A DNA stretch of 64,000 nucleotides, taken from IMG/VR virus record IMGVR_UViG_3300021425_000006. One strand, 5' to 3'. The notes beneath the pieces were generated by a model, which did not search any database, had not been told where the DNA came from, and saw only the letters and a program-made list of their open reading frames with translations. The position numbers and the translations under genes were made by a program. Positions 1 through 64,000 of the stretch are shown here, piece by piece (positions within the stretch are counted from its first letter, which is position 1; every line of letters starts with the position of its first letter). The stretch is from a virus.

Positions 1-3000
1 ATCCTTGTGCATATCCACTCTCTAATGGGCTTATTAAATTGCCGCCATCGTCGACCGGTAAATGAGCAGTTAAGTTTGTTCTCTTGTATTGTTCCTTAAT
101 TACAATAGGCTTATTAGGTTCTCTAATTACACCATTTTGTATATCTTCCCATAGGAATAAATTATCTTTAGTGTATGGTGCAGGACCATATACAGTTTCC
201 CACCAACTTGGCTGTTTAAAGAATCCTTGCATTTCCCAAGGATGTGTATGTGGACGATCTGTATCATATGCATCTTTGTAAACAGCTCTCCAATATCCTG
301 CTAATTTCTTGCCACTTGGGGATGTCATAAAACTATAATTGTAAGTAAACGGGTTACCTCTTACATAACCTGTATTTTCAGTATAGTCTACATCACCTAC
401 TGAAGCAAGCCAACTTGCAAAATCACTAATTAATGCATTATCAATATCTTTTTTGTATACGCCTGTATTTCTATCTTCCCCGCCAATAAAATCATGTATA
501 TTAACAACATTTGGATCGTAGGATATTTTAATGTTATTGTATATTCTTTTTTCTAATTCTAATATTAAATCATCTCTATAATCATTAAATGCTAAAATCT
601 TAGAACCATCATGTCCTTGAATAACTTTTCTAGTAGTAATGTAAGTACTATCATCAAAAATCTGAGGGACAAACTTGGGATATAATCCTAGTTTGGTTGG
701 TGTTGGTGGAATAAACGAACCGTCTGTTGTTTCATATTCAAAAATATCAATTATGTCGCCGTTTGTTGTAGGCTTACTTATTACACAAAACCCTTCATTG
801 TTAAATGTATAATCGTTTCCGTAAATAAGTTGTTCACCATTAATATAAACTGTTACTGCTTTTACGCTTAGTTCATTATTATTATGTGTTTGTGAAAGTG
901 CATAAAACTGATTATTTGTATCAAAGACAGTATATGTAATTTTCTTTTCACCACCCGACGGTGCCATATCACTAAAGTAAAACGGCATGTCTATACTTCT
1001 ATTTTGGCCTAGTTCTTTAAGTATAACATCAACGTGACCTTTTACAGTTCCGTCATATCCTGTTGTTAAACTAGTTTGTAAAAATGTTCTTTTAAACTTT
1101 GCATACTCGCGTCTATTAAATTCAAGAGCTTTAATAATGTTTGTATCTTTGTCTGTTAAATGATATAACGATAAATTAATTGGACCAGTGTGTTGTACAA
1201 ACTTTTTACCATATAATGCAATATTACCTAAATCTCTAAGATTACTATTACCAGGATATACACCACTAAAGTTATTAATTTCTTCAACTACTGTACTAAT
1301 ATGATCATTAACTTCACCTAGTGTAAATGTTTCAATATTATCGTTACTAGGATTTCTTTCAAAGTTTGCTGGTACTTCATACAACCCATTGTCATTTTTA
1401 AGTGTATGGGATTTAGTTTTAATTAAAACAATATCATTTTCATTTAATTCTGATGTAAATATAATTTTTGCATCATGGTTTGTTCTATCAATAGTGTAAT
1501 CAATATTTTCAAATTTAAGTGAATTGTTAACAAAGACTTTTACTATTAAATCAGTTAGCTCAGCACTTCGATCATATGTATCAATAACAAATTCGGTTTG
1601 GTTATCTAAACTAGTATACTGTCTCAATACATATTGACTACTAGACATTGGTGCTTTAATCCAAGCATTTACATAATCAAATGTATCAATGTTTTTAAAT
1701 TTTTGTAAACTATACGTATCAGTTTTATTAGTAATAACGTCAGTACTAATTACTGTAGGTGTATATGTAAATGTATCTGATAATAAATTAAAATCAAAAA
1801 CAATATCACCTACATTAGAAATACTTCTATAACTTAACGGAAAGCCTAGTTCAGAATCATTAGATCCTGTACCTACTTTATACGAAAATACTTTGTTACC
1901 TTCAAACGTTGTATTAGGATAGTATTCTGAATCGCCTATACTGTATCCAGACTCGTCAAATAAGTCAAATAACGGTTGCTGGTTAACGTCAGTTTTTTCT
2001 TGTGTAACATTCCAAGTTGAACCGTTAAAGTAAAACATTTTACCTTTATTTTCAACACCATTTAATACTAGTACTGTTTCGTTAGTAATCGGTGAAGAGT
2101 CTGTTTCTTCTATCAAAGATATTTGACGTCTTCCTTTGTGGTTGATAAATGAAACTTTAAATATTTTTCCAGACTGACGTATGTCTTCTTCTGCTGTAAA
2201 TAGTACACGCATACCATTAACAAGTTTTACTCCGTCAACTGTATATCCTATTGCACCTTCAATAGTAGAAAATATATCTTTAGTAAATGTATCAACTAAA
2301 TCTACATTAGTTTTACTTTGTGATCCAAATTGGAAAAGTTTTAATCCTGAATTAAATTCAATAATAGGTCTTGATGCTCTTGCACTTTGGTCAACTGATA
2401 TGCCTTGATTATTATAGGCTGCAGATTTTTCGATTACATCTCTATGGAACCATCTATTGTGTCTTGACCAAGGACTTCTTTCAGGAGAAGCACGATTAAT
2501 AACAATATAATCTTTAGTATTTGTATAACCACTAGCATTGTCAAATGGCAATCTATCAAATGAATTTGTATCAAACGGTATTGATAAGTCTGTTACATAA
2601 CTACTAGTAACTTCTAAGTCAGTTTCACTAACTAACTTAATTTTATCACCTACTCCTTCAACATACCATTCGCCTTCTGCATATTTTGCAGGAGTTACAT
2701 TTCCTAAAAATTCAACTTTCATACCATTTGATAATGAAAGTCCTTTTACTGTAGTATAATTCTTTTTACCAATAATTTCGTTTTCAACATTAAGGTCTGT
2801 ATTTTCGTCAATGTCTTTAATTTTGATTAAGCCACCATTATTAATATCATTGTTTGCAACGTAATATAATAGTTCAGGTGCACCCGGAGACACTGTAAAT
2901 GTAATAGAACCTTTTTCTACATTTTGTGCTGAAACGCCGTCATCATAATTAAACTCTGGATCTAATGTTTTTTTAGTTTTTATTGTAAACGGAAATCCTT

Positions 3001-3634
3001 CTGAATTAATTTCAAAAGTATAAGTCTGTCCTCTATATAAAGTTAAACTTGGTAATTGTGTTTGTCCGTCTGGTGAAAATATGTAAGCAAGGTTGTCTGC
3101 ATTGTTAAACAGCTCAACAGTGTATGTACTTTCTACACCTCGTGACTGACCTGCAATGCTAATAATTTGCGGACCGTTTGGTAACCAATAATACTCACGA
3201 AAGTTAACAACTTTATCTAAGTCTATATTTGGATTCCACGCATAATATTCTTGTGCGTTAAGACTGTCTTGATTTTGTGAATTACCGCCAAAGTTTGCTA
3301 TTTGATTAATATAATCAATATAATCTTTTCTAAACGTATAATTACCTAGATCGTTTTTAATTACTAGTGAAGGTTCTAATTGATAGTTTTTCCTATCATT
3401 AGAAATTTCATTAATATACGAATCGTCTGCTACATATGCTTTTGATTCTTTTCTTCCAATAAATCCATTTAGTTTTTCTGCAACACCCGGTTGCACCATT
3501 TGGTCTAATGTACTTTCAAGAAACTTTTGATTAGTTTGTGTTCTAAAATATTTTGGAAGTAATGCAACGCTCTTTTGGTTGCCTTTACCATTATTTGGTA
3601 ATGGAAATTCTTTCTGGTCATTATCATATGCCAT
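1..3634 (-). CDS. Large baseplate wedge/structural protein (>1200 aa, truncated at window edge; missing from ORF track)
   Basis: ATG at 3634-3632 overlaps the gp6 stop (TAATG). It reads MAYDNDQKEFPLPNNGKGNQKSVALLPKYFRTQTNQKFLESTLDQMVQPG. The frame appears open to position 1 (spot-checked, not fully translated). Position after gp6 fits a wedge gene. Confidence 0.8.
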   Translation of the reverse strand, partial: MAYDNDQKEFPLPNNGKGNQKSVALLPKYFRTQTNQKFLESTLDQMVQPGVAEKLNGFIGRKESKAYVADDSYINEISNDRKNYQLEPSLVIKNDLGNYTFRKDYIDYINQIANFGGNSQNQDSLNAQEYYAWNPNIDLDKVVNFREYYWLPNGPQIISIAGQSRGVESTYTVELFNNADNLAYIFSPDGQTQLPSLTLYRGQTYTFEINSEGFPFTIKTKKTLDPEFNYDDGVSAQNVEKGSITFTVSPGAPELLYYVANNDINNGGLIKIKDIDENTDLNVENEIIGKKNYTTVKGLSLSNGMKVEFLGNVTPAKYAEGEWYVEGVGDKIKLVSETDLEVTSSYVTDLSIPFDTNSFDRLPFDNASGYTNTKDYIVINRASPERSPWSRHNRWFHRDVIEKSAAYNNQGISVDQSARASRPIIEFNSGLKLFQFGSQSKTNVDLVDTFTKDIFSTIEGAIGYTVDGVKLVNGMRVLFTAEEDIRQSGKIFKVSFINHKGRRQISLIEETDSSPITNETVLVLNGVENKGKMFYFNGSTWNVTQEKTDVNQQPLFDLFDESGYSIGDSEYYPNTTFEGNKVFSYKVGTGSNDSELGFPLSYRSISNVGDIVFDFNLLSDTFTYTPTVISTDVITNKTDTYSLQKFKNIDTFDYVNAWIKAPMSSSQYVLRQYTSLDNQTEFVIDTYDRSAELTDLIVKVFVNNSLKFENIDYTIDRTNHDAKIIFTSELNENDIVLIKTKSHTLKNDNGLYEVPANFERNPSNDNIETFTLGEVNDHISTVVEEINNFSGVYPGNSNLRDLGNIALYGKKFVQHTGPINLSLYHLTDKDTNIIKALEFNRREYAKFKRTFLQTSLTTGYDGTVKGHVDVILKELGQNRSIDMPFYFSDMAPSGGEKKITYTVFDTNNQFYALSQTHNNNELSVKAVTVYINGEQLIYGNDYTFNNEGFCVISKPTTNGDIIDIFEYETTDGSFIPPTPTKLGLYPKFVPQIFDDSTYITTRKVIQGHDGSKILAFNDYRDDLILELEKRIYNNIKISYDPNVVNIHDFIGGEDRNTGVYKKDIDNALISDFASWLASVGDVDYTENTGYVRGNPFTYNYSFMTSPSGKKLAGYWRAVYKDAYDTDRPHTHPWEMQGFFKQPSWWETVYGPAPYTKDNLFLWEDIQNGVIREPNKPIVIKEQYKRTNLTAHLPVDDGGNLISPLESGYAQG

Positions 3635-6600
3635 TAGTAACCTGAGCCCCCGTTACTTGAATTGCTTGAGCTACTAGAGCTACTAGAGCTACTTGACGAA
3701 CTACTTGAACTACTCGAACTACTTGCCACTTGGCTTACAGTATTGTTTTTAACTTCTGTCACTACCGCTCCTGTTGCTTTAAGTTTTGAAGCAGTTACTG
3801 CTGATATAATTTCAACATCTGCTACTGTTGCTCCGTTAATAAAAATTTCATCAGCTTCTGCTTTTATTTCAAATAAACTACCAAATGCTGAGTTTGTTTT
3901 ATTAGGAACAATAACAATTGACGAAATATCTGGTGATAATTCGTTCATAATATATGTGCTTAGTTCTGAGAAGTAAAAAGTTTCTCCAAAGTCCCAATTT
4001 TCAAGTGCAAAGAATCTGTTTACAGCTGATATAACATTTGCTTTTACTTCGTTATCGTTAACAACTCTATCAGCATTTTTTACTATCTTAAATGTTGCTT
4101 GTAAATCAGTGTTAGATGCTGTACCAAATAATGGTTTATATTTTACTGGGTGATAAATTACATCGTCACTAATTGATTTAATTTTGTTTATTTCACTACC
4201 ATAGTTGGTATATAAACTATCTGAAGTAGGTGTTACTGGAGCAACTGGTATTGCACCCTGTAACCACTGTCTATATAAAGTATCATACGATCTAGTTAAA
4301 ACGTAAACATCAATAATGTTACTACTGCTTGGATCTATTCTGTTACTTTCATCAGCAGCATGTTCGTATTGGAAGATAATGTTATCTCTACCACTAAATG
4401 CTCTATAGTCAACTGTAAGTGTTAATGTTTCTGCTTCTTCATTGTATACTTTAAATAAGTCCACATCAACAATATAAAATATTGTGCCGTCAGTGAACGA
4501 CGACAGTCCTGCTGTAGTAATATCTGACTCTGTTGCAACAACTTTTTTATCAGATGTTCTCCAAGATACAAATCTAAAGTCATCAATGCCATCATAGTTT
4601 GTATATTTTTCTTGCATTACATATTGATCTTTTAAATCAGGAGGTGTACCAACAAACTGTGTAAACATATCTGGGTCGTCAACTACTCCGTCATCGTCAG
4701 AGTCAAAAAAGCCTACTTGTATTTTTTTGCTGTCAACATAGCCTTCTGCATCTCTATATTCTTGTAATATTTCCCAATCAAACGGAACTGTAAACGGCTG
4801 CGTTGATCCTGGTTGTGTGTTAATAGACATAATTCTAACTTTGTCTTTAACAATTTTATTTGTTTGAGGATCATATACTTTATCACTACTGTCAAAATAA
4901 AATCTAATTTCTTTGTCACTTTCGAAGACGTATCTCTGACCGTGTGTTGTAATTGTATATGTTTCTCCGTCAGTATTAAATAATAGTAACCAACTGTTGT
5001 CTAGTTGTTGATTACTAGTGTCTCCAGTCTTGCCCATTCCAAACGCTGATGTTTTATCTAAATTGCTTTCAGTAATTAAACGCCATAAATTTTCGCTAGT
5101 ACTGTAACGTAATCCAAATGTTTTATATTGGAATACTTGGTCAATAATTTGTGTTTGTAAATCATTATCTAATAATGTTGCAAACTTTGGTATAATTCTT
5201 TCAATAATTGGATATGCTTCTGTGCCTGCTGGAGCTGCAGGAATTACATCGTTGAATACAATAGGTCCTCTGCCGTCGGCATAATTTTCTTTACCATTAC
5301 CATTTATAGCAGTAACCTTAGTCCATTTATATTTTGTTGCTCCTGTATGTAAAGGTTTACCAACTTCATCTAACATTAATGTGCCGTCTGGCATAAAATG
5401 ATAACCTTCTGGAGCAATAAATTTAACCATTGCACCTGGTTGTACAAATTTTAGTGTGCTACCAGTAAATGTCGAAACTGTATATTTTACATTTTGCAAG
5501 TCCATTAAGTAACCTGTAGAAATATTTTGATCTTTAGTTACTTGTACAAACTGTGCATTTAGATCTGTAACTGTTTGTACCGGAAATTTACTATAGTAAA
5601 AATTTCTAAGTTTAGCATCTAAAAGTAACGGTTCAATAGTAGAACTAATAATCCCTTGAATATCGTTTCTTGTTGTAAATGTAAAATTAACTTTACTATC
5701 TAAGTACTGTGTATATACAGCACCGTCTTTACCATATAGGTTAGTTTTAGAATATTTGCCTGTAGCATCTAGTAGATCAAAATATCTTGATATGCCGCTA
5801 GATGTTCTGTTAACTGCTTTTACTTTAACTATTTCTTGACTTACAGCCAATGGAGCAACATTATAGTCTTCTCCAGTAATCATTCTATTTTGTGTATAGT
5901 ATGTTGAAGGAGCATTTGATTTAATGCTTTCGTTGCTTTCGCTTTCTGCTGAATTGTCAACTGTGTATTTTAATTCATATTCAATACTTAAAACTTCTTG
6001 TGTTCCTGTTTTACTAACATACGGAACAGTAATGTTTATATTAGTCATTTCGTCTGGGCTAATTACAAAACTTCTATTATCACTTGCTCTGTAATAAACT
6101 TTAAAATTGCCTTTAGGCAACGTGCCAAAAACGCCATCACTAAAGATTAAACTAATTCTATCTTGTACTCTTGTTAAAACACTATAAACATTTCTAATAT
6201 TTTTACTTAAACTGTTATAAACAATATTGTTACCTTCAACTGAATTTACTTTGCTCCATAACTCAGTTTCGTTACCGGTTGTGTCTAATTTATAAAGCCA
6301 TACGTCACTATTGTTTACATTAATAGCATCTAAGTTTACTGTTTGGTTAGTACTTGGCGTACTAATTGAAAAAGTTCCTTGGTCTAAAGAACCTTGTCTA
6401 AAGTGTGAAAAGAATCCTGTATTGTTACTACCAGCACCTTGTCCGTCATCTTGATATATAAACGCAAAGTTGTTTCCTGGCAACGGTGCTTCTTCTAGTA
6501 TTGCATTACTTTCAATATTAGTTGAAACAATTTCAAATGTAGTTCCTCTACCGCTAATATTTTTTGTAAAGCCAAAGTTAGGAACATCAGTGTTAAGAGC

Positions 6601-7170
6601 ATTAAATCTATATTGCTCTGCACTTATTCCATTTACTGTATCTTTTTTAACTGGTCGTCCTACAACTCCGTTAGCAGGTAATGCTGAATTTAAAACTTTA
6701 ATAAACTGTTCATACCAGTCTTGATTTGAAACATCGTTCCATACAATAGTTTGGCCTGCTAAGTTATTACCATTAGAATCTATAATGTCTTCTGTAGTAG
6801 TAATACTTTCCATTTTAAGAAGACCATTAGCTGCTTGGTTACGTTTAGGATTATAAGATAACAATCTTGCTAAACGTATAACACTTTCTCTGCGTTCTGC
6901 TAGTTCTAAAAAATTCTCTCTTGCATTAAGGTCTGTACGGAATGCGAGGTTTTGTCCTAAGTAAGCAATTAAGTCAATTAGGGCAAGGTATTCACTACTT
7001 TCAATATAGTCGTTGAAATCCTCAGGATAATTTTTCCTAAGGTAATTAATCATTGTACGTCTTAAATTGTCAAAGTCGTAACTCTGAAAATCAGCATTTT
7101 TGAAAGACTGGTAGACACGTTTCCAGTCCTCTGCAATTAATAATCTGTTTTGTCTATCTGTTGACGACAT
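3634..7170 (-). CDS. gp6: Baseplate wedge subunit, T4 gp6-like
   Basis: N-terminal DFDNLRRTMINYLR...DFNDYIESSE...LIDLIAY...ARENFLELAERRESV..LARLLSYNP and TQNRMITGEDY motifs typical of gp6; adjacent to gp25. Confidence 0.85.
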   Translation of the reverse strand: MSSTDRQNRLLIAEDWKRVYQSFKNADFQSYDFDNLRRTMINYLRKNYPEDFNDYIESSEYLALIDLIAYLGQNLAFRTDLNARENFLELAERRESVIRLARLLSYNPKRNQAANGLLKMESITTTEDIIDSNGNNLAGQTIVWNDVSNQDWYEQFIKVLNSALPANGVVGRPVKKDTVNGISAEQYRFNALNTDVPNFGFTKNISGRGTTFEIVSTNIESNAILEEAPLPGNNFAFIYQDDGQGAGSNNTGFFSHFRQGSLDQGTFSISTPSTNQTVNLDAINVNNSDVWLYKLDTTGNETELWSKVNSVEGNNIVYNSLSKNIRNVYSVLTRVQDRISLIFSDGVFGTLPKGNFKVYYRASDNRSFVISPDEMTNINITVPYVSKTGTQEVLSIEYELKYTVDNSAESESNESIKSNAPSTYYTQNRMITGEDYNVAPLAVSQEIVKVKAVNRTSSGISRYFDLLDATGKYSKTNLYGKDGAVYTQYLDSKVNFTFTTRNDIQGIISSTIEPLLLDAKLRNFYYSKFPVQTVTDLNAQFVQVTKDQNISTGYLMDLQNVKYTVSTFTGSTLKFVQPGAMVKFIAPEGYHFMPDGTLMLDEVGKPLHTGATKYKWTKVTAINGNGKENYADGRGPIVFNDVIPAAPAGTEAYPIIERIIPKFATLLDNDLQTQIIDQVFQYKTFGLRYSTSENLWRLITESNLDKTSAFGMGKTGDTSNQQLDNSWLLLFNTDGETYTITTHGQRYVFESDKEIRFYFDSSDKVYDPQTNKIVKDKVRIMSINTQPGSTQPFTVPFDWEILQEYRDAEGYVDSKKIQVGFFDSDDDGVVDDPDMFTQFVGTPPDLKDQYVMQEKYTNYDGIDDFRFVSWRTSDKKVVATESDITTAGLSSFTDGTIFYIVDVDLFKVYNEEAETLTLTVDYRAFSGRDNIIFQYEHAADESNRIDPSSSNIIDVYVLTRSYDTLYRQWLQGAIPVAPVTPTSDSLYTNYGSEINKIKSISDDVIYHPVKYKPLFGTASNTDLQATFKIVKNADRVVNDNEVKANVISAVNRFFALENWDFGETFYFSELSTYIMNELSPDISSIVIVPNKTNSAFGSLFEIKAEADEIFINGATVADVEIISAVTASKLKATGAVVTEVKNNTVSQVASSSSSSSSSSSSSSSSSSSSNSSNGGSGY
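3662..3725 (-). repeat. Poly-Ser low-complexity tail of gp6 (short AGT/TCT/AGC repeats)
   Basis: Protein ends in a long Ser run followed by NSSNGGSGY; DNA shows actagagct/actacttga-type repeats. Confidence 0.85.
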
Positions 7171-7228
7171 TGGTTTTCCTCGCTATAGTGTATTTATTAC
7201 AAATAGATAAGTGCGTATATTATTTCTG

Positions 7229-7672
7229 TTATGTAAGACCATTATCCTCATCAAATTTAAACTGTAATTTTTCAGATATATTATACGGCAAATACGTAAG
7301 TTCGCATTCAATTTGTAGTCCGCTTTCGTAAGGAACTACGTCTATTGCTGATACCGAAACCCTTGGGTCAAAGTTAACAATTTCTGTAACATTTTTTACT
7401 ATTGCAGATTTTAAATTTTCTGTAAGTGGTTCAAAAAGTACGTCCCATATAATAGTACCAAATTCTGGATTTTCTAATTTTTCTCCTTGACGGATATGAA
7501 AATGGTTGATAAGATCTTGTTTAATAAGTGCAATATCATATAGTGTATTCGTAGAATTTTCTGGGTTGGCTGTCGATATGCCCCTATAGGCTCTGCTTTC
7601 AACCACAGGAAGAGGTTTTTTGTTAGTGCTAACTTCTACTGTTTTATATAATGATTTCTCTTTTGTGCTCAT
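7229..7672 (-). CDS. gp25: Baseplate wedge subunit gp25-like
   Basis: LIKQDLINHFHIRQGEKLENPEFGTIIWDVLFEPLT...DPRV matches the GPW/gp25 family pattern. Confidence 0.9.
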   Translation of the reverse strand: MSTKEKSLYKTVEVSTNKKPLPVVESRAYRGISTANPENSTNTLYDIALIKQDLINHFHIRQGEKLENPEFGTIIWDVLFEPLTENLKSAIVKNVTEIVNFDPRVSVSAIDVVPYESGLQIECELTYLPYNISEKLQFKFDEDNGLT

Positions 7673-7688
7673 GTCTATATTTACCTAC

Positions 7689-10163
7689 TTATTGTGGACC
7701 TGAAATTGGCTGATCTACACCCTTTCCTGCTTCAATGTTTGTTCCTGCTGGTTCTGTAGTTAATGATGCTTTTGGTGTAAGTTCACCGTTAACTAGTTTA
7801 CTGTAAAACCCTTTACCTATGCCAATACGTCTACTTGTTTCTGCACCACCTTGATTAGCATACCCAACTGCTTTTCTAAATGATTCTCCTAAAGCAGAAA
7901 AACTAGATTCAGCTGGGCTAATACCCTTACTTGCAATATAAGCGACAGCAATTTTAGTTGCAAAAATTGGGTCATTAACTAAGTCAGGATTTTCTACAAT
8001 CTCAGGAGTACCTGCTTTTGCACCGTATGTTTCGTAGTTTCCTTTAAAAGTTAACTGTATTAAACCTCGACCTCTATATTTGTAGCCTTCGTCTTGTGCA
8101 TTTCCATAACGTCCACCATATAATGTATTACCTATTGCGGCTGGACCTGCATTTGCAAGTTCTTGAGCAAACGCATCAGTTTTAACACGACTTGGATATA
8201 CTTGACGCAGACGTCTAGCACTGTAGTTTAAATTTTCGCTTCGTGGTTTAAATCCGCATTCTGCTTGAGGTTGTGCCATAGCCATTGCAAGATATTCTGC
8301 ATTTCCTGCTGTTACCCCTTCAGGATTATTGTCTGGGTTTGCACTATTCAAACATGTAGCAGGATCAAGCCCAAGTTTTGTTATTAATTCATTTAAGAAA
8401 AATTGCTGAAGATCAGTTACTGGTACAGGTTTAGCAGGTTGATCTCCAATTGGTCCTACTTCTCCTGGAACAACTGTTTGTGCGCCATCAACGTTTGCTC
8501 GTTGTCTGTATTCGCCGCTTACTGGTTGTTCATCTCTCGCATCGTTAACTAACGGAGTTGTTTCTCTTAATGTAGGACTTGGTGAAGTTATTGGATTAGT
8601 TTTACTTGGAGTAAAGACTAGTGGATCTAAACTTTCATGACCTAACCATGGTTCGTGTTGTGGAACTCTAACAGGGAATAAAGCAGGTGCTGCTACTAAT
8701 GCTTGAGACGCTTCTGTTGCTTCTGCCGCAGAAGTTGCTTCTGGGCCACCGTTAGTTTGACCATTCATGTGTATTTCTGTCGCTGTCTCAACATGATTGC
8801 CACCACTTAATATTTGTGTGTCGCCTTCGGCTGTAAAATAATTGTATCCCGGTGTATTAAGATCTAAGTTTGCTTGTTTATCTTTTCTATCACCCACAGT
8901 AAGAATATCAAGTGTTGCCTTACTTGTTATAGAATGAGCGTCAGTAACAATTAAGTCTCCTGATCCACCAACAAATAATTTTTGATTTGCACCAACAAAC
9001 TGATCTAAATCTGCACCAACATCAATTTTACTGTTAACTCCAATTTTTACATCACTGTTTACAGCCGCTGTCATTTTATAATCTCTACCAGCATTTATAT
9101 TAACATCTCTACTTGCTGACATGTTGATATCTCTATCTGCACTTATGTTTAAATCAACTGAAGTTCTAATAGATATACTATCGTCTGCAAAAATATCAAT
9201 TTTACCATTGGACGACATTTCAATCCACGAACTTCCTCTAGCATTACCTATGTAAATTAAATCTTCTGAATTGTGTAATAGTATTTGATGGCCTGTTCTT
9301 GTACGAAGTCTTACAGACTCATTAAATGGTATTGTGGGCAATCCGTCTGTTTCGTCTTGTAAAACATCAGCATATTGCGAAGGGCCTTGCCCTGCAAAAC
9401 TTTTTCTTAAAAGTTTGTCGTCGCCATCATCAAACACCAATGATGTTCCGCCTAGTCTTGCTGAATGAATATTATCTCTTGCACCATGTAATCCTTGTGG
9501 TGATTTAGGTGCGCCATCTCTTTTATCTAATGGACCTGGAGTTGATATACCAAATACCATACTAGGAACTTCACGCCTAGCACTTGCACTTGATATGCCT
9601 CGTATTTCATCACGGAGTAATCCTTGAGCTCCAAGGGTTATTTCAAAGTCTTTATTAACAGGCTTTAAATATGTGCTAGGAACATTACCTGATACTACGC
9701 CAGGAACGGCTTTATTAAATTCACCAACTGGAAGTTTTTGATTAATGTCTTCGTTGTTAAATTTTGATCCTGGTCTAGATTCAGGAAGTGTAAAGTTCAT
9801 ATACATGTCTTGTACGCAACCTATCCAATAACCGTTACTGATATTGCCTTCAACAAATATTACTATAACTTTAGTACCAACATCGGGAGGTACAGCCCAA
9901 AATCCAGATACTTGTTGTGTGTTTTGATATGTATCGTTTTTGTTATTTCCGTTAAGAGGAGTACTATTATAAAAAGGTGACATATACGAAACTGTAACAA
10001 CTTGACCTGTACGCTCTGGCTGGTTACCAGAAGAAGAATTTTTTAATAGTTCAACTTGTAATGATCCCATAAATTTAGTATCAAGATGACTTACAACAAT
10101 CGCTTCATAAGGACCTGGGTTAATAGGTGCCTTAGGGAATACTGACCTTCTTTCTTGTGCCAT
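7689..10163 (-). CDS. gp5: Baseplate hub/spike protein (gp5/VgrG-like) with C-terminal GH19 lysozyme/chitinase domain
   Basis: OB-fold motif GFWAVPPDVGTKVIVIFVEG, RTRTGHQILLH, beta-helix repeats; C-terminal AQPQAECG...ENLNYSA...YKYRGRGLIQLTFKGNY is the GH19 signature. Confidence 0.8.
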   Translation of the reverse strand: MAQERRSVFPKAPINPGPYEAIVVSHLDTKFMGSLQVELLKNSSSGNQPERTGQVVTVSYMSPFYNSTPLNGNNKNDTYQNTQQVSGFWAVPPDVGTKVIVIFVEGNISNGYWIGCVQDMYMNFTLPESRPGSKFNNEDINQKLPVGEFNKAVPGVVSGNVPSTYLKPVNKDFEITLGAQGLLRDEIRGISSASARREVPSMVFGISTPGPLDKRDGAPKSPQGLHGARDNIHSARLGGTSLVFDDGDDKLLRKSFAGQGPSQYADVLQDETDGLPTIPFNESVRLRTRTGHQILLHNSEDLIYIGNARGSSWIEMSSNGKIDIFADDSISIRTSVDLNISADRDINMSASRDVNINAGRDYKMTAAVNSDVKIGVNSKIDVGADLDQFVGANQKLFVGGSGDLIVTDAHSITSKATLDILTVGDRKDKQANLDLNTPGYNYFTAEGDTQILSGGNHVETATEIHMNGQTNGGPEATSAAEATEASQALVAAPALFPVRVPQHEPWLGHESLDPLVFTPSKTNPITSPSPTLRETTPLVNDARDEQPVSGEYRQRANVDGAQTVVPGEVGPIGDQPAKPVPVTDLQQFFLNELITKLGLDPATCLNSANPDNNPEGVTAGNAEYLAMAMAQPQAECGFKPRSENLNYSARRLRQVYPSRVKTDAFAQELANAGPAAIGNTLYGGRYGNAQDEGYKYRGRGLIQLTFKGNYETYGAKAGTPEIVENPDLVNDPIFATKIAVAYIASKGISPAESSFSALGESFRKAVGYANQGGAETSRRIGIGKGFYSKLVNGELTPKASLTTEPAGTNIEAGKGVDQPISGPQ

Positions 10164-19715: not shown

Positions 19716-19942
19716 AAAAACGGCAAATTAGTCTTTTTAGTAGTTTCAATATTTTCTTCAATAAGTTTACCCATTACTTCTCTATCTTCAGGACTAGTCC
19801 AATAGGCCTCATCTAAGGTAAGGCCTCCTCGCATATACCAGCATAATTTAGACAAGTCGTGTTTCATCTGTTTGGTATTTTGCTCGAGGACCTTAACTTC
19901 AGCTAGGATCTCTGGAACGGTCCAGGTCAGGATCCTTATGCG
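19712..19942 (-). CDS. gp51-like/tail-chaperone extension ORF, predicted to be reached by -1 frameshift from the gp26-like gene
   Basis: Open -1 frame RIRILTWTVPEILAEVKVLEQNTKQMKHDLSKLCWYMRGGLTLDEAYWTSPEDREVMGKLIEENIETTKKTNLPFF*; internal ATG at 19867 has no clear SD. Confidence 0.7.
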   Translation of the reverse strand, partial: RIRILTWTVPEILAEVKVLEQNTKQMKHDLSKLCWYMRGGLTLDEAYWTSPEDREVMGKLIEENIETTKKTNLPFF

Positions 19943-19948
19943 AAAAAA
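19905..19948 (-). promoter_or_regulatory. Programmed -1 ribosomal frameshift signal
   Basis: In-frame T_TTT_TTC (19948-19942), 5-nt spacer, stem-loop AGGATC..CTGGA-CCGT-TCCAG.GATCCT (19936-19905). Confidence 0.7.
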
Positions 19949-20799
19949 TTGGATTGATCAAATGTAATCGGCACATCATAAGTTGCCGGTACACCTTTTT
20001 CGATATCCTCAGGTGAACTGTTTACAGTCATTGGCTTAACAGCAAACATTGCTTTTTGCGAATTAAGATGATCAGTAATTGTATTAAAGAACTGTTTATC
20101 AGCGTTTGCAATAAACTCGTCAATATGTTTACGATTGTCTACAACATCTTCACCAATTTGAATTGATACAATACCTGTTGATATCATTCCAACTGTTAGC
20201 TCAGTAAGTTTTACAAATGAATTTGTAAATGCTTGAAGTTTTGCTTCATCTTCAACAGCATCGTCGTTTACAATATTAAAGATTCTTTGTTCTTCAAAAG
20301 TCTTAAGAGCATTTTTTGTAAACTCTTTATATGTTAACGGTCTAAGACGTACAATCATATCTCCTACCTGTACAGTATCGTTATACTCAGCATCTGCAAA
20401 ATTATCCATAATACCGCGTAAGTCTACATTCATTTCAACTTCTTCGCCTGTAACAGGTTTCTTAATGGTAATGCCCATTTCTTCACCGTATGTTGCCATA
20501 CGAATTGCTATTAAACATGCATCAAGATCGATACTTGGCATCATCCATGCATTTTTAATATTAGGAATACAACTTTGTATTACATCTACTGTTGCTTGAC
20601 CGTTAAGTAAAGCGTCTGGTGTTTTAAACGTAAGCTCGTCTTTTGCTGTCATTGAAAATACCGGGAGCTCACCACTTTCAGTATTTTCAAATACCCCGCC
20701 GGGGTAGAACTTTCCTTTACTAGGAAGAGTTATATACAACTTAGGTTGACGAAAATACTTCTGTAAAGGATTAGATCCTTGTTGGTTTATTTCTGACAT
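19936..20799 (-). CDS. gp26: Baseplate hub assembly chaperone gp26-like
   Basis: NPLQKYFRQPKLYITLPSKG..Y, MTAKDE, DLDACLIAIRMATYGEEM motifs. Confidence 0.75.
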   Translation of the reverse strand: MSEINQQGSNPLQKYFRQPKLYITLPSKGKFYPGGVFENTESGELPVFSMTAKDELTFKTPDALLNGQATVDVIQSCIPNIKNAWMMPSIDLDACLIAIRMATYGEEMGITIKKPVTGEEVEMNVDLRGIMDNFADAEYNDTVQVGDMIVRLRPLTYKEFTKNALKTFEEQRIFNIVNDDAVEDEAKLQAFTNSFVKLTELTVGMISTGIVSIQIGEDVVDNRKHIDEFIANADKQFFNTITDHLNSQKAMFAVKPMTVNSSPEDIEKGVPATYDVPITFDQSNFFA

Positions 20800-20810
20800 A
20801 TTTTTCTCCG

Positions 20811-20850
20811 TATAAATACATTATATTAATATGTATCTAATATATTTATA
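20811..20850. promoter_or_regulatory. Pair of opposed T4-type late promoters
   Basis: TATAAATA on + at 20811-20818 (toward tape measure) and on - at 20850-20843 (toward gp26). Confidence 0.8.
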
Positions 20851-20876
20851 TGCGTATATAACTAGGACTGAAAAAC

Positions 20877-23756
20877 ATGGCTGATGAAGTAAAAATTGTT
20901 GACGTTGCCGGAGGACCTGCCTCTGAGGCCACATTAGCTGAATTAGTAAAAACACTAAAAGCAATGGGTGGCGGATCTAGTGACCCTAAAACCAAAAAAG
21001 CTGAAGATAAAGCAACAAAACTGTACACTGATTCAGTAAACAAAGGCACTAAAGCCAATAAAAAAGAAACTAAAGCAACTAAAGAAACAACTGAAGCTGT
21101 AAGTAGCTTTGGCGATAGAATGAAGTCAGTTGCTGGCAATATAGTTGGCGGATTTACAAACGTAATTGCTTCTGTTGCAAACATGGGAATGGTGTTTACA
21201 ACCGGTGCAAACACTATTGAAGAATTTGTAAAGACAGTTCCGGTAGTTGGCGGAGTATTAGGCTCTATGGCTGGCTATTTTCAAAATGGTACAGATACAT
21301 TTAGACAATTATCCGCTCAAGGTGCAGCTTTTGGCAACAATATAGAGACGTTGCGTAGATCGGCTGCAGAAGCAGCTATGCCGCTTGATATGTTTGCAAA
21401 TATGGTAGCAAGTAATTCAACTACATTAACATTGTTAGGCGGAACAATTAGTGAAGGTGCAGCTCGAATGGGTAAACTTTCTAAAGAGATGCGAAACGCA
21501 GGCTTTTTAGAAATGGGTTTTACTATGGAGGAGTTAAATGAACACACTCTAGGATATATGGCATTACAAGCTCGTCGAGGACGACTTGAAAAAGCAGGTT
21601 CAGATGCAGAAAGACAAGGACTTCAAAGTTATATAACACAACTTGATAAACTTACAAAACTTACAGGAATGAGTCGTAAGGAAATGGAAGCCACAATGCA
21701 AAGACAAGCTCAAGAAGCAAATGTTAATGCAATGTTATCAAAACTTGAAGGAAAGGCTAGAGAAAACTTTACAACAAACTTAGCACAAGCAGCTGAGTTA
21801 GGACCAGAACTAGAAGGTGCGTTTAAAGATCTAGCAGATGGCGTTGCTCAAACTCCGTTAGGCGAGTCAATGGCTGCATTAAGTCCAGAATTTGCAAAAC
21901 TTGCACAAGATTCTGCTACAGGTAGAATTACAGCTGCAGAGTTCCAAGAAAGATTAAAAGGTATTGCACCAGACTTAGAAAAGTTTAGAGATGACATGGG
22001 TGGCGCTGGTACAAGTGCATTGATGGGACAAGATGGGCTTGGTGAATTATTAGGTTCTTTATATAAACTTACAGAATATACTAACAAGGCTATTAATCCA
22101 AAAAAATTAGAAGAAGAACAAGCAAGACGAGATGCAATTACTGAAGGATTTGCAAAATTTGAGCAAACTATACAAGAGGTTAAAGACAAATTCCAGTTGG
22201 CACTTATTGAAAGTGGAGTACTTGACGCTGTTGGCACAGGCTTAACAGAAATAGCAAGTATATTTGGCGTAGCAGGTGAAGAAGCTGCAAAAGGTGTTGA
22301 AAAAGCATCTAAAGATAGTACACTTACTATGGCAATGGAAAACATGAAAGTAAAAATTATCGAAATAACTGAAAGCATTAAAACATTCATAAAAGATATA
22401 GCAAATCCAGATATTAGTTTTAGCGAAGCGTTGAAAAAATTGTTTAACAATAATGCCGAAGATGACGGCGAAAAATTTAGCGTTGGTAAAATGTTAGGTG
22501 AAGCGATTGCTGCGGCTTGGGAAAACGTTGATCTTAATATACCATGGGGAACATTATTCATTGGCGGACTAGTAGGAATAGGAGCTGCAATAGCGGCGCC
22601 AGTACTTGCTATTCCAGCAGGTATAGCAGCGGCAGTTACAGCGGTATTTGGTATAGAGGCTATGAAAGACTTATTAGCCGGAGCATGGGATATATTAACA
22701 GGTGCATTTACCTGGACAGCTGATGTACTAGGAGATGCTGCTACCGGAATAAGTGGATTGTTTAGTACAGCTTGGGAAACTGTCAAAGGGTGGTTTACAT
22801 TTGGCGACGGTGAATCATTTAGTATAAGTGCAGTTGGAACAAAAATGTGGGAAACTGTTACTGGGTGGTTTAACTTCCTAGACACTAAATTTAGTATTAG
22901 TGATACAGCAATTGATATGTGGAACACAGTTACAGGATGGTTTGGTTTTGGTGAAGGCGAAGCGGCATATTCAATTAGCAAATTAGCATCTGATGCTTGG
23001 GCAACTGTTAAAGGTTGGTTTGGATTTGGAGAAGAAGATACATTTAGTATTAGTAAAATAGCAACTGACGCATGGAATACTGTTACAGGTTGGTTTAACT
23101 TTGACGGAATGGAAATGCCAAGCATTAAAGATATGTTCCAATCAGTATTTGATGCTGTTAAAGGATTCTTTACCTTCGATTTTGAAATGCCTAATTTTAA
23201 ATCATACTTACCAAAATGGATGGGCGGAGAAGGCAAATCAATATTTGGTGGAGACGAAACAGCAAGTGCAGGTACAAATGCAACAACGCAAATAGCAACA
23301 TCAAATGCACCAAGTGTCACTCTACCAGGCGAGTCACAAACAGCACTTAACGATCTTGCATCAATAACATATGCAGGATTAAACCAAGATTTAATGAATT
23401 TAAAAGACAATATGGACGCAATTGGACAAATTGATGGGTTCAAAACCACTATTTCTTCATTAAATGAGCTTGACAACGACGGCGTTTCCAAGTATAATGA
23501 TGCAGTAAAGAGTTTAAATGAGACTTTTAAAGATTTAAACAAAACTCTTTCTGAAGATAACAAAGGCTTCTTTGGCGGAGGAACAGGAGTAGCAGCCGCA
23601 GATGTAGTTGGTAACCAAGGTTTAGGTGGAAATACCGGAAATCAGTTAAATACAACTATGCTCGCATTACTTGAGGAAATGAAACAAGTTAATATGAATA
23701 CAGGTAAAACAGCAACACGAATAAGCGGATTGTCTACTGATCATCAACAAGGATAA
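20877..23756 (+). CDS. Tail tape measure protein
   Basis: 959 aa, Ala/Gly-rich and helical, a hydrophobic segment and periodic W/F repeats. Confidence 0.75.
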   Translation: MADEVKIVDVAGGPASEATLAELVKTLKAMGGGSSDPKTKKAEDKATKLYTDSVNKGTKANKKETKATKETTEAVSSFGDRMKSVAGNIVGGFTNVIASVANMGMVFTTGANTIEEFVKTVPVVGGVLGSMAGYFQNGTDTFRQLSAQGAAFGNNIETLRRSAAEAAMPLDMFANMVASNSTTLTLLGGTISEGAARMGKLSKEMRNAGFLEMGFTMEELNEHTLGYMALQARRGRLEKAGSDAERQGLQSYITQLDKLTKLTGMSRKEMEATMQRQAQEANVNAMLSKLEGKARENFTTNLAQAAELGPELEGAFKDLADGVAQTPLGESMAALSPEFAKLAQDSATGRITAAEFQERLKGIAPDLEKFRDDMGGAGTSALMGQDGLGELLGSLYKLTEYTNKAINPKKLEEEQARRDAITEGFAKFEQTIQEVKDKFQLALIESGVLDAVGTGLTEIASIFGVAGEEAAKGVEKASKDSTLTMAMENMKVKIIEITESIKTFIKDIANPDISFSEALKKLFNNNAEDDGEKFSVGKMLGEAIAAAWENVDLNIPWGTLFIGGLVGIGAAIAAPVLAIPAGIAAAVTAVFGIEAMKDLLAGAWDILTGAFTWTADVLGDAATGISGLFSTAWETVKGWFTFGDGESFSISAVGTKMWETVTGWFNFLDTKFSISDTAIDMWNTVTGWFGFGEGEAAYSISKLASDAWATVKGWFGFGEEDTFSISKIATDAWNTVTGWFNFDGMEMPSIKDMFQSVFDAVKGFFTFDFEMPNFKSYLPKWMGGEGKSIFGGDETASAGTNATTQIATSNAPSVTLPGESQTALNDLASITYAGLNQDLMNLKDNMDAIGQIDGFKTTISSLNELDNDGVSKYNDAVKSLNETFKDLNKTLSEDNKGFFGGGTGVAAADVVGNQGLGGNTGNQLNTTMLALLEEMKQVNMNTGKTATRISGLSTDHQQG
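22770..23190 (+). repeat. Tandem ~23-26 aa repeats (W.TV.GWF.F...FSIS) in tape measure protein
   Basis: AWETVKGWFTFG, MWETVTGWFNF, MWNTVTGWFGFG, AWATVKGWFGFG, AWNTVTGWFNF, plus a degenerate sixth copy. Confidence 0.85.
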
Positions 23757-23759
23757 TAA

Positions 23760-25505
23760 ATGAGTTGGAAAAAATATTTTACACCAGTACCGACTGGTAA
23801 TAACGCAGAAGGGAGTTATAGTCCCTTTAGCGGTCGTGGTGGTAGTATGAATGCTGGCCCGGCTAAATCAAATTATAGTTCTTACCTACCAGATGTATAT
23901 GTTGGTAGTCCAAATCGTGTTGAAAGATACGGTCAGTATAACACAATGGATATGGACAGTGAAGTAAACGCAGCACTTGATATTCTTGCTGAATTTTGTA
24001 CACAACAAAACACACAAAATAGAACTCCGTTTATAACTGATTATAAAACAAAAGCAACAAACTCAGAAATTACAATTATACAGCAATACTTACAACAATG
24101 GTGTAAGTTACAAAACTTTGAAACACGCATGTTCCGTATTTTACGTAACACATTTAAAATGGGTGATTCATTTTTTATTAGAGATCCTGAAACTAAAAAA
24201 TTATTTCATGTTGATCCGGGTAAATTAACAAAAATTATTGTTAATGAAAGCGAAGGCAAAAAGCCTGAACAGTATGTAATCAAAGATTTTAATTTAAACT
24301 TTAAAGAAATGGTTGCAACAACACCTTTTCAAACTAATGGCAATGTTACAGGCGGCGGTGATGGTTATTTAACTGGCGGTGCAAGAGGCATGGTCGGAAA
24401 TGTTAACACACAAAATGCTGCAGGTGGACGTTTTCAAAATGCAGACAATGAATTAGCCGTTGATGCAAAACATATAGTCCATTTAAGTCTATCAGAAGGC
24501 TTAGATATGAATTATCCTTTTGGTAATTCATTATTAGAAACTGTATTTAAAGTTTACAAACAAAAAGAACTACTTGAAGATGCTATTATTATCTATCGTG
24601 TACAAAGAGCACCTGAAAGACGTGTATTTTATGTTGACGTAGGTAACATGCCTAGTCACTTAGCAATGCAATTTGTTGAAAGAGTAAAAACAGAGATACA
24701 TCAAAGACGTATACCATCACAAACAGGCGGCGGCACTAACGTAATTGATAGTAGTTACAATCCTTTAAGTATAAACGAAGACTATTTCTTCCCACAAACA
24801 GCAGAAGGGCGTGGATCTAAAGTTGAAACACTGCCAGGCGGTACTAATTTAGGAGAAATTGATGACCTTAGATATTTTACTAATAAGCTCGTACGTGGTT
24901 TACGAATTCCTAGCAGTTACTTACCTACCGGCGCTGATGATGCAAGTAGCCAATACAATGACGGTCGAGTAGGAACAGCATATATTCAAGAGCTACGCTT
25001 TAATACGTATTGCGAAAGACTACAAAATTTATTAATTGAAGAATTTAATCAAGAATTTAAACGATATATTCTTGAAAAAGGTGTAAACATTGATACAGCA
25101 ATGTTTGACTTAAGATTTCAACCACCACAGAACTTTGCAAGTTACAGACAAAGTGAAATCGACAATGCAAGAGTACCAACATATACACAAATGAGTCAAA
25201 TACCTTATATTTCAAATCGTTTTGCAATGAAACGATTCTTAGGTATGACTGATGAAGAGCTTGCAGAAAACGAAAGACTGTGGAGAGAAGAAAATGACGA
25301 AACACTAGCACCACCTCCAGGTGACCCTAGTGGAGAATTAAGAGGAGCCGGAATAAGTTCAGCTGGTATTGATGCAGATTTAGGTGGCATCGAAGACGAA
25401 GCAGCCGACACTACACAACCTGATGTTGGTGCAGATGCAGAAGCACCCGAAACAGCAACAGGTGATGCTGGTGCTGATACAGCAACAACTGACCAAACGG
25501 TATAA
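23760..25505 (+). CDS. gp20: Portal protein
   Basis: LLEDAIIIYRVQRAPERRVFYVDVGNMP, EDYFFPQTAEGRGSKVETLPGG.NLGEIDDLRYF are diagnostic of T4 gp20. Confidence 0.96.
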   Translation: MSWKKYFTPVPTGNNAEGSYSPFSGRGGSMNAGPAKSNYSSYLPDVYVGSPNRVERYGQYNTMDMDSEVNAALDILAEFCTQQNTQNRTPFITDYKTKATNSEITIIQQYLQQWCKLQNFETRMFRILRNTFKMGDSFFIRDPETKKLFHVDPGKLTKIIVNESEGKKPEQYVIKDFNLNFKEMVATTPFQTNGNVTGGGDGYLTGGARGMVGNVNTQNAAGGRFQNADNELAVDAKHIVHLSLSEGLDMNYPFGNSLLETVFKVYKQKELLEDAIIIYRVQRAPERRVFYVDVGNMPSHLAMQFVERVKTEIHQRRIPSQTGGGTNVIDSSYNPLSINEDYFFPQTAEGRGSKVETLPGGTNLGEIDDLRYFTNKLVRGLRIPSSYLPTGADDASSQYNDGRVGTAYIQELRFNTYCERLQNLLIEEFNQEFKRYILEKGVNIDTAMFDLRFQPPQNFASYRQSEIDNARVPTYTQMSQIPYISNRFAMKRFLGMTDEELAENERLWREENDETLAPPPGDPSGELRGAGISSAGIDADLGGIEDEAADTTQPDVGADAEAPETATGDAGADTATTDQTV

Positions 25506-25508
25506 ATA
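25501..25508 (+). promoter_or_regulatory. T4-type late promoter (predicted leaderless transcript)
   Basis: TATAAATA ends 5 nt before ATG 25514; no SD. Confidence 0.75.
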
Positions 25509-25513
25509 CTATT

Positions 25514-25759
25514 ATGATACTACGTGAATTATTTTATTTTGATAAAGAAACATTAGAACCAGTCGAAGACTCATCTTACGACCCAGAACTTGACGATTCA
25601 GTAGTTAAGAAAAGCGATTCTCGCAAAACAAGATTAACACTATCCCAAATTAACCGCGTCCGCAAAGCAGCCGACATACATACTAAAGAAGCAAGTAAAG
25701 AACTTGACTTTATTAAACAGATGTATGGAATTCCAGCTGTTGAAGCCGGCGGGGTGTAA
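25514..25759 (+). CDS. Hypothetical head-module protein
   Basis: 81-aa ORF, RKTRLTLSQINRVRK; between portal and scaffold genes. Confidence 0.75.
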   Translation: MILRELFYFDKETLEPVEDSSYDPELDDSVVKKSDSRKTRLTLSQINRVRKAADIHTKEASKELDFIKQMYGIPAVEAGGV

Positions 25760-26484
25760 TGGCCAAATTAGATAAGTCTCAATATACAAAAGAACAATGG
25801 CGCAAGATAAAAGAAGCTCGTCGTCAGGAAAAAGCCGCGGCTAAACTTCAGCAACAACAAACTGTTACACCATCTGTTAAAGAAATTCACGAATCATTTC
25901 AGCCTAACACAGCGTTTGTACTAGGTAACGGCGTAAGCAGAGCTCCTATTGATCCAGAAGATTTAAAAAAGTTAGGTAAAGTTTACGGGTGTAATGCATT
26001 ATATAGAACATTCGAAGCAGATTACTTAGTTGCTGTTGATGTTAAAATGATTTTAGAAATTAATAAGTCAAGATATCAACATAAAGTTCCTGTTTGGACA
26101 AATCCTAACAAAAGTTTTCAAAACATGAGTGGTTTAAATTATTTTTCGCCTAGTAAAGGTTGGAGTAGTGGACCAACAGCATTATGGTTAGCAAGTCAGC
26201 ACGGATTTAAGAACGTATATATCTTAGGTTTCGATTTTCAGGGCATAGATAATGAAAAATTTAACAATTTGTATGCAGATACAATGAATTATAAGAAATC
26301 TACTGAAGGTCCAACGTTTTATGGTAACTGGATGCGTCAAACTAAATCGGTATTTAAGGACCATACAGATATTAATTACTATAGAATAGTAAATGATAAA
26401 AGTTACTTGCCTAAAGACCTTAACGACCATCCTAACTTCAAAAATTTACATATAGATAAGTTCAAAGAACAGTTTAGTCTTTAA
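25759..26484 (+). CDS. Maf/DUF115/GT42-like nucleotide-sugar transferase-fold protein, paralog 1
   Basis: AFVLGNGVSR, YGCNALYR, DYLVAVD, SSGPTAL, YILGFDF motifs. Confidence 0.65.
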   Translation: MAKLDKSQYTKEQWRKIKEARRQEKAAAKLQQQQTVTPSVKEIHESFQPNTAFVLGNGVSRAPIDPEDLKKLGKVYGCNALYRTFEADYLVAVDVKMILEINKSRYQHKVPVWTNPNKSFQNMSGLNYFSPSKGWSSGPTALWLASQHGFKNVYILGFDFQGIDNEKFNNLYADTMNYKKSTEGPTFYGNWMRQTKSVFKDHTDINYYRIVNDKSYLPKDLNDHPNFKNLHIDKFKEQFSL

Positions 26485-26485
26485 G

Positions 26486-27079
26486 ATGAAAGCAAAAACA
26501 GCATTTGTTATCGGAAATGGTGTAAGTAGAAAAGGAATTAACCTTAATCAACTTAAACAACACGGCACAGTCTATGCTTGTAATGCTGTTTATAGAGATT
26601 TTGATCCTGATTACTTAATTGCTGTAGATCCTAAAATGGTTTTTGAAATAAACGAAGCAGGATATCAATATAAACATAATAATGTATGGACAACTAAAAG
26701 TGATCGCACAAAAGACCTGATAGGATTTAATTATTTTAATAAATCATTAGGTTGGAGTAGTGGACCAACAGCATTATGGTTAGCAAGCGAACACGATCAT
26801 AACATTATCTATATGATAGGGTTTGATTATATGGGTTTAGGCGCAGGAAAACTATATAATAATGTATATGCTAACACTAAAAACTATATGCAAGAAGGTA
26901 ACAGAGCAACGTATTATCATAATTGGCTTAGACAAACTGAAGAAGTTATAAGAAAAAACCAGCAAATAAACTACTGTAGAGTAATATTACCAGATAATTT
27001 ACAGACTCACAAACTAAATAGTTTTGTCAATTACAATACGATGTTAGTTGACGATTTTCATATAAAAGTGAAGATCTAA
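26486..27079 (+). CDS. Maf/DUF115/GT42-like protein, paralog 2
   Basis: AFVIGNGVSR, YACNAVYR, DYLIAVD, SSGPTAL, YMIGFDY; clearly homologous to the upstream gene. Confidence 0.65.
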   Translation: MKAKTAFVIGNGVSRKGINLNQLKQHGTVYACNAVYRDFDPDYLIAVDPKMVFEINEAGYQYKHNNVWTTKSDRTKDLIGFNYFNKSLGWSSGPTALWLASEHDHNIIYMIGFDYMGLGAGKLYNNVYANTKNYMQEGNRATYYHNWLRQTEEVIRKNQQINYCRVILPDNLQTHKLNSFVNYNTMLVDDFHIKVKI

Positions 27080-27192
27080 CCTCTCACATTACAAAAAAGC
27101 TCGTTTTGAGCCTGTTTTAGCACTGATTTTCGTCTATATAGTAAATACTAGTGACAGCCTTACCATAGGTAAACAATTTATAGGAGAAAAAA

Positions 27193-28116
27193 ATGGCAGA
27201 CCAAAACAAGTTTGAAAACATGCTTGAGAAGCTCGTTAACGAAGACAGAGCCGGAGCAGAAGAATTATTCCACGAAATCGTAGTTGAAAAATCAAGAGAC
27301 ATCTACGAATCATTATTAGAAGACGACTTAGCAGAAGTTGAAGAAACAGCTGCAGAAGTTGAAGAATCAGCAGACGACGAAGACGAAGCAGTAGAAGAAG
27401 CTACTGATGAAGAAGTTGATGAAGCGTCAGAAGAAGACGAAGACGTTAAAGAAAACTTTGACTTAGACGAGTTTGAAGTAGAAGCAGATCCAATGGAAGC
27501 AGATCCAGCAGACGACATGATGGGTGACATCGAAGATGCAATGGACGGCGACGAAGAAGGTGAAAGCGACGACGAAGAGATTGAAGACCGTGTTGTTGAT
27601 TTAGAAGACGCATTAGACGATCTTAAATCAGAATTTGAAAAAATGATTGCTGGCGACGAAGGCGCTGGTGATGAAGAAGAATCCGACGACGACGAAGACG
27701 AAGACGACGGTGAAGAAGATGACGATTCAGAAGAAGAGTCATTGAACTTTGAAGCAACTGATGAAGAAGTTGACGAAGCTACTGACGAAGTTGATGAAGC
27801 AGACGAAGAAAAATCTGAAGCTGAAACAATGCGTGAGTATGTTGAAAAAGTTACACACAAGCAAGGTGAGGACAATAAAGCGAAATCACCAGTAGCAAGT
27901 GCTAACGACATGGGCGGAGAAGCTGGAAACATTGCACAAGGCGGTGAAGAAAGTGGACGCACAGCAGAAGCAGCAAAAGAAGAAGACGCAGGCAACGTAA
28001 ATAAGCCAGGCGGAAAAGCTTCTAAATCTTTAAAAGGTGATTCAAAAGGCCATGGCGCTGAGAAAAAGAGCGCAGGCGAAGCTGCAGACAACAAAAAATC
28101 TGTTGTTGGCAAGTAA
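27193..28116 (+). CDS. Highly acidic prohead core/scaffold-associated protein (gp67/68-like position)
   Basis: D/E-rich 307 aa with strong SD (AGGAG), immediately before the protease gene. Confidence 0.7.
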   Translation: MADQNKFENMLEKLVNEDRAGAEELFHEIVVEKSRDIYESLLEDDLAEVEETAAEVEESADDEDEAVEEATDEEVDEASEEDEDVKENFDLDEFEVEADPMEADPADDMMGDIEDAMDGDEEGESDDEEIEDRVVDLEDALDDLKSEFEKMIAGDEGAGDEEESDDDEDEDDGEEDDDSEEESLNFEATDEEVDEATDEVDEADEEKSEAETMREYVEKVTHKQGEDNKAKSPVASANDMGGEAGNIAQGGEESGRTAEAAKEEDAGNVNKPGGKASKSLKGDSKGHGAEKKSAGEAADNKKSVVGK

Positions 28117-28131
28117 GTTAGGAATATCTGA

Positions 28132-28755
28132 ATGAGAAACCTACGAGAGACATTGACATTCGACCAAGCTAATTTGGTTATTGAGTCTGCTAACGAGGGA
28201 AAAGACCTATACCTTAAAGGTATATGTATACAAGGCGGTGTGCGTAATGCTAACCAACGTGTATATCCTGTAAACGAAATTGGCAGGGCTGTCAAAACTC
28301 TTAATGATCAAATACAAGGAGGATATAGTGTTCTTGGAGAAGTTGATCATCCAGAAGGACTTAATATTAACTTAGATCGTGTATCACATATGATTGAATC
28401 ATGTTGGATGGACGGGAATAATGGTTATGGAAAATTGAAAATATTACCAACCCCAATGGGACAACTAGTTAAAACAATGCTTGAAAGCGGAGTTAAATTA
28501 GGTGTTTCATCTAGGGGTTCGGGTAATGTATCAGAAGACGGGTCCGGTGAAGTATCGGACTTCGAAATAATTACTGTGGACGTTGTGGCTCAGCCTAGCG
28601 CCCCAGGAGCATATCCAACACCAATCTACGAGCATTTAATGAATGCACGTGGAGGAATGGCGGCATATGAACTAGCACAGGCAACAAAACAAGACCCAAA
28701 GGCACAGAAATACTTAAAAGAATCGCTGATTAATATAATCAGTCGACTCCAATAA
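28132..28755 (+). CDS. gp21: Prohead protease
   Basis: NANQRVYP, GEVDHP, INLDRVSH, LGVSSRGSG, DVVAQPSAPGA. Confidence 0.95.
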   Translation: MRNLRETLTFDQANLVIESANEGKDLYLKGICIQGGVRNANQRVYPVNEIGRAVKTLNDQIQGGYSVLGEVDHPEGLNINLDRVSHMIESCWMDGNNGYGKLKILPTPMGQLVKTMLESGVKLGVSSRGSGNVSEDGSGEVSDFEIITVDVVAQPSAPGAYPTPIYEHLMNARGGMAAYELAQATKQDPKAQKYLKESLINIISRLQ

Positions 28756-28767
28756 AAGGAGATAATT

Positions 28768-29862
28768 ATGTTGGATGCATTAAAAACACTTTTTGAAAAC
28801 GATGTAGTTTCAGAAGATGTGCGTCAGCAAATTCAAGAAGCATGGGACCAGAAGGTGACAGAAAATCGCCAAGAGGTAACAGCAGAACTACGTGAAGAGT
28901 TTGCACAGAAATACGAACACGATAAATCAACTATGGTTGAAGCTATCGATTCGTTAGTAAGTGAAAAACTTGCAGAGGAAATTTCCGAGTTTGCAGAAGA
29001 CCGCAAACAACTAGCAGAAGCAAAAGCAAAATATGCAGTAGCAATGCGTGAAAACGCAGGCCTACTAAAAGAGTTTGTTATTGAACAACTAGGTAAAGAA
29101 GTTTCTGAATTACACGAAGACCAAAAAGCTATGGCTGAAAACTTTAGCAAATTGGAAGAATTTGTCGTCGAGCAACTTGCAAAAGAAATTGCAGAATTTG
29201 CAGAAGATAAAAAAGACTTAGCCGAAACAAAAGTACGATTAGTACGTGAAGCTAAATCACACTTCGCTAAAGTCAAAAAAGACTTTATCGAAAGAAGTGC
29301 AACTAAAGTATCTGAAATTGTTGAATCAACACTTAACAGTGAGATTGGACAACTTAAAGAAGATATTGAAGAAGCACGTAGAAACGACTTCGGTCGTAAG
29401 TTGTTTGAAGCATTCGCTAGCGAATACTCAAATAGCTACCTAAATGAAAAGTCGGAGACTGCTAAACTAATGAAAGTTTTAGATGCTAAAGATCTACAAC
29501 TTGCAGAAGCAAAAGCATTTGCGGCAAAGGCAAAACAATTAGCTGAATCGGTTAATGTTGAAAAACAAAAATTAATTGAATCAGCAGAAAGAGCAACCGT
29601 TCTAAATGAATTGACAGGACCTTTATCGAAAGATCAAAAGGAAATTATGTCAGACTTACTGGAATCAGTTCAAACACCTAAACTACGTTCGGCGTTTGAT
29701 AAGTACTTACCTACTGTTATTGACGGTAATACTCCAGCTAAAAAGAAGGCGCTTACAGAAGGCAAAGAGATAACAGGCAACAGAGAAGAAATGACAACAA
29801 ACAGTAGACAAGCAGAGGACAATAATGTCGTTGACATTCGTCGTCTAGCTGGATTAAATTAA
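28768..29862 (+). CDS. gp22: Prohead scaffolding protein
   Basis: Coiled-coil E/K/A-rich protein between gp21 and gp23. Confidence 0.85.
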   Translation: MLDALKTLFENDVVSEDVRQQIQEAWDQKVTENRQEVTAELREEFAQKYEHDKSTMVEAIDSLVSEKLAEEISEFAEDRKQLAEAKAKYAVAMRENAGLLKEFVIEQLGKEVSELHEDQKAMAENFSKLEEFVVEQLAKEIAEFAEDKKDLAETKVRLVREAKSHFAKVKKDFIERSATKVSEIVESTLNSEIGQLKEDIEEARRNDFGRKLFEAFASEYSNSYLNEKSETAKLMKVLDAKDLQLAEAKAFAAKAKQLAESVNVEKQKLIESAERATVLNELTGPLSKDQKEIMSDLLESVQTPKLRSAFDKYLPTVIDGNTPAKKKALTEGKEITGNREEMTTNSRQAEDNNVVDIRRLAGLN

Positions 29863-29872
29863 GGAGATAATT

Positions 29873-31048
29873 ATGTCAGAACTACTAGAAAGTCGCTGGC
29901 AGGAAACCAAAGGCGCACTTCTTGAAGGCTTAAACGGCAACAAGAAAAGCGTGATGGCTGCTACACTTGAGAATACTCGTAAGTATTTGTCAGAGAGTGC
30001 AACAGCTGGTGCAAGTTCCGCCGGTAACGTCGCAACCTTAAATCGTGTGATCCTTCCAGTGATCAGACGTGTAATGCCAACCGTTATTGCTAACGAGTTA
30101 GTTGGTGTTCAACCTATGACTGGACCAGTTGGTCAGATCCACACATTGAGAGTACGTTATGCAGATGCAGTAAACTCAACAAATGGAACAGACACAGCAG
30201 CTGGTGATGAGGCTTTAAGCCCATTCAAGATTGCTGAAGCGTATTCAGGTGCTTTAGATGATAAAGCAGCTGCTACATCAGCGTTAGAAGGCTCAGCTGG
30301 TAACAGACTTAGCATTCAAATCTTGAAGCAAACTGTAGAAGCGAAATCCAGAAAGCTATCAGCTCGCTGGACTTTTGAAGCAGCTCAGGATGCACAATCA
30401 CAGCACGGTATTGATGTTGAAGCAGAAATTATGGCTGCATTAGCACAAGAAATTACTGCTGAGATTGACCAAGAAGTAATTGCTAGCCTTTACAGCCTAG
30501 CAGGATCTGCAGAGTCAGATGTTCAATATGATCAAGCAGGTGTTAGCGGAACAGCTACATTTGTTGGTGATGAACATGCAGCTTTAGCAGTGATGATTAA
30601 CAGAGCAGCTAACAAAATTGCTCAGCGTACACGTCGTGGCGCTGGTAACTTTGCTGTTGTTTCACCACACACTTTAACAGTATTACAAAGTGCTACTACT
30701 TCAGCGTTTGCAAGAACAACTGAAGGTTCTTTTGAAGCACCTACAAATACTAAATTAGTTGGTACATTAAACAATGCAATGAAAGTATATGTTAACACAT
30801 ACGCTTCAGACGCAACTGATGTATTAGTTGGTTATAAAGGTTCAAGTGAATCAGACGCAGCTGCATTCTACTGCCCATACATTCCGTTAATGAGCAGTGG
30901 AGTTGTATTAGACCCAGACACATTCGAACCTGTTGTGAGCTTCATGACACGTTACGGATATGTTGAGTTAAACAACACAGCATCATCTCTTGGTAACGCA
31001 GCTGACTACTTGGCACGTGTAAGCGTAGCTAACGTAAGCTTCAGTTAA
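29873..31048 (+). CDS. gp23: Major capsid protein
   Basis: LPVIRRVMP..IA..LVGVQPMTGPVGQI, VEAKSRKLSARWTFEAAQD, AFYCPYIPL, FMTRYG. Confidence 0.97.
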   Translation: MSELLESRWQETKGALLEGLNGNKKSVMAATLENTRKYLSESATAGASSAGNVATLNRVILPVIRRVMPTVIANELVGVQPMTGPVGQIHTLRVRYADAVNSTNGTDTAAGDEALSPFKIAEAYSGALDDKAAATSALEGSAGNRLSIQILKQTVEAKSRKLSARWTFEAAQDAQSQHGIDVEAEIMAALAQEITAEIDQEVIASLYSLAGSAESDVQYDQAGVSGTATFVGDEHAALAVMINRAANKIAQRTRRGAGNFAVVSPHTLTVLQSATTSAFARTTEGSFEAPTNTKLVGTLNNAMKVYVNTYASDATDVLVGYKGSSESDAAAFYCPYIPLMSSGVVLDPDTFEPVVSFMTRYGYVELNNTASSLGNAADYLARVSVANVSFS

Positions 31049-31071
31049 GTTTTACTAAGCGTAAAAGCATT

Positions 31072-31099
31072 AAAGGGCGGCTTAGGTCGCCCTTTTTTT
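31072..31099 (+). terminator. Rho-independent terminator after gp23
   Basis: AAAGGGCGGC-TTAG-GTCGCCCTTT followed by a T run. Confidence 0.9.
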
Positions 31100-31189
31100 A
31101 TGACCTTTTAATGATTTTACGTATGACTTTTGCTCAATAATGTGTTTAAATAATAGTGTAGTTTTTATTAACTAACTAGGAGAAAGCAT

Positions 31190-31261
31190 ATGTGGACAAA
31201 ACCTTCATATACAGAAATGCGTTTTGGTTTCGAAGTAACAATGTATGTAATGAACAAGTAA
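31190..31261 (+). CDS. pqqA: Pyrroloquinoline quinone precursor peptide PqqA (23 aa)
   Basis: MWTKPSYTEMRFGFEVTMYVMNK*: MWxKP leader and GFEVTMY core with E-x3-Y; SD AGGAG; late motif TAAATA at 31147-52; own terminator. Confidence 0.93.
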   Translation: MWTKPSYTEMRFGFEVTMYVMNK

Positions 31262-31300
31262 AGTACATGCATAGATTGCTAGAAACGCAAGACTGCGAAT

Positions 31301-31320
31301 AACCCGCTTCGGCGGGTTTT
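31301..31320 (+). terminator. Terminator after pqqA
   Basis: AACCCGC-TTCG-GCGGGTT-TT. Confidence 0.85.
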
Positions 31321-31337
31321 CAATGATAAATATTATT

Positions 31338-31404
31338 AGAGTAGTCCACTTTAGAGACTCGCATAGGTTCATGCGTTAAAAGAATCGTAGATATCCAAAA
31401 GGAG
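31338..31404 (+). promoter_or_regulatory. Structured 5' leader with H-type pseudoknot upstream of YRG peptide
   Basis: S1 CGCAT/ATGCG (31360-64/31371-75); loop GGTTC (31366-70) pairs with GAATC (31382-86); starts at the predicted late TSS. Confidence 0.5.
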
Positions 31405-31411
31405 AAATACG

Positions 31412-31474
31412 ATGACTAAAGAACTAACATTTATATATCGCGGTGTCAAGTATACTAAAACCGTAACAGTATAA
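31412..31474 (+). CDS. 20-aa YRG peptide (DUF4278/Downstream-peptide-like)
   Basis: MTKELTFIYRGVKYTKTVTV*, strong SD AAGGAG; YRGVxY motif. Confidence 0.8.
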   Translation: MTKELTFIYRGVKYTKTVTV

Positions 31475-31511
31475 ACCAGTAGACAGGGACGTCTTTTAAA
31501 TAAATAATTAT

Positions 31512-31558
31512 ACGTTCATCCATAAGGACGGAAGTAGACAATAATGTCGAAGGAACGC
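31512..31558 (+). ncRNA. Glutamine riboswitch class I (glnA RNA motif)
   Basis: P1 CGTTC/GAACG, P2 TCC-ATAA-GGA, GGAAGTA...GAAG E-loop, P3 GACA-ATAA-TGTC; begins 5 nt after TAAATA (31501-06). Confidence 0.88.
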
Positions 31559-31584
31559 ATCTTTTAGAAATAGGAGATGTCGAT

Positions 31585-31749
31585 ATGACTAAACTACAAG
31601 CAATGGCATTTAAGCATGCCTTAAAACAAACCCTTAAACATGATAAGCACCCAAGAGTATTAAATTACAATATGCAAAAGCGTCTTGGACTTATTAGTGA
31701 TGCAAGAAAAGAACATAAAAACTTTTTTGTTCCGGATTATTTAAAATAA
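31585..31749 (+). CDS. 54-aa basic peptide downstream of the glutamine riboswitch
   Basis: MTKLQAMAFKHALKQTLKHDKHPRVLNYNMQKRLGLISDARKEHKNFFVPDYLK*; SD AGGAG; followed by a terminator. Confidence 0.8.
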   Translation: MTKLQAMAFKHALKQTLKHDKHPRVLNYNMQKRLGLISDARKEHKNFFVPDYLK

Positions 31750-31763
31750 ATTGCATAGTCATT

Positions 31764-31803
31764 AAAAAGCTCTGCTAGGAAACTGGTAGAGCTTTTTCTT
31801 TTT
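31764..31803 (+). terminator. Rho-independent terminator
   Basis: AAAAAGCTCTGCTAG-GAAA-CTGGTAGAGCTTTTT followed by a T run. Confidence 0.88.
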
Positions 31804-31816
31804 CATAAATACTTGT

Positions 31817-32224
31817 ATGAAGGACGAATACATTCCTATAATGTATGATATCGTACAAGACACTTCACAAACCACTGGAGTACAACTTCCTGTTGACGTA
31901 GAACATTATATTGTTGCTCTATTAGCTTACCATGTTGACAGGCCAGACTTTTTTCCTAAAACTCTTGCAGAGTCTTATCTAACTATTAACAATTATAGAG
32001 ATGCAAAAACATTGGGCGACACTTGCTTATTCGTTGCAGGAATATTCCCTGACTATAAATTAAACTCTAAGTACGTAAGCGATGTAGGCAAGTCAAGTTA
32101 CATACATGTATCAGAAAGTTTACATAATGAATTATTTAAAACATTAGGTATACATTTTGACTATCTTAGTAAATTTTTGAATAGCATACAAGATAAGAAC
32201 TCTTTGAGAACTAACTTCTTTTGA
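31817..32224 (+). CDS. Hypothetical protein (predicted leaderless)
   Basis: 135 aa, KTLGDTCLFVAGIFP motif; TAAATA-N5-ATG. Confidence 0.75.
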   Translation: MKDEYIPIMYDIVQDTSQTTGVQLPVDVEHYIVALLAYHVDRPDFFPKTLAESYLTINNYRDAKTLGDTCLFVAGIFPDYKLNSKYVSDVGKSSYIHVSESLHNELFKTLGIHFDYLSKFLNSIQDKNSLRTNFF

Positions 32225-32235
32225 TAAATACTTGT

Positions 32236-32320
32236 GTCGATAGTGTGCCGCAAGGCGGACTTATGCTGTTTACCCACAGCGTAGCTCATAGAACGGGCAT
32301 TGGACTACTATTATAGGAGA
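32236..32320 (+). promoter_or_regulatory. Structured multi-stem 5' leader
   Basis: GCC-GCAA-GGC, TATGCTGT/ACAGCGTA and GCTC/GGGC stems enclosed by ATAGT/ACTAT; follows late motif TAAATA (32225-30). Confidence 0.5.
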
Positions 32321-32326
32321 AAAAAA

Positions 32327-32776
32327 ATGGGAAGACCACTTAATAAAAGATTGTTTGGAACGCCAACAGCGGCAGGCAACGAAATCAAAGTAAACTTTCA
32401 TAACGGCACAGCAGTTAAAGAAGGTTATATTGTAAGGCAAAAAGCATCAAAGAAATTTGTATGTGAAGAAATTGAAACAGCAGGTGAATTTACTTGTACA
32501 CTAACAACTGGTAAATTACCAGCGGCATTAGCAGCAGGCGAAATGGCTATTTCATTCAAAATGGATGATGAAGAAACTTACACAGTAAGTAAAATTTCTG
32601 GACGTAAAGCTACATTGTCAGCACCAAGTGCAACAGGCTCAAACGCATATGATGGAAAATCAGTACCATGGAACTTTGCAACATCTACTTCAGATGGCGC
32701 AGCACAAGTTGAAGAAGCTGGTGATGATAACACATTAGTCGGTACTGATGACGACGACTTCACAGAAGACGCATAA
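32327..32776 (+). CDS. Virion structural/hypothetical protein (start corrected to 32327)
   Basis: SD AGGAG precedes ATG 32327 (MGRPLNKRLFG), in frame with the 32300 TTG ORF. Confidence 0.8.
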   Translation: MGRPLNKRLFGTPTAAGNEIKVNFHNGTAVKEGYIVRQKASKKFVCEEIETAGEFTCTLTTGKLPAALAAGEMAISFKMDDEETYTVSKISGRKATLSAPSATGSNAYDGKSVPWNFATSTSDGAAQVEEAGDDNTLVGTDDDDFTEDA

Positions 32777-32787
32777 GGACTGAATTA

Positions 32788-33153
32788 ATGGAACGACCAA
32801 TCAATGTTTTTTGGGATTTTATAAGAAATCTAAAAGACTTAGTCGTTTCGGTTAAAATAGGAAACTCTAAGGCAGATCCATTTGGGTCTGTTTTAGAGCA
32901 ACTTAGCGAAACAGAATTTAAAGTTGAGGACACAAACGGAAATCAAGGAGTGTGTAAACTAGTAGAAAAACAAACAGATGATTTAGACAGCAACGAAATG
33001 TCTTTATTAGGATTTGTTTTATCAAGTTCGACATTTGTTTATATTTCCAAACTTGTTCGCAACATAATGGAAGATTTTGAAAATAATAAATTTAGTTGGG
33101 ACGTTGAAAATGATTCAACAACCAACATACTAATTTTAACAGGGAAAATATAA
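32788..33153 (+). CDS. Hypothetical protein, probable diverged paralog of 32327 gene
   Basis: MERPIN vs MGRPLN; GSVLEQLSETEFKV...CKLV...NEMSL vs GYIVRQKASKKFVC...CTLT...GEMAI. Confidence 0.7.
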   Translation: MERPINVFWDFIRNLKDLVVSVKIGNSKADPFGSVLEQLSETEFKVEDTNGNQGVCKLVEKQTDDLDSNEMSLLGFVLSSSTFVYISKLVRNIMEDFENNKFSWDVENDSTTNILILTGKI

Positions 33154-34245
33154 ATGGCAAGATATTCTAAAATAGATGGAAACTATGTTTTAGCTGTTAC
33201 TGACGGCGGAGAAATTAAACTCGACGTAGGTCCAAATGCCAGCGGCGGTACTGTTAGAATTACAGGTGATTTAGTTGTTGAAGGAGAGACTACGACAATT
33301 GAAACAACTGAATTAAAAGTTGAAGATAGAATTATTACACTTAATCAAACTTCAGCAGCTATTGCAGCTGTTCCTGGTAGAGTAGCAGGACTTGAAGTTT
33401 ACAGAGGATCATCTGATGAAGTTTACTTTGTATTTGATGAGGACGTTGAAAACGGTCCAGGTAACTTACTTGGATACGGTGCATGGGCAGCTAGAAAAGT
33501 AGTTCCATCGACATCGGGTTCAACGTTATTAGGACTTCAGACAAACAGCATTGATACTAAAGGTGCTAGTTTATATCTTATAAATCAAGGCAGTGGTGCT
33601 ATTGTTACAGTTGAAGGTTGTGTTGACTATCAAGAAAACATATATCCTTACGTAACACCAGGTAGCAATGATATTGATGTTAACTCAGCAATTACTAAAC
33701 CAGATGGACTTGTTAACGCACAAGCAGTTGCAGACTATACACAATCATTTTTCCAAGGTAGATTCCAAGATAAAATTCAAGAAGGAACAACTACTACTTC
33801 GTCAGTTGAAGTTTTTGACTTTGAAGTAGCAGGCGCATTAGATCCTTCCGATCCAGGATACCGTTCAGAAAGTCAAATTGAATTTGAACTTGACGGTACC
33901 GTAGTAAGTAGATTCTTTGGTGGCAAAGTTCAGTTACAACATATTGAAATTGACGACACTACTATATCAACAACATCAGCAAGTGATTTAGTAATAAAAG
34001 CACCAGGAACTAACAGTGTAAGAATAGATGATATATTACATTTAACGCCAGGACCATTTGATAATGATGCTAACTTAGGCGTTGATGCTGATACAACAAA
34101 ACCTGATTATCCAACGTCAGGAATCAAAGTGTATGCTGACACCGAATCAGTTGGTGGCACAGGCTTACATTTTGTAAATAGTAATAACAAGGCAGACGAA
34201 GTAATTAGTCGTAATAGAGCTATATTATATTCGATGATATTTTAG
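33154..34245 (+). CDS. Virion structural (fibre/neck-type) protein
   Basis: VRITGDLVVEGETTTIETTELKVEDRIITLN...AGLEVYRG motif common in T4-like fibre proteins. Confidence 0.65.
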   Translation: MARYSKIDGNYVLAVTDGGEIKLDVGPNASGGTVRITGDLVVEGETTTIETTELKVEDRIITLNQTSAAIAAVPGRVAGLEVYRGSSDEVYFVFDEDVENGPGNLLGYGAWAARKVVPSTSGSTLLGLQTNSIDTKGASLYLINQGSGAIVTVEGCVDYQENIYPYVTPGSNDIDVNSAITKPDGLVNAQAVADYTQSFFQGRFQDKIQEGTTTTSSVEVFDFEVAGALDPSDPGYRSESQIEFELDGTVVSRFFGGKVQLQHIEIDDTTISTTSASDLVIKAPGTNSVRIDDILHLTPGPFDNDANLGVDADTTKPDYPTSGIKVYADTESVGGTGLHFVNSNNKADEVISRNRAILYSMIF

Positions 34246-34255
34246 AGGATAAGAA

Positions 34256-34642
34256 ATGGCAATACATAATGTACAAATTGGTAGCAACGATGACGGTAAC
34301 GGTCGTACTAGCCTTTTACCAGATAGTAACCCAGGCGGTGCTGCAGACTTCCGTGTTCCGGTAGGTAAAAAATGGGCTATTACAACTATACTATTTTGTA
34401 ATACAGGAATAGCAGATCCTGACACACCAAATAGTGATTTAACATATTTAAGTTTGCACTTTGTAAAAGGTGGCGAGCCAGCAGGGGATAAAAACTTAGT
34501 TCTTAACGCCATTCCAATACCAGGTGGTGAAACTTTTACGTTTGACACAGAAAAAATAATTTTAGAAGAAAACGACTTAGTATATGCACTTACTACATCA
34601 CCAGAAGTTATTAGTGCAACAATTAGTTATTTGGAAGTATAA
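34256..34642 (+). CDS. Small beta-rich structural protein (family shared with 47043 and 61748 genes)
   Basis: VP.G...ITTILFCN...IPGGETF...EKIILE...ATISYLEV pattern. Confidence 0.65.
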   Translation: MAIHNVQIGSNDDGNGRTSLLPDSNPGGAADFRVPVGKKWAITTILFCNTGIADPDTPNSDLTYLSLHFVKGGEPAGDKNLVLNAIPIPGGETFTFDTEKIILEENDLVYALTTSPEVISATISYLEV

Positions 34643-35166
34643 TGAGATACATTCGTAGGCAAAGTACAAACACAAGAGGACTTGTAGGCAAAGGTGTTAA
34701 CTACACAGTCGACGACGAAGTTCGCCTTGATAGTGCGAATGCTGTATTAGTACCAAAAGGGTCTACAGCAGAGCGTCCTACCTATCCAAATAACGGACAT
34801 CTACGTTACAATACAGATGAAAATAAATTCGAACTTTATGAAGCCGGTGCATGGAGATCTGCAAGATTTTCAGAGCCAGTACGTGCAGGCATTAAAGTAC
34901 AAACGCTTGGCCTTGGTGATGCATCAGAACAATTTTTTGGAGTATTAGACAGCGGCGATACAGACTATCCTGTTCCAGTAGCACCACAAAATATTTTAGT
35001 TTTTGTTGAAAACGTTTTTCAACTTCCAGCAAATGAACACGGAGTTGGCGGCAACTACGATATCGTTCAAAATCCAGCAGGAAAACCAACAGGATATTAT
35101 ATCTACTTTAACGAAGCTCCTCCAGTAGGCAAACCTGTTACTGTTATCCATAACTTCGACAAATAA
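34642..35166 (+). CDS. Structural protein with PxGxTAxRP...G.LRYNT fibre motif
   Basis: VPKGSTAERP...GHLRYNTDENKFELYEAGAW; same motif at the C-termini of the 35207 and 41370 proteins and the N-terminus of the 63004 protein. Confidence 0.65.
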   Translation: MRYIRRQSTNTRGLVGKGVNYTVDDEVRLDSANAVLVPKGSTAERPTYPNNGHLRYNTDENKFELYEAGAWRSARFSEPVRAGIKVQTLGLGDASEQFFGVLDSGDTDYPVPVAPQNILVFVENVFQLPANEHGVGGNYDIVQNPAGKPTGYYIYFNEAPPVGKPVTVIHNFDK

Positions 35167-35206
35167 GTTTTCCGCTAAATACTGTATATAAGGAACTAAT
35201 TGCAGT

Positions 35207-38200
35207 ATGGCACAACTCGGTAGAATTTCAGGACCAATATTAAAAGAAAACCTTTTACGTGAAGGTGTGGATATTGCTTTTGAAACAGACTTACTTTATA
35301 TTGATGTAAACAACGATAGGATTGGTGTTAGAACCAACTCGCCTTCCAACGACTTTCATGTCGATGGCACAATTAGAACAACTGATATAATAGTTGACAC
35401 ACTTGCTCAATTTGATGATGTATACATGCAACCTACTGGAAACATAGGAATCATGTTTGGAGATTTAAATTTTAATCCTACTAGAAGTGTTGTTGTTCCT
35501 GGTACATTAGAAACTGAAGATATACAAATATCAGACTACTACATTGCTACTAAAGATGCTAATCAAAATTTAGAATTACGTACAAATGGTGTCGGCACAG
35601 TTGAAACAAATGACTTACAAGTAAATGCTAATTTACATGCAACTGGTGACATTACAGCCGATGGTAATATTATACTAGGTAGTGATGATACAGATAATAT
35701 TACTTTTAATGCAGATGTAATTAGTAATATTATACCAGATCAAAACGATACATTTGACCTAGGCGAAACAAACAAAACATGGAATAACTTATACACTAAA
35801 TTTGTTAATGGTCAAGAAGTTGGTGTACAAGGAGCATTGATTGCAGGTGTTAATCCGTTCTTAGATGTAGGCAATAGTTACTATGTTACTAAAAATGGTG
35901 ACGATTCAAATTCAGGTTTACATACATACGAAGCATTTCTAACTCTTAAGTATGCTTGTTCTCAAGCATCGTCAGGCGATACTATTATTGTTTTTGCAGG
36001 AGAATACGAAGAAGCATTTCCAATAGAAGTTCCAGAAGGTGTTACTATTAAAGGTAACGACTTTAGAAATACAATTATTAAACCAACTGTTGCAACTAAC
36101 AATAATGACTGTTTCTTACTTAACGGTGAAACTTCAATACTACATCTTACAATTAAAGACTTTTATTACGACAGTATTAATAATGAAGGACATGCATTTA
36201 GATTTGCTAATAATGCAACGATCACTTCAAGAAGTCCGTATATACAAGATGTCACAGTAATTACAAAAGGCAGTGTTACAAGTGCAAGCGACCCTAGAGG
36301 ATTTAATCAAGGCGATGCAGGTAAAGGCGTTCTAGTAGATGGAGCAAGCGTATTAAACACAAGTGAAGAAGCAAGTATGTTGTTCCACAGTTGTACTTTT
36401 ATTACGCCAGGTGTTGATGCACTTACAATGACCAACGGGGTAAGAGTTGAATGGCTTAACTGTTTTACATATTTTGCCAACAGAGGGTTATATGCCGTTA
36501 ACGGTGTAACAGGACATCTAAGTACAGACGGAAGCACACTCAAATATGGCGGTGAGTTACGCTCAATTGGCAGTGCAAACATTTATGGTAATTATGGTGC
36601 TGTAGCAGACGGTGCTGATTCTTTAATGTATCTAATACAACACAACTTTGGATACATTGGAGCAGGCAAAGACGTAACTAATGATACAGGACTTGCACTT
36701 CAAAGTCAAGAAGTAAACGAATCAAATTCAGGTAAAATATATTATAGTTCAACTGACCACTTAGGTAACTTTAGGGTTGGAGATTCTTTCTTTGTTGATT
36801 TTGAAAATGGTAATACTACAGTTGACCTAGATAGTTTAACAGCAAACGCATTAAGAGGATTGACTATTACAACTAATGGTGATTCTACTATAATTGCAGG
36901 AACATCAGTTAGTACAGGTAATTTAAGATTTTTAGGAAATGATATTACGTCCTTCCAAGGACCAATTAATGTTTCTGCTAGTTCAGGTACAATTAACTTA
37001 ACTAATAACACTTCAGTTGACAACGATTTAGATGTTACTGGAAATTTAAGTTTCGGCGGAACATTAAATGTATTAGGTAATGAAGGTGCAGACACATTAG
37101 ACTTTAATGTAGATTTTGATCAAGACTTTGAGCCACATACAACTGGAAACTTTGATTTAGGTAAATCAAACAAACTTTGGAATACAGTATTTTCGTCAAA
37201 AGCTGATATCCAAAATATTACAATACAAGATAATTTTATTACTACAGTTGATTCAAACACCTCCTTAGAGCTACGAGCAAACAGCACAGGCAATGTTTTA
37301 GTTAGTGGTAATAATGTACAAGTAAACAACGATCTTGCTGTTAGCGGGCTTACAACGCTGTCTAACACGGGGATTACAGGCACATTAACACATACAGGAA
37401 ATTATGTACAAACAGGCGATGCTTCAGTTACTAACTCAACAGTAACAGGGTATATTGATGTAAGTGGATCAGCACAGTTTGAAGAAATATTAATCGATGA
37501 TAACTTCATTACAACTACTACATCAAATACTGATTTAGAGTTACGTGCAAATGGCACAGGCGAAGTACTAATACCAAATAACAATGTTACTATAACTAAT
37601 AACTTAACTGTAACTAATGATATTAATAATACCGGTAATGTTGATGTAACTACTACTACTGAATTTAATACTGCCATTATTAATGACATTACTATAGTTG
37701 GTAATGAAATTAAAACTAATAACGGAAATAGAGATTTAGAATTCCGTGCTGCCGGCGGCAACTCAAACTATAAAGTAAGACTACTCGATGATGTTGAAAT
37801 GGGTCAAGCATTAACTGTTGATACATTACTAGATGTAAACAATACAACTGTTAACGGAACTATTACGCACACTGGCGATAGAACTCAGACAGGAAATTAT
37901 ACATTATCTGGAGAACTACTTACTCCTGAAATACGTATTGAAGACAACTTTATTACAACTACTAATTCAAATGCAGATCTTGAATTAAGAACACATCCAG
38001 CAGAAATAATAGTAGCAGGTGCTGAAAGATGGGGACAGGCTGTTAATAATAATAGTATTAGACATTCGTCGGCCCGATTTGGTTATGACGGAGTTAATAC
38101 TAACGGAATCTACGAAAGCCCAGTTGCTAATCTAGTAGTAGGACAAGAATATTATATAAGATATAAAGGCGCAAATAATGCTATTATAAGTGTTCCAAGA

Positions 38201-41200
38201 ACATATAGAGGTTATGCACCTAGCATATCAGGTCTTACTGTTCAGGATTTTTGGATTGAGAATACTAACTCTGGATCATTTAGTCCAAACGACTTTACGT
38301 TGTTAATTGGCTGGGGAACAGGAGGAACACAATTCAACGGTGGTGAAAACCCTACTGGGTGGTACGGCACTAATGGTAGTAACTTTCTTCCTACAACAGA
38401 CAAGTCAGTACAGTTTATACCTGTTGTAGATTACTCAGGCAACATTACAGTAACAGGTAATGATGTAGTAATTACAAACGACTTAACAGTTAGCACAGAC
38501 ACCGACATTGATGATGTTACATTAACAGGCTTACTAACTGTAAACAGTCCTTATAATCAAACCGGAACCACTGCCATTTCAGGACAAGTAGCACTTAATA
38601 ATACAATATTATTAGATTCTAATATAGTATCAGTTACAGCAACAGATACTGATTTAGATCTACGTGCAAATGGCACAGGTGAAGTAACAATGCCATTTAA
38701 CGATGTTGAATTTAGACAAGATTTAACAGTAAATGGTACAACAACACTTAATGGATCATATATTATAAACGGTGAAATGACCCATGTTGGCGATATTAAT
38801 CAACAAGGTAATTTCTATCTCAGTGGCGAACTTATTAGTGACGAATTAAAAATTGAAGACAACTTCATTACAACTGTTACATCAAACAGTGATTTAGAAC
38901 TACGTGCAAGCGGCGCCGGCAATGTTACTATACAAGGTAACGATGTAACACTTGGTCAAGATTTAACAGTAAGTGGTTTAACAACATTATATCCAACTTC
39001 AATAACAGGATTATTAACACATACCGGAACAAGAACACAAGTAGGTGATTATTCTATTTCTGGAGAGTTTAATCTTAACGATATAAAAATTGAAGACAAT
39101 TTTATCACAACTACAACATTAAATAGTAATTTAGAATTACGTTCTGCTTCAGATCCAATTACAGTTAATGATAATTTACAAATACCAAATAATTTAACTA
39201 TTAACGGAACTAGCACATTAGCAAATACTAATATTGACGGATTGCTTACTCTTAACGGAACATGGAATCAAACAGGTAATAGTAGTATTACTGGTAATGT
39301 AGATGTTGATGATTTTAGAATAAGCGGATCGACTATTGAAACAACAACTTCGTCAGCAGACTTAGAACTGTTAGCAAATGGCTCTGGGCTAGTTAAATTT
39401 GGTCCTAATGATGTTGACTTTGATCAAGATTTAACAGTTAACGGAACAACAACAATAGGATTGTTCCCTGCATTTTCATATGTAAATATTAATGGCACAC
39501 TAACCCATGTTGGAAATACTACACAAACTGGTAATAAACAAGTAACAGGTAATGTCACAGTAACACAAGACATAGATGTAAGTTCACAAGCACAGTTTGA
39601 AGAAATACTTGTTGACGGAAATAGTATAACAACTACTACAACAAATAGTGATTTAGAACTACGTGCAAATGGTACTGGTGATGTTATTTCTCAAAATCAA
39701 ATGACAGTTAGTAATGATGTAAGTGTTGCAAGTATTACAACTGGAGATATAAATGTTACACAAGATATTAATTTAGATGATATTGTTGTAAACAGTAACA
39801 ACATACAAATTAATGACAACTACATTGAAACTACAATATCAAACAGTAATTTAGAGTTAAGAGCAGAACCAAATGGTTCAGTTAATATTCAAACTGATTT
39901 AATTATTACAAATAATAATTTAACTGTTAATGGTCAAACAACTTTAGCAGATACTAATATTACAGGAGTACTAACACGTACAGGTAATACTAATCAAACT
40001 GGTGATGCTGTTATAAATGGTAATGTAATATTAGGATCAGATTTAGAAATTAATGCTAAAGTTGCGTTTGAAGAAATTGTAATTGATGATAATATTATTA
40101 CAACTACGTCATCAAATGCAAACTTAGAACTCCGAGCAGCCGGTACTGGTATGGTTTTAATACCAAATAACAGTGCTAGTATAACAAACAATTTATCAGT
40201 AGGAACACTCAACTCAGATAACATAATAATTAACAATACGTTTGCATTAGAGAATATGGTTAGTAGTACAGATATAGACATATTTGATAATGTTATTACA
40301 ACTACTAATTCAAGCAGCGATCTTGAACTACGTGCAAACGGTACTGGTTCTATCTACTTACAAGATTTAGAATTTAATACTAATATCATACAAACAGAAA
40401 GTAGTGATATTGTACTCCAACCAAGTAGTGAACTAATTATTAATAGTACTGGATCATTACAAATTCCAATTGGAACAGCTAGTGAGATAATACTTGCAGG
40501 AACAGGATCAATTGACGGTGGAACAGCAAGTGTTACTGGATTAATAGTTGACGGTGGAACGGCATCAACTGTATTTACAGGCAGTGACCCAGTATATAAT
40601 GCCGCTGGAGCTGCATCAGGCGGTTCTAACTTAGGCGAAATTGGAACATTACGTTATAACTCAACAGATAATGCGTATGAAGGATTTGCTCAATCAGTAT
40701 TAACATTTGGTTCAGTATCGTCAGACGACAGAAAAACTAAATTAACAGTACATCCAACAAACAACACTATATCTTTCATTGTAAATAATACTACAGTTGG
40801 TACAGTTAGTTCAACAGGAATAGATATACATGGTTTACAAGTTGACGATATTAGTATTCAAGATACGACAATATCTACAAACAACACCAATGCAGATCTT
40901 GATTTAGTTGCAACTGGCACAGGCAAGGTATTACTAGAAAATGTAGCAGTTGATTACGGACTTATGGATATTGATACCATAGGCGGCACCGGAACACATA
41001 CTGTAGTATTCCCAGGCAACCATGCTGTTAAATTTCCATCAGGAACAACAGCACAACGACCAGTAAACCCAGTTTTAGGACAGACACGCCATAACAGCAC
41101 AACTAATGAATTAGAAACTTGGATCGGAACTAAGTGGCAAAATTCCGCAGGTGAGTTTGATGCAATTACTGCTCAAGAAATGGAAGACGAAGCACTAATT

Positions 41201-41221
41201 CAGACTCTTATATACGGCTAA
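35207..41221 (+). CDS. Giant repetitive virion/fibre protein (2004 aa)
   Basis: Many ITTTTSN.DLELRANGTG repeats; pectate-lyase-like beta-helix start YYVTKNGDD; paralog of the 41370 gene. Confidence 0.8.
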   Translation: MAQLGRISGPILKENLLREGVDIAFETDLLYIDVNNDRIGVRTNSPSNDFHVDGTIRTTDIIVDTLAQFDDVYMQPTGNIGIMFGDLNFNPTRSVVVPGTLETEDIQISDYYIATKDANQNLELRTNGVGTVETNDLQVNANLHATGDITADGNIILGSDDTDNITFNADVISNIIPDQNDTFDLGETNKTWNNLYTKFVNGQEVGVQGALIAGVNPFLDVGNSYYVTKNGDDSNSGLHTYEAFLTLKYACSQASSGDTIIVFAGEYEEAFPIEVPEGVTIKGNDFRNTIIKPTVATNNNDCFLLNGETSILHLTIKDFYYDSINNEGHAFRFANNATITSRSPYIQDVTVITKGSVTSASDPRGFNQGDAGKGVLVDGASVLNTSEEASMLFHSCTFITPGVDALTMTNGVRVEWLNCFTYFANRGLYAVNGVTGHLSTDGSTLKYGGELRSIGSANIYGNYGAVADGADSLMYLIQHNFGYIGAGKDVTNDTGLALQSQEVNESNSGKIYYSSTDHLGNFRVGDSFFVDFENGNTTVDLDSLTANALRGLTITTNGDSTIIAGTSVSTGNLRFLGNDITSFQGPINVSASSGTINLTNNTSVDNDLDVTGNLSFGGTLNVLGNEGADTLDFNVDFDQDFEPHTTGNFDLGKSNKLWNTVFSSKADIQNITIQDNFITTVDSNTSLELRANSTGNVLVSGNNVQVNNDLAVSGLTTLSNTGITGTLTHTGNYVQTGDASVTNSTVTGYIDVSGSAQFEEILIDDNFITTTTSNTDLELRANGTGEVLIPNNNVTITNNLTVTNDINNTGNVDVTTTTEFNTAIINDITIVGNEIKTNNGNRDLEFRAAGGNSNYKVRLLDDVEMGQALTVDTLLDVNNTTVNGTITHTGDRTQTGNYTLSGELLTPEIRIEDNFITTTNSNADLELRTHPAEIIVAGAERWGQAVNNNSIRHSSARFGYDGVNTNGIYESPVANLVVGQEYYIRYKGANNAIISVPRTYRGYAPSISGLTVQDFWIENTNSGSFSPNDFTLLIGWGTGGTQFNGGENPTGWYGTNGSNFLPTTDKSVQFIPVVDYSGNITVTGNDVVITNDLTVSTDTDIDDVTLTGLLTVNSPYNQTGTTAISGQVALNNTILLDSNIVSVTATDTDLDLRANGTGEVTMPFNDVEFRQDLTVNGTTTLNGSYIINGEMTHVGDINQQGNFYLSGELISDELKIEDNFITTVTSNSDLELRASGAGNVTIQGNDVTLGQDLTVSGLTTLYPTSITGLLTHTGTRTQVGDYSISGEFNLNDIKIEDNFITTTTLNSNLELRSASDPITVNDNLQIPNNLTINGTSTLANTNIDGLLTLNGTWNQTGNSSITGNVDVDDFRISGSTIETTTSSADLELLANGSGLVKFGPNDVDFDQDLTVNGTTTIGLFPAFSYVNINGTLTHVGNTTQTGNKQVTGNVTVTQDIDVSSQAQFEEILVDGNSITTTTTNSDLELRANGTGDVISQNQMTVSNDVSVASITTGDINVTQDINLDDIVVNSNNIQINDNYIETTISNSNLELRAEPNGSVNIQTDLIITNNNLTVNGQTTLADTNITGVLTRTGNTNQTGDAVINGNVILGSDLEINAKVAFEEIVIDDNIITTTSSNANLELRAAGTGMVLIPNNSASITNNLSVGTLNSDNIIINNTFALENMVSSTDIDIFDNVITTTNSSSDLELRANGTGSIYLQDLEFNTNIIQTESSDIVLQPSSELIINSTGSLQIPIGTASEIILAGTGSIDGGTASVTGLIVDGGTASTVFTGSDPVYNAAGAASGGSNLGEIGTLRYNSTDNAYEGFAQSVLTFGSVSSDDRKTKLTVHPTNNTISFIVNNTTVGTVSSTGIDIHGLQVDDISIQDTTISTNNTNADLDLVATGTGKVLLENVAVDYGLMDIDTIGGTGTHTVVFPGNHAVKFPSGTTAQRPVNPVLGQTRHNSTTNELETWIGTKWQNSAGEFDAITAQEMEDEALIQTLIYG

Positions 41222-41256
41222 CTCCTACCTTTTTAACTTAATCGATAAATACTATT

Positions 41257-41366
41257 AATGCAGTGCAGCGACCAATTGTATTGCAGACAACAAACTGTGG
41301 TTAGCCAGCAAAGATCTTTCGAGATGAAAATTAGGCTAGAGGGACAGGATCCCCGTTAAAGGAGAA
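41257..41366 (+). promoter_or_regulatory. Structured 5' leader with possible pseudoknot
   Basis: 10-bp G-U-rich stem 41259-68/41276-85, ATCT-TTCG-AGAT hairpin, TAGCC/GGCTA, GGGA/TCCC just before the SD; follows TAAATA (41246-51). Confidence 0.5.
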
Positions 41367-41369
41367 AAG

Positions 41370-44300
41370 ATGGCTGTAGGTCGCATATCGGGTCCGCTTT
41401 TGAAGTCCAATCTCATACGTAATGGTGTGGATTTGGCCTTTGAGACAGACTTATTATATCTAGATGTTAATAATCAGCGTATCGGTATTAGAACCGCGTC
41501 ACCAACCCACGATTTCACTGTTAACGGAACCACAAAAACAACCAATTTACAAGTCGACACACTAGCCACAATAGGTGATATATCTATTAGTGGACGCACT
41601 ATTGAAACAGATGGCGACTTAACTCTAGTCACAGTCGGCACAGACGCTGTTGTTTACCAAACACGTTTAGAAGTAAACGGAGTAGGTATTGACGACAATA
41701 CAATTAGCACACTTAATTCAAATGCAAACTTAGAACTTCGTCCTAACGGAACAGGAAAAGTTGAGATATTTGCTGATACTAATGTTACTGGCAATATTCA
41801 TGCAACTGGAAATATTACAGCAGACGGCAACATTGTTTTAGGTAATGCAGACACAGATAGTATTAATTTTAATGCAGACGTAAACAGTAACATTATTCCA
41901 GACCAAAATGAAATTTATGATTTAGGATCTGACACTAAACGCTGGCGCGATGTTAAAGTAAAAAATCTTATTGCAGAAACAGTTGATACCGGTGACTTAA
42001 TAATCCAAGGTGTTGATTTAAGTACTAGACCCGGAAATACATTTTATGTTTCAACTAATGGTAGTAATACAGCAACTGGTACACATCAACAAGATCCGTT
42101 TTTAACACTTGATCATGCAGTAACTGTTGCAGCAGCTGGTGATACTATTCACATATATCCAGGAACATATGAAGAAACGTTTCCTATAGAAGTTCCTGCA
42201 GGCGTAACTATTAAAGGTGAAAATTTACGTTCAGTATTTTTACATCCACCAAGTTCAAATAACTCGCAGGACTGTTTTTTACTAAACGGCGAAACTACAA
42301 TACAAGATTTAACAATTGGTAATTTCTATTACGATTCCGGAAACAATACTGGACACGCATTTAGATTTGCACCAAATATGAATGTTACTTCAAGAAGTCC
42401 TTACATTAAAAACGTAACAGTAATAACTAAAGGCTCAGTAACTACAACAGAAGATCCAAGAGGATTTAATGAAGGCGATGCTGGTCGTGGTGGTTACTTT
42501 GATGGAAGTGTAGTTAATGCAAGTTCTAAAGAAGCAAGTATTTTATTCCATGCAGCAACATTTATTACACCGGGTGTTGATGCTATATTAGCAACTAATG
42601 GTACTAGAATGGAGTGGTTAAACTCCTTTACATATTTTGCTAATCGTTCAGTATATGCATTTGATAGTAATCAAGGATTGTACAATGATGGTAAAACACG
42701 AGTACGTTTAGGAGGCATAAGCGGAACGTTTGCTGTAGGTAATACAGTTACATTTACTTCAACAGATAATTCAAGTGTAGCAAATGCAACTATTGAAAGT
42801 ATCGAAGGAGATACTATTGTAGTTGATGGCAAGTTTACAGGACTACAAGGATTTGACACAACACCTGCAAGTATATCAAACGGCGCAGGCGCAACAGCAA
42901 CAAGTATTGAAAATTATGATCTAAAAGACTTTGGTGCAGAAATACGCATGATTGGCAGTGCTAGTGTTTATGGTAACTATGGATTATACGGTGATGGGCC
43001 TGGTGTTATTGTTTATGCTATTGGACATAATCTAGCATACATTGGTAATGGTAAAGAAGTTACTAATGACCCAGGAACAGTTATACAAGATAATGAAGTT
43101 ACAGAACTTAATGATGCTAAAATTAGATACAACTCAGTTGACCATGAAGGTGACTTTAGAGTTGGTGATTTATTCTTTGTTGATCAGCAAACAGGTACAG
43201 TAGACTTTACAGTTTCCGACTTTACTATTAATACAACTAATGGTGTTTCATTTATAGACGGCGGCGGCACAACTTTTGTTGACGGAAGTAAAATTGAAAC
43301 AGGAAACTTTAGAATTAGTGGCAACACTATAGAATCGCTAACTGGTGCAGTTAACTTAACAGCAAGTAACAATCAAATTAATTTAAATGACAATGTTAAT
43401 ATTACTGGTAACTTAGATGTAACTGGTAATGTTACTATTGGCGGAAATATTACTATTGGTGACGATGCAAATGACACTATTCAAATTGTTGCAGGCATTG
43501 ATAGTGATATTGTTCCTAGTGCAACTAGCACATATAATTTAGGTACAGACTCAAAACGTTGGAACAACATAAATGTTAACAGAGCTGTTATCGACGATAT
43601 TACAATTGAAACAAACTTCATTACAACTACAACTAGTAATGCAGATTTAGAATTACGAGCAAGTGGTACAGGCGAAATATTAGTACCAGACAATAACGTA
43701 CAAATTAATAATAACTTAACTGTTGACGGAACTACTACACTACAAGATACAAATATTACTGGCACACTTACCCATGTTGGTAATTTAACACATACTGGTG
43801 ATTCAAGTGTTGATGGTAACTTAACTGTAACAGGAAAACTAGACGTAACACAGTACGCACAGTTTGAAGAAATACTAATTGACGATAACTTTATCACAAC
43901 TACAACTAGTAACGCAAACTTAGAACTACGTGCAAACGGCACAGGTGAAGTAATAGTACCAAGTGCTAATGTTACAATTTCAAATGACTTAACTGTTGAT
44001 AACGATATTGATGCTAATAATTTAACCACTACAGGAACGGTTACTTCAGACGCATTTACTACTGGTCAATTAAATATTAATAATTTTGTTATTCAAACTG
44101 TAAGTAGTAATGATTTAGAATTAAGTGCTGATGGATCTGGAGTAATTAAAATTGCCTCCAATGATGTTGATATTACAGGCACACTTGATGTCACTGGATT
44201 AACAACTACAGCAGACTTGACTGTAAACGGAACACTAACACATACTGGTGATGTTTCTCATACAGGCAATTACGATATTACTGGAACTTGGTCTAACCAA

Positions 44301-47036
44301 GAGATAAGAATTATTGGTAATGTAGTCGAAACAACTACTACAAATACAGATTTAGAATTACGTGCAAGCGGAAGTGGCGATGTATTAATACCAAATGACG
44401 ATGTTATTTTATCACAAGATTTAACTGTAAATGGTTCAACAGATCTACAAGCAACAACAATAAACGGCACAGTTACACATACTGGCGATCACACACAAAC
44501 TGGTAATTTAACAATTACAGGAATTCTTGAAGTTGACGATATTGAAATTAATGGTAACACTATTCAAGCAGCTTCTAATGATACAGATTTACAATTAACT
44601 GCAAACGGCACTGGCGAAATAGTAGTTCCAACTAGTGATGTAGTAATTACTAATAATTTAACAGTTAACGGAACTACTACACTACAAGATACAAGTGTTA
44701 CAGGAACACTTACACACGTTGGTGATAGAAATCATACTGGAAACTTTAATATTGGCGGCACTTTCTCAAACGGAGAAATACAGATTGATGATAACTTTAT
44801 CACAACTACTACATCAAATAGTGATTTAGAATTACGTGCAAGTGGAACTGGAGAAGTTACTGTACAAGGAAATGATGTAGTATTTGGTCAAGCACTAACA
44901 GTAAATGGTTCAACAGATCTACAAGCAACAACAATTACAGGAACTATAACACACACTGGGTCAGTAACACAAGTAGGCGACATAAATTTAACAGGTAATT
45001 TTGATAACGGAAACGTTAGAATTACAGGAAATATAATTGAAACTACAGACAGTAATGCAGATTTAGAACTACGTGCAAATGGATCAGGTGAAGTATTAAT
45101 ACCAAATAATGATCTTCAAGTTACTGGAACACTTGATGTTGACCAATTAACTACACTCGACGATACAAATATTACAGGTGTAATAACTCACGTAGGCAAT
45201 TCAACTATTACTGGTAATTACGATATTACTGGACAATTAGATGTTAATGATATAAGTTTTGATACAAATAGAATCTTTACAAATACATTAGATACAGATC
45301 TTATATTACAAGCAAATAATACTGGTAAAGTAATAGTTCCAAATAATGATGTAGAGATCGAAGAAAATTTAACTGTTGGCGTTGGTGCTACTTTACAAGA
45401 TACAAATATTACAGGCACAATTACACATGCAGGTAATTATACGCAAACTGGTAATTCAAATATTGACGGCAATCTCACAGTAACTCAAGATTTAGATGTT
45501 ACAGGTTCTGCACAATTTGAAGAAATACTAATTGATGATAACTTTATCACAACTACAACTAGTAACGCAGATCTAGAGCTACGTGCAAATGGTACTGGAG
45601 AAGTATTAATACCAGATGCTGATTTAAGAATTAATAATGACTTAATAGTTACTGGAACAATCACAACTGGAGATATTAATAGTGCTGGTACAATTACAGC
45701 AAATAGATTTAGTACCGGAGATATATTAATCGATGATAACTTTATCACAACTACTACGTCAAATAGTGATTTAGAATTACGTGCAAACGGCACAGGTGAA
45801 GTAATAGTACCAAGCAATAATGTTGAAATTACTGGTGACACTACAGTTGGCGGCACAACAGACTTACAGGGCGACACTAGTATTACAGGCACAGTTACAC
45901 ATATTGGTAACTTGTCACAAACTGGAAACTTTAATATTAATGGAAGTTTAACTGTTACTGGTGACTTAGATGTTTCTGGAGCATTCCAATTTGAAGAAAT
46001 ATTAATTGATGATAATATTATTACAACTACATCATCAAACGCAAATTTAGAACTTCAAGCAGCTGGTACTGGTGAAGTAATAGTACCAAACAATGATGTT
46101 GATATTACAAATAATCTAACAGTGGGCGGATCATTAACAGTTGGTGATGTTGTAAGTACAGGAACTATACAAGCAAATAACTTTACTACTGGTGACATAT
46201 TAATTGACGATAACTTTATTACAACTACAACATCAAATAGTGATTTAGAATTGCGTACTAGTGGTACAGGGAGCATTGTACTAGATGATATTAATGTAAT
46301 AGATGCAACAATATCTAGTACTTCGAACATAACTTTAACTCCAAACACTGAATTAGTTATAATTGATGCAACTGGTGCTGTTCAACTACCAAAGGGCGAC
46401 ACAAGTCAACGTCCAACTGGAGTAACAGGCCAGATAAGATATAATACAGAAATTGAAAGATACGAAGGGTATACTCCAAATGGATGGATCAAGTTAAATG
46501 GTGTTGAAGACCAAGACGGAGACACTAATGTAACAGCAGAGTTATCCCCAGGCTCAAATGATAATATTATTAGATTTAATGTTGCAGGAAGTACTATAGC
46601 AAGTGTTGATAGCACAAAATTAGATGCTAATTTAATAACCGTAGATGACATCCAACTTGATGGAAATGTGATAAGTACTATTACTAATAATACTGATCTA
46701 CAACTAACAGGCAACGGCACAGGCGGCATCAACATTGAAAACTTTAAGTTTACTGGTAATACATTAACTAACGTTACACCAAATGGTGTAACAACTATTA
46801 CAAGTACAAATCAAGGATATGTTGATTTTTCAGACCCATATGGGGTTGTTATACCGGTAGGTAATAACACAGAAAGGCCTACAGGGGTTACAGGAATGAT
46901 AAGATTTAATACCGAAGATCTTAGAGTTGAAATGTATGACGGAAGTAATTGGATATCGGTAGCAGGTGCATCAGGTGGTATTAGTTATGCGGATGCAGAA
47001 GACATAGCAATAGAAAAAGTATTAATATTTGGATAA
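41370..47036 (+). CDS. Giant repetitive virion/fibre protein (1888 aa), paralog of 35207 gene
   Basis: MAVGRISGPLLK.NL.R.GVD.AFETDLLY N-terminus shared with the 35207 gene; same DLELRA.G.G repeats. Confidence 0.8.
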   Translation: MAVGRISGPLLKSNLIRNGVDLAFETDLLYLDVNNQRIGIRTASPTHDFTVNGTTKTTNLQVDTLATIGDISISGRTIETDGDLTLVTVGTDAVVYQTRLEVNGVGIDDNTISTLNSNANLELRPNGTGKVEIFADTNVTGNIHATGNITADGNIVLGNADTDSINFNADVNSNIIPDQNEIYDLGSDTKRWRDVKVKNLIAETVDTGDLIIQGVDLSTRPGNTFYVSTNGSNTATGTHQQDPFLTLDHAVTVAAAGDTIHIYPGTYEETFPIEVPAGVTIKGENLRSVFLHPPSSNNSQDCFLLNGETTIQDLTIGNFYYDSGNNTGHAFRFAPNMNVTSRSPYIKNVTVITKGSVTTTEDPRGFNEGDAGRGGYFDGSVVNASSKEASILFHAATFITPGVDAILATNGTRMEWLNSFTYFANRSVYAFDSNQGLYNDGKTRVRLGGISGTFAVGNTVTFTSTDNSSVANATIESIEGDTIVVDGKFTGLQGFDTTPASISNGAGATATSIENYDLKDFGAEIRMIGSASVYGNYGLYGDGPGVIVYAIGHNLAYIGNGKEVTNDPGTVIQDNEVTELNDAKIRYNSVDHEGDFRVGDLFFVDQQTGTVDFTVSDFTINTTNGVSFIDGGGTTFVDGSKIETGNFRISGNTIESLTGAVNLTASNNQINLNDNVNITGNLDVTGNVTIGGNITIGDDANDTIQIVAGIDSDIVPSATSTYNLGTDSKRWNNINVNRAVIDDITIETNFITTTTSNADLELRASGTGEILVPDNNVQINNNLTVDGTTTLQDTNITGTLTHVGNLTHTGDSSVDGNLTVTGKLDVTQYAQFEEILIDDNFITTTTSNANLELRANGTGEVIVPSANVTISNDLTVDNDIDANNLTTTGTVTSDAFTTGQLNINNFVIQTVSSNDLELSADGSGVIKIASNDVDITGTLDVTGLTTTADLTVNGTLTHTGDVSHTGNYDITGTWSNQEIRIIGNVVETTTTNTDLELRASGSGDVLIPNDDVILSQDLTVNGSTDLQATTINGTVTHTGDHTQTGNLTITGILEVDDIEINGNTIQAASNDTDLQLTANGTGEIVVPTSDVVITNNLTVNGTTTLQDTSVTGTLTHVGDRNHTGNFNIGGTFSNGEIQIDDNFITTTTSNSDLELRASGTGEVTVQGNDVVFGQALTVNGSTDLQATTITGTITHTGSVTQVGDINLTGNFDNGNVRITGNIIETTDSNADLELRANGSGEVLIPNNDLQVTGTLDVDQLTTLDDTNITGVITHVGNSTITGNYDITGQLDVNDISFDTNRIFTNTLDTDLILQANNTGKVIVPNNDVEIEENLTVGVGATLQDTNITGTITHAGNYTQTGNSNIDGNLTVTQDLDVTGSAQFEEILIDDNFITTTTSNADLELRANGTGEVLIPDADLRINNDLIVTGTITTGDINSAGTITANRFSTGDILIDDNFITTTTSNSDLELRANGTGEVIVPSNNVEITGDTTVGGTTDLQGDTSITGTVTHIGNLSQTGNFNINGSLTVTGDLDVSGAFQFEEILIDDNIITTTSSNANLELQAAGTGEVIVPNNDVDITNNLTVGGSLTVGDVVSTGTIQANNFTTGDILIDDNFITTTTSNSDLELRTSGTGSIVLDDINVIDATISSTSNITLTPNTELVIIDATGAVQLPKGDTSQRPTGVTGQIRYNTEIERYEGYTPNGWIKLNGVEDQDGDTNVTAELSPGSNDNIIRFNVAGSTIASVDSTKLDANLITVDDIQLDGNVISTITNNTDLQLTGNGTGGINIENFKFTGNTLTNVTPNGVTTITSTNQGYVDFSDPYGVVIPVGNNTERPTGVTGMIRFNTEDLRVEMYDGSNWISVAGASGGISYADAEDIAIEKVLIFG

Positions 47037-47042
47037 AAGAGA

Positions 47043-47372
47043 ATGGCAACAACACTTAAGAATACAGTTATAAAACAATGTGGTACACAACCTGTACTTA
47101 TATATGAAACGTTACCCGGAAACAGAGTTACTGTTTTAGGAATAAGTTTTACAAACCTAACTGACAAATTTGTTTACGTTGATGTGCTAGTTGAAGACGA
47201 TACTAGTGTAAGTGGTTATTATTTAAAAGATAGTATCCTGCCAGCAGGGACAAGTTTAAGAGCTGTTTCAACTGGTGAAAAATTAGTGTTAGCCCCTAGC
47301 AATAGACTTTTAGTTAGATCAAGTTTAGATGATTCAGTTGATGTTATTGTTAGTTACGTGGAGATAACATAA
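47043..47372 (+). CDS. Small beta-rich structural protein
   Basis: 109 aa, EKLVL...DVIVSYVEI; family with 34256 and 61748. Confidence 0.7.
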   Translation: MATTLKNTVIKQCGTQPVLIYETLPGNRVTVLGISFTNLTDKFVYVDVLVEDDTSVSGYYLKDSILPAGTSLRAVSTGEKLVLAPSNRLLVRSSLDDSVDVIVSYVEIT

Positions 47373-47782
47373 TGGCATATTATATAGGAACAACACCACA
47401 AGACGTCCTAGATGGATTTATAAAAAGATATTTTTACGGTCTTCGTAGAAATAATGATGGAGAACTATTTTTTGTAGTAGTTGATCAACTTAGGGGCGGA
47501 GACGAAAATGTTGTCATTGTTAATGATTTGGGCATTGCTTCGGAAAATTATCCGGATTTTGAAGAAGGTATTGACTTCTTAGATGGCATTGATGCTAACC
47601 ATGACATAGTATATCCTAATGTTAGATATCCACAATTTAAATGGGAAAATAGATCATTACTGTATTATATAGAACCAGATACAGGATTTTTTGTGCAACG
47701 TATATCAGAAGCATATGATTATCCAACTGGAGTATCAACAGTAGCATACGGCGAAGGCCAAGATGAAAACGTAATTGATTAA
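47372..47782 (+). CDS. Hypothetical structural-module protein
   Basis: 136 aa, RYFYGLRRNNDGEL; coupled by TAATG overlap. Confidence 0.7.
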   Translation: MAYYIGTTPQDVLDGFIKRYFYGLRRNNDGELFFVVVDQLRGGDENVVIVNDLGIASENYPDFEEGIDFLDGIDANHDIVYPNVRYPQFKWENRSLLYYIEPDTGFFVQRISEAYDYPTGVSTVAYGEGQDENVID

Positions 47783-47793
47783 GGGAATGAATA

Positions 47794-50700
47794 ATGGCAG
47801 AGTTTAAGTTAGATAGATTTAAGTATAACTGGAGAGGTGACTGGGCAACTGGTACTGACTACAAACGTGATGACGTTGTTCGTGTAAACGGATTTAGTTA
47901 TGTTTGTATAATATCACATACAGGTTCAGCACTATTTGCAACAGACTTAAACGCTATTTTACCTGATAGTAATCCTCCACAGCCACAACCAAAATGGGTT
48001 GTGATGACAGCGAGTAAATCATTTGTTGGAGACTGGGCACCGGGTACATCATATAACGTAGGTGATATTGTTTTGTTTGGTGGTACCGTTTGGGACTGTA
48101 CTGTAGCACATACAGCATCACAGTTTCAAACCGATATAGCAAAATGGGCTGTCTTTACTAAACACATTAAATTTGATGCACAGTGGTCAGCAGGCACAGA
48201 ATACGGACATGGCGATATTGTAAAATATGGCGGCAATCTTTGGAAATGTTTAACTTCACATTCAGCACAAGGTAAATTAGAAGATAACCAAAATGATTGG
48301 CAAGAGTATCATGTAGGACAAGAATATAGAAATGCTTGGCTACCGAGTACAGAATACAGAATTAATGATATTGTAAAATATGGCGGCTCGTTATTTAAAT
48401 GTATAGAATCTCATACATCAAATGTTAGCGAATTAGAAGATGACAAGTTTACAATATTTGCATTTGGTACACAATTTGACGGAGAGTGGAATAGTACCAC
48501 CCAGTATAATATTGGTGATGTAGTAAGATACGGCGGAACATCATACTATGCAATTACAAATAACATTGAATCAGATCCGTCAAGAATTGTAAGAGGAATT
48601 TCTTCAGGAGAAGATAGTACTAATGACTGGTTGATATTATCTAAAGGATATCAATTTGTAGGCGAGTGGAGTTTATCAAAAGAATTTAAAACTGGAGATA
48701 TTACACAACGTGGCGGTAATGTATACGTTGCTCTAAGAGATGTTAATATTAACGACGGAGACGAAAGTTCGTTAACTTACTTAGATACAGAAGTTTGGGA
48801 AAAAATTATTCCAGGTAAAGTCTTCAAAGCACCTTGGGGAACCGGAAATTATTATTCAGTTGGTGACATAGTTTATCATTTAGGTACAGCATATGTTTGT
48901 AACTATGAGCATACATCAGATGGAGAGAATTATCCAGGAGACAACGGAAACATATATGCATACTGGGACATTTTAATCCAAGCAGGTGACGAAGGTGGAT
49001 TACACGACAAAGGTGACTTGCTTACATTTGGATTATCACGAACAGGAGCAGGTGACGGAAGTACACTTGGAGATACTCGTGTGCAAATTGGCGAAAAAGA
49101 GAATGTTTTGTCAATTACAGAAGAACAAGAAATATTTTGGAGAACTTTTACTGCTGACTCAGATGTAATTTATGTTGCTCCATATGGTATTAATGATTCA
49201 TTTCCAGGAAGAGGTCGAAGTGCAGAATTACCATTTAGAACAGTTAGATATGCTTGTGAATTTATTGAAGATAATTTTCCTCCAATGGCACCAACTAAAG
49301 TTTCTGTTGCAACAGGAAACTATGATGAAATAGGACCAATTATTGTGCCTGCTGGTTGTGTAGTTATGGGTGATGAATTAAGATCAACAACTATTACAGC
49401 AACACCAGCAATTCCAGAATATGCATACGATGCAGCTACTGATACGGGTGACTATGTACACGTTAAAGAATACATTACACATATTTCATCATTTATATTT
49501 GATTTAATAGCTAACAATCCAGTTAGTAATACAGCAGGCAACACTGTAACACCAATAAGAAATATTGATCCATCTAATCTTGAAGCTTCGAATAGGATAA
49601 TTGCATTACTAGATGACTTTAAAGATTATGTAGAATTTTACATTGCGTCTGAAGATAATAATCCAACACTTTCAGGATCAAATACATTATCAGTAGTAGA
49701 CGGAATGGTCGAAGGAGCAAATCAGTTAAGAGTAAACTTAGAATGGATACAGGCAGAAATTTATGCTTACTTAAATCTTTCATATGACAATCTTGATAAA
49801 GTAAGATTATACGATGATATTAATTCTTTAATTAGAGGCGTAGCAAGAGATCTTCAGTTTTCAGGAAACTACGGAACTTTACAAGCAGCTAGAAGATATG
49901 CAAATGCTGTTAATGGTTCGTTTTTAGATGACTTATTTCTCCTTAGAGATACAACAGGTCTTAGAAACTTAACAACTAAAGGACTTACTGGAACACTAAA
50001 TCCTCCGGGCGTATTTGACTTGTATCAACGTCCAACAGGTGGTGCATGTACAAGTTTAGATCCAGGTTGGGGTCCAGCAGACGAACGTACATGGATTATG
50101 CAAAGATCACCTTACATACAGGGTGTAACTAATATTGGCGGAGCATGTGTTGGTAAAAGAGTTGACGGATCTTATCATAATGGCGGTAATAAGTCAATGG
50201 TTAGTAATGACTTTACACAAGTACTAAGTGACGGTATTGGAGCCTGGGTAAGTAACGGCGCAAGGGCTGAGCTTGTATCAGTGTTTACATATTATTGCTC
50301 AGTTGGATATTTTGCAGAAGATGGCGGAATTATACGTGCAACTAATGGTAATAACTCATACGGAAGTTGGGGAGCGATTGCTGACGGGAATGATCCTGCA
50401 GAAACTCCTGATACATGTTCTGTATGGAACAGAAATAATGAAGCATTAGTAGCGTCAGCATTTATTGGCGGCTCAACTGACGAAGTAAAACTATTTGAAT
50501 ATGCACACTGTGGTCAACATTATACAAACGCTACAGCAAGTGTTGTAGGTGCAGGTGCAAGCCTTAGCACCCAATACGAAGACTTTAGAGACTTAGCAAT
50601 AAGCCAAGTTCGTCTTATTAATACTACTGGATCAGGATCAGAAGGTGGTAGTAACTATTTGGTTAGACAAGGTTTTGCACAAGTAACAGCAGACGCTAGT

Positions 50701-53310
50701 TCAACAATTAAAATATCTAACGCAGATCCAACACAATTTTTAAGTGAAATTGCTGGTATGAGAATAGTTATTATTTCTGGCCCAGCAACAGGACAATACG
50801 GTTACATTGACTCGTATAGTGTTATTTCAAAAGAAATTGGAGTTAAGAGAGAATCAGATGACCAAGATGGATGGGATCATGTTACTCCAGGGACAACATT
50901 GGCTACAGCTTTTGATTCAACAACACAATACAGAATAGAACCTCGAGTTGAAGTAACGTCACCCAGTCTTTCAAGTAACTCATATGATATAGTAAATGCA
51001 AGAACATTTACAGATGTAGCAGAAGGCGGAACTAGTGTAACATATCAGAATATCACTATTGGGTTAGGTACTGGTGCAGTTGAAGGAATTGATCAAGCAA
51101 GTGCTGTATATCGAATATTAAGAACTGGTAAAGTATATACACCAACTTTGATTGACGGAGGCGCAGGATATGCTCCGGGAGATGTAATAACAATCTCAGG
51201 AGACCAACTAGGCGGTACATCACCTGATAATGATCTAATTGTTACAGTGCTAACAGTAACAGATGATAGTACTAACTCAATACTTACAGCATCATTTAGT
51301 GGTGTAGGTAGAGAACCAAGACTAGTTGCTTGTGCTGATCCTAATTATATAGCATACAGTGATAACGCAGGACAAACTTGGACAGAAACAACACATGACG
51401 TTACAGGAGTAAACTTTCATACTGTAGTTGCAGGAGATAATAAATTTATTGCAGTTGCAGGTCAATCAAATCAATATGTATTTTCATTAACAGGCGAAAG
51501 TTGGACAACAAGATCATTTCCAGGTGCAAACAATTGGATGCATGCCACATACGGAGGAGGCAAGTTTGTTGTTTGTGCGGCGGCATATGCTAACTTCTTA
51601 TACAGCGATGATGGACTAACATGGACAGAAACTCCACACGGTGGAGCTGTGTCAGCGTTTGCCAAAGTAGCATACGGGCAAGGCAAATTTGTAAGTGTAA
51701 GTAACGAAGATAGAGCTGTTACAATTTCTTCAGACGGAATAACTTGGAATAGAGTTAATGATAAACTTCCTGCAGAATTTGCAACAGTTAATGCAATAGA
51801 ATTTTGTGGATTTGCTTATGGTGATAACAGATTTGTAGGCATAACTGAAAGTGGAAAAACATGCTTTTCTGTAGACGAAGGTGAGACATGGGTATTAGGT
51901 GGCGATGTTCCACAAAACGGTGGTAGCACATTAGTTTATACAGATTTAAAATACGGTAACGGTGTTTGGATGGCTACTGCAACAGATGGTGTTGGTGGTC
52001 CTACAAACTTAGTTGCTACAACACAAGACGGAATAACTTGGAATCAATATAATTTAGATGCATCACAACCTTGGGGAACATTAGCATATACTAGTAATGG
52101 GAATGACCCAAAATTTGTTTTGTTAGGAAATCAAGCAACAGGTAACGGAACTGTACAAGCAAGAACTGGCGCAAAAGCAATATTAAGAGCAGATGTAAAT
52201 CAGGGTAAAATTACACAGTTTAAAATATGGAATCCGGGAGGCGGATATGCTAGTACTCCAACAGTAACTATTACAGATAATCAGTTTATATCAGAAGCAG
52301 AACCTCAAGTAAGACTTAGTAACGGTGTTCTTGCTCAACCAACATTTAATAATAGGGGAGCGGGTTATAGAACTAACTCAACAGATGTAACAATAACAGG
52401 TGACGGTTATGCTGATATTATTGAACAAGGAAATAAACTAACACTGGCAGGGGTAGATGTTGTTCCTGGACCAGGAGTACAAATTAGAATAAACGGAATT
52501 TTAGACGAAGCAACTGAAGTACCAGATGATTTAAAACTTTATAACGGTGTTAAGGCAACAGACTTAGGTGATGACGGTTCTGGTAACGGAACACGATTAG
52601 TTGAATTCCAGATAAGTCCTAACTTAGAAAATACTGACAACTTACAACACGGGACAGTAGTAGAATTAAGAAGTAGGTATAGTCAGTGTAGAATTACAGG
52701 TCACGACTTCCTAGACATTGGTACAGGCGGCTTTGCAGATACAAACTATCCAGGATTATACTCAGACGGAAACTACTTTGTAAGTGCTCCTGAAAATGAA
52801 GTATATGAAACTAATGGAGGTAGAGTATTCTACACAAGTACAGACCAAGATGGTAACTTTAGAACGGGTGAACTATTTGCTGTTAACCAAGCAACTGGTA
52901 TTGTTACAATTAGTGCTCAGTTCTTTGACTTAGATGGACTATCAGAGTTATCACTAGGTGGAGTTAGATTAGGTGGTTCTGGAACAAGTGTTCAAGAATT
53001 TAGTACAGACCCAACTATGAGTGCAGACTCAAATCAGGTTATTCCAACCCAAAGAGCTATTGCAACATTCTTAGCAGATAGACTATCAGTGGGTGGTGAA
53101 GATCTTCAAACCAACTTGTTGCAAGCAGGTAATGTGCAACTTGGTGGAGAGGATAATAAGATTGATATGAACAACGATGAAATCTTACAAATTAGACGTC
53201 CTGTAGACTTCTCAGGACTACAAGCCGACGGCATTACACCAGCCGGAATTGGTGGAACAATACTTTCTCAAATGTTGTTAGTAAGGTCAGACAATGATAC
53301 CGTACAATAA
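47794..53310 (+). CDS. Large virion protein (1838 aa) with CBM5/12-like W..Y..GD.V repeats, beta-helix and BNR/Asp-box propeller
   Basis: Repeated W...T.Y..GD.V.YGG units; S.DG.TW Asp-box repeats; paralog of the 53358 gene (GHDFLDIGTG...TDQDGNFR). Confidence 0.8.
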   Translation: MAEFKLDRFKYNWRGDWATGTDYKRDDVVRVNGFSYVCIISHTGSALFATDLNAILPDSNPPQPQPKWVVMTASKSFVGDWAPGTSYNVGDIVLFGGTVWDCTVAHTASQFQTDIAKWAVFTKHIKFDAQWSAGTEYGHGDIVKYGGNLWKCLTSHSAQGKLEDNQNDWQEYHVGQEYRNAWLPSTEYRINDIVKYGGSLFKCIESHTSNVSELEDDKFTIFAFGTQFDGEWNSTTQYNIGDVVRYGGTSYYAITNNIESDPSRIVRGISSGEDSTNDWLILSKGYQFVGEWSLSKEFKTGDITQRGGNVYVALRDVNINDGDESSLTYLDTEVWEKIIPGKVFKAPWGTGNYYSVGDIVYHLGTAYVCNYEHTSDGENYPGDNGNIYAYWDILIQAGDEGGLHDKGDLLTFGLSRTGAGDGSTLGDTRVQIGEKENVLSITEEQEIFWRTFTADSDVIYVAPYGINDSFPGRGRSAELPFRTVRYACEFIEDNFPPMAPTKVSVATGNYDEIGPIIVPAGCVVMGDELRSTTITATPAIPEYAYDAATDTGDYVHVKEYITHISSFIFDLIANNPVSNTAGNTVTPIRNIDPSNLEASNRIIALLDDFKDYVEFYIASEDNNPTLSGSNTLSVVDGMVEGANQLRVNLEWIQAEIYAYLNLSYDNLDKVRLYDDINSLIRGVARDLQFSGNYGTLQAARRYANAVNGSFLDDLFLLRDTTGLRNLTTKGLTGTLNPPGVFDLYQRPTGGACTSLDPGWGPADERTWIMQRSPYIQGVTNIGGACVGKRVDGSYHNGGNKSMVSNDFTQVLSDGIGAWVSNGARAELVSVFTYYCSVGYFAEDGGIIRATNGNNSYGSWGAIADGNDPAETPDTCSVWNRNNEALVASAFIGGSTDEVKLFEYAHCGQHYTNATASVVGAGASLSTQYEDFRDLAISQVRLINTTGSGSEGGSNYLVRQGFAQVTADASSTIKISNADPTQFLSEIAGMRIVIISGPATGQYGYIDSYSVISKEIGVKRESDDQDGWDHVTPGTTLATAFDSTTQYRIEPRVEVTSPSLSSNSYDIVNARTFTDVAEGGTSVTYQNITIGLGTGAVEGIDQASAVYRILRTGKVYTPTLIDGGAGYAPGDVITISGDQLGGTSPDNDLIVTVLTVTDDSTNSILTASFSGVGREPRLVACADPNYIAYSDNAGQTWTETTHDVTGVNFHTVVAGDNKFIAVAGQSNQYVFSLTGESWTTRSFPGANNWMHATYGGGKFVVCAAAYANFLYSDDGLTWTETPHGGAVSAFAKVAYGQGKFVSVSNEDRAVTISSDGITWNRVNDKLPAEFATVNAIEFCGFAYGDNRFVGITESGKTCFSVDEGETWVLGGDVPQNGGSTLVYTDLKYGNGVWMATATDGVGGPTNLVATTQDGITWNQYNLDASQPWGTLAYTSNGNDPKFVLLGNQATGNGTVQARTGAKAILRADVNQGKITQFKIWNPGGGYASTPTVTITDNQFISEAEPQVRLSNGVLAQPTFNNRGAGYRTNSTDVTITGDGYADIIEQGNKLTLAGVDVVPGPGVQIRINGILDEATEVPDDLKLYNGVKATDLGDDGSGNGTRLVEFQISPNLENTDNLQHGTVVELRSRYSQCRITGHDFLDIGTGGFADTNYPGLYSDGNYFVSAPENEVYETNGGRVFYTSTDQDGNFRTGELFAVNQATGIVTISAQFFDLDGLSELSLGGVRLGGSGTSVQEFSTDPTMSADSNQVIPTQRAIATFLADRLSVGGEDLQTNLLQAGNVQLGGEDNKIDMNNDEILQIRRPVDFSGLQADGITPAGIGGTILSQMLLVRSDNDTVQ

Positions 53311-53357
53311 CCAGGAAAATTATTTAATGATAAATACACTATACGGAGTAAAAACAA

Positions 53358-56300
53358 ATGGCAGAATTTAAACTAGGTAGAATTAGATTTGTTTGGAAAA
53401 ACAACTGGACTACCGGAACAACATACTATAAAGATGACGTTATTGCGTTTGGCGGTAAGGTTTATATTTGTGTAGAAGGTCACAGCAGTGCTGCAGACTT
53501 TTTTACAGATCTAAATATAGTTCCAAGTAAATGGAACTTAGTAAGTGATGGTCAATCATGGTTAGGTGAATGGGCACACAGTACGTCATATGTAAATAAC
53601 AATATTGTAAAATATGGATCGAAGTTATATATCTGCCAAACTAATCATACTTCGACTACAATATCTGGAACAGTAACAAGAGCTGTAACGGTTGCTGTAA
53701 ATACACAATCTCCAGGTAACAATGTTTTTGTATTAGACGGAACACAGTATCCTAGTATACAATTCCAACACGGCAAAACATACGAATTTACACAAGATGA
53801 TGCATCTAATGTAACGCACCCGTTTTTGTTTAGTACAACAAAGAACGGAACACACGGCGCTGGAACAGAATATACAACTGGCGTAAAATATTATATTGAC
53901 GGTGCAGAAGTAGATGACTCAGCTGCATACATAGCTGCATTTGACACTGCAACAAATAGAAAGATAACAATAGAGCCAACAGCTTCTACTCCAGAAACAC
54001 TTTACTACTATTGCTATAACCATTCTAATATGTCAATTGATTCAGAAATTGATATTATAAATTATGGCATCGAAGCAGACTTAGGTAACTGGCAAACATT
54101 TGCAGAAGGCTTAGACTGGAAAGGCGACTGGACTGCAGGGTATCAATATAGAAACAACGATTTTGTAAAATATGGTGGAGCATCATACGTATGTAAAACT
54201 CCGCATACATCACAAGCATCTGGACTAGAAACTGATCAAGCAAATTGGGAACTTTTAAATAAAGGTTTTGATTATAGATCAGAATGGGTTGCAAGTAAAA
54301 AATATCTAGAAAACGATGTTGTACGTTATGGTGCAGGTCTTTGGATATCAATTGCTAACCACACTAGTAGCTCGGCATTTGCTACAGATTCTGCAAACTG
54401 GGAAAAGTTTGTTGAAGGATTTCAATATGAAGCTGAATGGACATGGGAAGGAAGTTACCAAACTGGTGACGTAGTACGTTATGGCGGTAATCAATATATT
54501 GCTAAACAAGATAACACTGATAAGATTCCACCATTAGAACCAACTAACTGGGATCTATTTTCTGAAGGCTTTAAATTTATTGGCGACTGGGGAGCAGATA
54601 GTTCACAGTACGAACATAAAGTAGGTGATGTAGTTAGACTAGGCGGATTTACATATCGCTGTATTTTAGATCATCAAAATCAACAACCACCAAATGCATT
54701 GTATTGGGAGAGACTAAACTCAGGCTTTGAGTGGAGAGGTGAATGGATTGATGAACAAGAATACTTCGAAGGTGACGTAGTACGTTATGGCGATAGTTCA
54801 TATGTTTGTATACTTGGACACATATCAGAAGGTGATGACTACTCATCTGATCAAGTAGGCGCACAAGGTTCTCGCCCAGATTTAGCAGATAGTGGACAAT
54901 ATTGGTCAGCACTTGCAATTGGTACAGAACAGTCAGTATTAACAACTACAGGTGACTTAGTTTATTATAGCGGATCAGCACCAACAAGACTGCCAATTGG
55001 TAAAGATGGACAAGTTTTACAAGTTAATGCAGACGCATTACCTGAATGGGCGTTTTTAGGAGCCTCAGAAGATGTTTACTATGTTGCAGAACATGGTAAA
55101 GACGAACCAGCACCGATTTATGGACAATCAATTGATAGACCATTTAAAACTATTAAGTATGCAGCTCAACAAGTTGAACAAGGTGCAAAGAATCCAGAAG
55201 CAGCAAAACTACTTGAACTAAACAGAAGATTTATTCAAAGAGAAATTGTTGAGTGGACCGATTATCAAATTACAAATAATACAGCACCATTTACATCTAG
55301 TTTCACATACGAGTCTAGTAAGTGTGAAAGAGATATGGGGCTTATTGTTGATGCTATTATTCATGATATTAAACATGGCGGTAATGTTCGTTCAAGAGAA
55401 GCGGCATTATCTTATGTAAATGAAACAGCAGGATCACCTTACTTAACACAAAAAGCAGAAACTGTTGCTAGTATTAATTATGGATTAACAGTAATTAACA
55501 ATGTTCTTGCACAAACAGATCCTAGTGTTAATTACCAAACAACAAACGGTGATAACTCAACAGCAGTTGTATCACAGTACAAAGATGAACTATTAGGCGC
55601 AGAGCCAGTTAATGCTGATATTGCTGCAAACGTAAAAATTATTACTGATGCAATTACAGCAGGCGTTGATACTAATATTCCTGCAAGAGTTATAAACAAT
55701 ACATTAATTAAAGTTTCTACAGGAAGATATATTGAAGTTTTACCAATAATTGTTCCAGCAGAATGTTGTATTATAGGCGACGAACTTAGAGCTGTAACTG
55801 TTGAACCAAGAACAGCAGACAATGCTGTGTTAACACCTAAAGGCGATTTTAAATATACCTTTAAAGGACTTGAAAGAATGGCCGACATTGTTGGTGACAT
55901 TGTTACAGGACAAACAGTTACTCCAACAACAGGTAATACACAATCACAAAACCAAACATGGCCTTATGCCGAAACAACTGTAGTTGGACCAGAGGTAACA
56001 CGTTTAGCAAGATCAGTTAATGATAGAATTAACGTAGGATTGGGTGAAAAGAGGAACGGTAACTTACCTACATTCCATACTATGTCAGACACAAGTGCTG
56101 GTCGTGCAAGAGATTTGGTATTAAGAAATAAAGAATTTATACAAGCAGAAACTGTTGCGTATATTGCAGATCAATATCCAAACTTAAATTATAGTAGAAC
56201 TAAGTGTAAACAAGACGTTGGTCTTATACTTGACAGTATTGCATATGATTTAACATATGGCGGTAACTGGATGAGTGAAACTGCAGGACTTGCATATTAT

Positions 56301-59300
56301 AACGGTGCAAGTGGTGTACTTCAAATTGATAGTACAGAGAAAGCAGCAACGATTGCAACATATGGCATTATAAAAGCACACTCACAAACAGTTTCAAGAG
56401 ACCTTGCTGTTAGTCCAACATATCAATCAACTGTTACACAGGTAAGTGGTATCGGCGGAGATGCAGGAGATGCAACTACAATAGGTAACTTGTTTGACGA
56501 TATTATTGATATTGTTGATAACGGCCCTAGTAATTCAAGTATTACATATCCTGTAGTAACAGGTGCAGCAGCTGGGTTACAGTCAGCGGCAACAACATTA
56601 GCAAGTAAGAAAACTGAAATTGGTGAGCAAACAATTGACTTCATTAATAACAACTTTGGTAGTTTCAAATATAATAGTGCAATTTGCAGACGAGACTTAA
56701 CAAACATCATTACTGATGTAATGTTTGATGCAGCATTAGGAACAAATTACAATGGTGTTTATAACGGTATTGCTTATACTAGACCAATTAATGCATACAA
56801 TCTAGCAAATCAAAGAGTAGAAACTATTGGTGCTATTAGAAAGGCTAGAGATTTAGTATTAGCTATTACTAGTGACGCAACTGCTGAAACTAGAATTCAA
56901 TCATCAATGAACGAAATTGTTGATATTATTAATAATAATACAGGTCCAGCTGTTCCAGGAGATGGAATAGCAGACACACTAAGTTTTCCAAGTCCATCAG
57001 GTGTTGATCAAAACAGAGTAGATGCAAAGGATAACTTAGTAGCAAACAGAGAATTTATTAAAGCAGATGTTGTTGCATATGTTAACAACAATACACCACC
57101 AGTAGGATACGATCAGGCAAAATGTGCTAGAGATGTAGGTTACATAGTTGACGCAATGTGTTATGATGTATTATATGGCGGTACAATGGCTGCAACAAGA
57201 ATAACAGAATCATACTTTGGAATTTTTGGTGCAATTTATCCAGATGGACAAGTAACTGAAACTGTAGCAGCTTATAACCATATGAGTACATTGTTAGGTT
57301 TAATTGTACAAGAATCAAGTGTTACAGCACAGTCTGGAAATAGTGAAGTTCAAACTACACTAGGTACACCGGCAAGTGCTACAGAAGCTAATTCAATAGC
57401 TGCAGGTATGACTATTATTACAGATGCACTTACAGCAGGCAATACTGACAGTGTTCCGGCAGTAGTATATCCAGATGTTACTTGGGCGTCAAGTGCTATT
57501 CAGTCAGATAAAACTGATGTTGACACTGCAAGACCTGCAACTATATTAAGTGTATTACAATTCATTACTGATACATATAATGACTTTAAATATGATCATG
57601 CTAAGTGTACTAGAGACATTGGCTTAATCATTGATGCAGCAGCATATGATTGGCAATTAGGTACTAACTATGCTAGTTTGATAACAGCATTAAGTTACTT
57701 AAGAGCACCATCAAGTAAAGTTGTTGGAGATCAAAAGACAGCAACTATTGCTGCAAATGAATTTGCAAAAACACTTGCGGTACAAAATGTAGGTGGCGAA
57801 GCAGATGCTATAGCAGGAATCAACACAACATGGCAAATAGTTCAAGATACATTATTTGCTGGAGCTGCAGAAGGCGGCATGAAGTCAGTTAATGACCAAG
57901 AGGTATTTAATGCTATACGTCAATTAGAACTTAATAAAGACTTTATTGCAGACGAAGTTGTTGCTTATGTGAATGATTACTTTAGTGATACTGTTACAGC
58001 AACAGCAGTAGTTGTTGGTGGTTCAGCAGGTGGAACAGATTCTAATAGATTAACAGTTACTTCAACAGCCTGGTTAGACGAAGGTATGGAAGTCAAGTTA
58101 ACTAATACAAACAGCATTTTAGAAAACTCTAGTTTGTTCCTTCCTAATACAAAGTACTATGTAAAAGAAATTATTAGCGGAACACAATTTAGTTTATCAA
58201 ATAGTGTAGACGGTACAGAAGTAGCTGTAGATAATCCGTGGAGCGGATCAATTAAAATTGAAAAAGCATATGTTTACAGCGAAGCAATTTGTAAACGTGA
58301 TGTTAAAGAATACGTTAATGCAATGAAATGGGACCTTGAATGGGCTCAGACATGGAAACGTCAATATAAAATTGGTAATACAGAAAACGCATTAACATTC
58401 TACAGACCAGGAATATACAAAACATTACTGGCTGCAAGATATTATGTTAATAGTGTTATTGGCTCACAAGAAGAAGACTTTTACTACTTACGTAATGGCA
58501 CAGGATTAAGACTTATGTCTATGAAAGGACTAAAAGGTGACTTAGGTCCTGCAAACGAGTTTGGAACACAACGACCAACAGCAGGTGCTTATGCATCGTT
58601 GGATCCGGGTTGGGGTCCAAACGATCAACGTGTATGGATTACAGCAAGATCACCGTATGTACAAAACTGTACAACATTTGGTTTTGGAGCAACTGGTCAA
58701 AAAATTGACGGTGCATTACACGCAGGCGGAAATGACTCAATTGTTAGTAACGACTTTACACAGGTTATTAGTGATGGTATTGGAGCATGGATTACAAACA
58801 ACGGTAGAGCAGAACTTGTGTCAGTGTTTACATACTACTCACACGTAGGTTATCTTGCAGAGAACGGCGGACGTATACGTGCAACTAACGGTAATAACTC
58901 ATATGGTAAATATGGATCGTCAGCAGAGGGTGTTGACCCAACTGAAGTTCCAGTAACAGCAGTTATTGATAACGCATCACAATATAATGCAACTATTTCA
59001 GGTGTTAATACAAATAATAATGAAATACTAAATGTTGAATTTAGTCATGCAGGTAACGATTATACTGAAGCATTGCTTGAGTTCTTTGGTCCAGGTACTA
59101 ATGAAGAAGTACTAGCAGACGAATATAGAGACGGAGCAATGTTCCAAACTCGTATTATTGAAACTACACCAGATACAGCAGGCGGTACCGGATATACATC
59201 GGTATCAAACGTTGCACAGTCCGGTGGAACTACATATGTTGATCTTTCATCAACAGACGGTAATGTAAGTTCAGCGTACATTGGTATGAGAGTTCAAATT

Positions 59301-61730
59301 ATTGGTGGTGCAGGTATAGGACTATTTGGTATAATTGACACATATGATGCAGGTACAAAACGTGCAACAGTAGTTAAGGTATCAGATGGTACAGCAGGTT
59401 GGGATCACGTTGTTCCAGGAACAACATTTGCTGCTCCTAACTCTACATCAACATATCAAATTGAACCAGCAGCAATATTTACAGCACCGCCACAGTCAAA
59501 TACACAAAGAACGCTTAGTGGTGCAACAGAAGTACAAGATGCTGTATTTGTAGAAACATCAGCACAGTACACAGGAGTAGCAACAGTTACTGAATCAGAC
59601 GGTACTGGTGCAACATTTGATATTACTAGAAACGGCGAAAAGTATTATGTTACATTAAATAATGCAGGATCTGGTTATGGTAGATTAAACCACTGTGAAA
59701 TTCCAGGAACTTCATTAGGTGGCGCAACACCTGCAAATGATATTACTATTACAATTACAACAATTAACGCAGCCACAGGTGCTATTGTTGATTTTGACTT
59801 TACTGGAATAGGACAAAAAGGTAGATTTGTTGCAATACCAACTAGTGGAACAGGTGGCCTCAAAAGTGTTGACGGCATTACTTGGACAGCAGAAGCGTTA
59901 CCAACTCCAGGATCAGGTTCATACGAATCAATAGCAACTGGATTATTAGATGACGGATCAAGTGTTTACAAAACAAGTGCTGTAGTTGCTGTATGTGCAG
60001 GAGATAATACAGCGGCATATAGCGTTGATGGAGATACTTGGGCAACTAGTAGTTTACCAGCTGGACTAGCATCTGCAGGCTCTAAGAGCATAGCATTTGG
60101 TAATGTTGGCACTAACGATAATAGATTTGTTGTAACAAGTGTAGGCGATAGAGATGTTGCATTTAGCCAAGACGCAGGTTTAACTTGGTCGCTAAGTTCA
60201 AATGCATTGCCAGCAACTGGATACAATCTAGTAAGATACGGAAAAGGATTGTTTGTTGCAATGAAAACTGGAACTAACGAGACAGTATGGAGTGCAGACG
60301 GTGTTACATGGAGTGCAGGTGCAGGCTTATCTACAGATACATGGACTGACCTAGTTTGGGGTAATGGTCGATTTGTTGCAATAGCAGCAAGTGGAACTAA
60401 AGCAGCATATAGTTTAGATGGTAAAAACTGGACTGATGCAACATTACCAACTGTTGGAACACCAAGAAATATTGCATACGGACAAGGCGTATTTGTTGTT
60501 ACATTCCAAGATGACGCAGATACTATTGTACATTCAGAAAATGGAATACAGTGGACAAGTAAAACTATAACAGCAAATGGAAGTTCAGGATACGGTGCAG
60601 TTGTATTTGGTAATCCAGGACAAGATGGTAAGTTTATATGTCACACATATGACAGTACATCGGTTGCTGAAGAAGTTAAAGTTGGAGCAACAGCAAGAGG
60701 AAGAGCAGCGATTGCAAACGAAAAACTGTTCCAAATTAATATTGAAGAACCAGGAAGCGGCTACACTAGTGCGCCAACAATTACAATTACTGATCCAAAC
60801 AACATTACAGATGTTGAATTACAGGTAAGAGTTGGTAACGGTGCAATAGCAAATCCAACATTTATAAATAGAGGAACAAGTTTTACAACAGCTACAGCTT
60901 CTGTTAACGCAGAAGGAAGTAACGGTAAAGCAGACTTCTTCCAAAACGGAGCATACATTGCTGTTAAGAGATTAACATCAACTCCAGTTCCAGGATCGAA
61001 CGTTGTAATTGCTGGAATACCTGACAAGTTCTTTAAACTTGTTAGTACAGTAAGTTTAACTGGCGTTAACGATGGTTCTAAGAAAGGATTCTTACAACTT
61101 AGTCCATCATTAACAATTAGTGAAGCACCAGCAGACGAAGCAGATACATCAATGCGTATTAGATTTAGTCAGGTACGTTTAACAGGACATGACTTCCTAG
61201 ATATTGGTACTGGTAACTTTGTAGATACTAACTATCCGGGTGTTCCAGTTAATGCACCAGTACAAAGTCAAGAAACAAATGACTTTGACGGTGGTAGAGT
61301 ATTCTACACAGCAACTGACCAAGATGGTAACTTTAGAGTAGGTTCATTGTTTAGTATTGAACAGGCAACTGGTGTTGCAACACTAGATGCTGATGCATTT
61401 AATATTGCAGGACTACAAGAACTATCACTGGGTGAAGTTACACTAGGTGGTAACTCAGCAAGTATTACTGAATTTAGTACAGATCCATTCTTTACAGCAA
61501 ATTCAGATACAGTAGTTCCGACACAAAGAGCTGTAAAAGCGTATATTGAAGCTCAAATTGGTGGTGGTGGTGCATCGCTAAACGTGAACTCAGTAACAGC
61601 AGGCGACATATTTATTAACACCAATCAGATAACAACGGTGTCTGGAGAAACGATAAATATCAAAGCAAACGTTAACTTTAGTGGAAGTGTTCTTGGCTTA
61701 CCACTAGCATTAAATTACATGTTAAGATAA
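53358..61730 (+). CDS. Giant virion protein (2790 aa): CBM-like repeats, cupredoxin-like insert, six helical C.RD repeats, Asp-box propeller
   Basis: MAEFKLGRIRFVWK start; domain motifs visible in the translation; late motif TAAATA near 53331. Confidence 0.8.
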   Translation: MAEFKLGRIRFVWKNNWTTGTTYYKDDVIAFGGKVYICVEGHSSAADFFTDLNIVPSKWNLVSDGQSWLGEWAHSTSYVNNNIVKYGSKLYICQTNHTSTTISGTVTRAVTVAVNTQSPGNNVFVLDGTQYPSIQFQHGKTYEFTQDDASNVTHPFLFSTTKNGTHGAGTEYTTGVKYYIDGAEVDDSAAYIAAFDTATNRKITIEPTASTPETLYYYCYNHSNMSIDSEIDIINYGIEADLGNWQTFAEGLDWKGDWTAGYQYRNNDFVKYGGASYVCKTPHTSQASGLETDQANWELLNKGFDYRSEWVASKKYLENDVVRYGAGLWISIANHTSSSAFATDSANWEKFVEGFQYEAEWTWEGSYQTGDVVRYGGNQYIAKQDNTDKIPPLEPTNWDLFSEGFKFIGDWGADSSQYEHKVGDVVRLGGFTYRCILDHQNQQPPNALYWERLNSGFEWRGEWIDEQEYFEGDVVRYGDSSYVCILGHISEGDDYSSDQVGAQGSRPDLADSGQYWSALAIGTEQSVLTTTGDLVYYSGSAPTRLPIGKDGQVLQVNADALPEWAFLGASEDVYYVAEHGKDEPAPIYGQSIDRPFKTIKYAAQQVEQGAKNPEAAKLLELNRRFIQREIVEWTDYQITNNTAPFTSSFTYESSKCERDMGLIVDAIIHDIKHGGNVRSREAALSYVNETAGSPYLTQKAETVASINYGLTVINNVLAQTDPSVNYQTTNGDNSTAVVSQYKDELLGAEPVNADIAANVKIITDAITAGVDTNIPARVINNTLIKVSTGRYIEVLPIIVPAECCIIGDELRAVTVEPRTADNAVLTPKGDFKYTFKGLERMADIVGDIVTGQTVTPTTGNTQSQNQTWPYAETTVVGPEVTRLARSVNDRINVGLGEKRNGNLPTFHTMSDTSAGRARDLVLRNKEFIQAETVAYIADQYPNLNYSRTKCKQDVGLILDSIAYDLTYGGNWMSETAGLAYYNGASGVLQIDSTEKAATIATYGIIKAHSQTVSRDLAVSPTYQSTVTQVSGIGGDAGDATTIGNLFDDIIDIVDNGPSNSSITYPVVTGAAAGLQSAATTLASKKTEIGEQTIDFINNNFGSFKYNSAICRRDLTNIITDVMFDAALGTNYNGVYNGIAYTRPINAYNLANQRVETIGAIRKARDLVLAITSDATAETRIQSSMNEIVDIINNNTGPAVPGDGIADTLSFPSPSGVDQNRVDAKDNLVANREFIKADVVAYVNNNTPPVGYDQAKCARDVGYIVDAMCYDVLYGGTMAATRITESYFGIFGAIYPDGQVTETVAAYNHMSTLLGLIVQESSVTAQSGNSEVQTTLGTPASATEANSIAAGMTIITDALTAGNTDSVPAVVYPDVTWASSAIQSDKTDVDTARPATILSVLQFITDTYNDFKYDHAKCTRDIGLIIDAAAYDWQLGTNYASLITALSYLRAPSSKVVGDQKTATIAANEFAKTLAVQNVGGEADAIAGINTTWQIVQDTLFAGAAEGGMKSVNDQEVFNAIRQLELNKDFIADEVVAYVNDYFSDTVTATAVVVGGSAGGTDSNRLTVTSTAWLDEGMEVKLTNTNSILENSSLFLPNTKYYVKEIISGTQFSLSNSVDGTEVAVDNPWSGSIKIEKAYVYSEAICKRDVKEYVNAMKWDLEWAQTWKRQYKIGNTENALTFYRPGIYKTLLAARYYVNSVIGSQEEDFYYLRNGTGLRLMSMKGLKGDLGPANEFGTQRPTAGAYASLDPGWGPNDQRVWITARSPYVQNCTTFGFGATGQKIDGALHAGGNDSIVSNDFTQVISDGIGAWITNNGRAELVSVFTYYSHVGYLAENGGRIRATNGNNSYGKYGSSAEGVDPTEVPVTAVIDNASQYNATISGVNTNNNEILNVEFSHAGNDYTEALLEFFGPGTNEEVLADEYRDGAMFQTRIIETTPDTAGGTGYTSVSNVAQSGGTTYVDLSSTDGNVSSAYIGMRVQIIGGAGIGLFGIIDTYDAGTKRATVVKVSDGTAGWDHVVPGTTFAAPNSTSTYQIEPAAIFTAPPQSNTQRTLSGATEVQDAVFVETSAQYTGVATVTESDGTGATFDITRNGEKYYVTLNNAGSGYGRLNHCEIPGTSLGGATPANDITITITTINAATGAIVDFDFTGIGQKGRFVAIPTSGTGGLKSVDGITWTAEALPTPGSGSYESIATGLLDDGSSVYKTSAVVAVCAGDNTAAYSVDGDTWATSSLPAGLASAGSKSIAFGNVGTNDNRFVVTSVGDRDVAFSQDAGLTWSLSSNALPATGYNLVRYGKGLFVAMKTGTNETVWSADGVTWSAGAGLSTDTWTDLVWGNGRFVAIAASGTKAAYSLDGKNWTDATLPTVGTPRNIAYGQGVFVVTFQDDADTIVHSENGIQWTSKTITANGSSGYGAVVFGNPGQDGKFICHTYDSTSVAEEVKVGATARGRAAIANEKLFQINIEEPGSGYTSAPTITITDPNNITDVELQVRVGNGAIANPTFINRGTSFTTATASVNAEGSNGKADFFQNGAYIAVKRLTSTPVPGSNVVIAGIPDKFFKLVSTVSLTGVNDGSKKGFLQLSPSLTISEAPADEADTSMRIRFSQVRLTGHDFLDIGTGNFVDTNYPGVPVNAPVQSQETNDFDGGRVFYTATDQDGNFRVGSLFSIEQATGVATLDADAFNIAGLQELSLGEVTLGGNSASITEFSTDPFFTANSDTVVPTQRAVKAYIEAQIGGGGASLNVNSVTAGDIFINTNQITTVSGETINIKANVNFSGSVLGLPLALNYMLR

Positions 61731-61747
61731 CATTAGGAGAAAACAAA

Positions 61748-62068
61748 ATGGCAACAGGAATTTTAGGAACAGCAGATTTAAGTGCAAATACAGATACAAC
61801 TGTATACACTGTACCTGCTAGTACATTTGCAGTAGTAACTGTTAGTGTATCAAATAGATCAGCAAATAACAGAGCTGTTCGTGTAGCATTAGCTGCTTCA
61901 GGAACACCAACTAATGCAGAGTATATTGAATTTGACTCACAGTTAATTGGTAATGGTGTACTTGAAAGAGGCGGAATTGTTATTGATGCGAGCAAAAATA
62001 TTGTATGTAGATGCGACAGTACAGATGTAAGTGTTGTAGTATACGGTATTGAAACCTCAACAGTTTAA
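61748..62068 (+). CDS. Small beta-rich structural protein
   Basis: TTVYTVPA...VSVSNR...LERGGIVI...VSVVVYGIE. Confidence 0.7.
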   Translation: MATGILGTADLSANTDTTVYTVPASTFAVVTVSVSNRSANNRAVRVALAASGTPTNAEYIEFDSQLIGNGVLERGGIVIDASKNIVCRCDSTDVSVVVYGIETSTV

Positions 62069-62079
62069 GGAGAATAATA

Positions 62080-62991
62080 ATGCGTAGAATTACAACAGGT
62101 GTACAGGGTGGTCCGGTTTTAGGTACATTCACTGCCAAAGAGAATAACTTACAAACTATTGAAGACAATGTCGATATGGTGCTCGACCCAAACGGAACTG
62201 GTGAAGTAAAAGCTGCGAAACATGTTCAAATTAATGGTGAAAAAAGTTTAAAATTAGCAGATGCAGCAAGTAGTAATTATGCTGGGTTTAAAGCACCAAG
62301 CACTTTAGGAGGCAGTTATACATTAACTATGCCATCAGCATTACCATCAGCAAATGGTTATGCAATAACAAGTGATACAAGTGGTAACTTGTCATTTGGG
62401 GATATTAGTTTTGAAACAACAAACCAAACAGGAGACTCGGGCACCTATTACGTTGCCATAATGGATGATGCCGATGCTAATGATGGTAGTGTTACAGGCT
62501 TAAATTATAGTGGCGGAAAACTGTCATTTGTTCCTGCATCTGGTATGTTATCAGCAACAGCAATTACTACAACCGCTAATAGTAGCTTAGGTGGTACTAC
62601 AACAATAAGCACTATTGACTGTAATGGCGGTAATATTGATGGTACAACAATTGGCGGGGCATCTAGAGCTGCTGGTAGTTTTACTACAATGACAGCAACT
62701 AGTATTGTAGAGGATTCAAGTATTGCTCTTAAAGAAAACGTTAATCCTATTACTAATGCATTAGAAAATGTATTAAAATTATCAGGTGTTACATATGATC
62801 GTAAAGACGGAAGTACAAAGGACGAAGCTGGATTAATTGCAGAAGATGTTTATAATGTATTGCCAAACCTAGTTAAACTAGATGATGCTGGTAAACCACT
62901 TGGTATTAACTATACCAAACTTACAGCATATTTGATTGAGTCTGTTAAAACATTAACAAACGAAATCGCTGAATTGAAAAAAAGTAAATAG
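62080..62991 (+). CDS. Tail fibre with C-terminal intramolecular chaperone (peptidase S74)
   Basis: SSIALKENVNPITNALENVLKLSGVTY...GLIAEDVYNVLP.LV...INYTKLTAYLIESVK.L plus coiled coil. Confidence 0.85.
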   Translation: MRRITTGVQGGPVLGTFTAKENNLQTIEDNVDMVLDPNGTGEVKAAKHVQINGEKSLKLADAASSNYAGFKAPSTLGGSYTLTMPSALPSANGYAITSDTSGNLSFGDISFETTNQTGDSGTYYVAIMDDADANDGSVTGLNYSGGKLSFVPASGMLSATAITTTANSSLGGTTTISTIDCNGGNIDGTTIGGASRAAGSFTTMTATSIVEDSSIALKENVNPITNALENVLKLSGVTYDRKDGSTKDEAGLIAEDVYNVLPNLVKLDDAGKPLGINYTKLTAYLIESVKTLTNEIAELKKSK

Positions 62992-63003
62992 GGAGTAAGC
63001 CTA

Positions 63004-63966
63004 GTGGCAACTTTAAAGAACACAGTTATAAACTCAACTAATCAGACTACCCTTCCTAAAGGTACAACAGCCCAACGCCCTTCTAATCCAGGCGACGGTG
63101 CTATGAGATTTAATACCGACTTAGGATATGTTGAATATTATTTTAAGGGATTTTGGGCAGATGTTAGAACGGGTCAAGGCGCATTTATGCGTAGGAACTG
63201 TGTTATGCATTTAGATGCTACATTGCCAGAATCGTATCCAGGTAACGGAAGTGTATGGTATGACCTGTCAGGTAATGCTAACAATATGAATGTTGCAACT
63301 AATGCTTGGCAAAATAGTTCGTTAGGAACAGGCCCGCACATTAAAGGAACTACTACTACTAATGAAGGTGATCAAAATTATGGTGTAGACGGGTACTTTG
63401 ATTTTAATGGTAGTTATGGTCAAGCTAAGACAGCTTCTGATATCTCACTAGAGGGTGATGTAACATATTATTGTGTTTCAAGAGTAAAAACTAGCACAAG
63501 TGAGTGGAGAACACTCACAAGATCTTACAGTGCTGATCATCATGTAATAATACGAAGTGGCGCTTATAATGTTGGTACGTATGACAACAATAGTTCCGGC
63601 TTTATCGACAGTGGTGCAAATCAAGACACACAATTTCCTTGTTACAGTAGCGATCAGTATACTGGTACTTCTAGCGGAAGTACTATGAGAATGTTTGCTG
63701 TTTATGCATGGAGTTGGAGTAATAGTGATAATCCAACATATAAGTTTTTTATTAATGGATTTCTTGCAGGAACTATAACAAACTCAAACGCAAGATATAA
63801 TAGAGGATTTGGTTCTTTAGGCGGATATCATAGTGGTAGTACTAGTGTTACTACTGGTAGCCAGTACTGGGGAGATATTAAGTTTTTCTCAGCACACTCT
63901 GATAGACATACCGACGAAGAAATTAGAAACAATACGCACTCTTTAAGACATAGATTTGGAATATAA
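63004..63966 (+). CDS. Fibre/adhesin with LamG/ConA-like lectin domain (GTG start)
   Basis: LPKGTTAQRP...MRFNT, then MHLDA...SYPGNGSVWYDLSGN..N, FDFNGS. Confidence 0.7.
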   Translation: MATLKNTVINSTNQTTLPKGTTAQRPSNPGDGAMRFNTDLGYVEYYFKGFWADVRTGQGAFMRRNCVMHLDATLPESYPGNGSVWYDLSGNANNMNVATNAWQNSSLGTGPHIKGTTTTNEGDQNYGVDGYFDFNGSYGQAKTASDISLEGDVTYYCVSRVKTSTSEWRTLTRSYSADHHVIIRSGAYNVGTYDNNSSGFIDSGANQDTQFPCYSSDQYTGTSSGSTMRMFAVYAWSWSNSDNPTYKFFINGFLAGTITNSNARYNRGFGSLGGYHSGSTSVTTGSQYWGDIKFFSAHSDRHTDEEIRNNTHSLRHRFGI

Positions 63967-63969
63967 CAC

Positions 63970-64000
63970 ATGGCACAACTATTAGATACAAATTTTAATG
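63970..64000 (+). CDS. Start of next structural gene (truncated)
   Basis: ATG GCA CAA CTA TTA GAT ACA (MAQLLDT), 3 nt after the previous stop. Confidence 0.5.
   Translation, partial: MAQLLDTNFN

Follow-up and report, generated by a model that had tools for sequence, protein, structure and literature searches.

PQQ is the cofactor of the methanol dehydrogenases with which Methylophilaceae such as OM43 and LD28 consume methanol in marine and lake waters. Its precursor is the peptide PqqA, whose Glu-Tyr pair is cross-linked by PqqE with PqqD in PQQ biosynthesis, according to references cited within PMC7678222 and PMC9851590. A viral PqqA was published in 2020 from Lake Baikal, in the T4-like virus population VP_266, which has 35% GC and a predicted Methylophilaceae host; the viral peptide was proposed to boost methanol oxidation, and a sister population, VP_139, carries metK, a methyltransferase and a cytidylyltransferase (Coutinho et al. 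2020, Microbiome 8:163, PMC7678222). The novelty of a phage-borne PqqA, assumed in an earlier note on the DNA analysed here, therefore has to be given up. Viral pqqA, D and E are counted as phosphorus-cycling genes in a 2026 study of a reservoir, and in the paper on phage Melnitz (PMC9004378) PQQ appears only as a medium supplement (1 nM). We found no description of pqqA in cultured methylophages in the searchable literature.

The locus described here lies in a 64-kb stretch of viral DNA (hereafter the window). It resembles the published description of VP_266 in its T4-like background, its GC content of about 35%, its inferred Methylophilaceae host and its solo PqqA, and it may come from the same lineage; its cassette anatomy is absent from the Baikal paper. 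In the reading that we prefer, with a probability of roughly three in four, it is a host-derived pqqA cassette (a "moron") in a jumbo T4-like Methylophilaceae phage and would supply PQQ precursor to the host machinery. If the phage gene does so, it would be a rare kind of auxiliary metabolic gene whose product is a RiPP substrate, not an enzyme, and infection would reshape C1 oxidation.

The pqqA gene and its genomic surroundings

The 23-codon ATG ORF and its stop, read directly from the sequence, encode exactly the 23-residue peptide that had been quoted in the earlier note, and the Shine-Dalgarno site, the separate terminator and the position after the capsid gene that it had reported are all present (Table 1). 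In profile searches, the peptide matched both Pfam PF08042 (PqqA) and the NCBIfam equivalog TIGR02107 over the full model length, with scores that exceed both cut-offs and are far above chance; the proposed identity as a true PqqA was thus borne out by its family models. The cross-link pair lies within ...GFEVTMY..., and the length of 23 residues falls in the range of about 20–40 residues that is used as a criterion for PqqA. The leader, MWTKPSYTEMR, differs from those of Methylophilaceae hosts at positions 6 and 7 only, which are variable among the hosts too. Judged by its sequence, the ORF is a genuine PqqA gene, and it is very probably a working auxiliary metabolic gene.

Table 1. Features of the pqqA cassette and the adjoining capsid gene in the window.
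Feature	Position	Strand	Basis and details
Major capsid protein gene, gp23 type	29873..31048	+	Pfam PF07068 Gp23, 333 bits
Intrinsic terminator of capsid gene, upstream boundary of pqqA unit	31072..31101	+	10-bp stem (31072–31095), 6 GC pairs, then T7 run
pqqA box TTAATGATTTTACGTATG, operator-like	31108..31125	+	Common to host orphan pqqA genes and other phage cassettes; single copy in window
Putative promoter core TGTGTTTAAATAATA	31141..31155	+	Contains TTTAAATA; extended -10-like TG-n-TTAAAT, 37 nt after box
Shine-Dalgarno AGGAG	31178..31182	+	Read directly; 7 nt before ATG
pqqA	31190..31261	+	PF08042 46 bits (cut-off 21.1), TIGR02107 47 bits (cut-off 20); Glu15 and Tyr19 = E-x3-Y cross-link pair
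Terminator hairpin ACCCGC-TTCG-GCGGGT + TTTT	31302..31320	+	Stem-loop 31302–31317, T-run to 31320

Three overlapping ORFs, at 31192–31302 (+), 31168–31272 (-) and 31205–31372 (-), were rejected as the coding frame because the copies vary at third positions of the PqqA frame. Weak Rfam matches over the cassette (RsmY, MicX and PhrS; 19–22 bits, far under the gathering scores) were attributed to chance.

The pqqA gene starts 141 nt past the stop of the gp23-type capsid gene, which closes a head module comprising a portal, a prohead protease and a conserved head-module protein of unknown function (phrog_10922). The window, with a GC content of about 36%, is a structural region of the phage, and the nearest phage capsids at the DNA level (68% identity) belong to Rak2-like jumbo phages of about 350 kb. 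The nearest virus records, of 42.9 kb and about 98.5 kb (G006), are estimated to be 12% and 28% complete, respectively, which indicates a genome of roughly 350 kb.

A strong terminator belongs to the capsid gene itself (the fold of 31050–31110 is -19.9 kcal/mol, z = -3.2), and the pqqA ORF therefore stands between two terminators. The second of these has the composition of an intrinsic terminator, with a 6-bp stem containing five G-C pairs, a UUCG loop and a following UUUU, and the segment that holds it (31262–31330) folds at -19.4 kcal/mol (z = -2.5); a simple terminator scan missed this hairpin because its T-tract is only 4 long. The relative L222 has the identical hairpin with seven T after it, and other hairpins occupy that place in L242, L230, Venkman and MW202481. 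The assignment of pqqA as a stand-alone transcription unit is well supported by this arrangement, and the putative cassette consists of a promoter region, a Shine-Dalgarno site, the 23-codon gene and a terminator. AAGGA or AGGAG occurs at equal spacing in all phage copies that were compared.

Further downstream, a near-consensus glutamine riboswitch (RF01739, 57 bits; gathering score 35) is located at 31511–31561, directly before an ORF at 31585–31749 that encodes a basic protein of 54 residues without a family match. The stretch 32244–32329 matches the freshwater-2 RNA motif over its full length (RF02980, 69.7 bits; threshold 49.9). With AGGAG and the ATG of 32327 contained in the 3' end of this motif, the gene that follows probably starts at this ATG and not at the TTG at 32300 chosen by the ORF finder.

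The ORF shares 65 of its 72 nt (90%) with host copies, and in small phages pqqA lies near recombination genes, so it might be passive host DNA: the product of a chimeric assembly, a neutral acquisition of recent date, or an attP site or patch of homology to the several pqqA copies of the host. However, four independent assemblies (G001/L001, L222, L242 and L250) have pqqA next to the same capsid gene. The capsid-pqqA junction of G001 is identical to that of the window, and in the three other IMG/VR contigs, whose capsids are 84% identical in protein, pqqA is at the capsid 3' end. The chimeric assembly against which the earlier note had cautioned is excluded by this adjacency across assemblies. 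In addition to these common junctions, the phage flanks do not match the host flanks, and the Shine-Dalgarno site, the promoter block and the terminator that belong to the cassette have all been retained. T4-like phages are not known to integrate. Together with the synonymous changes described below, these observations make passive DNA an extremely improbable explanation.

The arrangement after the capsid gene varies among the relatives. In L222, the same glutamine-riboswitch cassette that follows pqqA in the window lies between the capsid gene and pqqA, and in L242 and L250 the entire pqqA cassette has the opposite orientation, so that it converges with the capsid gene, and ends in a different terminator. 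Therefore, pqqA appears to be mobile as a unit. Two upstream blocks, TTAATGATT(T/A)T... and GTGTGTTTAAATAATA, are kept through these rearrangements. The segment 31321–31500, with a 20-residue ORF at 31412–31474, is missing from the otherwise near-identical G001. This gap and the rearrangements in L222 and L242 point to a hotspot after the capsid gene, at which small self-contained cassettes come, go and change orientation.

Recurrence in phages, the probable host and the proposed fate of the peptide

A tblastn search of GenBank phages returned pqqA in the Methylophilales or Methylophilaceae phages Venkman, P19250A, MEP301, MEP401, MEP402 and four Melnitz genomes, in one freshwater-spring podovirus and, beyond these, only in two mislabelled contigs. 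Every cultured Methylophilales phage returned has the gene, unannotated or mis-annotated. Each phage record inspected contains an intact ORF preceded by a Shine-Dalgarno site, and a hairpin lies 3' of the copies in Venkman, MEP301, P19250A and MW202481. The records with an unannotated pqqA are MZ577095-98 (Melnitz), MW202481, MT375522, KX815270, MW452941 and OP830906/7; in those of Melnitz and in MW202481, a "hypothetical protein" is called on the opposite strand over pqqA, probably spuriously. The two contigs, named "Acinetobacter phage MD-2021a" (CAKLQF020000010.1 and CAKLQH020000055.1), were discarded as mislabelled bacterial DNA. The former, which was inspected, carries a full pqqABCDE operon beside ppk and looks like a bacterial chromosome.

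In IMG/VR, a scan with a degenerate DNA pattern found at least 120 contigs with pqqA, and about 100 of the 120 loci among the matches listed have the Methylophilaceae tail. The pattern fixes the RFGFEVTMY core by ascertainment, so that no separate support can be drawn from finding these nine codons conserved. Among the matches listed, at least 107 distinct DNA versions encode 41 peptides. Variation in the core falls on third codon positions, and outside the nine pattern-fixed codons synonymous differences slightly exceed non-synonymous ones. This pattern indicates purifying selection on the PqqA reading frame in many unrelated Methylophilaceae phages, and so many synonymous changes across the distinct viral versions are difficult to reconcile with a passive piece of host DNA.

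The peptide itself points to the host. In a degenerate-pattern scan with one genome per species, the RFGFEVTMY core matched mostly methylotrophs, and the tail ...TEMRFGFEVTMYVMNK is a Methylophilaceae signature (the VMNK tail). The phage PqqA shares 21 of 23 residues with Methylophilus and Methylotenera and 20 of 23 with Ca. Methylopumilus universalis; PqqA of Methylococcales and Methylophaga has other leaders and other tails. The host is most likely a member of the Methylophilaceae. We infer that a freshwater member is more likely than marine OM43 because the window, which also contains a glutamine riboswitch, contains the freshwater-2 RNA and because the published look-alike viruses came from Lake Baikal. 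The family proposed in the earlier note is therefore kept, on the strength of the VMNK tail, and the OM43-type host is set aside.

Ca. Methylopumilus universalis, with a genome of 1.27 Mb, encodes pqqBCDE in a single operon (404, 332, 117 and 517 bits, each score exceeding its curated cut-off) that has no pqqA in front, and it also encodes an XoxF-type PQQ dehydrogenase (593 bits). Its three pqqA copies are orphans, hundreds of kilobases from the operon. Two further Methylophilaceae genomes have five and six pqqA copies. Dispersed and differentially expressed pqqA copies were also described in a Hyphomicrobium production strain (PMC9851590) and, as cited there, in Methylovorus MP688 (Ge et al. 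2015). As the orphan copies are located away from pqqBCDE, the Methylophilaceae pathway is normally fed in trans, and a solo phage copy fits such a pathway. At the operon locus (G002, C1:576.5–583.2 kb; also in L133 and L257), the order is pqqB-C-D-E, an MFS transporter gene, a box of the pqqA type described below and a TonB-dependent receptor gene.

The earlier note had stated that no pqqB-E lies in the window. This was confirmed by tblastn with Ca. Methylopumilus proteins, which found neither pqqB, C, D or E nor two XoxF-type dehydrogenases in the 64 kb (all E > 0.9). The fetched flanks of all 120 viral pqqA loci listed from IMG/VR likewise lack pqqB-E and xoxF. The phage pqqA is thus unlinked to pqqBCDE, but such linkage is not defining in Methylophilaceae, where three of three Ca. 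Methylopumilus copies are orphans. The features expected of an auxiliary metabolic gene were found: pqqA has head-module flanks, is conserved in relatives and in other lineages, and belongs to a pathway for which the candidate host genus has pqqBCDE and xoxF.

The peptide could instead, or in addition, feed a PQQ enzyme encoded by the phage, namely a viral methanol dehydrogenase located elsewhere in the roughly 350-kb genome, as Baikal T4-like Methylophilaceae viruses with 35% GC were reported with methanol dehydrogenase, PqqA and metK (PMC7678222). We consider this unlikely. No phage PQQ dehydrogenase occurs in the window; the PqqE model (TIGR02109) and the PQQ-dehydrogenase model had no match in the relative G001, and the latter had none in five related viral records, including the approximately 98.5-kb G006. 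Moreover, the small sipho- and podophages with pqqA have no room for a PQQ dehydrogenase in the regions seen.

The best reading is that the phage PqqA serves as a substrate for host PqqBCDE. After infection, the peptide would be translated and passed to host PqqD and PqqE for the Glu-Tyr cross-link, followed by the protease, PqqB and PqqC steps. Since one peptide is destroyed for each cofactor made, it makes sense for a phage to strengthen the pathway at its precursor. With one more copy of the gene, expressed at a high level, the phage would raise or sustain PQQ for the periplasmic XoxF-type methanol dehydrogenase, and energy and carbon flow would be kept up during phage replication.

The putative promoter region and its relation to a probable host PQQ regulon

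The upstream box is common to phages and hosts. When regions upstream of pqqA were scored with a weight matrix built from it, 12 bits or more were reached in 56 of the 122 from viruses, in 12 of the 125 from hosts and in 1 of 247 shuffled controls. The host form is a 17-bp palindrome, CT(C/A)ATGATTTTCAT(G/T)AG. In Ca. Methylopumilus, only four sites genome-wide are within one mismatch of it: three are located 110–170 nt upstream of its three pqqA genes, and the fourth is just before the TonB-dependent receptor gene that comes after pqqBCDE and the MFS transporter gene. This distribution suggests a small PQQ regulon uniting the precursor genes with a probable PQQ importer (cf. PqqU, PMC12124388).

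The 15-nt promoter-core block is kept in the diverged relatives L222, L242 and L250, in which the flanks differ. Of 66 distinct viral cassettes, 40 have a TATAAT-like hexamer that starts exactly 37 nt downstream of the first position of the box, whereas the background is about 4 per offset; this spacing was not seen in host cassettes. The hexamer of the window, TTAAAT, is a weak match to the sigma70 consensus TATAAT (4/6, without the conserved A at position 2). The 37-nt spacing places the box centre near -42, which is the layout of an activator-dependent (class II) sigma70 promoter. Transcription would start near 31158, from a promoter that combines the -10-like TTAAAT with a host-type pqqA box whose centre is some 42 nt before the start. 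Host RNA polymerase would then read pqqA under the host PQQ control circuit, and the phage late machinery may also do so via TTTAAATA.

The T4 late promoter consensus is TATAAATA, and TTTAAATA, at 31145–31152, matches it at 7 of 8 positions. TAAATAC is likely the late-promoter core of this phage, as judged from its placement: it is not over-represented in the window overall (17 copies, 22 expected), and 11 of the 17 copies are in sense just upstream of (structural) genes. Positions of TAAATAC include 7190, 13574, 18532, 20813, 25503, 27142, 31806, 35176 and 53331. The pqqA motif does not have the final C of TAAATAC. The 11-mer TTTAAATAATA was rejected as a recurrent promoter of the window because it is not enriched there (14 matches, 9.4 expected).

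The earlier note had described pqqA as a stand-alone late unit. The former half of this description stands, with a terminator on each side. Late expression is an unproven attribute of this gene, as the cassette lacks TAAATAC and its motif occupies the -10 slot of a putative sigma70-type promoter at a fixed spacing; it appears at least as likely that host polymerase reads pqqA from entry onward, and both routes may apply. PQQ synthesis is slow, so a benefit within one infection would be doubtful if pqqA really is late.

The conservation of the box also bears on a different role, in which the cassette acts as a decoy and usurps the control that the host has over PQQ: the box would titrate the regulator of the pqqA and TonB-receptor regulon, or the peptide would occupy PqqD and PqqE unproductively, and host PQQ would be lowered. 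Phage copies have preserved the box, and its specificity for the host PQQ regulon is what a decoy would have. However, both the Shine-Dalgarno site and the coding frame are conserved, and the modified core including Glu15 and Tyr19 equals the host substrate in every phage copy (a core fixed by the search pattern), which is more than an inhibitor needs. We regard a decoy as highly unlikely and retain the reading of a cassette that would supply precursor.

A tentative extension of the latter, to which we give slightly less than an even chance, is that phages pass on pqqA as an entire regulatory unit taken from the host. The host PQQ-regulon operator, about 42 nt upstream of the start, and the -10 hexamer would be swapped between unrelated phages together with the gene and plugged into the circuit by which the host senses PQQ demand. 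If this is true, the same box would govern phage pqqA, the host orphan pqqA genes and the TonB-dependent, probably PQQ-importing receptor. Through this shared element, the regulation of PQQ synthesis in Methylophilaceae also becomes accessible to study.

Comparison with known pqqA genes and other auxiliary metabolic genes

The orphan pqqA genes of Methylophilaceae and the phage gene are alike in their length of 23 residues, their core and tail (20–21 of 23 residues are shared overall), the absence of linkage to pqqBCDE, a terminator of their own and the box. They differ in the leader, in which the phage has Ser6-Tyr7 and the host Ala-Ala, and in the distance from the box to the ATG, which is 81 nt in the phage and 110–170 nt in Ca. 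Methylopumilus. The 17-bp palindrome is complete in the host box, which has an additional half-site after it, whereas the phage box is mainly the left half.

The Baikal study states that phage P19250A is without these genes (PMC7678222); in contrast, our tblastn search found an intact, unannotated pqqA in it. The cultured Methylophilales phages (Venkman, P19250A, MEP301, MEP401/402 and Melnitz) resemble the window in having a solo pqqA with a Shine-Dalgarno site and 73–96% peptide identity. Among them, the box is present in P19250A and MEP301 and weakly in Melnitz, and a downstream hairpin follows the copies in Venkman, P19250A and MEP301. Their pqqA genes are located beside tRNA genes (Melnitz) or within early or recombination modules, where the neighbouring genes are often on the other strand; unlike that of the window, none is beside a capsid gene. 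The gene was missed by gene callers and is unannotated in every cultured methylophage returned by the search, and four culturable phage-host pairs allow a direct test of the proposed role.

Phage pqqA as such was already known. What is added here is the anatomy of the cassette, the host-regulon box with its fixed promoter spacing, and the correction of the "late" and "OM43" assignments. Cyanophages carry photosystem genes and other cofactor-related auxiliary metabolic genes (psbA and similar). The phage pqqA shares the logic of these psbA-type genes, in that a fast-consumed part of a host energy pathway is provided by the phage, but that part is here a sacrificial RiPP precursor and not an enzyme or a structural subunit.

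Follow-up and report, generated by a model that had tools for sequence, protein, structure and literature searches.

Apparently exchangeable micro-gene cassettes and a candidate riboswitch-like leader behind the major capsid gene in an uncultured jumbo phage

Results

Three micro-genes lie directly downstream of the capsid gene

The DNA analysed here is a 64,000-nt stretch of viral record IMGVR_UViG_3300021425_000006, referred to below as the window. Between positions 31100 and 31803 it carries three real micro-genes, pqqA, YRG and p54, which form an island directly 3' of the major capsid gene in an uncultured aquatic Rak2-like jumbo phage. The capsid gene, the upstream anchor of the island, matches Pfam Gp23 (E 4.6e-99), and its product shares 66-72% amino acid identity with those of Rak2/PA5oct/GAP32-type jumbo phages; the nearest cultured capsid relative is a Vibrio phage without such an island. 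In two relatives of the locus (L004 and L005) the letters of the capsid-gene terminator stem have changed and its self-complementarity is kept. No tRNAs were found in the window. The features of the island are as follows.

29873-31048, + strand: major capsid protein gene (gp23 family)
31072-31095, + strand: capsid-gene terminator, a 10-bp GC-rich stem and T-run
31105-31326, + strand: pqqA cassette, with late-promoter-like TTTAAATA (31145-31152), SD, ORF and terminator
31178-31182, + strand: SD of pqqA, AGGAG, 7 nt 5' of the ATG
31190-31261, + strand: pqqA ORF, 23 aa, with the Glu-X3-Tyr (EVTMY) cross-link motif
31301-31320, + strand: pqqA terminator, CCCGC-UUCG-GCGGG plus UUUU (GC stem and UUCG loop at 31303-31316)
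31326-31499, + strand: YRG cassette, a 174-nt indel bounded by ATAAATA cores at 31326-31332 and 31500-31506
31343-31414, + strand: uncatalogued YRG leader RNA (model R1, 98.6 bits)
31401-31404, + strand: SD of YRG, GGAG, 5' of the YRG ATG
31412-31474, + strand: YRG micro-ORF, 20 aa, core IYRGVKYT
31511-31561, + strand: glutamine-I riboswitch aptamer (glnA RNA, RF01739), 57.2 bits against a gathering score of 35
31557-31580, + strand: SD-sequestering hairpin, aptamer 3' tail (GCAUCUUUU) with the AGGAGAUGU region, predicted in the window and in L006
31572-31576, + strand: SD of p54, AGGAG, 5' of the p54 ATG
31585-31749, + strand: p54, a basic 54-aa ORF of an orphan family
31764-31797, + strand: p54 terminator, a 15-bp stem and T-run (-21.3 kcal/mol, z -5.1)

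The original prediction for this stretch, three tiny ORFs each with a TAAATA core and an SD, was borne out, with ORFs of 23, 20 and 54 aa and the third core at 31497/31501. Its anatomy of PqqA, glutamine riboswitch, pseudoknot leader and YRG peptide agrees with Pfam, Rfam and our conservation and covariation data; of the two structured leaders proposed, the glutamine riboswitch is recognised by Rfam and the YRG leader emerges from conservation and covariation. The conservation and synteny comparison (dN/dS) suggested at the same time found the ORFs conserved, and all three are under purifying selection (pN/pS 0.05-0.46 for pqqA, 0.11-0.26 for p54 and 0.26 for YRG). ORFs as short as these might be chance frames in a non-coding spacer, small frames being plentiful in AT-rich spacers. 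This explanation is already contradicted by the comparative data, as pqqA has a Pfam PqqA match (E 4.5e-12), pN/pS is well below 1 throughout, SD spacing is correct and homologues occur at dozens of independent loci, and we regard it as scarcely conceivable.

Late-promoter-like cores and terminators

TAAATA cores precede the micro-genes at 31147, 31327 and 31497/31501. On the + strand, 14 of the 43 copies of this motif fall inside the non-coding 9.4% of the window (binomial P = 2.4e-5), and overall it is rarer in the window than expected (62 copies vs 115). The best local consensus 5' of the larger genes is ATAAATAC, and the copies at the micro-genes read TTTAAATAAT, GATAAATATT and AATAAATAAT, the first of which, in front of pqqA, deviates from that consensus. 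Compared with T4-type late promoters, in which a TATAAATA-like -10 element lies just 5' of genes, the window has TAAATA enriched in non-coding DNA and leaders that begin 5-11 nt past the core. Judged by motif position, the TAAATA cores are probably T4-type late-promoter cores.

Two clear terminators had been predicted for the micro-genes, consistent with what we find: the pqqA terminator region (31259-31326) folds at -19.4 kcal/mol (z -2.8) and the p54 terminator is good, as is that of the capsid gene, and the hairpin 3' of the YRG ORF is weak in the window (-2.8 kcal/mol, z -0.1).

A stand-alone pqqA cassette

The 23-aa product of the first ORF is a PqqA peptide, matching all of Pfam PF08042 (1-19 of 19 profile positions) with 46 bits against a 21.1-bit cut-off. 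The Glu-X3-Tyr pair that is cross-linked in the making of PQQ (E16-V-T-M-Y20) is retained in every phage copy examined. At the nucleotide level, pqqA is 77-88% identical to copies in five cultured Methylophilales/Methylophilaceae phages and one spring virome contig; near-identical, unannotated pqqA genes are found in the cultured Methylophilales phages Venkman, MEP301/401/402 and P19250A, and 22 of the 23 residues are those of the PqqA of OM43 phage Venkman. The expectation that gene callers would miss all of the micro-genes holds for pqqA, which in six matching GenBank phage records either lacks an annotation or is covered by nothing more than a 'hypothetical protein' call that is adjacent or on the other strand; it does not hold for p54, for JGI annotated one homologue as a hypothetical protein. 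In the literature searched we found no paper naming pqqA in OM43 phages.

ATGA(C) stands on both sides of the pqqA cassette, at 31100-31104 and 31323-31326. The cassette is present in the window and in L003, absent in L004, L005 and L006, and located 3' of p54 in L007, where the same ~60-nt upstream sequence is retained. Neither pqqB-E within the 64-kb window nor a metabolite sensor in front of pqqA was seen. The phage gene may supply extra precursor peptide to the host PqqB-E, which consume one PqqA per PQQ, and in this way would sustain PQQ-dependent dehydrogenases late in infection. Phage-encoded PqqA has been described in Lake Baikal viral population VP_266, a predicted methylotroph infector (Coutinho et al. 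2020, bioRxiv 10.1101/2020.04.02.019802), where it is likewise a stand-alone auxiliary metabolic gene with no pqqB-E nearby; the pqqA of the window differs in that it belongs to a jumbo myovirus and appears to be a mobile, late cassette. A 23-codon gene that goes unannotated in cultured marine and freshwater methylotroph phages bears on the estimated viral influence on methanol oxidation.

A glutamine-I riboswitch precedes the orphan gene p54

The RF01739 match upstream of p54 is full length (model positions 1-53), and the aptamer is retained 5' of p54 in L004, L006, L007 and L069. Its internal stem GAC/GUC is changed to AAC/GUU in L006 and L007, a compensatory change and the sole such pair seen. 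The predicted SD-sequestering hairpin shares one base with the 3' strand of P1 of the aptamer. Synechocystis sp. PCC 6803 likewise has a glutamine-I riboswitch, in the leader of gifB (IF17; Klaehn et al. 2018, PMC6212724), and by analogy the aptamer 3' tail would mask the p54 SD in the hairpin, glutamine binding would free it, and p54 would be produced at high glutamine, possibly as an effector of nitrogen metabolism. Both leaders combine an RF01739 aptamer and translational control, putative for p54, with an SD masked beside the aptamer 3' side and a very small basic protein. Unlike gifB, the p54 unit lies in a jumbo phage behind a putative late-promoter core, and p54 is without DUF4278/IF17 similarity.

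The p54 family is small. An exhaustive profile search of 1.84 billion proteins found five representatives, three or four of them convincing and two rated as weak partial matches, and a word-index search found two proteins; the alignment of six sequences has 37 invariant columns. We found no match to p54 in Pfam, PHROGs or cultured phages, nothing usable in the ESM Atlas and only noise in a PDB profile search (E 1.4), and the AlphaFold model (pLDDT 67.7, pTM 0.30) was too poor to be fit for a fold search.

A glnA-type aptamer in a non-cyanobacterial phage is not unprecedented. Glutamine riboswitches have been reported in the OM43 myophage Melnitz and the Pelagibacter phage Mosig, and the authors propose that the phage riboswitch regulates the phage's own genes (PMC9004378). 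The Melnitz riboswitch is linked to a two-piece tmRNA, whereas that of the window precedes a conserved ORF of 54 aa in the slot after the capsid gene. Glutamine-I riboswitches have also been reported in SAR86 MAGs (PMC12379486).

The YRG leader folds around a near-invariant pseudoknot

The leader of the YRG micro-ORF is built from the following elements.

31343-46/31356-59, + strand: P0, AGUC/GACU, a variable hairpin
31360-64/31371-75, + strand: P1, with loop AGGUUC at 31365-70
31376-81, + strand: linker UUAAAA
31382-86, + strand: pseudoknot strand GAAUC
31384-89/31408-13, + strand: P2, AUCGUA with UACGAU, the helix sequestering the SD and AUG
31394-96, + strand: anti-SD UCC (with SD 31401-04 and AUG 31412)

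At its centre is a near-invariant 33-nt core of the H type, CGCAU-AGGUUC-AUGCG-UUAAAA-GAAUC. The helices around it vary and still pair. P0 shows more than 11 pair-type combinations, with all four pairs complementary in 23 of 24 sequences and compensatory changes in all four; 96% of cells are paired, compared with 10-41% for slid partners, and its covariation score was reached by none of 500 shuffles. An alternative upstream hairpin from a single-sequence fold, UAGAGU/ACUUUA, is possible in several sequences and was set aside as less consistent than AGUC/GACU. P2 recurs as AUUGAA/UUCGAU, ACUUA/UAAGU and CGUG/CACG, and the pseudoknot as GGUUC with GAAUC, GAGUC or GAAUU, as GAUUC/GAAUC, and, in two four-base variants aligned by eye, as GAUC/GAUC and GGUC/GACU. 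Inside the model alignment, changes in the pseudoknot are one-sided and wobble-compatible only; P1 and most of the pseudoknot give little covariation because they are nearly invariant.

The minimum-free-energy fold of the leader sequesters both SD and AUG. Since the 3' strand of the pseudoknot overlaps the 5' strand of P2 by three bases, stabilisation of the pseudoknot should open the start codon, a riboswitch-like ON logic. In the leaders of L134, L034 and the L008 type the two strands scarcely overlap, and mutual exclusion is therefore not universal.

No Rfam family matches the YRG leader even at E<=10. RF01704 and RF01739 have no match in 31333-31411 at this threshold, nor in ten other loci with the YRG leader, and a permissive Rfam scan of 31040-31830 gave no match to preQ1-I or other small pseudoknot riboswitch families.

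The leader and the YRG peptide occur together

YRGVKY is invariant across 18 aligned peptides, and among 12 type-B ORFs there are many synonymous codon changes and a single replacement in the core, the conservative K to R in L052. The 20-mer itself has no Pfam match. Two of eight aligned short YRG relatives reach E 0.03 against DUF4278 (Pfam PF14105), and of the longer proteins with an identical IYRGVKYT core one passes (L019, 32 bits) and the others score 19-23 bits; the 20-mer appears to be a minimal DUF4278/IF17-like motif. Some two-motif relatives read YRGAEY (L093), which we take to be the T-loop sequence of E. coli GlnB. The YRG peptides and their relatives had no P-II Pfam match at E<=10, and mimicry of the PII T-loop is mentioned here as a lead only.

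Leader and micro-ORF are found together in about 60 viral contigs. All 39 matches to the core pattern in viral contigs have a YRG ORF 26-71 nt downstream and, conversely, metagenome matches found from the peptide alone have the leader in 34 of the 34 cases where the contig extends far enough upstream. Among 185,579 species genomes the exact core pattern was matched three times, never with a YRG ORF, knot pairing being checked unsystematically. We judged these three cellular matches to be due to chance; the scan covered the exact core only, and divergent cellular copies are thus possible. A blastn search of cultured phages (E<=1) found no YRG leader; its only match, in Synechococcus phage S-CBP3, was to the coding part of YRG.

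Elsewhere the same peptide lies behind recognised glutamine riboswitches, RF01739 in L012, L016, L019, L021, L025 and L154 and RF01704 in L095, L118 and L124. The tie between YRG/DUF4278 peptides and glutamine-sensing RNAs, part of the original prediction, is documented (PMC6212724) and is reproduced here by the presence of both families before IYRGVKYT micro-ORFs.

The island is assembled from variable cassettes

The number of cassettes varies from one to three among relatives, and so does their order. What is conserved in the post-capsid slot is the riboswitch-p54 unit: L004 and L005 have this unit only, L003 has pqqA in addition, the window further adds the YRG unit, and L007 carries pqqA after p54. 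In nine other relatives (L009, L011, L028, L038, L045, L050, L053, L056 and L066) the YRG unit stands alone right after the capsid terminator, and the YRG module also occurs on unrelated phage backbones with differing promoter types. In the 42.9-kb near-identical viral record used for comparison (G001/L003), otherwise 100% identical, exactly 31326..31499 is missing; covariance model R1 had no match in L003-L007. From these comparisons the three micro-genes appear to be independent, swappable cassettes, not a fixed toolkit.

Discussion

Our preferred reading, which we consider reasonably probable, is that the island is a hot spot of cassettes recombined at promoter cores, comprising pqqA, a glutamine-ON p54 unit and a YRG peptide behind a riboswitch-like ON leader. 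Small accessory cassettes ('morons') would tend to gather in the post-capsid stretch, each self-contained with a TAAATA core, leader, SD and micro-ORF, two of the three with a clear terminator of their own, and recombination at the repeated cores may lead to their gain, loss and reordering. The proposal of a metabolite-gated toolkit survives in part, as p54 does lie behind a recognised sensor; no known glutamine aptamer is recognised in the YRG leader, pqqA has no sensor and the set is not fixed. The literature already contains PqqA from phages and glutamine riboswitches of phages other than cyanophages; what is new is the YRG leader.

The structure of this leader and its association with the peptide make it a candidate for a new riboswitch-like class. 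Its signal, if it has one, is most likely glutamine or another nitrogen-status metabolite, because the same peptide lies behind glutamine-I and -II riboswitches elsewhere and the unit uses the riboswitch-p54 slot in related jumbo phages; glutamine riboswitches 5' of DUF4278 genes act as ON switches (PMC6212724). It is possible, and we suggest it tentatively, that the leader at 31343-31414 represents a third distinct class of YRG/DUF4278 riboswitch, phage-only so far, in which a 33-nt H-type pseudoknot aptamer senses glutamine or nitrogen status and opens the start-codon helix. No paper naming a third glutamine riboswitch class was found in the literature searched.

Rather unlikely, in our view, is a conserved structured 5' UTR without small-molecule sensing. 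Such a leader could be an operator on which a protein, or the YRG peptide itself, acts; it could also be an RNA thermometer or serve for stability or standby. Phage mRNAs do use pseudoknotted operators, the leader of T4 gene 32 being one in the T4 gene 32/regA type of translational repression, and certain YRG leader variants leave no need for competition between the pseudoknot and P2. Two base pairs contact glutamine in the glutamine-I and -II structures that have been solved; they are not conserved in the YRG leader, which has GGUUC/GAAUC instead of CGUUC/GAACG (PMC6698751), and their absence also fits an operator. The module, however, travels as a unit among unrelated backbones with differing promoter types, so that any factor acting on an operator would have to be either universal or self-encoded. 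Freely covarying helices around a near-invariant core of 33 nt are moreover what small aptamers such as preQ1-I usually show, and in other contigs proven metabolite sensors precede the same peptide. That the leader is instead a very divergent glutamine-II (Downstream-peptide) member missed by the Rfam model is suggested by the shared letters GUUCAU and CGCAU, the pseudoknot and the downstream gene family, and by YRG leaders in L097, L106, L130 and L139 that are clearly glutamine-II-like yet under the Rfam threshold. We think this improbable given the lack of any RF01704/RF01739 match in 31333-31411, the different order of elements, with the GGUUC strand within the P1 loop and not 5' of P1, and an A-rich linker (UUAAAA) and GGUUC/GAAUC helix where the solved structure has a CGC linking strand and a CGUUC/GGAACG ligand helix, such that the two ligand-contacting pairs are changed (PMC6698751). 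The 20-codon frame could also be a regulatory leader peptide, a uORF whose translation and not its product matters, controlling read-through into the next unit, as the weak hairpin after the ORF and the riboswitch-p54 unit directly following it in the window might suggest. Most relatives, however, have a good terminator and then unrelated genes after the ORF, the amino-acid core is (near-)invariant while codons vary, and the motif is common to longer DUF4278 proteins, which makes this a very remote prospect.

As a riboswitch-like leader, the element invites comparison with known pseudoknotted riboswitches. The glutamine-II/Downstream-peptide riboswitch (RF01704), found before DUF4278 'YRG' peptides in marine picocyanobacteria and cyanophages (PMC6698751, PMC6212724), shares with it the downstream peptide family and a pseudoknotted leader near the SD; unlike RF01704, the YRG leader has a knot of the classical H type, in which L1 is a single nucleotide, L2 is missing and L3 is A-rich; it lacks the glutamine-binding helix and fails the model. 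PreQ1-I, SAM-II/V and guanidine-III riboswitches resemble it in having a ~33-nt core, a stem of 5 bp whose loop pairs with a 3' strand, an A-rich linker and a 3' strand that abuts the SD/AUG region, whereas their Rfam models do not match it and the conserved letters differ. Were a metabolite bound, the YRG leader would be a new and very small riboswitch class, mainly or only viral, and this one tiny peptide would be gated by RNA in a third, independent way, which would argue that YRG peptides matter to phage handling of host nitrogen status. At this size the RNA lends itself directly to in-line probing.

The cassettes also recall the promoter-stem-loop (PeSL) elements that reportedly act as mobile regulatory cassettes in T4-type phages. 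In both, small accessory genes appear to be shuffled by recombination between repeated regulatory sequences; PeSL cassettes have early promoters and stem-loops in hyperplastic regions, whereas those of the window have putative late-promoter cores in a post-capsid slot. The comparison of cassettes thus points to genes of under 200 nt that giant phages may trade at repeated late-promoter cores.

A conserved island of micro-genes downstream of the capsid gene

The island at 31100-31803 is real and conserved. It directly follows the major capsid gene (Pfam Gp23, E 4.6e-99), whose product shares 66-72% identity with the capsid proteins of Rak2/PA5oct/GAP32-type jumbo phages and is closest to that of Vibrio phage 2.275.O. 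The ORF listing recovers the three small ORFs (23, 20 and 54 aa) of the original prediction.

Features of the island and its upstream gene
29873-31048, + strand, gp23-family major capsid gene
31190-31261, + strand, pqqA
31343-31414, YRG leader RNA
31412-31474, + strand, YRG ORF
31511-31561, glutamine-I riboswitch (RF01739)
31585-31749, + strand, p54

The proposed test of small-ORF conservation in related phages gave pN/pS values of 0.05-0.46 for pqqA, 0.11-0.26 for p54 and 0.26 for the YRG ORF. Among the 12 YRG ORFs of the type-B subgroup, the IYRGVKY core shows a single conservative replacement (K to R in locus L052), and its codons vary (CGC/CGT/AGA, GGT/GGC, GTT/GTC/GTA, AAG/AAA, TAT/TAC). 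Judged from these comparisons, all three ORFs are selected at the protein level.

A motif scan placed TAAATA cores at 31147, 31327 and 31497/31501, and 14 of 43 coding-strand copies fall within the non-coding 9.4% of the window (P = 2.4e-5). Copies ahead of larger genes read ATAAATAC, lie 11-124 nt 5' of the start and would fit T4-type late promoters. Convincing terminators follow the capsid gene, pqqA and p54; the one 3' of the window's YRG ORF is not convincing. The capsid terminator stem is GGGCGGC...GTCGCCC in the window (31072-31095) and GGGAGGA...TCCTCCC in the related locus L004 (2885-2908), both self-complementary, in phages with 99% identical capsid proteins.

A phage-borne pqqA

The 23-aa ORF is PqqA, as proposed: it matches PF08042 at 46 bits (cut-off 21.1) and contains the EVTMY cross-link pair. 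By blastn, its coding DNA and part of the upstream region are 77-88% identical to six phage records, namely the cultured Methylophilales/Methylophilaceae phages Venkman, MEP301, MEP401, MEP402 and P19250A and one spring virome contig. ORFs read directly share 22/23 (Venkman) and 18/23 (MEP402) residues with the window's PqqA; P19250A and MEP301 are assigned by blastn match alone. No feature is annotated under the match in MEP401, and the spring virome contig has a 'hypothetical protein' called on the opposite strand over this stretch.

pqqA stretches unannotated in GenBank
Venkman pqqA, L067:1501-1574 (MT375522.1 9973-10046)
MEP402 pqqA, L068:590-696
P19250A pqqA-like stretch, L162:601-673
MEP301 pqqA-like stretch, L163:601-703

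Since each PQQ made uses up one PqqA, phage pqqA may act by supplying extra substrate peptide to host PqqB-E. Phage PqqA is not new in kind, having been reported for methylotroph viruses from Lake Baikal (bioRxiv 10.1101/2020.04.02.019802); our literature search turned up none on pqqA in OM43 phages.

A glutamine-I riboswitch with an orphan cargo

The glutamine riboswitch predicted ahead of the 54-aa ORF was confirmed as a full-length RF01739 match (57.2 bits against 35). The aptamer precedes p54 in 5/5 independent versions, with one compensatory stem change across relatives. In the predicted ligand-free fold, its 3' tail and the Shine-Dalgarno (SD) region of p54 form a 9-10-bp hairpin, both in the window and in the related locus L006. 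Translation of p54 would be turned on by glutamine by the same logic as in gifB, whose leader switches translation on upon glutamine binding (PMC6212724). Such riboswitches are known from phages of non-cyanobacterial hosts (PMC9004378), and SAR86 MAGs also contain the aptamer (PMC12379486); the phage riboswitch is not new in kind, but it has a new orphan cargo. p54 matched no family (Pfam, PHROG), PDB entry or cultured phage, and an exhaustive profile search of 1.84 billion proteins returned 5 representatives, 3-4 of them convincing. Its structure model has three helices at low confidence (pLDDT 67.7). That p54 is a glutamine-induced effector of nitrogen metabolism is a guess from the sensor ahead of the gene.

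Island units behave as mobile cassettes

The near-identical viral record G001/L003 aligns at 100% to window positions 31050-31336 and 31500-31830 and lacks the intervening 174 nt, exactly the YRG unit, which is flanked by ATAAATA cores (31326-31332 and 31500-31506).

Post-capsid content of related loci (capsid identity to the window)
L004/L005 (99%): terminator, TAAATA, riboswitch, p54; without pqqA and YRG
L003 (99%): pqqA, riboswitch-p54
Window (reference): pqqA, YRG unit, riboswitch-p54
L007 (89%): riboswitch-p54, followed by the pqqA unit, ~60 nt of upstream sequence included
L009, L011, L028, L038, L045, L050, L053, L056, L066 (86-87%): YRG unit alone in the riboswitch-p54 slot

These arrangements show the units to be independent, mobile cassettes. 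Their content and order differ among relatives, so the 'toolkit' does not hold as a fixed set; that it acts late to tune carbon and nitrogen metabolism is a reasonable hypothesis. In the nearest cultured relative, an ordinary ORF takes this place. The slot gathers structured RNAs and micro-genes alike, as relatives' islands also contain manA and freshwater-2 RNAs.

The manA RNA (RF01745, 75-85 bits) lies at L006:3226-3431, L007:3371-3576 and L103:12456-12661. In the window, a freshwater-2 RNA (RF02980, 69.7 bits; 32244-32329) lies between a ATAAATAC core (32224-32231) and ATG 32327, the start of a conserved 149-aa gene, and also precedes the homologous gene in jumbo-phage loci L004, L007, L009 and L103. 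Given this recurrence and the late-promoter core, the orphan Rfam motif seems to serve phage late genes as a 5' leader. A 135-aa ORF at 31817-32224, 3' of a ATAAATAC core and with no Pfam or PHROG match, occurs in the closest relatives (L003-L005) only and is thus another variable occupant.

A pseudoknot leader precedes the YRG peptide

The 20-aa YRG peptide (IYRGVKYT) has a weak PHROG match and none in Pfam, and its leader matched nothing in Rfam up to E<=10. The predicted pseudoknot anatomy was borne out.

Elements of the YRG leader
31343-46/31356-59, helix P0, AGUC/GACU
31360-64/31371-75, helix P1, CGCAU/AUGCG
31365-70, P1 loop, AGGUUC
31376-81, linker, UUAAAA
31382-86, pseudoknot 3' strand, GAAUC, pairing with loop GGUUC
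31384-89/31408-13, helix P2, AUCGUA/UACGAU, the 3' strand reaching into the start codon (A and U; codon at 31412)
31401-04, SD, GGAG, within the P2 loop, facing a UCC anti-SD

P0 covaries freely (>11 pair-type combinations; double changes in 4/4 pairs), P1 and the knot core are nearly invariant, and the knot shows only pairing-compatible changes (G-U to A-U, A-U to G-U, C-G to U-G). Aligned by eye, both knot strands are jointly shortened in two lineages, GAUC/GAUC (L008 type) and GGUC/GACU (L134), which differ by an A-U to G-C swap. P2 pairing is retained with altered letters in L034, L134 and L018. Overall, 96% of cells are paired, against 10-41% with partners slid, and 0/500 shuffles reached the covariation score. 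In the single-sequence fold (-17.2 kcal/mol, z -2.3), SD and AUG are both sequestered. As knot and P2 strands share three bases in the main leader type, knot formation should free the start codon.

Searched as a back-translated pattern, IYRGVKYT occurs in 28 viral loci. The leader core pattern found 39, and in 39/39 a YRG ORF of 15-27 aa follows 26-71 nt downstream. Scanning metagenomes by peptide alone gave 34 matches, with the leader in all whose contig extends far enough upstream; a wider YRGVKY scan gained further variants. R1, the covariance model of the leader, has one window match (98.6 bits) and also finds the divergent L008 type (27-29 bits). None of 185,579 species genomes contains a true copy of the exact core (3 matches, all without a YRG ORF), and the leader was not found in the cultured-phage collection. 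Directly 3' of the L008-type YRG ORF, a second weak R1 match (L008:5427-5511, 15.8 bits) has a hairpin, CAAAAG linker and possible loop pairing, with no YRG ORF downstream.

Candidate signals for the YRG leader

The leader is the new element of the island. It adds a structural variant to the known combinations of structured leader and YRG peptide, and makes a good candidate riboswitch. Our best guess is a nitrogen-related signal, because the same micro-ORF is preceded by RF01739 in six loci (L012, L016, L019, L021, L025, L154) and by the glutamine-II riboswitch RF01704 in three (L095, L118, L124); because longer proteins with the IYRGVKYT core pass or approach the Pfam cut-off for DUF4278, the domain found at the N-terminus of IF17, an inactivating factor of glutamine synthetase (PMC6212724); and because the knot-YRG and riboswitch-p54 units are interchangeable in one slot within this phage lineage. 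Compared with solved glutamine riboswitch structures, however, the leader has changes in the two glutamine-contacting base pairs and a different topology (PMC6698751), which speaks against a simple 'glutamine-III'. We therefore put a metabolite-sensing riboswitch at somewhat under an even chance; the main rival is that the leader serves as an operator for a protein or peptide, or is a constitutive structure.

The leaders of YRG micro-ORFs in L097 (~1650-1745), L099, L106, L130, L136, L139, L152 and L022 contain CGUUCA...GGCUGGAACGCGCAUGGG. They resemble glutamine-II, yet none reaches the Rfam gathering score, so standard scans overlook riboswitch variants. Proteins of 45 aa with two YRG motifs are encoded at L093:4712-4846 and some 25 similar loci; in Pfam they match DUF4278 only, with no P-II match. 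Their first motif is VYRGAEYD in L093 and VYRGVEYD in L108, and YRGAEY is also the sequence of the E. coli PII (GlnB) T-loop at Tyr51, the residue that is uridylylated.

Follow-up and report, generated by a model that had tools for sequence, protein, structure and literature searches.

How is translation of a small phage YRG peptide controlled when the RNA ahead of it is not one of the recognized glutamine sensors? To our knowledge, glutamine riboswitches are the only RNA sensors so far known for DUF4278/IF17-like peptides, a family that is poorly understood outside Synechocystis. We examined one such locus in a 64,000-nt stretch of viral DNA (hereafter, the window), where a first-pass annotation had described a compact H-type pseudoknot ahead of a YRG peptide and had proposed a possible new riboswitch class or protein-binding operator. 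This remains the right frame, as the leader is conserved, belongs to no Rfam family, and precedes the YRG peptide family. We estimate a probability of roughly 60% that the leader is a translational switch gating the peptide, in which an effector-stabilized pseudoknot competes with a sequestering hairpin.

Architecture of the leader and its peptide

All features of the leader and its peptide lie on the (+) strand. At the cassette start, TAAATA (31327..31332) is, as read from the sequence, a candidate T4-type late-promoter-like motif; a second copy is found at 31501-31506, and a TAAATA-type motif also occurs ~10 nt 5′ of the first hairpin in many related leaders. This first hairpin, P0 (31343..31359), pairs AGUC (31343-46) with GACU (31356-59) around a 9-nt loop and directly abuts S1 (31360..31375), the hairpin of the invariant core, in which CGCAU (31360-64) faces AUGCG (31371-75) across the loop A-GGUUC. 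Within this loop, A31365 would represent L1, and the 5-mer GGUUC (31366..31370) would form the 5′ strand of S2, which can pair with either a proximal or a distal partner. The A-rich linker L3 (UUAAAA, 31376..31381; consensus U-N-A-A-A/C-A) leads to the proximal partner GAAUC (31382..31386), i.e., the 3′ strand of S2, which forms one G-U pair with the loop and overlaps the 5′ strand of a further helix, P3, by 3 nt. The SD sequence AGGAG (31400-04) begins 13 nt 3′ of S2. Our reading of the sequence thus bears out the placement of S1, L1, S2, and L3 in the first-pass annotation, whose small upstream hairpin (AGTC/GACT) corresponds to P0.

The 20-aa YRG peptide (MTKELTFIYRGVKYTKTVTV) is encoded at 31412..31474. 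Judging from its substitution pattern, the ORF is real and under coding selection: variable sites number 4, 3, and 7 at codon positions 1, 2, and 3, respectively, and the conserved YRGVKY block is kept through many synonymous changes. A Pfam search returned no match for the 20-aa peptide of the window, while 54-aa three-repeat relatives behind the same leader aligned to nearly the whole DUF4278 domain (PF14105) with 24.9, 25.3, and 26.1 bits (cut-off, 25.3). Downstream of the ORF, the cassette ends in a weak terminator-like hairpin (AGAC/GUCU followed by UUU; 31481..31497), which was not called by a terminator scan; relatives carry a clearer GGACA..UGUCC hairpin with a U-run at the equivalent position.

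The core is nearly invariant and exclusively associated with YRG genes

The pseudoknot 27-mer occurs once in the whole window (0 expected). A 5-nt complement a few bases downstream of the hairpin is nevertheless not rare, arising in 6–11% of per-lineage shuffles, and in a single sequence such as that of the window it is weak evidence by itself. Relatives were collected by pattern scans of IMG/VR and JGI metagenome contigs seeded on the peptide and on the RNA. The first scans recovered the core CGCAUAKGUUCAUGCGUUAAAAGA 5′ of small YRG ORFs in at least 45 distinct leaders with strongly diverged flanks, and at least 22 more distinct leaders with informative variants came from two further peptide-seeded scans combined with a covariance model of this initial set. 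The resulting core, CGCA-U-W-KRUUC-A-UGCG-U-N-AAAA-GA, occurs in at least ~65 distinct leaders on marine viral or metagenome contigs and is nearly invariant, while the P0 loops, linkers, and SD regions have diverged.

Specifically, ~24 bases in S1, its loop, and the linker are almost invariant, many of them in loops or linkers. The variants comprise an A-to-U change of L1, the loops GAUUC, GGUC, and UGUUC, loss of the top pair of S1 (through CGCAC or deletion of the A), and the linkers UGAAAA, UCAAAA(C), and UGAACAA, with L3 otherwise conserved across lineages. A covariance model built from the relatives scored the window leader at 80.9 bits. Among the matches listed, a YRG (DUF4278-like) ORF follows every complete RNA-defined copy (82/82), with the SD and the ORF located 30–50 nt 3′ of the motif, and 2 further copies are cut by contig ends. 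The link to the YRG peptide drawn by the first-pass annotation is thereby confirmed, and so is the conservation among homologs on which its interpretation depended.

Chance complementarity without function, for which the shuffles of the single window sequence leave room, is thus most improbable, being contradicted by the comparative data: the motif is conserved, its gene association is exclusive, and the helices flanking the core covary. The leader is almost certainly a functional conserved RNA element and represents a real, apparently undescribed cis-regulatory element and an orphan riboswitch candidate.

The motif has so far been found only in phage and virome DNA. A search of the GTDB representatives (185,579 genomes) with the major form CGCATA-N5-ATGCGTTAAAA, a pattern that leaves out the tail variants (UGAAAA and UCAAAA) and the L1 variants, gave 33 matches, all of them due to chance. 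In the cultured phages of INPHARED, a collection from which the window's own genome may be absent, the leader was found in no record; a weak match to the YRG coding part was seen in Synechococcus phage S-CBP3 only. The covariance model detected no second copy of the motif in the window or in the loci searched for one, and two candidate copies (L403 and L207) were rejected as chance pattern matches in coding DNA. Searching region 31335-31440 against Rfam 15, both at the gathering threshold and at E ≤ 10, assigned no family to the leader; the sole alignment, to freshwater-2 RNA (13.1 bits, E = 5.2), covers the SD region and is driven by the SD itself.

Comparative support for P0, S1, and S2

We counted base pairs in 43 distinct sequences. 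P0 is a well-supported helix by its covariation, as all four pairs changed on both sides (e.g., AGCU/AGCU, AACC/GGUU, GAUC/GAUC, and GGUC/GACC). Its G-U and U-G pairs are compatible with the (+) strand only, and an antisense reading of the element was rejected because the G-U pairs do not fit the other strand. Pairing between the P0 loop and the A-rich linker was also discarded, as it is not conserved across relatives.

S1 is perfectly complementary (−3.9 kcal/mol in the window) yet invariant: CGCA and UGCG are identical in 43/43 sequences, and these four pairs display no covariation at all. Three viral scans in which the S1 positions were freed yielded, among the matches listed, only CGCAT/ATGCG and chance matches such as L207. 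Since S1 never varies, the comparison neither proves nor refutes its pairing. The top U-A pair, lost in 4/43 sequences (the L214 clade and L219), appears to be dispensable.

The comparison lends partial support to S2 with its proximal partner. At pair 1, 32 sequences carry G-C and 8 carry U-A; at pair 2, 38 carry G-U and 4 carry A-U. Pair 3 is broken in 9/43, including a U-C mismatch across the whole UGUUC clade, whose S2 (UGUUC/GACUA) is therefore imperfect; in L012, the partner GACCA leaves two mismatches. The A-U at pair 2 results from a G-to-A change in the loop (the L214 clade and L359), and the loop variant GGUC is accompanied by a GACU partner. The covariation that the first-pass annotation had proposed to test in both stems is therefore absent from S1, where nothing varies, and is seen in part in S2, with one compensatory pair (G-C to U-A) and G-U to A-U changes. 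Its "textbook" H-pseudoknot fares likewise: the geometry is present, but S1 does not covary, S2 is imperfect in two clades, and the loop has a second partner (see below).

Two other features of the core were considered and dropped. A resemblance to a tRNA T-arm (GGUUC…GAAUC) was judged a coincidence, and the mini-ORF AUG-CGU-UAA (Met-Arg-stop) was rejected, its stop codon being replaced by GAA or CAA in several lineages and its AUG being lost in L219. In the leaders of L213 (~2757-2850, − strand), L257, L260, and L275, the linker UGAAAA or UGAACAA removes the UAA after AUG-CGU in S1, and the AUG of the S1 3′ strand opens a frame of 31–34 aa that runs in-frame into the YRG peptide (MREKNRRNPIRRYTMTKELVYIYRGVKY...).

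The leader travels in a 174-nt cassette

The leader, the YRG ORF, and the weak terminator-like hairpin form an autonomous 174-nt cassette (31333..31506, + strand) with late-promoter-like ATAAATA repeats at its bounds. In another IMG/VR record (G001), the aligned flanks are 100% identical and the 174-nt cassette is absent, and an 11-kb contig (X7) from an independent seawater metagenome run skips the same 174 nt at the same place. This presence/absence polymorphism suggests promoter-repeat-mediated shuffling of micro-genes. The neighbors of the cassette vary as well: it follows gp23 in the window and in L010 and L026, and lies beside gp32 in L035, L042, and L046 and beside Hsp20 in L050 and L053; in L011 and L013, it has a sigma-70-type promoter ahead of it and is located close to TerL.

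Given a mobile cassette and a perfect, invariant 5-6-5 inverted repeat (CGCAT-N6-ATGCG), we considered that conservation might act on the DNA, with the repeat serving as an operator for a dimeric protein or as a recombination site of the cassette. However, the cassette is bounded by the ATAAATA repeats and not by the inverted repeat, the covariation in the adjacent P0 and P3 is of the RNA type, its G-U pairs fitting the sense strand alone, and conservation extends to the spacer and to a one-sided A-rich tail. A DNA operator was rejected on the strength of the cassette ends and of the covariation in the flanking helices, and the DNA-level reading as a whole is very unlikely.

A sequestering hairpin and a second partner for the S1 loop

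The first-pass annotation missed a hairpin (31384..31413; MFE, −9.9 kcal/mol) that would sequester the initiation region. Its outer helix, P3, pairs AUCGUA (31384-89) with UACGAU (31408-13), a strand that takes in the first two bases (AU) of the AUG, and an inner anti-SD, UCC (31394-96), pairs with GGA (31401-03) of the SD AGGAG. This architecture is predicted for the great majority of 31 distinct platform sequences and recurs in every clade, despite variation in both P3 (AUUGAA/UUCGAU, UACUUC/GAAGUA, and CGUG/CACG) and the anti-SD (UCC, CCAA, UCCU, CUC, and CC). Pairing in the P3 columns reaches 85.7%, compared with ≤41% for slid controls; at one position of this helix, 25 sequences have C-G and 13 have A-U. 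Sequestration of the SD and AUG by P3 and the anti-SD is thus well supported.

Because the P3 5′ strand shares three bases with the S2 3′ strand, S2 and P3 are mutually exclusive. Riboswitches join a conserved aptamer to an expression platform with mutually exclusive pairings, and the leader shows this arrangement, with S2 overlapping P3 and with the SD and AUG sequestered in all clades. We modeled the switch by blocking the S2 strands in the folding model as a mimic of the pseudoknot. The AUG became more accessible, its mean unpaired probability rising from 0.19 to 0.79, and that of the SD was essentially unchanged (0.28 versus 0.33). The modeled pseudoknot would thus open the AUG and not the SD, which counts against the mechanism proposed below.

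The loop can also pair at or just past the start codon. In the window, this distal partner is GAACU (31421..31425, + strand), which lies in codons 4–5 (Glu-Leu). A full complement of the loop is found between −12 and +15 of the AUG in 15/15 lineages (4.4 expected), and the proximal partner is fully complementary to the loop in 10/15 (1.1 expected); these lineages are related, with perhaps 6–8 independent clades, and the enrichment statistics overstate independence. The distal sites are GAACU at +9 or +6, G[A/G]ACU at +2, and GAACA at +2 for the UGUUC loop, which is accompanied by AUGAACA. In the L214 clade, the loop GAUUC coexists with GAAUU, i.e., the G-to-A change in the loop is matched by a synonymous Leu change from CUA to UUA (G-C to A-U); L359 is the single exception to the match between loop and distal partner. 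As conserved Glu-Leu or Asn codons coincide with most of the distal sites, the complementarity may partly be a by-product of coding. Given that S2 is imperfect in two clades, that the second complement of the loop is more universal, and that the S2 3′ strand overlaps the hairpin sequestering the SD and AUG, we prefer to view the pseudoknot as one state of a switch rather than as a fixed structure.

A model for translational switching

The model that we propose builds on the established conservation, exclusive gene association, covariation of P0 and P3, mutually exclusive pairings, and mobility of the cassette. The leader would constitute the 5′ part of a self-contained phage micro-gene and control, in cis, translation of the YRG (DUF4278/IF17-like) peptide. 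The RNA would begin with two stacked hairpins, P0 and then the invariant S1 with its A-GGUUC loop. By default, translation would be off, with P3 and the anti-SD stem burying the SD and the first two bases of the AUG; in this state, the S1 loop could also pair with the GAAC-type site at or just past the start codon. In the alternative state, a compact H-type pseudoknot, the loop would pair with GAAUC directly after the A-rich linker, which would draw it off the initiation region, remove 3 of the 6 P3 pairs, and free the AUG. That translation is gated through these competing folds is quite probable.

An effector would stabilize the pseudoknot and turn translation on; which way the leader switches, whether an effector exists, and what it would be are points that we infer. 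We postulate it because S2, at approximately −2 to −5 kcal/mol with either partner, is much weaker than the sequestering platform (−9.9 kcal/mol in the window), and because the ~24 almost invariant bases occupy mostly unpaired or tertiary positions. Alternatively, the leader might work with no effector, with P0 and S1 protecting the 5′ end and the sequestering hairpin setting a low or kinetically timed level of translation, for example, if the proximal pseudoknot formed first on the nascent RNA and later refolded to the closed form. The position of P0 at the predicted 5′ end, directly past the late-promoter motif, would suit such a role, and a folding pathway governed by kinetics alone could make use of both loop partners. 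However, stability elements normally tolerate change, as P0 does, and the invariance of S1, the loop, and the linker would be left unexplained; we regard an effector-less leader as quite improbable and retain the effector-stabilized switch as the main reading.

Candidate effectors and relation to known RNAs

If an effector exists, what could it be? Since the cassette travels alone among different neighbors, a co-transferred protein partner is unlikely, and the remaining candidates are a metabolite, a universal host factor, and the peptide itself. The latter two would make the leader a translational operator, whose invariant hairpin and A-rich tail would be bound by the basic YRG peptide or by a host factor found in many marine hosts; binding would stabilize either the pseudoknot or the pairing of the loop with the start-codon region, as in the autoregulation of T4 gene 32 or E. 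coli rpsO (S15). Each of these two operators serves autoregulation by one specific protein, the product of the downstream gene. The leader resembles them in that a hairpin loop can pair at or after the start codon, which would enclose the SD and AUG in a pseudoknot loop in the manner of the rpsO operator, and gene 32 provides a T4-type precedent; in contrast, the product here is a peptide of 20–54 aa. The joint invariance of stem and loop is as typical of protein sites as of aptamers, and the YRG peptides are rich in Lys and Arg. However, the cassette moves between unrelated phage backbones with no conserved partner gene, so that the factor would have to be universal or the peptide itself, and the same peptides are placed under metabolite riboswitches elsewhere. 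We therefore consider a protein- or peptide-binding operator unlikely, whereas a small molecule as the effector of the switch has a chance somewhat short of even.

A small metabolite reporting nitrogen status is our leading guess for the trigger, because the same peptides sit behind glnA-type and Gln-II riboswitches in other phages. Peptides of the FIYRGVKYTK type, for example, follow glnA-type riboswitches in other phage contigs (L005 and L007-L009). Among the matches listed, the distinct leaders 5′ of YRGVKY sites in viral contigs comprise at least 57 glnA-like, at least 25 Gln-II-like, and at least 33 with the new motif, a split that follows a rough sequence-pattern rule, with Gln-II confirmed by Rfam on two leaders. 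The statement of the first-pass annotation that YRG peptides usually follow glutamine riboswitches (Gln-I/Gln-II) agrees with these leaders. When one regulon is found behind a different leader, this typically points to an additional riboswitch class, although for glutamine itself this argument is circumstantial. The leaders of L317 (~1740-1850, − strand) and similar contigs resemble a Gln-II aptamer over its 3′ two-thirds (GGACGCAUGA...P2...UAUGGAACGGG), have no obvious CGUUCA-P1 5′ part, and may be truncated or variant Gln-II elements.

The Gln-II riboswitch is pseudoknot-based and has been proposed to release a ribosome binding site that is otherwise occluded (PMC6698751, PMC6212724); its pocket involves the PK helix CGUUC/GAACG, with C1:G40 and a G18>G2:C39 triple (PMC6698751). 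Gln-II (Downstream-peptide motif, RF01704) and the new motif both precede DUF4278/YRG peptides, including in phage contigs, and share the recurrent strings of a hairpin with CGCA, GUUCA, and a GAAC-type partner. The order differs, being hairpin-CGCA-GUUCA here and CGUUCA-hairpin-CGCA in Gln-II (Rfam consensus, CGUUCA-P1-CGCA...P2 loop CAUGGAACGG), and the new motif has no P2. Furthermore, the glutamine-contacting pairs C1:G40 and G2:C39 are replaced by G:C/U:A and G-U/A-U when the loop pairs with its proximal partner, and the stem next to GUUCA is invariant here, in contrast to the variable P1 of Gln-II. The loop helix is K-R-U-U-C, and its GUUC/GAAC part is shared with Gln-II only with the distal partner. 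The RF01704 covariance model (33-bit cut-off) did not match 31335-31440 even at E ≤ 10, whereas true phage Gln-II leaders score 42.8–59 bits. With a hairpin, CGCA, GUUCA, and UGCG in this order and a GAAY partner, the new motif can be drawn as a rearranged Gln-II core, with S1 taking the place of P1 and L1 that of the groove strand. Membership in Gln-II is contradicted by the lack of a covariance-model match, by the loss of the glutamine-contacting pairs, and by the invariance of S1 where P1 varies, and we treat this drawing as a lead and not a finding.

The glnA RNA (RF01739) controls the same peptide family in other phages, but its three-way junction, E-loop (ACGGAAGUA), and CGUUC/GAACG P1 are absent here apart from GUUCA. 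The RF01739 model (35-bit cut-off), which includes the ACGGAAGUA E-loop, did not match the leader, while it scored a nearby true copy at 57.2 bits. The first-pass annotation was thus right that the leader is not a recognized glutamine aptamer, as neither RF01704 nor RF01739 matches it, and that it lacks the CGUUC/GAACG P1, given the K-R-U-U-C loop helix and the absence of glnA three-way junction features other than GUUCA.

Among compact H-type riboswitches, preQ1-I, SAM-II/V, and guanidine-III consist of a short stem whose loop pairs with a strand following an A-rich tail, close to the SD, and exert translational control. The leader shares the short stem, A-rich tail, and SD proximity with these RNAs and differs in having no sequence or covariance-model similarity to them, no L2, a partner strand that overlaps a separate sequestering hairpin instead of the SD, and a second loop partner in the coding region. 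None of the Rfam 15 models, including preQ1-I/II/III, SAM-II/V, guanidine-III, and NAD-II, matched the leader; the comparison to preQ1-I, SAM-II/V, and Gln-II that the first-pass annotation had proposed thus assigns it to none of these.

That the motif constitutes a third riboswitch class, for glutamine or another nitrogen-status metabolite, is a tentative proposal that is likelier wrong than right, and glutamine in particular is a rather unlikely effector. Our searches of the literature turned up neither a third class of glutamine riboswitches nor a permuted form. If the proposal were true, the motif would be a rearranged, minimized relative of Gln-II, in which the hairpin-CGCA part serves as the groove strand and GUUCA as the pseudoknot strand, S1 replaces P1, the loop is opened, and the ends are closed; a single loop would then alternate between two pairings, one with a proximal decoy and one around the start codon of a gene for an IF17-like peptide. 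Such a relationship by rearrangement would illustrate aptamer evolution, and the motif would show how phages rewire host nitrogen sensing through portable 174-nt promoter-leader-peptide cassettes. As a third conserved leader type, it accounts for a large share of the YRG leaders in viral contigs (33 of the 115 distinct leaders roughly classified among the matches listed). The orphan candidate is an RNA of <60 nt and directly testable, and the two-partner design of its loop is a testable mechanistic idea.

Genomic setting of the cassette in the window

The window is part of a T4-type marine myophage. Its major head protein gene (29873-31048) has large T4-like phages as its closest cultured relatives, with 71.5% amino acid identity to the protein of Vibrio phage 2.275.O. 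More broadly, the head protein is 67–71.5% identical to those of ~350-kb T4-like jumbo phages of Vibrio, Yersinia, Erwinia, and Serratia and is not closest to those of known OM43 or SAR11 myophages, which makes the host of the phage uncertain.

Three micro-genes lie 3′ of the head gene, encoding PqqA, the 20-aa YRG peptide, and a 54-aa ORF. The PqqA precursor peptide gene (31190-31261; Pfam PF08042, 46 bits) has its own terminator (31302-31320), and its DNA is 77–88% identical to unannotated or hypothetical stretches of the Methylophilales (OM43) phages Venkman, MEP301, MEP401/402, and P19250A. Metatranscriptome contigs pile up on the PqqA stretch with 90–99% identity and probably derive from pqqA of other organisms. 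The three metatranscriptome runs were uninformative for the YRG cassette, with no contig there, and pqqA-like transcripts of other organisms account for their depth at 31201-31260.

The third micro-gene follows a bona fide glnA-type glutamine riboswitch (31511-31561; RF01739, 57.2 bits), located 125 nt downstream of the YRG leader; together, riboswitch and ORF span 31511-31749, and the basic 54-aa product belongs to no Pfam family. In three metatranscriptome studies, RNA contigs start at 31513, 31520, and 31527, just past the TAAATA at 31501-06, a weak hint of a transcript start there. Further downstream, a freshwater-2 RNA (RF02980, 69.7 bits) is found at 32244-32329, upstream of and overlapping the start of an ORF at ~32300-32776.
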